Positions 1 to 32,000 are shown, numbered from the stretch's first letter. The stretch: 32,000 nt of DNA from Ktedonobacterales bacterium (GCA_030167145.1 CP126532.1:3090001-3122000), one strand, 5' to 3'. Numbers and translations are program-made. The notes: generated by a model from the sequence alone, not told the origin.

Positions 1-721
1 CGTTGCCCTGGCTGGCCGTCGCGCGGTCGCCCTGGAAGAGCGTGCGCAGCGAATCAATCAGTGGTCCGACCTCACCACGCACGTCGCGCCGCACATCCAG
101 CGTATCTGCTCGTTCCACGTCATCGAGTGGCGAACGTTCTCCGGACGCGTTGCGTTCCCTGAAGCCGCCAGCGGCTCCGTTGTGCCCATTCAGATTGCCA
201 TTCATCCGCGCTCCCATCTCCGGCCTGGGAAACTCACGCTCTGGCGCGCGGCGGCGTTCGGATGGCGAGAACGGCGTCAGCCCTGGATGCGAGCTGGCGT
301 CTCGCGCACGACCACCGTGGCCGTTGCGTCCACTGCTATATCCATTATGCATGTGTTCATGAGTGTCTGAAGTATCCGGCATGGACGATGGTGTAGGGGC
401 AGGCGCTAGAGGTTCGGCCTGGTCGGGAGTATCCGCGGCGGCAAGACCTACCGGCTCCGGATCCGCTGGCACAGATGGCGCGGCTGGTGGCGCTTCCGCA
501 ATCGCCAGGGGCGCGGCTGGCGCGGCTTCGGTGAGCGTAACCTCAGTTGGCGCGGCTGCTGCTGGCGCGACAGGCGTTTCGCTGGCGCGCCTGGCCTGGC
601 CATGCGCTACCGGCTGGCTATTCTGGCTCCGTTCGCCAGGGGAACGCTGCGGTCCATTGCGGCCCCGGCGGGCATTGCCGCGCTTATCACGATTCTTATG
701 TGCATTACCCACGTTGGTCAT
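1..721 (-). CDS. hypothetical protein, N-terminal part only (ORF leaves the window at the left edge)
   Basis: Hand translation of the minus strand from ATG (721-719) gives 240 codons with no stop down to position 1 (MTNVGNAHKNRDKRGNARRG...GPLIDSLRTLFQGDRATASQGN). It is absent from the ORF track because it has no stop inside the window. The N-terminus is Pro/Ala/Glu-rich low complexity. Alternative in-frame GTG starts lie at 763-761 and 775-773, with an in-frame stop near 826-824. No family recognised. Plus-strand ORFs here (3..362, 363..971) look like antisense junk. Confidence 0.4.
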   Translation of the reverse strand, partial: MTNVGNAHKNRDKRGNARRGRNGPQRSPGERSQNSQPVAHGQARRASETPVAPAAAAPTEVTLTEAAPAAPLAIAEAPPAAPSVPADPEPVGLAAADTPDQAEPLAPAPTPSSMPDTSDTHEHMHNGYSSGRNGHGGRARDASSHPGLTPFSPSERRRAPEREFPRPEMGARMNGNLNGHNGAAGGFRERNASGERSPLDDVERADTLDVRRDVRGEVGPLIDSLRTLFQGDRATASQGN

Positions 722-1009
722 CCTCTCAGTTTTGACGGCCGATACGCTCGTTGCAATGTCCACATCCGCCCCCACATGCGCGCGTCTCGTCCCTGCGCCA
801 GTATACCCAGGCGACCGGCCTACCTATCACATCCCAGCGCAGCGGACGAAAGAGAGCTTCTCCCGTCCACCGCGCCGATCAGCGCCTATGCGCGTCAATG
901 TCTCATTATATCTCTCGGACGAGTCGTCAGTATGCGAGGTACCGTCATTTGCGCATCATTTCTTTCTATAGGTGTGATGCCCATGGGTGGAGCGTTGTCC
1001 GGCGAACAA

Positions 1010-1099
1010 TTTTCGCCGTTTTCGCCGCAATTTTGAGCTGTGGCAGTTGCCGGAGTTGCTGGTTCTTTGAGTTTGCATTCTCTTTGCCGTTTTCGCCGC
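1010..1099 (-). repeat. reverse-orientation copies of short motifs that recur right of the island: GCGGCGAAAACGGCGAAAA (1010-1028, 19/19), CGGCAACTGCCA (1041-1052), GCGGCGAAAACGGC (1086-1099)
   Basis: Direct reverse-complement comparison with 5093-5111, 5305-5323 and 5138-5149. Confidence 0.8.
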
Positions 1100-1431
1100 A
1101 GCCTCGGCTGTATTGCGGATCTACAAAAATAGGACGGACATAGCGCGAGCGAGCGGTTCATACCGCGCCTGAATGGCGTGTCGCCGCGAAACCCGCCTGC
1201 GCGGGTTGGGAAGAGAGTGGTGTCCGCACCAATGAGTAAAAGTGCATCGTGGCCGAGCGCGCGTCTACCGGTTTCATGCCATATGCCTCCCCTGGTAGCC
1301 ATCCCTTTGCCTGGTCTGCTACACTAATCGCGCGCAGGCCTTTATGGATCGTGGTATCAAGTAGAATCACGTTCGCTTTCTAGCTCATCGCAGTCACCAG
1401 CAAGATAGATACACTCGAAAGGAGAAGCTGA

Positions 1432-2364
1432 ATGACTGACATCAAGCTCTTCCGCATTGGACAAAATCAAGTCTGCGAACTCGCAGGCCAATCGGTTGCC
1501 ATTGAGAAAACGCTTCAGGAGATTATGGAGCGCCATCTTGATGCACTGCTAGGCGTCCGCTTTCTCGCCTCCGAGTATAGCACTGGCAAAGTGCATGGGG
1601 GGCGTATAGATACCCTTGGTATTGACGAAAATGGCAGCCCTGTTATAGTTGAATACAAGCGTGCATCGAACCAGAACGTGATCAATCAAGGCCTATTCTA
1701 TCTCGACTGGCTTTTGGATCACCACAAAGACTTCGAAATGTTAGTGTTGAAGCGCTTCGGACCTACAGCCGAAGAAGGCGTTGATTGGCGCTATCCGCGC
1801 CTGCTCTGTATCGCGGGCGATTTCACCAAATACGATGAGAAGGCAGTCCAGCAGATTCCGCGAAATATCGAGTTGATCCGCTACAAACGCTATGGCAATG
1901 ACCTTCTTCTGCTCGATCTGGTGAATTCCATCACCGAGCAGCCTCTCGAAGAACGCAATGTCCAGAACGGCGCCCTTAAATCGAAGCACCTCTCTAGCGA
2001 GCGCCCAAGCCGAACTGTCTCTGATCTCCTCGTTGCGGCTAGTATCGACCAGCAGGACCGTTACGAGGCGATCAAAGCGTTTCTACTAGCCCTCGGTGAC
2101 GATGTCCAGGTAAAAACCCTCGCCTACTACTTCGCGTTTCGCCGGATCAAGAACTTCGCATGTGTCGAGATTCATCCTCAGGCGAAGACCATCCTCGTGT
2201 ACGTCAAAGGTGACCCAGATATGCTCACATTGGATCCTGGCTTCACGCGCGATGTCCGCAAGATTGGTCACTTCGGCACCGGCGACTTGGAAATCACTAT
2301 ACGCAGTGACGCCGACTTTGAGCGTGCCCAGCCATTGTTATTGCGGAGCTATGAACAAAGCTGA
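1432..2364 (+). CDS. PD-(D/E)xK nuclease of the NucS/DUF91 type with a DUF5655-like C-terminal domain
   Basis: 310-codon ORF with AAGGAG 7 nt upstream of the ATG. The N-terminal half carries GRIDTLGIDENGSPVIVEYK (D...E-x-K) followed by NQGLFYLDWL, the pattern of NucS/DUF91-like endonucleases. The C-terminal ~110 aa (YYFAFRRIKNFACVEIHPQAKTILVYVK...IGHFGTGDLEITIRS...AQPLLLRSY) matches my memory of the DUF5655 module. Lower GC than the flanks. Family assignment is from recognition, not a search. Confidence 0.85.
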   Translation: MTDIKLFRIGQNQVCELAGQSVAIEKTLQEIMERHLDALLGVRFLASEYSTGKVHGGRIDTLGIDENGSPVIVEYKRASNQNVINQGLFYLDWLLDHHKDFEMLVLKRFGPTAEEGVDWRYPRLLCIAGDFTKYDEKAVQQIPRNIELIRYKRYGNDLLLLDLVNSITEQPLEERNVQNGALKSKHLSSERPSRTVSDLLVAASIDQQDRYEAIKAFLLALGDDVQVKTLAYYFAFRRIKNFACVEIHPQAKTILVYVKGDPDMLTLDPGFTRDVRKIGHFGTGDLEITIRSDADFERAQPLLLRSYEQS

Positions 2365-2487
2365 ATCCATATACCACGTTCATCCATCACCGTAGAAATG
2401 ATGTCTACACTGCTCGCCAGCAGCTGTGGCAAGGCAGATGGATGCGCGGGTGGTGATAGAGAGTAAGAGAAGAGAAAGGTTGCTGGG

Positions 2488-3177
2488 ATGGACAGTGCGG
2501 CATGGGAGAGGCTTTGGCGGGAACTGGACAAAATTCGAACCTATGGTAGACAGCTTGACATTCAGACTGCGCTTGCGGCTGCACGCGAAGCCAATGTAGA
2601 CCTCAGCCTCGACGATCTGCATTTACTCATTCAAAAGATGCCACGGTTAGTTCACCAGTCACTTCCCATCTGCCCACCTGCCATCGCGCGATTTGTGTCC
2701 GATTATCTCAAAGGCGCAAAGGTAGATTCAATCCTGGACCCCCAAGCCGATAGCCTTCTACTCGCCTCATTGGCTGTCGCGACTACTGTTGCAGACGTGC
2801 GTGGATATATTCGTTCTCACGACGCGCTTGCGCTTGCCAATGCGCTTTATATCGGGCAGACGATTAGTTGGCACCATGCCAACTTTCTCCATACTTCAAT
2901 GCAGTCCTCAGAACAGTTTGATGTAGTTGCTTCTTGCCTGTCGTTTGGTATGAAGCCGATGAACGCTTCATTTTCGTCGCCAGAGGGAGAGGTGAATGTC
3001 CGCGACAATGAGGAGTATATCCTTCTACTGAAATCTTGTTTGCATCTCAAGCCACATGGCGTCGCATTCTTTGTAGTGTTTAATGGTTTCTTTTTTTGCT
3101 CGCGGTTCAAGCAGTGTATACAATGCCCTTCCACAATTCGGTTTGTATGTAGATGCTGCCATGAGCGTGCCCAATGA
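2488..3177 (+). CDS. 5' portion of a frameshifted gamma-class N6-adenine DNA methyltransferase-like gene (motifs I and IV degenerate)
   Basis: The layout follows N6_Mtase order. It has LPICPPAIARFVSDYL...SILDPQADSLLL (motif I position, DP kept, Gly loop lost), FDVVASCLSFG (NPPF position reads CLSF) and LLKSCLHLKPHGVAFFVVFNGFF (LKPGG-type motif). The frame-1 tail after the T7 run (CSRFKQCIQCPSTIRFVCRCCHERAQ*) looks non-native. Confidence 0.75.
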   Translation: MDSAAWERLWRELDKIRTYGRQLDIQTALAAAREANVDLSLDDLHLLIQKMPRLVHQSLPICPPAIARFVSDYLKGAKVDSILDPQADSLLLASLAVATTVADVRGYIRSHDALALANALYIGQTISWHHANFLHTSMQSSEQFDVVASCLSFGMKPMNASFSSPEGEVNVRDNEEYILLLKSCLHLKPHGVAFFVVFNGFFFCSRFKQCIQCPSTIRFVCRCCHERAQ

Positions 3178-4804
3178 TGTCTTTAGTCCCCTCATATCAG
3201 TTCCCACCACCCTCGTGGCGATACGGCATGGGACGGCGGAACGGATCTTTGTTGGTGAGCTATCCAACGACCATCAGCGGAATCAGGTGCTGCTTCAGAA
3301 CTTGAAGGCCCACAGACCTGGTGCTGAGCCAGCCCTTGGCATCAGCGTGAAGGCGTCCGAATATCGTGGGTACGAAGCACTTGTGGCAGGGTTTCGCGCG
3401 CGGGAACTGGCTCGTTCGCATGGTGTTCCGCCAATCAAGCTGAGCGAGATCACGCGCGAGATTAACTTCACGAACGCCACAGATTATCCACATTCTGACG
3501 AGAAGGATAATGTGGTGTACCTACCTCTACTCGGCTTCGGCAGCGCCGTGACCTCGCTCCCGCTGGAGACACAAAAACACTCATCCAGCTACGCGCAACT
3601 CGTTCTCGATCCCGAAAAGGCTGTTGCAGACTACATCGCCAAATATTTGAACACGCGGCTGGGCACGGAAACGCGACGCCAGATAGCAATGGGCACGACC
3701 AGGCCTCGCCTAGATAAGCAATTGATTGGCGAATTGCAGGTGTATATCCCTGATCACGATACCCAGCTTGCGACCGTAGAGACCGACACAAAAATTGAAA
3801 CCCTGGTCAATGAGCTTCGGGAAATGCAGGAACGTGCATGGGCACAACCTCGGCGGTTAACGGAGATCCAGAAAAACTTGATAGCTGTCAATCACGAGGA
3901 GAGATTCCAGGATTGGCTGGATACTTTGCCTTTTCCGCTGGCTTCTATTCTCTGGACATATCATACACTTGGCAACGATGCTCAGCGGCGCTATGAGCGT
4001 CTGCTCCACTTCTTCGAAGCTCTCGCCGAATTTCTAGCTGCAGTACTCGTTAGCGGCTTTCGCATGGATGCGGAGTTTTTTGAGGGCAGGAAGACCGTTC
4101 TGAAGACCGTCGTAACGCCACAAAGTTTCGAGAAAAGCGCATTTGGCACCTGGGTGCGCATCGCCGAGAATCTGGCAAGCGAGGGACGCGCTTTGCTGAA
4201 TGGAGAGCCTGAAATACAAGCTCGATGTCTACGCATGTTCAGAGTAGGCGAGAGCAATCGTGAAATGCTAACAATGCTTTTTGAGAGCAGGATAATCGGC
4301 AAGCTCCAGGAGGCAAACAAGATAAGAAATGTATGGATGGGCCATACCGGAATTGTTGGTTCTTCTAATGCTCGCGAACGCTTGGCTATTCTTGAACGTT
4401 TGCTAGCTGATGTTCGCACAGTGTTCGGCACGCGATGGCAAAGTTACAAACTGCTAAAAACAGGAACAGCGTCACTTCGAGAAGGAGTCTACAGACATCA
4501 GGTTGAAATGATTGTGGGTACCCGAACACCCTTCGAGCAGGCAGAGGTATTGACCGATGAGATGATGGAAGATAGTCAGCTTTATCTCCTCAGCGTGGGT
4601 GAGCGTAAACCGTTACGGCTATTTCCTCTGGTTAAGGTCATGCCTTCTCCAAAGACCGCCGCTAATGCCTGCTATTTCTACAATCGCATGGAAGGTACGA
4701 AAGGATTGCGTTTTGTCTCCTATCACTTTGAGCAGGATGCGGATATTACCGATGGCTTCCCCGATACAGCCGATGCGCTGCGACAACTCATGGCAGATGA
4801 TTGA
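3083..4804 (+). CDS. 3' portion of the same gene: end of the MTase fold, HsdS-like target-recognition/conserved region, helical HEPN-like domain, C-terminal beta-rich domain
   Basis: From the T7 run, frame 2 continues the MTase fold (ARGSSSVYNALPQFGLYVDAAMSVPNDVFSPLISVPTTLVAIRHG, i.e. R..L...vdaVi.LP..vF...v.t.ilv). An S-subunit-like block follows (VADYIAKYLNTRLG...GTTRPRLDKQLIGELQVYIPDHDTQLATVETDTKIETLVNELREMQ). Next come helices (LPFPLASILWTY...RRYERLLHFFEALAEFLAAVLVSGF) and IRNVWMGHTG (Rx5H). The frame stays open for 573 codons. Confidence 0.8.
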   Translation: MVSFFARGSSSVYNALPQFGLYVDAAMSVPNDVFSPLISVPTTLVAIRHGTAERIFVGELSNDHQRNQVLLQNLKAHRPGAEPALGISVKASEYRGYEALVAGFRARELARSHGVPPIKLSEITREINFTNATDYPHSDEKDNVVYLPLLGFGSAVTSLPLETQKHSSSYAQLVLDPEKAVADYIAKYLNTRLGTETRRQIAMGTTRPRLDKQLIGELQVYIPDHDTQLATVETDTKIETLVNELREMQERAWAQPRRLTEIQKNLIAVNHEERFQDWLDTLPFPLASILWTYHTLGNDAQRRYERLLHFFEALAEFLAAVLVSGFRMDAEFFEGRKTVLKTVVTPQSFEKSAFGTWVRIAENLASEGRALLNGEPEIQARCLRMFRVGESNREMLTMLFESRIIGKLQEANKIRNVWMGHTGIVGSSNARERLAILERLLADVRTVFGTRWQSYKLLKTGTASLREGVYRHQVEMIVGTRTPFEQAEVLTDEMMEDSQLYLLSVGERKPLRLFPLVKVMPSPKTAANACYFYNRMEGTKGLRFVSYHFEQDADITDGFPDTADALRQLMADD

Positions 4805-4922
4805 GGAAGCATCAGACACTATGGACATCTGCTGGACGCAAGTTCCAAGCCACTATTGAATCTGCCCTGCTTGCCGGTACTCCCAGCGCCCCAGCCACCC
4901 CGCCTCACCCTACGCCGCCCAC

Positions 4923-4951
4923 TTGAGAAAATCGAACGTATGTCCTATACT
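4923..4951 (+). promoter_or_regulatory. sigma-70-type promoter TTGAGA-17nt-TATACT firing rightward into the non-coding repeat region
   Basis: -35 TTGAGA at 4923-4928 (5/6 to TTGACA), a 17-nt spacer, and -10 TATACT at 4946-4951. The same TATACT -10 recurs in the predicted comEA and rpoB promoters. Motif-only evidence. Confidence 0.45.
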
Positions 4952-4993
4952 ACCTATTGACTCATATCATCATCGGTAAGCCTGAGAACACGG

Positions 4994-5026
4994 CGCCGCT
5001 CTCCATCCGCACATGGAGCAGCGGCG
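4994..5026 (+). other. strong stem-loop (~13 bp stem with a single C bulge) just downstream of the predicted transcription start
   Basis: CGCCGCTCTCCAT (4994-5006), loop CCGCAC, then ATGGAG-C-AGCGGCG (5013-5026). Confidence 0.6.
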
Positions 5027-5052
5027 TCCCTCATTCACCGGCTACGTGCTCT

Positions 5053-5089
5053 CCCTTTCCCTGCGAGGGAAGGGGCTGGGGGTTAGGTG
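5053..5089 (+). repeat. REP-like hairpin module CCCTTTCCCT-GCG-AGGGAAGGGG followed by CTGGGGGTTAGGTG
   Basis: 10-bp stem (one U-G pair) at 5053-5062/5066-5075. A near-identical module lies at 7854-7897. Confidence 0.8.
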
Positions 5090-5092
5090 ATT

Positions 5093-5323
5093 GCGGCGAA
5101 AACGGCGAAAAATGCGAAATCAAAATATCGGCCACATCGGCAACTGCCATCATCGGCAACTGCGAACAGCGACCACATCAGTTGCTGCTCTTTGTACCGC
5201 TGGCGTCCCGCCAGCCTCTCTATCGGTGGGGCGGACATTCCTGTCTGCCAGCATGCGAAAATCGGCAGAATCGGCAACTCTAGCAACTGCTTCGATGCGA
5301 AATCGCGGCGAAAACGGCGAAAA
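5093..5323 (+). repeat. forward copies of GCGGCGAAAACGGCGAAAA (5093-5111 and 5305-5323), each itself a CGGCGAAAA 9-mer tandem
   Basis: Exact 19-nt identity between the two copies and with the reverse complement of 1010-1028. Confidence 0.85.
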
Positions 5324-5816
5324 TTATCCGGACAGTGCCCATCATCTCCGGTCACATCCCCTCAACATTGCGGCCAAATCGGCCAAATCGGCCACTCTGG
5401 CAATCGCGAAAATCGGCAGAATCGGCAACTGCCTATACGCGCACATCGGCCATTCCGGCCACTCCTCTTCATCGAGATTATCCGTGGCATTCATGCCGAG
5501 AGGCCGCTACATCACATCACTCACCCTCTGCGCAAAATCCAAAAATCGGCCAAATCGGCCACTGGCCATTACGTGCAAATCGGCCATTGCGGCCACTCTG
5601 GCAACTGCAAAAAATCGGCCAAATCGGCCACTCCGGCCACTCCGGCCACTGTTTCCCTCACCTCGCCACTGCCGCAAACGAGATTACCCGCGGCCTTCAG
5701 GCCGGGAGTCTCCTTTATTGCCAATCTTGCCCAGCGCGCCGAATCTCAAAAATCGGCAGAATCGGCAACTGTACCTGTACCGCCAGCGTCCCGCCCGCAA
5801 TTGCGGCCACATCGGC
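5127..5816 (+). repeat. array of 18 same-strand ATCGGC(A/C) cores, nested in 9-nt tandem units and in longer repeated units
   Basis: Hand-located cores start at 5127, 5136, 5152, 5261, 5270, 5378, 5387, 5412, 5421, 5445, 5545, 5554, 5579, 5614, 5623, 5752, 5761 and 5811. The 25-nt unit GCGAAAATCGGCAGAATCGGCAACT occurs at 5255-5279 and 5406-5430, with 22 nt of it at 5749-5770. The 21-nt unit AAATCGGCCAAATCGGCCACT occurs at 5376-5396, 5543-5563 and 5612-5632. ACTCCGGCC is tandemly repeated at 5630-5650. No credible ORF. Confidence 0.85.
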
Positions 5817-6136
5817 CACAGGGCATGCATGCCCTCGCCATTGTGCTCCGGCCATGTATGGCCGAGAGCGGGAATGCCGTGCTCCGGCCATTTATGGCCG
5901 AGGCCGCCCCTCCGACATCTCTGGAGCGCGGCGGTGTACAATACAATCGCTATGCATCCCGTCGAGGCGTCCGGTGGACGAGCGGAGCGAAGTCCCTCCG
6001 AGCCGTTCCGAGGAGGGCGCCCGCCACCTGCCGCGCAGGGCAACGCTGCCCATCGCGCTTCGTGTTCGCTTCGTGTTCGCGCACCGCGCCGCTGGCAGCG
6101 TCAGGCCAGGGCCGCGCGCAAAGGAGATCTCCACCT

Positions 6137-7717
6137 ATGGTCACCATCCAGCGCCCCGCGATGGATACCGTCACACCCTTCGCCAACACTCCCCTCACCG
6201 ACTTCAGCAAAGAAGAGAACATCCGCGCGCAAGAAGCCGCGCTGCAACAGGTCGCATCTGAGCTTGGCCGCTCCTATCCGCTGATTATCAACGGCGAAAG
6301 GCGTATGACCGCCGACACCTTCACCTCCATCAACCCCGCCCGCCCGGAGCAGGTCGTCGCCGTCTTCGCCAAAGCCACCGTGCAGGATGCCAACGAAGCC
6401 GTCGAAGCCGCCTGGAAGACCTTCCAGACCTGGCAATACACCCCCGCAGCCGAACGCGCGGGCTACCTCTTCGCCGCCGCCAAACTGCTGCGCGAGCGCC
6501 GCTTCTACTTCAATGCGCTGATGATCTACGAGGTCTCCAAAAGCTGGCCCGAAGCCGACGGCGACACCGCTGAAGCGATAGACTTCATCGAGTTCTATGC
6601 CCGCGAAGCCTTGCGCCTCGCCGGTGAGCATCCGCTGACCCCCATGCCCGGCGAGCAGAACGAGCTGATCTACATCCCGCTCGGCGTCGGTGCGATCATC
6701 CCCCCGTGGAACTTCGCCTGCGCCATCATGGTCGGCCTCACCAGTTCCGCGCTCGTCGCGGGCAACACCGTCGTCCTCAAGCCCGCCAGCACCGCCGCGC
6801 TGGTCGCCGCGCGCTTCGTAGACCTGCTCGAAGAAGCTGGCCTGCCCAAAGGCGTCGTCAACTTTCTCCCCGGCCCCGGCGGCTCCATCGGCGACGCGCT
6901 TGTCGAAAACCCGCTCACCCGCTTCATCTCCTTCACCGGCTCGCGCGATGTCGGCCTGCGCATCAACGAACTTGCCGCCAAGCCACGCCCCGGCCAGAAG
7001 TGGATCAAGCGCACGATCCTCGAAATGGGCGGCAAAGATTCGATTGCCGTAGACGAAACCGCCGACCTGGACTCCGCCGCCGCTGGCATCGTCGCCTCCG
7101 CCTTCGGCTTCCAGGGGCAGAAGTGTTCCGCCTGCTCGCGCGCCATCATCGTAGATGCGGTCTACGACCAGCTCGTGCCCAAGATCGTAGACCTGGCCCG
7201 CGCGCTCACCACCGGCGACCCCACCCAGCGCGGCAGCTACATGGGCGCAGTGATTGACGAGAACGCCTACAAAAAGATCCGCCAGTACATCGAGATCGGC
7301 CAGAGCGAGGGCAAGCTGCTGCTCGGCGGCGAAAAGCTCGACGGCTCCGGCTACTTCATCCCGCCGACGATCATCGCCGATGTCGCGCCCGACGCCCGCA
7401 TCTCGCAGGAAGAGATCTTCGGCCCAGTCCTCGCCATCATCAAGGCCAAGGACTTCGACGACGCGCTCGACATCGCCAACAACACCGAGTACGGCCTCAC
7501 CGGCGCGCTCTACTCCCGCGACCGCGAGCGCATAGATCGCGCCGCCCGCGAGTTCTTTGCCGGCAACCTCTACATTAACCGCAAATGCACCGGCGCGATG
7601 GTCGGCGTCCATCCCTTCGGCGGCTTCAACATGTCCGGCACCGACTCCAAAGCCGGTGGCCGCGATTACCTGCTGCTCTTCACCCAGGCCAAATCCATCG
7701 CCGAGAAGATCGGCTAA
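6137..7717 (+). CDS. pruA: L-glutamate gamma-semialdehyde (1-pyrroline-5-carboxylate) dehydrogenase
   Basis: AAGGAG at 6121-6126, then ATG at 6137. Aldehyde dehydrogenase fold with P5CDH-type motifs (EMGGKDSIAVDETADLDSAA, FGFQGQKCSACSRAIIV, NTEYGLTGALYSRD, VGVHPFGGFNMSGTDSKAGG). The ORF-track start at 5087 is an artefactual extension through the repeats. Confidence 0.92.
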   Translation: MVTIQRPAMDTVTPFANTPLTDFSKEENIRAQEAALQQVASELGRSYPLIINGERRMTADTFTSINPARPEQVVAVFAKATVQDANEAVEAAWKTFQTWQYTPAAERAGYLFAAAKLLRERRFYFNALMIYEVSKSWPEADGDTAEAIDFIEFYAREALRLAGEHPLTPMPGEQNELIYIPLGVGAIIPPWNFACAIMVGLTSSALVAGNTVVLKPASTAALVAARFVDLLEEAGLPKGVVNFLPGPGGSIGDALVENPLTRFISFTGSRDVGLRINELAAKPRPGQKWIKRTILEMGGKDSIAVDETADLDSAAAGIVASAFGFQGQKCSACSRAIIVDAVYDQLVPKIVDLARALTTGDPTQRGSYMGAVIDENAYKKIRQYIEIGQSEGKLLLGGEKLDGSGYFIPPTIIADVAPDARISQEEIFGPVLAIIKAKDFDDALDIANNTEYGLTGALYSRDRERIDRAAREFFAGNLYINRKCTGAMVGVHPFGGFNMSGTDSKAGGRDYLLLFTQAKSIAEKIG

Positions 7718-7829
7718 TATCGCCCCTATGCTATCCCTCGTTCCCGCGTAGGGCAAGCGGAGCGCAGCCCCGCCGAGCCGTTCCGAGGAGGGGTTCCGCG
7801 TAGGGGCGTCCGGTGGACGCCCGTCAGGG

Positions 7830-7897
7830 TCGGGGGTTAGGTTCTCTCGCTCTCCCCTTCCCTACCAGGGAAGGGGTCGGGGGGTAGGTTCTCTCGC
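7830..7897 (+). repeat. REP-like module: TCGGGGGTTAGGTTCTCTCGC / hairpin CCCCTTCCCT-ACC-AGGGAAGGGG / TCGGGGGGTAGGTTCTCTCGC
   Basis: Perfect 10-bp stem at 7854-7863/7867-7876, flanked by ~21-nt direct repeats (7830-7850, 7877-7897). Homologous to 5053-5089. Confidence 0.8.
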
Positions 7898-7901
7898 CGC
7901 A

Positions 7902-7936
7902 GGGCGTCCATCCACTCGTGATGGGCGCTCCTTTTT
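7902..7936 (+). terminator. putative intrinsic terminator of pruA
   Basis: Stem GGGCGTCCATC (7902-7912) / GATGGGCGCTC (7920-7930) with two G-U pairs and loop CACTCGT, then C + TTTTT (7932-7936). Confidence 0.55.
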
Positions 7937-8097
7937 CGTGTCCATCGCCCACCCACCCAACTACTCAGATTACGCACAATGGATGAGCTATTTCCCTCTA
8001 TCACGTCAGGATAGGACTTGACTTAACATGGCAACTTGTGTACTGTTGCTGTCACAGCGTGATATGGTCGCGTTGTGACAGTAAAAGGAGCATACAC

Positions 8098-8313
8098 ATG
8101 GCCGAACAGCCGGTCAGCGGGAACCAGCGTAGCAAAGCGCGCTATTTCGCGTATCTTCTGCTGCTGATCCCCTTCGTCGCCATGCTCTGGGTCTCGTCCT
8201 ACAACAGGGCAGATCCGGAGTTCCTGGGATTCCCGTTCTTCTACTGGTATCAGTTCCTCTGGGTTCTCATCGGGGCAGCCTTGACGGCTATCGTCTACTT
8301 CATCGTCAAGTAG
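8098..8313 (+). CDS. DUF3311-family small membrane protein (partner of the downstream symporter)
   Basis: AAAGGAG precedes ATG 8098. The 71-aa two-TM protein carries the FLGFPFFYWYQFLWV motif typical of DUF3311, immediately upstream of an SSS transporter. Confidence 0.8.
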   Translation: MAEQPVSGNQRSKARYFAYLLLLIPFVAMLWVSSYNRADPEFLGFPFFYWYQFLWVLIGAALTAIVYFIVK

Positions 8314-8394
8314 CCCGCCCCCCGTATCTACACCGCTTCGGCTCGGCATGTCCTGGCATTCGATGTACATCCCATGTAGTACAAGGAGTGGACC

Positions 8395-9972
8395 ATGCTC
8401 AACTGGACCGAACTCAGCGTCTTCATCGTGCTCTTCGCCCTGGTCACGGTGCTTGGCTTCGTGGCAGCACGCTGGCGGCGCGGCGACCTGAACCAATTGA
8501 ACGAGTGGGGCCTCGCGGGCCGCCGCTTTGGCACCCTCGTCACCTGGTTTCTGCTCGGCGGCGACCTCTACACCGCGTACACCTTCGTCGCCGTCCCCGC
8601 GCTCGTCTACGCCTCTGGCGCGATTGGCTTCTTCGCGCTGCCCTACACCATCATCGTGTATCCCTTCATCTTCGTCGTCATGCCCCGGCTCTGGGCCGTC
8701 TGCCGCAAACACCACTACATCACCGTCTCCGACTTCGTGCGCGGGCGGCATGGCAGCGGTGGCCTGGCGCTGGCGGTAGCCTTCACCGGCATTCTGGCGA
8801 CCATGCCCTACATCGCTCTGCAACTGGTGGGCATCCAGGTGGTGCTGGGCGCGATGGGCCTCCAGGGCGATTTGCCGCTGATTATCGCCTTCCTCATCCT
8901 GGCTGCCTACACCTACTTCAGCGGCCTGCGCGCTCCGGCGATGATTGCGCTGGTCAAAGACGCGATCATCTACATCACCATCATCGTCGCCATCATCGCC
9001 ATCCCCATCTACATCAGCCATACGCAAGGCAACGGCAGCGGCATCCTCAACGGGTATCAGACGATGTTCGCCAAGGTTCCGTCGGCGAAGCTCCTGCTCT
9101 CACCCAAGTCGTTCACCGTCTATGCCACGCTGGCGCTTGGCTCCGCGCTGGCGCTGTTCATGTACCCGCACTCGATTACGGGCGTGCTCAGCTCGAATAG
9201 CGGACGCGCCATCAAGCGCAACGCCGCGCTGCTGCCCGCCTATTCGTTCCTGCTGGGCCTGATCGCGCTGCTAGGCTTTATGGCGCTGGTGGTTGGCGTC
9301 AAGCCGGTGAAGCCGTTCGGCGCGCAGTATGCGGTTCCGGGCCTGTTCAATACCGTGTTCACCGGCTCCTCCAACTGGTTCGCCGGATTCGGCTTCGCCG
9401 CCATCGCCATCGGCGCGCTGGTGCCCGCCGCGGTGATGTCCATCGCGTCAGCCAACCTCTTCACCCGCAACATCCTGCGCGAATACTTCATGCCCAACAT
9501 GACCGACAAGCAGGAGGCAAGCGCGGCAAAGCTGGTGTCGCTGCTGGTGAAGGTTGGCGCGCTGGCGTTCATCATCTTCCTGCCGCTGCAACAGGCGATC
9601 AACTTCCAGTTGCTCGGTGGCGTGTGGATTCTTCAGACGCTGCCAGCGGTCGTCTTCGGCCTGTACACCCGCTGGTTCCATCGCTGGGCGCTGCTGATCG
9701 GCTGGGCCGTCGGCATGATTCTCGGCACCTACATGTCGTACCTGCAGAGCAATGCGGTGAACCCGCATTTCGCGTCGTCCACCTATTCGCTGCACCTCTT
9801 CGGCCAGGTGATTCCAGGCTATGCGGCCTTCTACGCCGTGATCGTCAATATCGCCATTGCCGTCGTCCTCTCGGCCATCTTCAACTTCATCCCTGCCCTC
9901 AAAGGCAAGGACGAGACGCAGGCGGCGGATTACGTCGAGGAGGAGGTTCCCGTCGCCGTCGCCATCGGATAA
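8395..9972 (+). CDS. sodium:solute symporter (SSS) family transporter
   Basis: 525-aa polytopic membrane protein with AAGGAG upstream. The N-terminal region (GLAGRRFGTLVTWFLLGGDLYTAYTFVAVPALVY) is typical of the SSS family, and it pairs with DUF3311. Substrate not assignable. Confidence 0.88.
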   Translation: MLNWTELSVFIVLFALVTVLGFVAARWRRGDLNQLNEWGLAGRRFGTLVTWFLLGGDLYTAYTFVAVPALVYASGAIGFFALPYTIIVYPFIFVVMPRLWAVCRKHHYITVSDFVRGRHGSGGLALAVAFTGILATMPYIALQLVGIQVVLGAMGLQGDLPLIIAFLILAAYTYFSGLRAPAMIALVKDAIIYITIIVAIIAIPIYISHTQGNGSGILNGYQTMFAKVPSAKLLLSPKSFTVYATLALGSALALFMYPHSITGVLSSNSGRAIKRNAALLPAYSFLLGLIALLGFMALVVGVKPVKPFGAQYAVPGLFNTVFTGSSNWFAGFGFAAIAIGALVPAAVMSIASANLFTRNILREYFMPNMTDKQEASAAKLVSLLVKVGALAFIIFLPLQQAINFQLLGGVWILQTLPAVVFGLYTRWFHRWALLIGWAVGMILGTYMSYLQSNAVNPHFASSTYSLHLFGQVIPGYAAFYAVIVNIAIAVVLSAIFNFIPALKGKDETQAADYVEEEVPVAVAIG

Positions 9973-10059
9973 GCGGAGTTGCCGTGATTCCGGCGTGATG
10001 ATCGTATGAACTTGGGGCGTCCATCCTTTCCTGGTGGGCGCCCATTCGTCGCATCGCAC

Positions 10060-10088
10060 TTGCATGCGGGCCGCCAGCACCCTATACT
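10060..10088 (+). promoter_or_regulatory. sigma-70-type promoter TTGCAT-17nt-TATACT for comEA
   Basis: TTGCAT at 10060-10065, a 17-nt spacer, TATACT at 10083-10088. This argues against the ORF-track ATG at 10089 being the true start. Confidence 0.4.
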
Positions 10089-10142
10089 ATGCGCCAACAT
10101 GCGGATATGTCGCAGAACGAGGCGATGTGTGGAGGGGGTGGG

Positions 10143-10727
10143 ATGATGGCGGATAGGCTCGGCGACATGCTCCGCTCGCGCTATTACCGGCCCGTGATGT
10201 TCGGCCTGCTGTTCATCCTGCTGCTAGGCCTGTGGGTCGCGGTGCTCAACCGCAACGGCGACTGGCCGCCCGCGTTCTTGCAGCCACGCCCCTCCATCGC
10301 CATCACCGGCCCTGGCGTGGGCAGCAACGCCCAGATTCAGGCGTATGTGCTGGGAGCTGTCCACACACCAGGGGTGTATACGCTGCCGCAGGGGTCGCGC
10401 GTCCACGATCTGATTACGTCGGCGGGTGGCGCGCTGACCACCGCCGATCTCTCCCGCGTCAATCTGGCGGCGGTGCTCGCCGACGGCCAGTCTATCTATG
10501 TGCCGCTCACCGGTGAAGACATCCCCTTCGAGCGTGGCGGTAAAGTAGACATCAACGTCGCGACCGCCCAGCAGATGCACAACGCGCTGGGTATTAGCCT
10601 CACCACCGCACGCCACATCGTCGCCTATCGCGCTGCTCACGGCGACTTCACCGCCGTCAGTCAGCTCCTACTCGTGCCCATCACTCGCGACATCTACGAC
10701 CGCATCAAAGATCTCGTCACCGTTTAG
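10143..10727 (+). CDS. comEA: ComEA-family DNA-binding competence protein (TM anchor, SLBB-like domain, helix-hairpin-helix)
   Basis: GGAGGG at 10131-10136 precedes ATG 10143. An N-terminal TM segment (VMFGLLFILLLGLWVAVL) is followed by GVYTLPQGSRVHDLITSAGG and a C-terminal HhH block (VDINVATAQQMHNALGISLTTARHIVAYRAAHGDFTAVSQLLLVPITRDIYDRIKDLVTV). The start could be 10089 as in the track. Confidence 0.85.
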   Translation: MMADRLGDMLRSRYYRPVMFGLLFILLLGLWVAVLNRNGDWPPAFLQPRPSIAITGPGVGSNAQIQAYVLGAVHTPGVYTLPQGSRVHDLITSAGGALTTADLSRVNLAAVLADGQSIYVPLTGEDIPFERGGKVDINVATAQQMHNALGISLTTARHIVAYRAAHGDFTAVSQLLLVPITRDIYDRIKDLVTV

Positions 10728-11884
10728 GCCCACGGCGCAGTGTACCATGTCCGCAGTTCGCTGGCGGCGGGCAGGCCGTTGGGGGCGAAGGGCGGCAGCG
10801 ACCATGCCCAGAAGTAGATCCCCAGGATATGCGGATCGAAGACGGCGTCCGATACCGCCGCACGATAGATTCCCGCCTGTTCAGTGGGGTCGGCGGGAGC
10901 GGCGGTGACGCTCATATAGGGCTTATAGAGCGCGTCGGCGCTATTGCGATAGCCAATCTCCGAGATTAGCACCGGCTTGCCCAGATACGCCGAGAGCGCG
11001 TCAAGCGGCGCCTGCACCTTCTTCGCCCAGAGTGCGGGCATCGCCGCTGGGTCCACATGTACCGGCTGATCCACGAGTGAGAAGTACGACGAGACGCCGA
11101 TGGCCGCCAGACGGCGATCTTTGAGCCAGAGTGGCAGACCGTCGGTGTGCGCCTGCAAGAAGCTGAAATTCAGGTCGTAGGTGAGCGCGCCTGAATAGAC
11201 GCTGGTGACGTTGCTGAGCAGTTGTGTCCAATAGTGCGTAGGCAGAATCGCCAGATTCTCGAACTCCGTGCCGATGGCGAACTGTTCCGCGCCTCCCGCC
11301 TGCGCGGCCATGAGATAGGGTTTCAGCGCACTCCAATAGCTCGCGAACCATGCCGTACACTTCGCGTCGCTGGCGCAGCGGATGTCGCCGGCCCACTGCG
11401 AGTGCCATGGCGTCTGGTGGCGCAGTGTAATCAGCGGCACGATGAAGACGCGGAGCCCCAGGCTATGCGCCGTGCGGATGCCATCGAGCAAGGTTGCGGG
11501 GGTGGGTGTCTGTGCGCCAACCTGCACGGTGGTCGAATTGTAGGAATCTTGCTCGAGGGTGACGGCAAGCTGCACCCACCGCGCGCCCGTCTGATAGAGA
11601 ATCTCGCGCAGGCCACGCTCGTAATAGCGATTAGCTGGACTATATGCCGACGGCCCCCACTGCGGGAACGAGATGCCTGCCTGGAACTCTGGTCGCGCAT
11701 ACGCGCTGGGCGTGGGCGAGAACACGGGACTTGGTATCGGCGTCGCGGGGCCAGATGCCGCCGCGATCACCACCGAAACCCCGCCCGGTGTGGGTGGCTG
11801 GCCAGTAAAGAGCGTCCATTCGCACACGACGCTCAGCGCCAGTAACAATATGACGAGAGTGAATCCAGTACGCTTGCGCTTCAT
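10724..11884 (-). CDS. membrane-anchored or secreted TIM-barrel glycoside hydrolase-like protein (clan GH-A style catalytic pair)
   Basis: N-terminal signal/anchor (MKRKRTGFTLVILLLALSVV). FAIGTEFENL and VLISEIGYRN resemble the acid/base and nucleophile Glu motifs of clan GH-A enzymes. There is a 4-nt overlap with the upstream GT2 gene. The specific family was not determined. Confidence 0.7.
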   Translation of the reverse strand: MKRKRTGFTLVILLLALSVVCEWTLFTGQPPTPGGVSVVIAAASGPATPIPSPVFSPTPSAYARPEFQAGISFPQWGPSAYSPANRYYERGLREILYQTGARWVQLAVTLEQDSYNSTTVQVGAQTPTPATLLDGIRTAHSLGLRVFIVPLITLRHQTPWHSQWAGDIRCASDAKCTAWFASYWSALKPYLMAAQAGGAEQFAIGTEFENLAILPTHYWTQLLSNVTSVYSGALTYDLNFSFLQAHTDGLPLWLKDRRLAAIGVSSYFSLVDQPVHVDPAAMPALWAKKVQAPLDALSAYLGKPVLISEIGYRNSADALYKPYMSVTAAPADPTEQAGIYRAAVSDAVFDPHILGIYFWAWSLPPFAPNGLPAASELRTWYTAPWA

Positions 11885-13710
11885 TGCGCCGTCCCTTCAC
11901 GCGCGACGTCACGCGCAGGCGGTCTAGTGGCTGCCGTCTTGGTCAGACGCGGTTTCTGAATGACGAAGAAGCCCTGTGCGCGGCGCAGGCTGTAGAATAC
12001 GCCCGCGACTTCCAGCAGCGCATACCAGAAGAGGCCCAGCGCCAGACACCATTCCAGCGCCTGCCGCGCCAATCGCGCGGCTCCGGTGCGTGCGGCGTGT
12101 CCCCGGCCAAAACGCGCCTGCGCGTCGAGGCCATGCAGGTATGCCAGCAAGTACGTCACCCATGCGAAGTCCGCGGGAATCCGCGCCCAGGTGAACGGCT
12201 GCGTGCGCGTGGCGACGGCAATCAGCGCAATGCCGAGCGGCAGCACCGAGATCTGCCAGAGCAGAGTGAAGAGCGCCAGCGCCAGCCGGTAACGGCGGGG
12301 TACCGCGCGATCTCGCACCACTTTGCGGATGCCGCTGAGCCAGCGGGCGCGCTGCCGCACGAAGTCCATGGTGCGCTGGGGCGGCTGCTCGTGCAGATAG
12401 CCGCGCACCCAACCGAAACGCCAACCGCGTGCCCAGGCCCGCAGCGCCCAGGCGGCGTCTTCGGTGATCGAGTTCGCCGCGCCGACATCGAAGGAAAGCG
12501 CGCGCTCCTCGCTGCCACGTGTCACCAGATAGCTGCCATGCACGCCAAAGATTGGCGCTCCCAGCGCATATTGCAGCCGGAAGCGGCCCAGGTCGTCGCC
12601 GGTGCGGATCGCGTCCGCGCCACGGAAGAATGGCGAGCCGCCTTCATAGAGAATGCCGCCCTGGCCGATGAGATGTGGCGAGCGCCAGCCGTGACGCAGC
12701 GCACGCTCGCGGGCACGGGCGATGAAGTCATAGATGCCAGCGATAAGCGGCGCATCTATGGTGCTTTCTTCGTCCAGGTAGACGTGCCAATCGGCGGGGC
12801 TGGGTCGCGTGGCCTGCTGCAGATAGGTGAGCGCACGCGCCTTGTAGCGGGAATGGTGTTCGGTTTCGTAGGCAGTCGGGACGGTGTAGACCTCGGCGAG
12901 GCCGTCCAGGTCCAGCCACTCTTCCGTCACCACTTCTATCGTGTACGGCCCGGTCGCCTCTGTGTAGCTGGCGAAGGCCGCGTGAATCGAGCGCACACTC
13001 TCGCGCAGTACGTCGCTATTCTGGCCGCGCGTGCAAAAGCGAAAGACGAGCCGCGCGGGGGTGGGCATGTCGCAGCCGAGCGCAGGCGGCATCAGCGGCA
13101 CGGGGCGCGCGTCTGGCGGGCGCTGCGACGTTTCGGCGAAGAGGAACCAGCCGAACCAGAGGGTAACGGCCAGCGGCAGCGGCGCGAGCCAGAGCACCTC
13201 TAGCCAGCGCACGTGATATTGCCAGTCGGTCTTTGGCTCTGGTGCGACGCCGCCGATGAGCACCTGCAAGCGCAGCAACACCACCATCAAGAGCACGGTC
13301 ATGCCCAGCAGGGTCAGGCGATAGGTGAGCGCTCGGAGGTTGACACGCGGGCGTCCGTGCCGGGCCAACTGTGCCGCGATGGCGCCGGGGTACGGCTGCG
13401 CGACGCCTCGCCACCGCTGGGGCGCCGCTGCATGCATCCGTATCGCGCCCCCGCTATCGCTCTGGGTGAGGCGCGCGAGCGGTCCTGATAGGCTGGCGCG
13501 TCGCGCGCTGATCGTGCTACGGCGACGACGCGCCAGCGAGGCAGCAGGAATGCGTGCGGGCGCCTGTGGAGTTGTTGCTTGTGAATAGGTAGGTGCGCGT
13601 CCTGTGTATTCCAGCGGTTGCGCCAGAGGTTCTGGCCATCGTGGCCGTTGCGCATGTGGCGTCGCCGCGCTGGCCCGCCCGCTCCCCACCCTGTTTTCCA
13701 CCGTGCCCAC
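11881..13710 (-). CDS. integral-membrane family-2 glycosyltransferase (processive synthase-like)
   Basis: Motifs: VYLDEESTID (DxD-like), ITEDAAWALRAWARGWRFGWV (TED-type) and FVRQRARWLSGI (QxxRW). There are multiple TM segments on both sides. The first ~120 aa are low complexity, so the true start may be downstream (GTG 13701 or internal Met codons). Confidence 0.8.
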   Translation of the reverse strand: MGTVENRVGSGRASAATPHAQRPRWPEPLAQPLEYTGRAPTYSQATTPQAPARIPAASLARRRRSTISARRASLSGPLARLTQSDSGGAIRMHAAAPQRWRGVAQPYPGAIAAQLARHGRPRVNLRALTYRLTLLGMTVLLMVVLLRLQVLIGGVAPEPKTDWQYHVRWLEVLWLAPLPLAVTLWFGWFLFAETSQRPPDARPVPLMPPALGCDMPTPARLVFRFCTRGQNSDVLRESVRSIHAAFASYTEATGPYTIEVVTEEWLDLDGLAEVYTVPTAYETEHHSRYKARALTYLQQATRPSPADWHVYLDEESTIDAPLIAGIYDFIARARERALRHGWRSPHLIGQGGILYEGGSPFFRGADAIRTGDDLGRFRLQYALGAPIFGVHGSYLVTRGSEERALSFDVGAANSITEDAAWALRAWARGWRFGWVRGYLHEQPPQRTMDFVRQRARWLSGIRKVVRDRAVPRRYRLALALFTLLWQISVLPLGIALIAVATRTQPFTWARIPADFAWVTYLLAYLHGLDAQARFGRGHAARTGAARLARQALEWCLALGLFWYALLEVAGVFYSLRRAQGFFVIQKPRLTKTAATRPPARDVAREGTAQ

Positions 13711-13907
13711 CTGAACTGAACCAGTACACCGCGCTACATCCCTATAGTGAATATTCTACCGTCTCCACATCGCCTGCCGCTAGCAAGAATAGCGCCAGCC
13801 CCCAGTCTCGTCGTAATTTCATTGCTACGTCACAGACCGGAGTTGGGGTATATGCTATAGAGGCGAACAGCGCGTTGAGAGAACCTTGCATTGATAGAAG
13901 ACGGAAG

Positions 13908-14576
13908 ATGAACGGCAATAGTTGCGCGAACGGCGAAATGGGCGAAATCGTCGAACAGAGGTTGAGCGGCGCAACCGGCGTGGTGCTGGCGGGCGGGCAG
14001 AGCGCGCGCATGGGCCAGCCGAAGGCGGCGCTGCCGATTGGCGGCGAGCCGCTGCTGCGCCGTGTTGTGCGACGTCTCGGCGCGGCCTTCGCGGACGTGC
14101 TGGTGGTTGGCCCGCCAGAGCTAGTCCTGTTGGCGCCAGATGCGCGCGTGCTGCCCGATCAGCACCCCGGCCTGGGACCACTGGCGGGTCTCGAAGCGGC
14201 GCTCACCGCCATCGCCACGCCGCGCGCCTTCGTTATCGCCTGCGACATGCCCTTTGTCGCCCCCGCGCTCGCCCGCGCCATGGCCGCACGCGCCGCGATG
14301 CTGCCCGATGTGGATGTGGTGGCGCTGCGTTCATCACACGGCCTGGAACACCTGCACGCGGTTTATCACGTCTCCTGTCTGCCGCGCATCCACGCCCAAC
14401 TCGACGCGGGCGACCGCTCACTGCGCACGCTGCTGGCCGGGCTTCGCGTCCGCGAGTTCTCGCCCGAAGACGCGGCGCGCTATGACCCCACCGGCCTCTC
14501 CGCCTTCAACACCAATACGCCGGATGACTGGGCACGCGCGCTGGCCTTGGCGGCGAACGACATGGTTGAGAACTGA
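13908..14576 (+). CDS. mobA: molybdenum cofactor guanylyltransferase
   Basis: GVVLAGGQSARMGQPKAALPIGGEPLL, LPDQHPGLGPLAGLEAAL and FVIACDMPFV are MobA signatures. Start taken at ATG 13908 (alternative 13938). The ORF-track start at 13593 is an upstream extension. Confidence 0.85.
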   Translation: MNGNSCANGEMGEIVEQRLSGATGVVLAGGQSARMGQPKAALPIGGEPLLRRVVRRLGAAFADVLVVGPPELVLLAPDARVLPDQHPGLGPLAGLEAALTAIATPRAFVIACDMPFVAPALARAMAARAAMLPDVDVVALRSSHGLEHLHAVYHVSCLPRIHAQLDAGDRSLRTLLAGLRVREFSPEDAARYDPTGLSAFNTNTPDDWARALALAANDMVEN

Positions 14577-14605
14577 CATCTAAAGCCCTCTTTTCTCACC
14601 AGGGC

Positions 14606-14635
14606 TTGACCGGTGATGTTAGGCCATGCTAATAT
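14606..14635 (+). promoter_or_regulatory. sigma-70-type promoter TTGACC-18nt-(TGc)TAATAT upstream of the iron permease
   Basis: TTGACC at 14606-14611, extended -10 TGC-TAATAT at 14627-14635. Confidence 0.5.
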
Positions 14636-14656
14636 CCGAGTGGCGCACTCGGATAT
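14632..14656. promoter_or_regulatory. perfect 11-3-11 palindrome ATATCCGAGTG-GCG-CACTCGGATAT overlapping the -10 element (candidate repressor operator)
   Basis: Arms at 14632-14642 and 14646-14656 are exact reverse complements. The site lies 60 nt upstream of the FTR1 start codon. Confidence 0.6.
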
Positions 14657-14715
14657 GCGATTCCCCACCAACACCTGCGGCGCCACCAGCACGAGACAAT
14701 GGAGAAGAGCGGATT

Positions 14716-15588
14716 ATGCTTCCAGCATTTGTTTTGTACCTGCGTGAGGGGCTTGAGGCAAGTCTCGTCGTCAGCATGCTGCTTGCGTCGCTGCACCAGT
14801 TGGGTCAGACACGCCAGATGCGCGCCGTGTGGACGGGTGTCGCGCTGGCGGTCCTCAGTGCGCTCGTCGGCGGGATCGTCATCTATGCCACTGTGCGCGA
14901 GTACGACGGTACAACCTTCCAGACTATTTTCGAGACCGGCACGTACCTGCTGGCCGTCGCGTTGCTGACCTATATGACCTTCTGGATGCAAACTCACAGC
15001 CGCACGCTGAAGAAGGAAATTTCCGCCAAGGCTGGCGCGGCAGGATCAGGCTTCGCGCTGGGGCTGCTAGCCTATACATTCGTCGGGCGCGAGGGGCTAG
15101 AGTCGGCTGTCTTCACGCTGGCCTTCGCCTTCCAGACGGACGGCTTGACGCTGATTCTCGGCGGGTTGCTCGGCATTCTGGCCGCTGTGGGCCTCTGCTT
15201 CATGATCTATCGCCTGGGCTATCGCCTCGATTTCCGCGTTTTCTTCCGCGTGATGGGCATCCTGCTCATCATCTTCGCGGCGGGTCTGCTCAGCAACGCC
15301 GTGCAGAACATGCAAGAGCTTGGCTGGATCTCTATCGGCACCACACAGCTTTGGAGCACCGCGCACATCCTCTCGCAAGAAAGTCCCATCGGCGACCTGC
15401 TGCACGGCATCGTCGGCTATGCCGAAGCGCCGACGATGCTTCAGGCGCTGGCCTACTCGGTCTACGTCGTGCTGGCGGGCGCGTTCTTCTGGCGGCTGAC
15501 CCGCAAGCCGCAGGCGCCCGTCGCCGCTCCGGCGACCTCGTCATCCACGCTGCCAGTACCCCCAGCCGTCTCTCCGAAGCAGGCGTAG
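14716..15588 (+). CDS. FTR1/EfeU-family high-affinity iron permease
   Basis: GGAGAAG precedes ATG 14716. Two REGLE motifs (YLREGLEASLV and VGREGLESAVF) sit in a 7-TM-like protein, the hallmark of FTR1/EfeU. Confidence 0.88.
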   Translation: MLPAFVLYLREGLEASLVVSMLLASLHQLGQTRQMRAVWTGVALAVLSALVGGIVIYATVREYDGTTFQTIFETGTYLLAVALLTYMTFWMQTHSRTLKKEISAKAGAAGSGFALGLLAYTFVGREGLESAVFTLAFAFQTDGLTLILGGLLGILAAVGLCFMIYRLGYRLDFRVFFRVMGILLIIFAAGLLSNAVQNMQELGWISIGTTQLWSTAHILSQESPIGDLLHGIVGYAEAPTMLQALAYSVYVVLAGAFFWRLTRKPQAPVAAPATSSSTLPVPPAVSPKQA

Positions 15589-15686
15589 ATGGGTTTTGCA
15601 GTCAACAGTCGCATATTACAGGGGCGCATGCTGTGCGCCCCGGTACGGCTTAACAGTTCACGGCGAAACTTCGAGTCATTCGCGTC

Positions 15687-15716
15687 TTGACACCTTGAAA
15701 AGCGGTGTGATATACT
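15687..15716 (+). promoter_or_regulatory. strong sigma-70-type promoter TTGACA-18nt-(TGa)TATACT, ~730 nt upstream of rpoB
   Basis: TTGACA at 15687-15692, TGA-TATACT at 15708-15716. No credible ORF lies between it and rpoB. Confidence 0.5.
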
Positions 15717-16445
15717 CTTTTTCTGCGGGGTTTTACGCATCGTGCGGTAGCATGGTGTGTTGCGCTGTTCACACGCGCTAGCGGCTCGCCTCTTCTGAGG
15801 GCGAAGGCGAGTCCCTCAAGGCTTCAGCATTTCTCGCGAGTTGCTCGCGATAGTTTTCGCATCCGGCGGCGCGGTCGGGTGGAGAACGATCATAACACCA
15901 CACGCAATCGGACACTTCAACAGATTCGCACACGTGCCAGAGTATCCAGGTCCAGTGTTTTCGCCAGAAAACGATGGACCCGTTGGCGCGTGCGCGCTGT
16001 TTGCGCGGTTGCCTGGTGTGGCCTTTTGGGTGGCGCCTGTGACGCTTCTGCCCGCACGTTCGACGTTCTTCATATTACACGGAATGAGCGCTATGTTCAA
16101 CAGATATCTTTCACCATCGGTTTTGTCTCCGTGTTTTTCCGGCGCATCGTCTGGGAAGTTCGTTCGCCTCCGGGAGGCAGGCGCACGGCAATCCTGGATA
16201 CCTGTCATTCCGTAGGCGGTTTCATTGTCTCTGGTTTCCCCTTTTGGTCTTGTCGCCGCAGCGCCGCGGCGCGGACCACAGCAGCGCGTAGGTTGTCCCG
16301 TTTTATCCAGCACGTCTCTTTCCTGGTGATCGCGCGGCTCGTTGTCTCTTGCGCTCCGCGATGGCTTCTTTGCCTCTGCGGGGCCACCAATCCCGGCACA
16401 CCACAGCGAACGACGTAGGCGACTGGCGAGAGGAGTTCTTTCCGC

Positions 16446-19400
16446 ATGGCATTGAGCACAACCGTCTCTCTCCCTGAGCGCGTAAGTTTCGCGCGGATTC
16501 CTGATATCCGCGCCATGCCCAATCTCATTCAGGTGCAACTCGACTCCTTCGAGTGGTTCAAGCGCGAGGGATTGCGCGAGCTATTCGACGAGATTTCACC
16601 GATTGAGGATTTTACTAACAAGAACCTGAAGCTCGAATTCATCGTTCCCGATGAGCCGTATGGCCAGCCCAAGTATACCGAGGACCAGTGCCGCGAGCGC
16701 GACGCGACCTATGCCGCGCCGCTCTACGTCAAGGCACGGCTGACCTATAAGGAAACCGGCGAGATTCAGGAAAAAGACATCTTCATGGGCGATTTCCCGC
16801 TCATGACACGCGAAGGCACGTTCATCATCAATGGCGCAGAGCGCGTAGTGGTCAGTCAGCTCGTGCGCTCGCCTGGCGTGTATTTCACGGCGGATGTCGA
16901 GCCGATCACTGGTCGCGAGATGTTCGCCGCCAAGCTAATTCCGAATCGCGGCGCGTGGCTCGAATTCGAGACCAGCAACAAGGACATCATCTCCGTCAAA
17001 ATTGACCGCAAGCGCAAGATTCCCATCACCACGCTGCTGCGCGCGATGGGCGCTATCGGCGACCGTGATCGCGGCAAGACGGACCGCACGCCCGACCTGC
17101 GGACGGATGAGGGCATTCTCGCCGCGTTCGCCGATGTGGATACCGGCGAGCATCGCCGCATGCCCAGCGAACATCATCATTTCATCCGCACCACGCTCGA
17201 TAAAGATCCGGTGAAGTCGCCCGACGAGGCGCTGCTGGAAGTCTATCGCAAGCTGCGTCCGGGTGATCCGGCAACGCTGGAAAACGCGCGCAATCTGGTG
17301 AACAATCTGTTCTACCACGAGCGCCGCTATGACCTGGGCAACGTGGGCCGCTATAAGCTGAATCGCAAGCTCGATCTGGCGATTCCGCAGACCGTGCGTA
17401 CACTCACCCAGGATGACGTGGTGGCGATTGTGCGTCGCATGATTGCGCTCAACAACGGCAACGGCAAGAAAGACGACATTGACCACCTGGGCAACCGCCG
17501 GGTGCGCAGCGTCGGCGAGCTGATTCAGACGCAGTTCCGCGTGGGCCTGCTGCGGATGGAGCGCGTCGTCAAAGAGCGCATGGCCATCACCCAGGATCCG
17601 TCGCAGGCCTCGCCGAACCAGCTCATCAACATCCGTCCAGTGGTGGCGGCGATGAAAGAGTTCTTTGGCGGCAGCCAGCTCTCACAGTTCATGGATCAGA
17701 CCAACCCGTTGGCCGAGATCGGCCACAAGCGGCGCCTTTCGGCGTTGGGTCCGGGCGGCCTCTCGCGTGACCGCGCGGGATTCGATGTGCGCGACGTTCA
17801 CCACTCGCACTATGGCCGCATCTGCCCGATTGAGACGCCGGAAGGCCCGAACATTGGTCTGATCGGCAACCTGGCGACCTTCGGCAAGATCAACGACTAC
17901 GGCTTCATCGAGACGCCGTATCGCAAGGTGATTCATGCGCTGCCCGCCGACCACCCCGATCTCGTCGGGCGTGTGCTGGCGCGCGACGTGAAAGACGCCA
18001 AAGACAACGTAGTTGCCGAAGGCGGCACGCTGGTAGATGAGGCGCTGGCCGCGACACTGGCGAAGAAGCTGGGCGCGCAAGAAGTGCCGATCAAGGCGTG
18101 GGTCTCGACCGAGGTGGATTACCTGACCGCCGACGACGAAGAACGCTCGGTGATCGCGCAGGCAAACGTGCCACTTGATGAGGACGGCCACTTCTTCAGC
18201 GAGCGCGTGCTCGCGCGCTACAACGGCGATTTCGTGCGTGAGAGCGCCAATCGCATTGACTATATGGATGTTGCGCCGAAGCAGACCGTTAGCGTCGCGG
18301 CGGCGTTGATCCCGTTCCTGGAGCACGACGACGTGAACCGCGCCTTGATGGGCGCGAACATGCAGCGCCAGGCGGTGCCGCTGCTGCGCCCGCAGTCGCC
18401 GATTGTCGGTACGGGCATCGAGCGGCAGGTGGCCAAAGACTCCGGCCATGTAGTGGTCGCGGAGACCGATGGCACGGTGGTCAGTTCCACGGCGCGCCAG
18501 ATCGTCATTCTGGACGATGATGGCGTGGAGCATGTCCACAAGCTGCGCAAGTTCGTGCGCTCGAACCAGGGCACCTGCATGAATCAGCGGCCCATCGTCA
18601 CCAAGGGCGACCGCGTGGCGGAGGGTCAGCCCGTTGCCGATAGCTCTTCGACGGAAAACGGCGAGCTGGCGCTGGGCCAGAATATCCTGGTGGCCTTCAT
18701 GGCCTGGGAGGGCGGCAACTTTGAGGACGCCATCCTGATTAGCGAGCGCATCGTGCGCGAAGACCTGTTCACCAGCATCCACATCGAAAAGCACGAGGTG
18801 GAGGCGCGCGATACCAAGCTCGGCCCGGAAGAGATCACCCGCGACATTCCAAACGTCGGTGAGGAGGGTCTGCGGAATCTGGACGAGCGCGGCATCGTCT
18901 TCATCGGTGCAGAGGTCGGCCCTGGCGACATCCTCGTTGGCAAGATCACGCCGAAGGGCGAGACCGAGCTAACGGCAGAAGAGAAGCTGTTGCGGGCCAT
19001 CTTCGGCGAGAAGGCGCGCGAGGTGAAAGACACATCGCTGCGCGTGCCCCACGGCGAGCGCGGCAAGGTCGTCGAGGTCAAGGTGTTCTCGCGCGACAAC
19101 AACGATGAGTTGCCGCCGGGCGTCAATCAGCTTGTGCGCGTCGCCATCGCCCAGAAGCGCAAGATCGGCGCGGGCGACAAGATGGCGGGTCGTCACGGCA
19201 ATAAGGGCGTCATCAGCCGCGTGCTGCCAATCGAAGATATGCCGTTCTTGCCGGACGGCACACCGGTGGACATCATTCTGAATCCGCTGGGCGTGCCGCA
19301 CCGCATGAACATCGGCCAGATCATGGAAACGCATCTGGGCTGGGCGGCGGAGAAGCTGGGCATGAAGGTGGCCAGCCCCGTCTTCGACGGTGCGCCGGAA

Positions 19401-19940
19401 AACGACATCGAAAAGCTGCTCGATCAGGCGGGCCTGCCCGCCAGTGGCAAAGTGCAACTGTATGACGGGCGCACGGGCGATCCGTTCGACCAGGAAGTGA
19501 CCGTTGGCTATATCTATATGCTCAAGCTGGCCCACCTGGTGGAAGATAAGGTGCATGCCCGCTCGACCGGCCCGTACAGCCTCATCACTCAGCAGCCGCT
19601 CGGTGGTAAGGCGCAGTTCGGCGGTCAGCGCTTCGGCGAGATGGAGGTGTGGGCGCTCGAAGCCTACGGCGCCTCGAACATCTTGCAGGAAATTCTGACG
19701 GTGAAATCCGATGACGTGGTGGGTCGTGTCAAGACCTACGAGGCCATCGTCAAGGGCGAGCAGATCATGGAGCCGGGCGTGCCCGAATCCTTCAAGGTGC
19801 TCGTCAAGGAGTTGCAGAGCCTGGGCATCAACGTTGAGGTGCTCAACGAGGATGAACAGCGCATCCAGTTCATCGAGGACGCGGCGACCGATACGGTGCC
19901 GGAGCTTGGCATCAATCTGAGCGGCTTCGAGAACGAGTAG
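16446..19940 (+). CDS. rpoB: DNA-directed RNA polymerase subunit beta
   Basis: 1164 aa with unmistakable beta-subunit motifs ([62 protein letters not shown]). Confidence 0.98.
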
Positions 19941-20116
19941 CCCGCGTGAGGCGAGGAACACTGGCGGAACGGGAGCCGCGGGGCCCCTTTCGCCACCTCT
20001 GTCTCAGTATTCAGGTCATGTCCCGCGGTGGCAGCGCCGAAAAGGCGGTCGGAAAGGAGATGGGCGGCAGACGCTCGCGATAGGCTAGGTCGCGGGAGGG
20101 CACGCCGCCTCACCCT

Positions 20117-24595
<4,479 letters not shown>

Positions 24596-24719
24596 TACCA
24601 TTACATATCGTGCGCCAGATATGCTCACGGCGCGGACGTGTACGCACGTTACGCTACGCACTGCGCCGTGAGCGCTCGCAAGCGTCTGGCTCAGTGGCTA
24701 GATGAGGGTTGAAACAACA

Positions 24720-25160
24720 TTGCCGACGATTAATCAGCTCGTGCGCAAGGGCCGAGGCAAAAAGGTCCGCAAGAGTAAGGCGCCGGCGTTGCAGTTCTCC
24801 TACAACGCATTGAAGAACCGCACGCTGCGCATGCCTGGCGCGCCACAGAAGCGCGGCGTTTGCACGCAAGTGCGTACCATGACGCCGAAGAAGCCGAACT
24901 CAGCGTTGCGGAAGATTGCCCGCGTGCGCCTGACCAACCAGTACGAGGTCACCGCCTACATTCCAGGCGAGGGCCACAACCTGCAAGAGCACTCCGTCGT
25001 GTTGATTCGCGGCGGGCGTGTGAAAGATCTGCCGAGCGTCCGCTACCACATTGTGCGCGGCACGCTCGACAGCGAAGGTGTGCAGAAACGTCGCCAGGGC
25101 CGCTCGAAGTACGGCGCGAAGCGACCGAAGGCCGGGCAGGCGGCAGCGGCTCGCCGCTAG
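24720..25160 (+). CDS. rpsL: 30S ribosomal protein S12
   Basis: [11 protein letters not shown]...[10 protein letters not shown]...[18 protein letters not shown] place the start at TTG 24720, giving the universal MPTINQL N-terminus. The ORF track uses ATG 24702, six codons upstream. Confidence 0.95.
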
Positions 25161-25410
25161 CCAGCGCCGCCCGGCGCGACTGGCCGAAACCGGCTCTTCC
25201 GGCGTCTTTGCCGCGATGAGCCAGGTCGGCGAAATACTCCGGCTGGCCGCGAATGGCGCGCCAGCATTGTTGGACGTTCTCCGCTCCGGGGAGCAGACGC
25301 TTCCCAAGCCAATTGGCGCAGGAGTTGGAAAGACCTCCAACTGGTGGGGTGCCGGGGCCTGTGCCTTGGTACCCTTCGCGCTGTCTGGCACAAGAGGAGA
25401 AATCGAGCCT

Positions 25411-25881
25411 ATGCCTCGACGCGGTACGGTCCCACACCGAGTGGTGCTGCCGGACCCCAAGTACAACAACCGAAACATCACACGGATGGTTGGCCGCCTC
25501 ATGTGGGACGGCAAGCGCAGCCTCGCCGAGCGCATCATCTACGATGCGCTGGACCTCATCGAACAGCGCGCGAAGCGCCCGCCGATTGAAGTCTTCGAGC
25601 AGGCTTTGCGCGCGGCCCAGCCCGTGCTGGAAGTCAAGCCCCGGCGTGTCGGCGGCGCCACCTATCAGGTGCCCGTTGAGATCCGTGGTGATCGCAAGAT
25701 GGCGCTGGCAATGCGCTGGTTGATTGCCGCTGCGCGCAATCGCCCAGGCAAAACCATGGCTGAGAAGCTGGCAAACGAACTGATGGATGCCGCTGCCGGC
25801 CAGGGCGCAACGATTCGTAAGCGTGACGAAACCCATAAGATGGCGGAGTCGAACAAGGCTTTCGCCCATTATCGCTGGTAA
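25411..25881 (+). CDS. rpsG: 30S ribosomal protein S7
   Basis: AGAGGAGA precedes ATG 25411. [20 protein letters not shown]...[14 protein letters not shown]...AFAHYRW. Confidence 0.96.
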
Positions 25882-25902
25882 AGACAGCGGCCAAGAGGAG
25901 CT

Positions 25903-27996
25903 ATGGCCACCAGAGAATATCCCCTCGAAAGAACGCGGAATATTGGCATCATCGCCCACATTGACGCGGGCAAGACCACCACAACGGAGCGCATTCTCTT
26001 CTACACCAAGAAGATCCACAAGATCGGCGAAGTGCATGAGGGCGCCGCGACGATGGACTGGATGCCCCAGGAGCAGGAGCGCGGCATCACGATCACGTCT
26101 GCCGCCACCACATGCTTCTGGCTGAACCACCGCATTAATATCATTGACACCCCGGGACACGTGGATTTCACGGTCGAGGTCGAGCGTTCTCTGCGTGTCC
26201 TGGATGGCGGCGTCGTCGTATTTGATGCGGTCGCTGGCGTCGAGCCACAGTCCGAGACCGTGTGGCGCCAGGCCGACAAATACGACGTGCCGCGCATCTG
26301 CTTCGTGAACAAGATGGACCGCATCGGCGCGAACTTCTGGCGCACGGTGGAGATGATCCGCGAGCGGCTGGGCGCGGTGCCCGTGCCGATCCAGATCCCG
26401 ATCGGCGCGGAGAGCAATTTTAAGGGCTATGTTGACCTGATCGAGATGCAGGGCGTCATCTTTGTGGACGACCTTGGCACCAAATCTGAAGCGACCGAGA
26501 TTCCAGCGGACCTCGTCGAAGATGCGCGCAAGCACCGCGAGACGATGGTGGAGTTGATCGCCGAGACCGACGAGGAACTGATGATGAAGTACCTCGAGGG
26601 CGAAACGATCAACAACGACGAACTGCGGACGGCCCTGCGCGCCGCGACCATCGCCAACAAACTGGTTCCCGTGCTCTGCGGCACCGCGCTAAAGAACAAG
26701 GGCGTGCAGGCGATGCTCGACGCGGTGGTGACGTATCTGCCATCGCCGCTGGATATTCCCGCGCCGACCGCCATATCGCTCAAGACCGATGAAGAAGTGC
26801 AGCTTGTGGTCAGTGACGACGCACCGTTCGTGGCGCTGGCTCACAAGGTCGTCGCCGATCCGTTCGTCGGACGCCTGACCTATATGCGCGTCTATTCCGG
26901 CAAGCTGGACGCTGGCTCGTATGTCTACAATGCGGTCAAGGGCCAGAAAGAGCGTGTTGGACGCCTCTTGCAGATGCACGCGAATCACCGTGAAGACATC
27001 GAACGCATCTACGCGGGCGACATCTGCGCGGTGGTCGGTCTGAAGAACACCTTCACCGGTGACACGCTCTGCGACCAGGACCACCCGGTGCTTCTCGAAT
27101 CCATCACCTTCCCGGAGCCGGTGATCTCGATTGCCATCGAGCCGAAGACGCGCGCCGATCAAGATAAGATGGGCATCGCGCTTGGCCGCCTGGCCGAAGA
27201 AGACCCGACCTTCAAGGTGCATACCGACGAAGATTCCGGCCAGACGATCATTCGGGGTATGGGCGAGCTTCACCTTGAGGTCATCGTGGATCGCATGTTC
27301 CGCGAGTTCAAGGTTGAAGCCAATGTGGGCCGCCCCCAGGTGGCCTACCGCGAGACCATCACTACCCAGGCCCAGGCCGAAGGCCGCTTCGTCCGTCAGT
27401 CCGGCGGTCGCGGCCAGTACGGCGACGTATGGATTCGGGTCGAGCCGCTGGAACGCGGCAAGGGCTTCGAGTTCGTCAACGGCATCGTCGGCGGTGTGGT
27501 GCCGCGCGAATACATCAAGCCGACCGAAGAGGGCGTGAAAGAGGCGCTGGAGAATGGTGTCATCGCGGGCTATCCGATGGTAGATGTCCGCGCGACGCTC
27601 TATGACGGCTCCTACCACGACGTGGACTCCTCGGAAATGGCGTTTAAGACCGCCGGATCCATGGGCTTCCGCGCCGCGACGCAGAAGGCCAGCCCGATCC
27701 TGCTTGAGCCGATCATGAAGGTCGAGGTCACGACCTCGCCCGATTTCTACGGCGATGTGCTGGGCGACCTCAGCCGCCGCCGTGGCCACATCGTCGGCAA
27801 CGAGGAGCGCGGCGGCACACAGGTGATCCGGGCGCACGTGCCGCTGGCCGAGATGTTCGGCTATGTCAACGAACTGCGTTCGATGACCAGTGGTCGCGCA
27901 TCCTACTCGATGGAGTTCGACCATTACGCTGAAGTGCCTCGCAATATTGCCGAGGAGATCAAGGCGAAGTCGCAGGGCAAGCCCAATCGCGCCTAG
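25903..27996 (+). CDS. fusA: translation elongation factor G
   Basis: [47 protein letters not shown], 697 aa. Confidence 0.98.
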
Positions 27997-28019
27997 TCGC
28001 GAGCAGGAATGAGGCATCT

Positions 28020-28045
28020 GGGAGCAGCAGCGCGCTGCTGCTCCC
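28020..28045 (+). promoter_or_regulatory. 26-nt perfect palindrome/hairpin GGGAGCAGCAGCG|CGCTGCTGCTCCC between fusA and tuf
   Basis: Starts 24 nt after the fusA stop. A second 7-bp hairpin lies at 28061-28081. No U-tract follows, so its role (attenuator, processing site or boundary) is open. Confidence 0.5.
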
Positions 28046-28106
28046 ACACCGCCAGACAGAGCGAGAGATGCGGTCTCTCGCAACCGGCGGGAAGGAGAGA
28101 GGACCA

Positions 28107-29312
<1,206 letters not shown>

Positions 29313-29318
29313 CACAGG

Positions 29319-29348
29319 CTGGCCCCGTTCCACAGGGAGCGGGGCCAG
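29319..29348 (+). terminator. hairpin immediately downstream of tuf (possible terminator or attenuator)
   Basis: CTGGCCCCG (29319-29327) / CGGGGCCAG (29340-29348) with a 12-nt loop. It is followed by AT-rich ATGTTGTATACTGATATATTG but no clean U-run. Confidence 0.35.
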
Positions 29349-29556
29349 ATGTTGTATACTGATATATTGCGCGCATGAGTTCGGTCGTGTGCGAGAGACT
29401 ACGGCAACTGCCATATATGTCTGGCGAGCGGCTAGGCGTTTTGGGTAGGCGTCGTGGCGGTTGGGGCGGTTTCGCCCGTTGTAACATGCGCCCCTTTGCG
29501 CGTATCGCGGGGGGACGCGAAGCGCTTGTAGCGAGAGCGGCAAAGAAAGAGCGGAG

Positions 29557-29874
29557 ATGGCTACCACAACGAAACAGCGCATCCGCATCCGGTTGAAGGC
29601 CTACGACCACCGGATACTGGATCAGTCCGCGGCGCAGATCGTCGAGACGGCGCAGAATACTGGCGCGCGGGTCTCAGGTCCGGTGCCGCTGCCCACGCGC
29701 ATCGAGAAGTACACCGTGCTGCGATCCCCATTTATTGACAAAGACTCCCGCGAGCAGTTTGAGATGCGCACCCACAAGCGCCTCATAGACATCGTGGAGC
29801 CGACCCCCAAGACGGTGGAAGCCCTGACACGGCTGAATCTGCCAGCGGGTGTGGATATCGAGATCAAGCTCTAG
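29557..29874 (+). CDS. rpsJ: 30S ribosomal protein S10
   Basis: [24 protein letters not shown]...[39 protein letters not shown], 105 aa. Confidence 0.97.
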
Positions 29875-30095
29875 CGTGTAATGTTGGATTGCCGACGTGC
29901 GGCGTCGGCACGAGGGGCAAGACGCTCGGAAGGCGCGATATTTCAGCGCCGCGTGTCTACGGTCCCGTCTACGGACCTTGTGAGTGGGCACGTCCCTGAT
30001 GAGTGGTGGAGCATTCAGCGCCGCCAAAGTCTCAACGGCCTCATCAGCGAACGAGTATCTGGCGCCTTGTACTGCGCGCCGCGGGAGAAAGAAGC

Positions 30096-30953
30096 ATGCT
30101 CAGTGCATTGCTGGGCCGGAAAGTGGGCATGACCCAGATTTTTGGCCCAAACGGCGTGGCGATTCCCGTCACGGTGATCGAGGCTGGCCCCTGCACCATC
30201 ACCCAGGTGAAGACGGCTGCCACCGACGGCTATGAGGCCGTGCAACTTGGCTTCGGCGAAGTCAAGCTCAAACATGTGACGCGCCCGATGCTTGGCCATC
30301 TCGGCCATGCGCTGCCGCAGACCCCGCGTCAGCGGCGCAAGCAGCAGTTGCAGCAGGCGAAGTCTCGCCAGGAGGCGCGCAAGAAGACTGCCAGCGCGGC
30401 ATCCGAGACCGAAGCCGATGTGGCCGAGGCCACAGCGACGAAGGGCAGCGCGAAGCAGCAGCCGAGCGCGAAACGTCGCCGTGGCTCTGCAATGGAACTC
30501 GGTCCGTTCAAGATCCTGCGCGAAGTGGAGCTTATCAGCGGCGACCAGCCAGCGGTGGGTGACACGGTAGATGCCGCGATGTTCGCCACTGGCGAGCGCG
30601 TAGACATCATCGGCACCTCGAAAGGCAAAGGCTTCGCGGGCGTGATGAAGCGCCACGGCTTCGGCGGCGGCCAGCGCACGCACGGTCAGTCCGACCGCGC
30701 GCGCGCGCCTGGCTCGATTGGCCCTGGCACCACCCCAGGACGTGTTTTCAAGGGCACGCGCATGGCGGGCCGCATGGGCAACGACCGCATCACCATCAAA
30801 TCGCTCGAAGTGGTGCAGACCGATGCCACACGCAATCTGCTGGTGATCAAAGGCTCGATCCCCGGCCCGAACGGTTCCGTGGTGATGATCCGCAAGGGAG
30901 CCGAACAGATGGCCCTGGCAGCGCGGAGCGGCGCGTCCGCACGACGCTCGTAA
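30096..30953 (+). CDS. rplC: 50S ribosomal protein L3 (with a ~60-aa basic insertion)
   Basis: MLSALLGRKVGMTQIF...PVTVIE, GTSKGKGFAGVMKRHGFGGGQRTHG, PGSIGPGTTPGRVFKGTRMAGRMG. Start at ATG 30096 after GGGAGAAAGAAG; the track start at 30003 is an extension. 285 aa versus ~210 typical. Confidence 0.95.
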   Translation: MLSALLGRKVGMTQIFGPNGVAIPVTVIEAGPCTITQVKTAATDGYEAVQLGFGEVKLKHVTRPMLGHLGHALPQTPRQRRKQQLQQAKSRQEARKKTASAASETEADVAEATATKGSAKQQPSAKRRRGSAMELGPFKILREVELISGDQPAVGDTVDAAMFATGERVDIIGTSKGKGFAGVMKRHGFGGGQRTHGQSDRARAPGSIGPGTTPGRVFKGTRMAGRMGNDRITIKSLEVVQTDATRNLLVIKGSIPGPNGSVVMIRKGAEQMALAARSGASARRS

Positions 30954-30974
30954 GCGGGGATGAGGAGACAGAAT

Positions 30975-31760
30975 ATGCCCTCCGCGAATGTATATGACAT
31001 GGACGGCAATGTCGTCCGGCAAGAAGAGCTAGACCGCCACGTCTTTGGCGAGCGCGTCAACGTCGGCTTGCTACATCAGGTCGTGACGGCGCAACTGACC
31101 AACCGCCGCCAGGGAAACGCGAACACCAAAACGCGCGCCGAGGTCAGCGGCGGCAACAAGAAACCGTATCGCCAGAAGGGCACGGGCCGCGCCCGTCAGG
31201 GTTCCACCCGCGCGCCGCATTTTCGTGGCGGCGGCACGGTCTTTGGCCCGCAGCCGCATGATTACGACCGCGCGATCCCGCGCAAGATGAAGCGTCTGGC
31301 GATCCGCTGCGCGCTCTCAGACCGCGCGGCGGAAGGCCGCATCCTGCTGATGGATGAACTGACCTTCGAAGCGCCGAGTACCCGCGACATGGAGAATCTG
31401 CTCAACAGTCTGCCGCTAGAGCGCCACGTGCTGTTGTTGCTGCCCGATCACAACGACAACGTGATCCTCTCCGCGCGCAACATCCGCCGTGTGAAGCTTG
31501 GCAATGTGGCCTCTATCAACGTGGTCGAGATTCTCAAATACGACCATCTGCTGATGCCGGTGGCCTCCGTCGAGAAAATCGTCGCCATGTTCGGCGAAGC
31601 TGCGGACGACGCGCTCCAGATGAAGCGCCATCCCGCCGTGGTCTATCGCCGCCAGAAGGTGCGCGCACTGCACGCCGCCGCGCTCGCCGCCAAGCAAAGC
31701 GACGCGCCCGCGCCCAAAAAGCCGAGCACGCGCAAAGCCAGTCGGACTGAGGAGAAGTAA
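30975..31760 (+). CDS. rplD: 50S ribosomal protein L4 (with C-terminal extension)
   Basis: GAGGAG precedes ATG 30975. [36 protein letters not shown]. 261 aa. Confidence 0.95.
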
Positions 31761-31763
31761 GTC

Positions 31764-32000
31764 ATGGAGATTACCGAAATCATCCGGCGCGGCATCATCA
31801 CCGAGAAAAGCGTCTCTATGCAGAGCACGAGCCGCCCCGATGGCACCATCGTGCCGCGCTATGTCTTCCAGGTGGCGCTGGAAGCGAACAAGTACCAGAT
31901 CAAACAAGCTATTGAAGCGCTCTTTCCAGATGTCACCGTGCTCAACGTGAACACGATGCGCATGCCAGGCAAGGCGCGCACTACCCGCACGCGCAAAGGG
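31764..32000 (+). CDS. rplW: 50S ribosomal protein L23, N-terminal 79 codons (runs off the right edge)
   Basis: Hand translation from ATG 31764 (GGAGAAG upstream): MEITEIIRRGIITEKSVSMQ...YVFQVALEANKYQIKQAIEALFPDVTVLNVNTMRMPGKARTTRTRKG. Absent from the ORF track because no stop lies in the window. Confidence 0.9.
   Translation, partial: MEITEIIRRGIITEKSVSMQSTSRPDGTIVPRYVFQVALEANKYQIKQAIEALFPDVTVLNVNTMRMPGKARTTRTRKG

Follow-up and report, generated by a model that had tools for sequence, protein, structure and literature searches.

Positions 1432–4804 of the 32,000-nucleotide stretch of Ktedonobacterales DNA analyzed here (the window; CP126532.1:3090001-3122000) hold two neighboring genes, and the question they raise is whether these genes form one dedicated defense system or are separate genes that have come to lie side by side. 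The initial annotation described a two-gene cassette, in which a nuclease is paired with a dead methyltransferase-specificity-HEPN-like fusion. The interpretation that we favor, with some reserve, is that the block is an acquired islet of two independent guest genes of Type I restriction-modification (R-M) systems, and that the family to which gene 2 belongs serves as a back-up effector.

The low-GC block and its nuclease gene

The block stands out from its surroundings in base composition. G+C content is 51.3% at 1432–4804 and 62.7% in the remaining window, in line with the low-GC block originally described, and this is the lowest-GC 3.4-kb segment of the window (about 3 SD under the mean). 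GC3 is 0.50–0.60 within the block, compared with 0.85 for the neighboring aldehyde dehydrogenase gene. Repeats lie on both sides. The left flanking repeat (1003–1100, minus strand) contains two TGCGGCGAAAACGGCGAAAA-like units that are inverted with respect to the right flank, an exact 20-mer at 1010–1029 (minus strand) and a copy with two mismatches at 1081–1100 (minus strand). The right flanking array (5090–5830, plus strand) contains the inverted left-flank units at 5092–5111 and 5304–5323, after which AAATCGGCC / AATCGGCAG units, degenerate in sequence, recur with a 9-bp periodicity. No such 20-mer is expected by chance, and within the window the TGCGGCGAAAACGGCGAAAA-like sequences are confined to the two flanks. 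Neither the 32-kb window nor the 8 kb upstream of it contains hsdM, hsdS, or hsdR, and the window thus holds no canonical Type I R-M locus, in which all three would be present. The islet was probably acquired horizontally and probably arrived without the hsdM/hsdS/hsdR host genes.

Gene 1 (1432–2364, plus strand) is intact and encodes a 310-aa NucS-like PD-(D/E)xK nuclease with a C-terminal DUF5655 domain, as identified with Pfam and PADLOC. The original call of a PD-(D/E)xK nuclease with a DUF5655-like tail is borne out by Pfam matches to NucS_C (6e-6) and DUF5655 (3e-11), and by the invariance of D60 and E74-x-K76 across relatives. The PADLOC profile PDLC04946 (PDC-S18) matches residues 1–309 with E = 8.6e-145 (profile positions 18–322 of 365), and the PD-(D/E)xK site and DUF5655 tail of PDC-S18 are both present. 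Judged by its sequence, gene 1 belongs over its full length to PDC-S18, a single-gene candidate in PADLOC, from which it shows no difference; gene 2 falls outside the definition of PDC-S18. A literature search turned up no paper naming PDC-S18, and its anti-phage role has the standing of a candidate. Gene 1 has more than 466 matches in metagenomes (56–71% identity), and it would be a self-sufficient nuclease of the PDC-S18 type.

Reading frame and domain content of gene 2

Open reading frame analysis, homologue alignment, and structural models identify gene 2 (2488–4804, plus strand) as a frameshifted (pseudo)gene. It is read as two ORFs, 2488–3177 and 3083–4804, which overlap at a T7 homopolymer (3091–3097, plus strand), and the NCBI annotation covers only a 547-aa C-terminal piece, labeled as a hypothetical protein (P0001). 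A T6 run restores the frame: deletion of one T yields a 771-aa protein that aligns over its full length with homologues of 750–790 aa and is 51% identical to P0002. If the break stems from an error in sequencing or assembling the homopolymer, or from a reversible slip, the gene-2 copy would be intact and functional here. We consider this rather unlikely. It is favored by the position of the break, exactly within the T7 run, by the two halves being otherwise stop-free and well conserved (with the 51% identity to P0002 extending throughout), and by the size of the source contig (5.07 Mb), which suggests a long-read assembly. The same break is found, however, in contig L081, which Logan assembled independently from run SRR22113990, family members are also split elsewhere (L053, L070, L071, L074, L079, and Gordonia pJH63-1), and the usual Type I partner is missing. 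Because the window has no Type I genes, its gene-2 copy is an orphan and is probably decaying. P0006, which is 45% identical and the closest relative that we found on a long contig, lies among fragmented hsdM and hsdR genes. The window's copy, broken at T7 and lacking a Type I partner, is most likely an inactive remnant.

After frame repair, the four-part layout proposed in the initial annotation is recovered by Pfam, PADLOC, Foldseek, and DSSP, and the profile and structure searches that it had suggested returned N6_Mtase, Specificity_I, and HsdM/M+TRD matches. The first part (approximately residues 62–300; 2671–3388, plus strand) is an HsdM-like Rossmann (gamma N6-MTase) fold. Pfam N6_Mtase matches residues 125–266 (6e-6, above the gathering threshold), PADLOC mad2 matches the HsdM-like region (2e-8), and Foldseek aligns the model with 3lkd, 5ybb, and 7eew, among HsdM proteins and M+TRD fusions (2e-12; HsdM matches at 1e-9 to 1e-12), so that Pfam and Foldseek both place a Rossmann methyltransferase fold here. 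The second part (approximately residues 305–468; 3401–3892, plus strand) is an HsdS-like TRD followed by two long “conserved-region” helices (residues 423–452 and 454–468 in the model). Residues 361–466 match PADLOC Specificity_I (4e-5 to 1e-2) and the NCBIfam MAD5 S subunit (3e-4), and Foldseek alignments with the M+TRD fusions 7eew and CamA span more than 520 columns. The third part (approximately residues 470–652; 3896–4444, plus strand), defined from alignments and models, is an all-alpha domain with invariant LPFPLA, FFE, FGxW, and R-N-x4-H motifs, and is a candidate HEPN-like RNase effector. Its Rx5H motif, R613-N614-V-W-M-G-H619, is encoded at 4325–4345 (plus strand). The fourth part (residues 653–771; 4445–4804, plus strand; DSSP on AF2 models) is a beta-rich domain with conserved CYFYNR and VSYHF motifs and a weak Foldseek likeness to small beta-barrels (ribosomal L2 and ModE Mop, E > 0.03).

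The description of the methyltransferase as dead holds for the window's copy, in which motifs I and IV are both degenerate. Motif I reads DPQAD-S, with a one-residue deletion and loss of the G-x-G of the glycine-rich SAM loop, and motif IV reads SCLSF where NPPF is expected, so the (N/D)PP(F/Y/W) signature is absent. In the family, motif IV has the form [ND]PP[FYW] in 3 of 94 aligned sequences and [ND]PPx in 6 further sequences, and the remaining 85 lack N/D at this position; the motif I sequence DPxxGxG is retained in 62 of the 94. It is very improbable that gene 2 encodes an ordinary, active methyltransferase of the Type IIG or Type I M-S fusion kind. Such an assignment could draw on the Pfam match above threshold, the RefSeq label “N-6 DNA methylase” on plasmid homologues, and the few sequences with NPPF or NPPW. 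The motif losses in the window's copy and in most of the family argue against it, as do the canonical HsdM proteins with NPPF that are separately encoded in the same operons as gene-2 homologues and the approximately 300 conserved C-terminal residues, which are related to no methyltransferase.

Genomic context of the two genes

The two genes lie on the same strand with a gap of 123 bp, and the initial annotation took them for a dedicated system, in which a dead MTase-TRD sensor recruits or controls a partner PD-(D/E)xK nuclease. This tight adjacency, its recurrence in three unrelated genomes, and the arrival of both genes together in a window without Type I genes are what such a system would predict. 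The wider distribution of the genes makes it quite improbable, and a conserved two-gene cassette is not what we found. Of 80 species-level gene-2 loci, just 3 have gene 1 alongside, namely L001 (an archaeal MAG), L010 (Planctomycetaceae, with the gene order reversed), and L012 (Pseudomonadota), and gene 2 adjoins gene 1 in 1 of 80 gene-1 loci, on the same contig as L001; gene 1 is thus missing from 77 gene-2 loci and gene 2 from 79 gene-1 loci. Where gene 2 is linked to gene 1, its copies come from different subclades (29–35% mutual identity), and each is closer to relatives without gene 1. Gene 1 occurs alone on Staphylococcus plasmids, and on a Cupriavidus plasmid it stands between hsdS and hsdR without gene 2. 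Its lone occurrence, its presence in Type I operons, and its cataloguing by PADLOC as a single-gene candidate all count against the view of gene 1 as a dedicated partner.

Gene 2, which is a member of a large, unnamed, and uncharacterized family, is more often accompanied by Type I genes. At least one of hsdM, hsdS, and hsdR lies within 6 kb of gene 2 in 48 of 80 species-level loci, and all three are present in 25. The usual order is hsdM-hsdS-gene2-hsdR on one strand, with the Type I genes confirmed by Pfam; on a Gordonia plasmid it is hsdM-hsdS-hsdR-gene2. No Type I gene was found within 6 kb in the other 32 loci, part of which are short contigs, and Type I coupling is therefore frequent rather than universal. 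Placement in or next to a Type I operon, as expected of PrrC/Ronin-type modules, is thus seen in the gene-2 family and not in the window's copy. The earlier statement that the locus is not a canonical R-M system is correct for the window; it fails elsewhere, where canonical Type I systems with an active HsdM of their own host gene 2 as a guest. The analogy with PrrC drawn at that time fits well, because gene-2 homologues fill the slot of PrrC between hsdS and hsdR, and the description as R-M-derived and defense-related has been upheld for both genes.

The C-terminal module and comparison with known systems

HEPN domains are defined by a conserved Rx4-6H motif, with a polar N, D, or H after the R, located at the end of a helix and the start of the following loop; the superfamily is also characterized by a four-helix up-down core and metal-independent RNase activity (PMC3710099). 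The gene-2 family has an Rx4-6H motif with a polar residue after the R: R613 and H619 are invariant, N614 is present in at least 90% of sequences, and the spacer is mostly 5 residues (range about 4 to 6 in 94 aligned sequences). In the AF2 model of gene 2 (pLDDT 86–92), R613 and N614 close the helix 600–617, H619 lies in a loop, and the helix 625–646 comes next, so the motif occupies the position given in that definition. Weak PADLOC matches to CARF_HEPN, Csx1/Csm6, and AbiD (E 0.005–0.07) cover the motif in 4 of 10 divergent members. Foldseek searches of PDB and BFVD with the pLDDT-92 model gave no match at E ≤ 1e-3, none of the 23 family members scanned matched a HEPN-clan Pfam profile, and profile searches of PDB sequences with the gene-2 family gave no HEPN match. 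The weak Csm6/AbiD matches, together with the motif and its place in the model, make it plausible that the helical domain is a HEPN domain. An invariant acidic residue is also present in a helix upstream of the R-N-H motif, and from their conservation these four residues look catalytic. The C-terminal module is portable, being joined to Pkinase domains in four actinobacterial loci, and it forms 1,734 clusters at 50% identity (E ≤ 1e-3).

The gene-2 family might instead provide a non-methylating HsdM/HsdS-like recognition subunit that retargets or regulates the neighboring HsdR, for example for restriction of modified DNA or for methylation-independent action; its C-terminal module would then be a regulatory or interaction domain and not a toxin. 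Gene 2 usually lies directly upstream of hsdR, the TRD and coiled-coil helices are retained, and SAM motif I survives in two thirds of the family despite the loss of motif IV, which would also be compatible with a role in regulation or recognition without a toxic effector. SAM is a cofactor of Type I restriction. Regulation of HsdR is nevertheless unlikely, given that the C-terminal module is also found on Ser/Thr kinases with no HsdR nearby, that its invariant residues look catalytic, and that Type I genes are missing from the surrounding 6 kb in 32 of 80 loci.

By analogy, the gene-2 family most likely backs up Type I R-M as an effector similar to PrrC or Ronin. We infer that the family has RNase activity and a guard/decoy logic, and that the window's copy has lost its function. 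Family members combine a catalytically degenerate HsdM-like domain, a half-HsdS (one TRD and coiled-coil helices), and a putative 300-aa effector module, in which a beta domain accompanies the helical domain that carries the Rx4-6H site. The dead M-S scaffold would tie the protein in with the Type I machinery or its DNA, or else with anti-restriction DNA mimics that target HsdM-HsdS. The C-terminal HEPN-like domain would be a latent RNase, set off by the subversion of Type I restriction, and would add a second line of abortive infection comparable to PrrC/EcoprrI and RonA/Ronin. A stronger version is possible, though doubtful: gene 2 could represent a widespread class of Type I-coupled suicide effectors (no fewer than 1,700 clusters in bacteria and archaea at the 50% identity level), in which a dead HsdM-half-HsdS decoy or sensor gates a new and highly divergent HEPN-type RNase. 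The input to the sensor would be anti-restriction DNA mimics or the state of the Type I complex, and the same module would have been captured by actinobacterial Ser/Thr kinases as a bacterial analogue of kinase-KEN. If true, the family would provide the first fusion of the HEPN-methylase type, which the 2013 HEPN survey explicitly reported as absent.

The N-terminal 460 residues of gene 2 have the Rossmann fold, TRD, and spacer helices in common with HsdM and M-TRD methyltransferases (7eew, 3lkd, 5ybb, and CamA). Unlike these enzymes, gene 2 and most of its family lack motif IV, the window's copy also lacks motif I, and gene 2 has 300 extra C-terminal residues. The kinase-HEPN(KEN) arrangement of proteins such as Ire1 and RNase L (PMC3710099) is echoed by the actinobacterial proteins in which a Ser/Thr kinase is directly followed by the C-terminal module, but KEN and the module have no detectable sequence or fold match, and the likeness is architectural only.

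PrrC (of the Type Ic system EcoprrI; also RloC) resembles the gene-2 family in being an accessory gene between hsdS and hsdR. PrrC steps in as a back-up once restriction has been blocked and has a catalytic C-terminal Rx4-6H HEPN site (PMC3710099), for which gene 2 has a candidate counterpart. The regulatory part of PrrC is an ABC-type NTPase, whereas that of gene 2 is a dead HsdM-TRD, and PADLOC and Pfam searches gave no sequence match between the two. Ronin, like gene 2, contains a Type I-derived module; it consists of an HsdM-HsdS decoy, whose methyltransferase activity is dispensable, and the RonA toxin, often occurs without hsdR, and is proposed to detect anti-restriction proteins and then set the toxic effector free (bioRxiv 10.1101/2023.04.06.535777). 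We speculate, purely by analogy, that the gene-2 family might sense Ocr or ArdA. The HsdM and HsdS of Ronin are separate and catalytically intact, whereas in gene 2 M and half-S are fused and motif IV is degenerate, and the effector of Ronin is a 61-aa membrane toxin, whereas that of gene 2 would be a soluble module of 300 aa.

Composition and gene content of the islet

The initial annotation had described positions 1432–4804 of the window as a low-GC block holding two genes, and we confirmed the compositional anomaly. The G+C content is 51.3% in this islet versus 62.7% in the remainder of the window, the islet is the lowest-GC 3.4-kb stretch present (about 3 SD under the mean), and GC3 is 0.50–0.60 within it versus 0.85 in the neighbouring aldehyde dehydrogenase gene. 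Inverted copies of TGCGGCGAAAACGGCGAAAA lie on both sides, at 1010–1029 and 1081–1100 on the minus strand (within 1003–1100) and at 5092–5111 and 5304–5323 on the plus strand (within 5090–5830), and the motif has no occurrence in the 32-kb window outside the islet flanks. The flanks also carry 64-nt arms that are 78% complementary, and, downstream, degenerate AAATCGGCC / AATCGGCAG units form an array of ~700 bp with a periodicity of 9 bp. The flanking repeats may be the termini of a mobile insertion or an integration site that is rich in repeats.

Gene 1 (1432–2364, plus strand), which encodes a NucS-like nuclease of 310 aa, looks intact. It matches Pfam NucS_C (6e-6) and DUF5655 (3e-11) and, over its full length, the PADLOC single-gene candidate PDC-S18 (E = 8.6e-145); it is thus already catalogued, as a candidate. 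A literature search on PDC-S18 and DUF5655 found no relevant paper. Homologues are common in metagenomes (>466 matches, 56–71% identity).

Gene 2 (2488–4804, plus strand) is split into two ORFs, 2488–3177 and 3083–4804, which overlap at a T7 run (3091–3097). Deletion of one T from this run yields a protein of 771 aa, and 27 homologues from a database search, most of them 750–790 aa long, align with it from end to end, which indicates that the repair is correct. The frameshift could be a homopolymer error; the identical break is found in an independent Logan assembly of SRR22113990. We rejected programmed frameshifting or phase variation as unsupported, as the T7 run is not conserved in homologues.

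The N-terminal half of the repaired protein resembles Type I HsdM and fused methyltransferase-TRD enzymes in an AlphaFold2 model built on 26 sequences (mean pLDDT 86; Foldseek: 7eew, 2e-12; also 3lkd, 5ybb, and CamA), and it matches Pfam N6_Mtase (6e-6). Many models of the Type I specificity subunit match residues 361–466 (PADLOC, 4e-5; NCBIfam MAD5, 3e-4), and two long helices like those of the HsdS conserved regions come next in the AlphaFold2 model. These matches bear out the domain assignments made from the sequence, and the accompanying claim that the methyltransferase is dead also holds, as judged from its motifs. In the window copy, motif I reads DPQAD-S, with one residue deleted, and motif IV reads SCLSF rather than (N/D)PP(F/Y/W). 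We aligned 94 family members (the repaired window protein, 68 proteins from genome loci, and 25 database matches, with some near-duplicates). Motif IV, as [ND]PP[FYW], is kept in only 3 of these (NPPF or NPPW; L007, L026, L073), with [ND]PPx in 6 more, and the SAM loop DPxxGxG is kept in 62. On these motifs, methyltransferase activity is lost in the window copy and, as a rule, in the family at large.

Association of gene 2 with Type I operons

We examined 80 gene-2 loci, obtained by scanning one genome per species and spread over many bacterial phyla and methanogenic archaea. Clustering of the neighbouring genes gave three recurrent families, which by Pfam are HsdR, HsdS, and HsdM. At least one of hsdM, hsdS, and hsdR lies within 6 kb at 48 of the 80 loci, and all three do at 25; the usual order is hsdM-hsdS-gene 2-hsdR on one strand, and the NPPF motif is intact in the HsdM of these host operons. 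Intact examples of this order come from Salinibacillus kushneri and Rossellomorea pakistanensis (L027, L033). This arrangement indicates that canonical Type I systems host gene 2 as a guest, at the position that PrrC takes, and so the analogy with PrrC drawn in the initial annotation was apt. On the Gordonia sp. JH63 plasmid pJH63-1 (L162, 7366–9885), the homologue directly follows hsdM-hsdS-hsdR as a pair of neighbouring CDSs (482 and 351 aa), split at the boundary between the HsdM-TRD scaffold and the C-terminal part. A SIR2 family gene lies nearby on this plasmid. At another locus (L167, 10540–14807), NurA, DUF87 (HerA-like), and SRA-domain genes downstream of the gene-2 homologue P0009 give the region the look of a defence island. 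We conclude that the gene-2 family is genuinely an uncharacterised accessory defence variant linked to Type I restriction-modification.

The proposal that the two genes form a conserved system did not survive this analysis. A gene-1 homologue adjoins gene 2 at only 3 of the 80 gene-2 loci (L001, L012, and L010, the last in reversed order). The gene-2 proteins of these three loci belong to different subclades (29–35% mutual identity), for each there are closer relatives without gene 1, and gene 1 is not found beside the closest relatives of the window protein (P0002, P0003, P0006, and P0009). Conversely, true gene 2 adjoins gene 1 at 1 of 80 gene-1 loci, on the contig of L001. Type I genes lie near gene 1 at ~25 of those 80 loci; a homologue stands alone between hsdS and hsdR on a Cupriavidus plasmid, and Staphylococcus plasmids carry it solo. 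The two genes share a niche and are not obligate partners. The hsdS/hsdR slot at gene-2 loci is also occupied by GmrSD-type (DUF262/DUF1524) nucleases with a C-terminal DUF5655, beside gene-2 homologues (L017, 12298–14421; L048; L060; L067), and so DUF5655 recurs on different nucleases within Type I operons.

The window copy has no such host. A tblastn search with >100 HsdR, HsdS, and HsdM sequences found neither hsdM, hsdS, or hsdR nor recognisable remnants of them in the 32-kb window, and the 8 kb upstream of it holds housekeeping genes (rpmF, fabD, acpP, nusB, and dnaB). By precomputed Pfam matches, dnaB (827–3451 of L081, a Logan contig of the same genome; ~5–7 kb upstream of the window start) contains an intein with a LAGLIDADG homing endonuclease domain. 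P0006, the window protein's nearest relative among those found on long contigs (45% identical), is encoded intact amid hsdM and hsdR pieces (L164, 4534–13361; CAWEFN010000002.1). This guest gene has apparently outlived its host operon, which illustrates a route by which an orphan gene 2 can arise. Given the frameshift and the orphan state, the window copy is most simply a decaying remnant and is probably non-functional. For the window itself the significance is modest: gene 1 was already a known candidate, and gene 2 is here a broken orphan.

The C-terminal module

The ~300-aa C-terminal part of gene 2 is not covered by any Pfam, NCBIfam, or PADLOC model and offers a testable candidate. A HMMER scan with its profile gave 1,734 clusters (50% identity) at E ≤ 1e-3 and 852 at E ≤ 1e-30, among which the ~770-aa architecture predominates. 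At four actinobacterial loci (L076, 8316–10091; L077, 168–2063; L078, 8339–10990; L080, 9197–10978), the module has one or two Ser/Thr kinase domains (Pkinase, 1e-28 to 5e-54) ahead of it, where gene 2 has the HsdM-TRD scaffold, and it retains the signature LPFPLA ... RRNxWxGHGG ... CYFY ... VSYH. This arrangement is like that of kinase-KEN(HEPN) proteins and suggests that the effector module is portable and merits definition. A phage origin was rejected, because the module had no phage match and gene 1 had only 3 phage-labelled records, all unannotated.

The published HEPN definition (PMC3710099) asks for an Rx4-6H motif in which R is followed by a polar residue; it places the motif where one helix ends and the next loop begins, and it includes a four-helix core with inserts. 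Modelled alone, the C-terminal 304 residues of gene 2 fold into nine helices and then a beta domain (pLDDT 91.7, pTM 0.91). LPFPLA, FFE, FGxW, R613, and H619 are invariant, as are CYFYNR and VSYHF in the beta domain; N comes directly after R in ≥90% of sequences, and the R-to-H spacer is mostly 5 residues (range about 4 to 6). In the model, R613 and N614 end helix 600–617, and H619 lies in the loop ahead of helix 625–646. Four of 10 divergent members gave weak matches exactly over the motif region to CARF_HEPN, Csx1/Csm6, CARF_HEPN_CSX20, and AbiD models (E 0.005–0.07). Foldseek searches of PDB and BFVD with the module returned nothing at E ≤ 1e-3, Pfam scans of 23 C-terminal sequences gave no HEPN-clan match and no recurrent family, and two profiles run against PDB sequences, one from the C-terminal alignment and one from 52 aligned sequences of the motif region, recovered no HEPN; all their matches were coiled-coil noise (for example, TRIM5 and RF2). 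From the motif, its place in the model, and the weak Csm6 and AbiD matches, we consider it plausible, with a slight lean in its favour, that the helical domain is a HEPN domain. The 2013 HEPN survey reported that such domains associated with restriction-modification are fused to nucleases, helicases, and ATPases "but not to the methylases" (PMC3710099), and our search of the literature on HEPN, HsdM, decoys, and BREX diversity found no description of the gene-2 architecture.

A possible guard of Type I restriction

A dead HsdM with one TRD and a coiled-coil would approximate half of an M2S1 complex. The scaffold might dimerise on DNA, dock to HsdR, or expose the surface attacked by DNA-mimic anti-restriction proteins, and the invariant R and H, with N after R, suggest a latent RNase. 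We propose, from the precedents of PrrC/EcoprrI and Ronin, that the protein serves as a guard or decoy and sets off abortive infection once Type I restriction has been subverted. The main alternative is that gene 2 encodes a non-toxic recognition or regulatory subunit for HsdR, which would fit the retained SAM loop; however, a subunit of this kind agrees less well with the kinase fusions and with invariant residues that look catalytic.

The family would also call for a corrected annotation: proteins that stand for many hundreds of clusters probably carry the wrong label. All the RefSeq plasmid homologues that we examined, including both pJH63-1 CDSs, are named "N-6 DNA methylase"; for one member from an NCBI metagenome the name is "class I SAM-dependent methyltransferase". 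In Ronin, HsdMS is a methylation-independent decoy that releases a toxin (bioRxiv 10.1101/2023.04.06.535777). PrrC is an NTPase-gated HEPN protein that guards Type I restriction, and Ronin combines its HsdMS decoy with a membrane toxin, whereas the gene-2 family is proposed to unite decoy and effector in one polypeptide, which would add a third way of guarding Type I restriction to those of PrrC and Ronin.

What the first reader, a model, noticed from the sequence alone, without database searches (positions are those of the whole stretch)
5093..5816. Dense one-strand array of ATCGGC cores in nested 9-nt tandem units: candidate protein-titrating RNA or iteron field
I located 18 ATCGGC(A/C) cores within ~700 nt, all on the + strand. 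They are arranged as 9-nt tandems (AAATCGGCC x2, (A/G)AATCGGCA x2). These in turn form longer units repeated three times each: a 25-nt unit GCGAAAATCGGCAGAATCGGCAACT at 5255, 5406 and (22 nt) 5749, and a 21-nt unit AAATCGGCCAAATCGGCCACT at 5376, 5543 and 5612. Related 9-mer tandems also occur (CGGCGAAAA x2, ACTCCGGCC x2), as does an 11-mer tandem GCTTCGTGTTC x2 at 6057-6078. The three long ORFs the track draws through here are repeat translations (KSAKSAT, IGQIGH). The spacing and unit length do not fit CRISPR. The strict strand polarity downstream of a good promoter resembles multi-site sponge RNAs (CsrB/RsmZ logic). At DNA level it resembles iteron or centromere-like binding arrays.
Basis: seen in the sequence. 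Interest (0 to 1): 0.7.

Follow-up and report, generated by a model that had tools for sequence, protein, structure and literature searches.

The report
Noncoding promoter, hairpin and repeat-array element
A gene-free 0.9-kb stretch in a Ktedonobacterales genome holds a promoter-like site, a strong hairpin and about thirty same-strand copies of a 9-base CGGC motif, and the same layout occurs in one distant Chloroflexota genome, so it is probably a real, undescribed non-coding element of unknown function.

Summary
The region is non-coding, and an independent short-read assembly reproduces it base for base.

It is not a conserved pruA leader. Five relatives have only 176-310 bp upstream of pruA and no array. 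The TACAAT box they share lies downstream of the array, at 5937-5947.

It is not ubiquitous filler either. About 38 kb from elsewhere in the same genome has no copy.

The array is the 3' part of a larger unit:
- a promoter-like site (4923-4951);
- a conserved block, GGTAAGCC plus a 15-bp hairpin (4975-5028);
- the array itself (5090-5820).

One locus from a 'Chloroflexia' MAG (L027) has the same order. It shares the block (alignment score 38 versus 17±2 in shuffles) and has nine AAATCGGCAGAATCGGCAAC-type units, upstream of an unrelated ABC-ATPase gene.

The element matches no Rfam family, phage, plasmid or paper. It fails the defining features of CsrB, iterons, CRISPR and oriC.

My best reading, at about 0.4, is a transcribed non-coding RNA with a 5' stem-loop and a multivalent repeat platform. 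Function and partner are unknown.

The parts
4923..4951 (+). Sigma-70-type promoter-like site, TTGAGA-17-TATACT (10 of 12 matches). Two likely strong promoters of this genome use the same -10 hexamer: upstream of rpoB, and upstream of the tRNA genes in L114.
   Evidence: The equivalent site in L027 is TTGCGA-16-TATAAT at 858-831 on the - strand.
4975..5028 (+). Conserved 5' block: GGTAAGCC, a short linker, then a 15-bp hairpin (ACGGCGCCG...CGGCGTC). An outer helix extends to about 5043.
   Evidence: Local alignment to L027 819-768 scores 38, against 17.2 +/- 2.4 (maximum 30) in 2000 shuffles. Each copy folds to about -33 kcal/mol, with z of -4.5 and -3.6. The motif occurs nowhere else in 1 Mb of held sequence.
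5053..5089 (+). Unrelated small hairpin repeat, CCCTTTCCCTGCGAGGGAAGGGG plus CTGGGGGTTAGGTG. It lies between the 5' block and the array, is absent from L027, and has a second copy at 7854-7891.
   Evidence: (pair I5).
5090..5820 (+). The array: about 30 CGGC/TGGC-core 9-nt units, all on the + strand, mostly as dimers to tetramers. There are about 13 clusters spaced 25-138 nt apart.
5258..5279 (+). Canonical dimer unit AAAATCGGCAGAATCGGCAACT, also at 5409-5430 and 5749-5770. The last 21 nt are identical to the L027 unit at 329-309 on its - strand.
   Evidence: blastn: 100% over 21 nt, 96% over 27 nt.
5376..5396 (+). CGGCC-variant dimer AAATCGGCCAAATCGGCCACT, also at 5543-5563 and 5612-5632. This variant is specific to the window. 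GGCC...GGCC can form 4-bp mini-hairpins.
   Evidence: The exact 21-mer was found only in two chance coding hits in the metagenome collection.
996..1100 (-). Partial inverted copy of the array (about 105 nt). It is about 80% identical to 5092-5149 plus 5267-5334, lies on the other side of the low-GC island, and has no 5' block.
   Evidence: (I1-I3, I8).
5849..5900 (.). Two 7-2-7 palindromes, CGGCCATGTATGGCCG and CGGCCATTTATGGCCG, 36 bp apart, between the array and the pruA-proximal TACAAT. They share the CGGCCA core with the array units.
   Evidence: (D5). They are unique to this locus among all held loci.
5937..5947 (+). TGTACAATACAAT: a -10-like box. All five pruA relatives have one 73-135 nt upstream of their ATG; here it is 200 nt upstream.
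6137..7717 (+). pruA-like 1-pyrroline-5-carboxylate dehydrogenase, the gene downstream of the element. It is context only, not part of the element.
1432..4804 (+). Low-GC foreign island. It encodes a PDC-S18 NucS-like nuclease and a split N6-methylase/specificity gene. It is context, bracketed by the inverted patch and the array.

Best explanation
The array is the 3' part of a three-part non-coding element. The parts are a sigma-70-type promoter, a conserved 5' domain (GGUAAGCC plus a long hairpin inside a short outer helix), and a variable array of direct 9-nt CGGC-core repeats whose canonical form is the dimer AAAUCGGCAGAAUCGGCAAC.

Shown:
- The three parts occur in the same order and on the same strand in two Chloroflexota genomes labelled as different classes.
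- The two copies sit upstream of unrelated genes.
- The element is non-coding and low-copy, and it is absent from the orthologous pruA locus of five relatives.

Inferred:
- The element is transcribed from its own promoter as a long non-coding RNA or leader.
- The 5' hairpin stabilises the transcript or nucleates a partner on it.
- The repeated units form a multivalent binding platform for one unknown RNA-binding factor. The logic resembles a sponge RNA, or a 5' stem-loop plus repeat leader of the kind TRAP binds.
- In this genome the array then grew by 9-nt slippage and short internal duplications, which produced the CGGCC and CGGCG variants.
For: 1. The composite architecture is shared. L027 was fetched only because it holds one exact 19-nt array unit. 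It also carries the 5' block (alignment score 38 against 17.2 +/- 2.4, maximum 30, in 2000 shuffles; controls 13-21). It has a 10-of-12 promoter-like site just upstream of the block (compared). It has 8-9 units spaced 41-62 nt apart.
2. The gap from the block to the first unit is 62 nt in the window and 63 nt in L027.
3. The hairpin structure is conserved while its sequence is not. The lower 9 bp are identical. The upper stems differ (CUCUCCAU/AUGGAG against UCCCUCGC/GCGAAGGA) but each is self-complementary. The outer helix has U-A in one copy and C-G in the other.
4. The G-U pairs in these stems would be C-A mismatches on the opposite strand. This points to a single-stranded product of the array strand.
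5. All units are co-oriented with the promoter and with the downstream gene in both genomes.
6. A 21-nt unit is identical in both genomes, although the spacers and neighbouring genes differ.
7. The region is non-coding.
8. An independent assembly reproduces it exactly.
Against: - There are no expression data.
- There are only two instances, so covariation rests on a handful of pairs.
- No intrinsic terminator closes the array on the + strand.
- The CGGC cores are predicted to be more paired than the rest of the RNA (unpaired probability 0.34 against 0.53 in the window, 0.32 against 0.43 in L027). They are not displayed in loops as in CsrB.
- Tandem 9-bp direct repeats are also typical of sites for DNA-binding proteins.
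- An inverted partial copy lies across a foreign island. This looks more like a DNA-level or mobile feature.
- No candidate partner gene is shared by the two loci.
Confidence: 0.4

Rival explanations
1. The array works at the DNA level. The 9-bp direct-repeat dimers are sites for a DNA-binding protein that oligomerises head to tail. Examples of such proteins are ribbon-helix-helix or winged-helix types. The array would then act as a decoy or titration field, a centromere-like site or a roadblock next to the promoter.
For: Short direct repeats in one orientation, often as dimers, are the usual format for such proteins (own knowledge: MetJ 8-bp boxes, Omega 7-bp heptads, ParR 10-11-bp repeats, P1 incA iterons). 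Two palindromes with the same CGGCCA core lie just downstream. An inverted partial copy exists 4 kb away.
Against: No rep, par or regulator gene is adjacent in either genome. The spacing of units in L027 (41-62 bp) shows no helical phasing. The associated hairpin keeps its structure rather than its sequence and uses G-U pairs; a duplex operator would not need either. There is no AT-rich unwinding region and no DnaA-box cluster.
Confidence: 0.2
2. The element is selfish or mobile. The repeats are transposase- or recombinase-binding sites. The hairpin is an end structure of an element that moves between loci and genomes. The foreign island is cargo lying between an inverted left end (996-1100) and a right end (the array).
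For: The element is absent from the orthologous locus of five relatives and sits at a synteny break next to horizontally acquired DNA. Inverted copies bracket the island. The element lies upstream of unrelated genes in two distant genomes. Multi-site ends are known from Tn7 and Mu, and subterminal hairpins from IS200/IS605 (own knowledge).
Against: No transposase, integrase or relaxase lies in or near either copy. A right 'end' of 730 bp with about 30 sites is far larger than any known transposon end. No target-site duplication was found. No copy was seen in 38 kb from elsewhere in the genome, in phages, or in plasmids. The left patch lacks the 5' block.
Confidence: 0.2
3. The array is neutral filler. 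It arose from local slippage and duplication of a simple sequence in a rearrangement scar and has no function or partner.
For: The nested 9-nt tandems and short (47 nt or less) mosaic duplications look like slippage products. The array is lineage-specific at this locus. The stop-codon depletion is seen only in this copy.
Against: A 21-nt unit and a separate 54-nt structured block are shared with a genome labelled as another class, in the same order and orientation. Neutral slippage products would not be conserved in this way. Other intergenic regions of this genome lack such arrays.
Confidence: 0.07
4. The array is a cis-regulatory leader dedicated to pruA, for example a protein-mediated attenuator of proline catabolism.
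For: The array reads towards pruA, and no terminator separates the two.
Against: Five relatives with 75-81% identical PruA have intergenic regions of 176-310 bp without the array. Their shared TACAAT box lies downstream of the array in the window. The homologous element in L027 precedes an ABC-ATPase gene, not pruA.
Confidence: 0.05
5. The region encodes a repeat protein or an N-terminal extension of PruA (ORF 5087-7717, 876 aa).
For: All three + frames are nearly free of stop codons over 5091-6136: 1 stop against 16.9 +/- 3.2 expected. One frame runs into pruA.
Against: There is no codon-position GC signal. The 9-nt clusters fall in all three frames. No homologs exist. No relative has a repeat-derived extension on PruA. 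The L027 array has normal stop content.
Confidence: 0.02

Closest known systems
CsrB/RsmY/RsmZ-type sponge RNAs
   Same: A promoter-driven non-coding region carries many same-strand copies of a short motif (here 18-30 copies in about 730 nt). The possible logic is multivalent protein capture.
   Different: The motif is AUCGGC or CGGCA, not A(N)GGA; only 3 GGA occur in the array. The cores are not predicted to lie in loops. There is no terminator and no Rfam match. No CsrA partner is known for this organism.
Bacillus subtilis trp leader bound by TRAP (5' stem-loop followed by 11 (G/U)AG repeats)
   Same: The layout matches: promoter, then a 5' stem-loop, then a run of short direct repeats on the transcript, then a gene. 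This comparison is from my own knowledge.
   Different: TRAP repeats are triplets spaced 2-3 nt apart, all within about 55 nt, for one 11-mer ring. Here the units are 9-nt dimers in clusters 25-138 nt apart over 430-730 nt. No anti-terminator and terminator pair was found.
Plasmid and phage iteron fields (e.g. P1 incA, RK2, R6K)
   Same: There are many direct repeats in one orientation in non-coding DNA. The suggested logic is titration.
   Different: Iterons are 17-22 bp at roughly 22-bp spacing, next to a rep gene, DnaA boxes and an AT-rich region. None of these features is present.
Centromere-like parC/parH arrays bound by ribbon-helix-helix proteins (ParR, ParG, Omega)
   Same: These are tandem 7-11-bp direct repeats overlapping or adjoining a promoter.
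   Different: No parA, parM, parR or parG gene is nearby. The units are interrupted by long, non-repeated spacers.
Cyanobacterial STRR (short tandemly repeated repetitive) sequences
   Same: These are short (7-bp) tandem units in intergenic or promoter regions. They can form hairpins, and their function is still unknown (PMC2670836).
   Different: STRRs are heptamers dispersed in many copies across heterocystous cyanobacterial genomes. Here the units are nonamers, the copy number is low, and the array is tied to a conserved promoter and hairpin module.
CRISPR arrays and type III toxin-antitoxin (ToxI) repeat RNAs
   Same: A leader promoter is followed by a repeat-and-spacer layout. In L027 the units are about 22 nt, with a period of 41-62 nt.
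   Different: The units are degenerate (74-95% identical) and their spacing is irregular. There are no cas genes and no toxN-like gene. In the window the units occur as contiguous 9-nt tandems.

Membership tests
CsrB/RsmZ sponge RNA | Multiple A(N)GGA motifs, mostly in hairpin loops | tested here: not met
   Only 3 GGA occur on the + strand in 5093-5816. The repeated core is ATCGGC, and the cores are predicted to be more paired than the rest of the RNA.
CsrB/RsmZ sponge RNA | Discrete small RNA with its own promoter and a Rho-independent terminator | tested here: inconclusive
   A promoter-like site is present at 4923-4951. No terminator-like site follows the array on the + strand. There are no expression data.
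CsrB/RsmZ sponge RNA | Match to a curated covariance model | tested here: not met
   No Rfam 15 family scores E<=1 in window 4000-7000. Small-region scans of the window and L027 at E<=10 return only two weak chance matches (E about 6-7) far below the families' gathering scores.
Iteron-type replication origin or incompatibility locus | 17-22-bp direct repeats at regular spacing of about 22 bp | tested here: not met
   The units are 9 nt. Clusters are 25-138 nt apart in the window and 41-62 nt apart in L027.
Iteron-type replication origin or incompatibility locus | Adjacent rep gene, DnaA boxes and an AT-rich unwinding element | tested here: not met
   Pfam, NCBIfam and PADLOC scans of the neighbouring genes show no Rep protein. 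DnaA-box matches number 3 against 2.5 expected, and none lies in the region. GC content is 0.55-0.62 throughout.
Chromosomal oriC | Cluster of DnaA boxes next to dnaA or dnaN | tested here: not met
   One search finds no cluster. No dnaA or dnaN gene is in the window or in L001.
CRISPR array | Near-identical 23-47-nt repeats, evenly spaced by unique spacers of similar length, usually with cas genes | tested here: not met
   The exact repeats are 21-25 nt with spacings of 151, 343, 167 and 69 nt. The copies are degenerate. No cas domains were found.
Genome-wide dispersed intergenic repeat (REP/BIME, STRR-like filler) | Many copies scattered through the intergenic regions of the same genome | tested here: not met
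   The 21 kb around the second tuf gene and the 17 kb beyond the window have no copy by k-mer, regex or nhmmer search. Only about 74 kb of the 5.07 Mb was sampled, so a moderate copy number is not excluded.
Conserved pruA cis-regulatory leader | Presence upstream of pruA in related genomes | tested here: not met
   Five Ktedonobacterales relatives have no array and a short intergenic region.
Transposon ends with multiple transposase-binding repeats (Tn7/Mu-like) | Inverted terminal repeats with subterminal sites, target-site duplication, and a cognate transposase | tested here: inconclusive
   Inverted partial copies bracket a 4-kb island. No transposase was found. The ends are very unequal in size, and no target-site duplication was identified.
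Type III toxin-antitoxin (ToxIN-like) | Exact tandem repeats of about 36 nt, followed by a terminator and an endoribonuclease toxin gene | tested here: not met
   The repeats are irregular. The downstream genes are pruA and an ABC ATPase.

The most novel reading that the evidence does not exclude
This would be a previously undescribed class of Chloroflexota non-coding RNA. Its parts would be its own sigma-70-type promoter, a conserved two-helix 5' domain (GGUAAGCC plus hairpin), and an expandable array of AAAUCGGCAGAAUCGGCAAC repeats. The array would bind many copies of one unknown protein, as a sponge or scaffold in the manner of CsrB but with a different motif and partner, or it would be cut into unit-length small RNAs. 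The element would be recruited or moved in front of different genes, in one case next to a defence island.
Probability: 0.25. Interest if true: 0.75.

Novelty: new variant of a known kind. Interest (0 to 1): 0.5.

Why it matters
Regulatory RNAs and protein-titrating elements are almost unexplored in Chloroflexota and Ktedonobacteria. If this is a transcribed element, it would give a concrete, searchable signature: a 54-nt structured block plus a 20-nt repeat. That signature could be used to find a new RNA-protein or DNA-protein system across a large, mostly uncultured phylum. It would also show how repeat number can expand within such an element. Even if the element is selfish, it would define a new small mobile or recombining element sitting next to defence islands. 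The practical lesson for annotation is that the ORFs of 300-876 aa drawn through the region (one deposited as a 390-aa protein) are artefacts.

Tried and rejected
- **Exact-pattern scans.**
  - The genome-contig scan gave 91+ single chance hits.
  - The metagenome scan with the CGGCC 21-mer gave two chance hits inside a dehydrogenase gene.
  - Four viral scans gave only chance hits.
  - blastn against plasmids and phages found nothing.
- **Protein-space detour for spurious ORFs over similar arrays.** The concatenated-frames query gave 0 hits. phmmer against 1.84 billion representatives found only the query's own ORF.
- **Decayed remnant of the ancestral upstream gene (about 890 aa).** No tblastn signal.
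- **oriC or DnaA titration.** No DnaA boxes.
- **tRNA or known RNA.** None found.
- **Association with the neighbouring methylase or defence genes.** Homologous islands elsewhere carry no arrays.
- **The L027 array arose by duplicating the 5' end of the ABC gene.** The alignment is not significant: score 16 against 13.2 +/- 2.1, with 135 of 1000 shuffles at least as good.
- **Third patch at 13925-13955.** It overlaps the likely true start of the mobA-like gene and resembles the array only weakly. I treat it as marginal.
- **Stop-codon depletion as a family trait.** It is absent in L027.
- **N-terminally extended PruA homologs as hidden arrays.** Their extensions are not repeat-like.
- **Literature.** No paper holds the unit sequence or describes such repeats in Ktedonobacteria or Chloroflexi.

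Full report
**1. The observation**

The window comes from a 5.07-Mb contig of a MAG that NCBI labels Ktedonobacterales bacterium. Positions 4805-6136 form a 1.33-kb gene-free gap. On its left is a 573-aa ORF. On its right is a pruA-like aldehyde dehydrogenase gene starting at 6137.

ATCGGC(A/C) occurs 18 times on the + strand between 5127 and 5817 and never on the - strand there. The whole window holds 37 matches, against 16.7 +/- 4.3 in shuffles.

The period is 9 nt. Tandem Repeats Finder shows this. So does base autocorrelation, at 0.42 for lag 9. If the core is relaxed to [CT]GGC[ACG], there are about 30 units. They occur as dimers to tetramers in about 13 clusters.

A Logan short-read contig is identical to the window over 5995 nt, including the array. 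The array is therefore not an assembly artefact.

**2. It is non-coding**

- The long + ORFs are repeat translations.
- GC content is flat across codon positions at 0.56-0.58. Host genes show GC3 of 0.81-0.87.
- The clusters fall in all three frames.
- A concatenated translation found no protein homolog.
- An exhaustive phmmer search of 1.84 billion representatives found only the ORF called at this same locus.

The + strand of 5091-6136 carries 1 stop trinucleotide against 16.9 +/- 3.2 expected. The homologous array in L027 does not share this. I therefore treat it as a by-product of amplifying stop-free units.

**3. It is not a conserved pruA leader**

I fetched five related genomes with 75-81% identical PruA. 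In each, only 176-310 bp separate pruA from a divergent gene of about 890 aa, and there is no array. No remnant of that divergent gene survives in the window.

All six pruA loci carry a TACAAT box upstream of the ATG: 73-135 nt upstream in the relatives and 200 nt upstream in the window. In the window it lies at 5937-5947, about 120 nt downstream of the array's end.

The array therefore sits at a synteny break. To its left lies a low-GC island with GC3 of 0.53-0.60. The island encodes a PDC-S18 NucS-like nuclease (E = 8.6e-145) and a split N6-methylase/specificity gene.

**4. It is not ubiquitous filler**

A second tuf gene with an identical product gave access to 21 kb from 1.39 Mb away in the same contig. 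The first tuf look-up added 17 kb beyond the window. Neither stretch holds a copy by k-mer, regular-expression or nhmmer search, and their intergenic regions look ordinary.

Within the window there is one further copy. It is a 105-nt patch at 996-1100 on the - strand, about 80% identical to 5092-5149 plus 5267-5334. It lies on the other side of the island.

A third, weak resemblance at 13925-13955 overlaps the likely start of a mobA-like gene. I treat it as marginal.

**5. The key result: a homolog in a distant genome**

The genome-collection scan returned 91+ loci, and almost all were chance hits in coding DNA. One was different. L027 comes from a MAG labelled 'uncultured Chloroflexia bacterium', a different class from Ktedonobacteria.

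On its - strand, L027 has 8-9 units of the AAATCGGCAGAATCGGCAAC type, spaced 41-62 nt apart over about 430 nt. One unit is identical to the window's canonical unit over 21 nt, and 96% identical over 27 nt.

L027 was selected only by that unit. Even so, the sequence upstream of its array also matches the sequence upstream of the window's array. Both have GGTAAGCC, a short linker and a long hairpin (window 4975-5028, L027 819-768). The local alignment scores 38, against 17.2 +/- 2.4 (maximum 30) in 2000 shuffles. Six control intergenic pieces, tested in both orientations, score 13-21. This block occurs nowhere else in the 1 Mb of sequence held.

Other shared features:
- Both genomes have a 10-of-12 sigma-70-type promoter-like site 12-24 nt upstream of the block. 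In the window it is TTGAGA-17-TATACT at 4923-4951. In L027 it is TTGCGA-16-TATAAT at 858-831.
- TATACT is also the -10 hexamer of the likely strong promoters upstream of rpoB and of a tRNA cluster in this genome.
- The gap between the block and the first unit is 62 nt in the window and 63 nt in L027.

The downstream genes differ: pruA here, and an ABC-transporter ATPase in L027. No neighbouring protein is shared between the two loci.

**6. Structure of the 5' block**

Each copy folds into a hairpin of 15-16 bp inside a short outer helix. Energies are about -33 kcal/mol, with z-scores of -4.5 and -3.6.

The lower nine pairs are identical in the two copies. The upper stems have different sequences but stay complementary in each. 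The outer helix shows U-A in one copy and C-G in the other. Several pairs are G-U, which would be C-A mismatches on the opposite strand.

The MAFFT/RNAalifold consensus recovers only the lower stem, because the upper stems are out of register. With two sequences this is suggestive, not proof. It favours a single-stranded product of the array strand, which would most simply be RNA.

**7. What the element is not**

- It matches no Rfam family at permissive thresholds.
- It has no tRNA.
- It has no DnaA-box cluster.
- It has no rep, par, cas, transposase or relaxase gene nearby.
- It has no match in phage or plasmid collections.
- No paper contains the unit or describes such repeats in this group.
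- CsrB-type features fail. There are 3 GGA in the array, no terminator, and the cores are predicted to be more paired than their surroundings.

**8. Interpretation**

The best-supported reading, at about 0.4, is a promoter-driven non-coding transcript. A conserved 5' stem-loop domain would be followed by a multivalent repeat platform for an unknown factor. The closest analogies in layout are sponge RNAs and the TRAP-bound trp leader. The element belongs to neither family. In this genome the array has additionally grown by 9-nt slippage and by short mosaic duplications of 47 nt or less. This produced the CGGCC and CGGCG variants that L027 lacks.

The rivals are as follows:
- A DNA-level binding array (0.2). 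Tandem 9-bp direct repeats, the nearby CGGCCAT-N2-ATGGCCG palindromes and the inverted patch all fit this.
- A selfish or mobile element whose repeats are recombinase sites (0.2). The synteny break, the inverted copies around foreign DNA and the different target genes fit this. No enzyme or target-site duplication was found.
- Neutral filler (0.07). The cross-class conservation weakens this.
- A dedicated pruA leader (0.05).
- A coding region (0.02).

**9. Verdict**

The sponge-RNA idea gains indirect support from the conserved promoter and hairpin context, but it is untested. The iteron, centromere and pruA-leader ideas find no support.

The finding is best described as an undescribed, low-copy, composite non-coding element of Chloroflexota. 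Only two instances are known so far. The decisive work is a covariance-model census, strand-specific expression data and a pull-down.

Noticed in passing
window 1432-4804: A low-GC island (GC 0.44-0.59, GC3 0.53-0.60). It encodes a PDC-S18 NucS_C/DUF5655 nuclease, plus 229-aa and 573-aa ORFs that overlap by 95 nt. Homologs of the 573-aa ORF are single N6-methylase proteins of about 770 aa. The gene here therefore looks split or frameshifted: a restriction-modification-like defence island of foreign origin.
   Followed up: partly
window 5981-6017 and 7756-7792: Direct copies of AGCGGAGCG.AG.CCC.CCGAGCCGTTCCGAGGAGGG bracket pruA. Both Logan short-read contigs (L002, L119) end inside this repeat, which suggests it is multi-copy in the genome.
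   Followed up: partly
window 5053-5089 and 7854-7891: A small GC-rich hairpin repeat (CCCTTTCCCTGCGAGGGAAGGGG plus CTGGGGGTTAGGT) occurs on both sides of pruA. It is absent from the homologous element in L027, so it is likely a separate dispersed mini-element.
   Followed up: no
window 5849-5864 and 5885-5900: Two 7-2-7 palindromes, CGGCCAT(GT/TT)ATGGCCG, lie 36 bp apart and 40-90 bp upstream of the pruA-proximal TACAAT box. They are operator-like, unique among all held loci, and absent from relatives.
   Followed up: partly
window 5091-6136, + strand: There is only 1 stop trinucleotide in all three frames together, against 16.9 +/- 3.2 in dinucleotide-preserving shuffles. As a result, ORFs of 308-876 aa are drawn through non-coding DNA, and one is deposited as a 390-aa protein (P0121).
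   Followed up: partly
window 28107-29312 and L114 10001-11206: Two tuf genes encode an identical 401-aa EF-Tu, 1.39 Mb apart. One lies in the str operon. The other follows a tRNA cluster and precedes rpmG-secE-nusG-rplK.
   Followed up: yes
window 7962-9972 and 10724-13710: Compared with five relatives (pruA-comEA-mobA-FTR1), this genome has extra genes inserted between pruA and comEA (DUF3311 plus MctP permease) and between comEA and mobA (GH113 plus a family-2 glycosyltransferase).
   Followed up: partly
window 13925-13955: CGGCGAAAT x2.8 weakly resembles the first array units. It overlaps the probable true start (ATG at 13938) of the mobA-like gene, whose called start at 13908 is probably too far upstream.
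   Followed up: partly
window 6057-6078: The 11-nt tandem GCTTCGTGTTC x2 lies in the pruA 5' region and is not conserved in relatives.
   Followed up: no
L001 1-475 (upstream of the window): The dnaB helicase gene carries an intein with a LAGLIDADG endonuclease domain (precomputed Pfam hits).
   Followed up: no
L027 732-676 (- strand): A strong Shine-Dalgarno sequence (AAGGAG-N8-ATG) is followed by an 18-codon ORF (MRTDLTCEIPKIGRTAKT). It lies between the 5' hairpin and the array, and its end is encoded by the first array unit. There is no clear counterpart in the window.
   Followed up: partly
L027 about 900-4900 and 1574-1614: About 4 kb upstream of the L027 element has no Pfam-recognisable ORF. 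It contains an 11-nt tandem, GCAGGCAAGGA x3.7.
   Followed up: no
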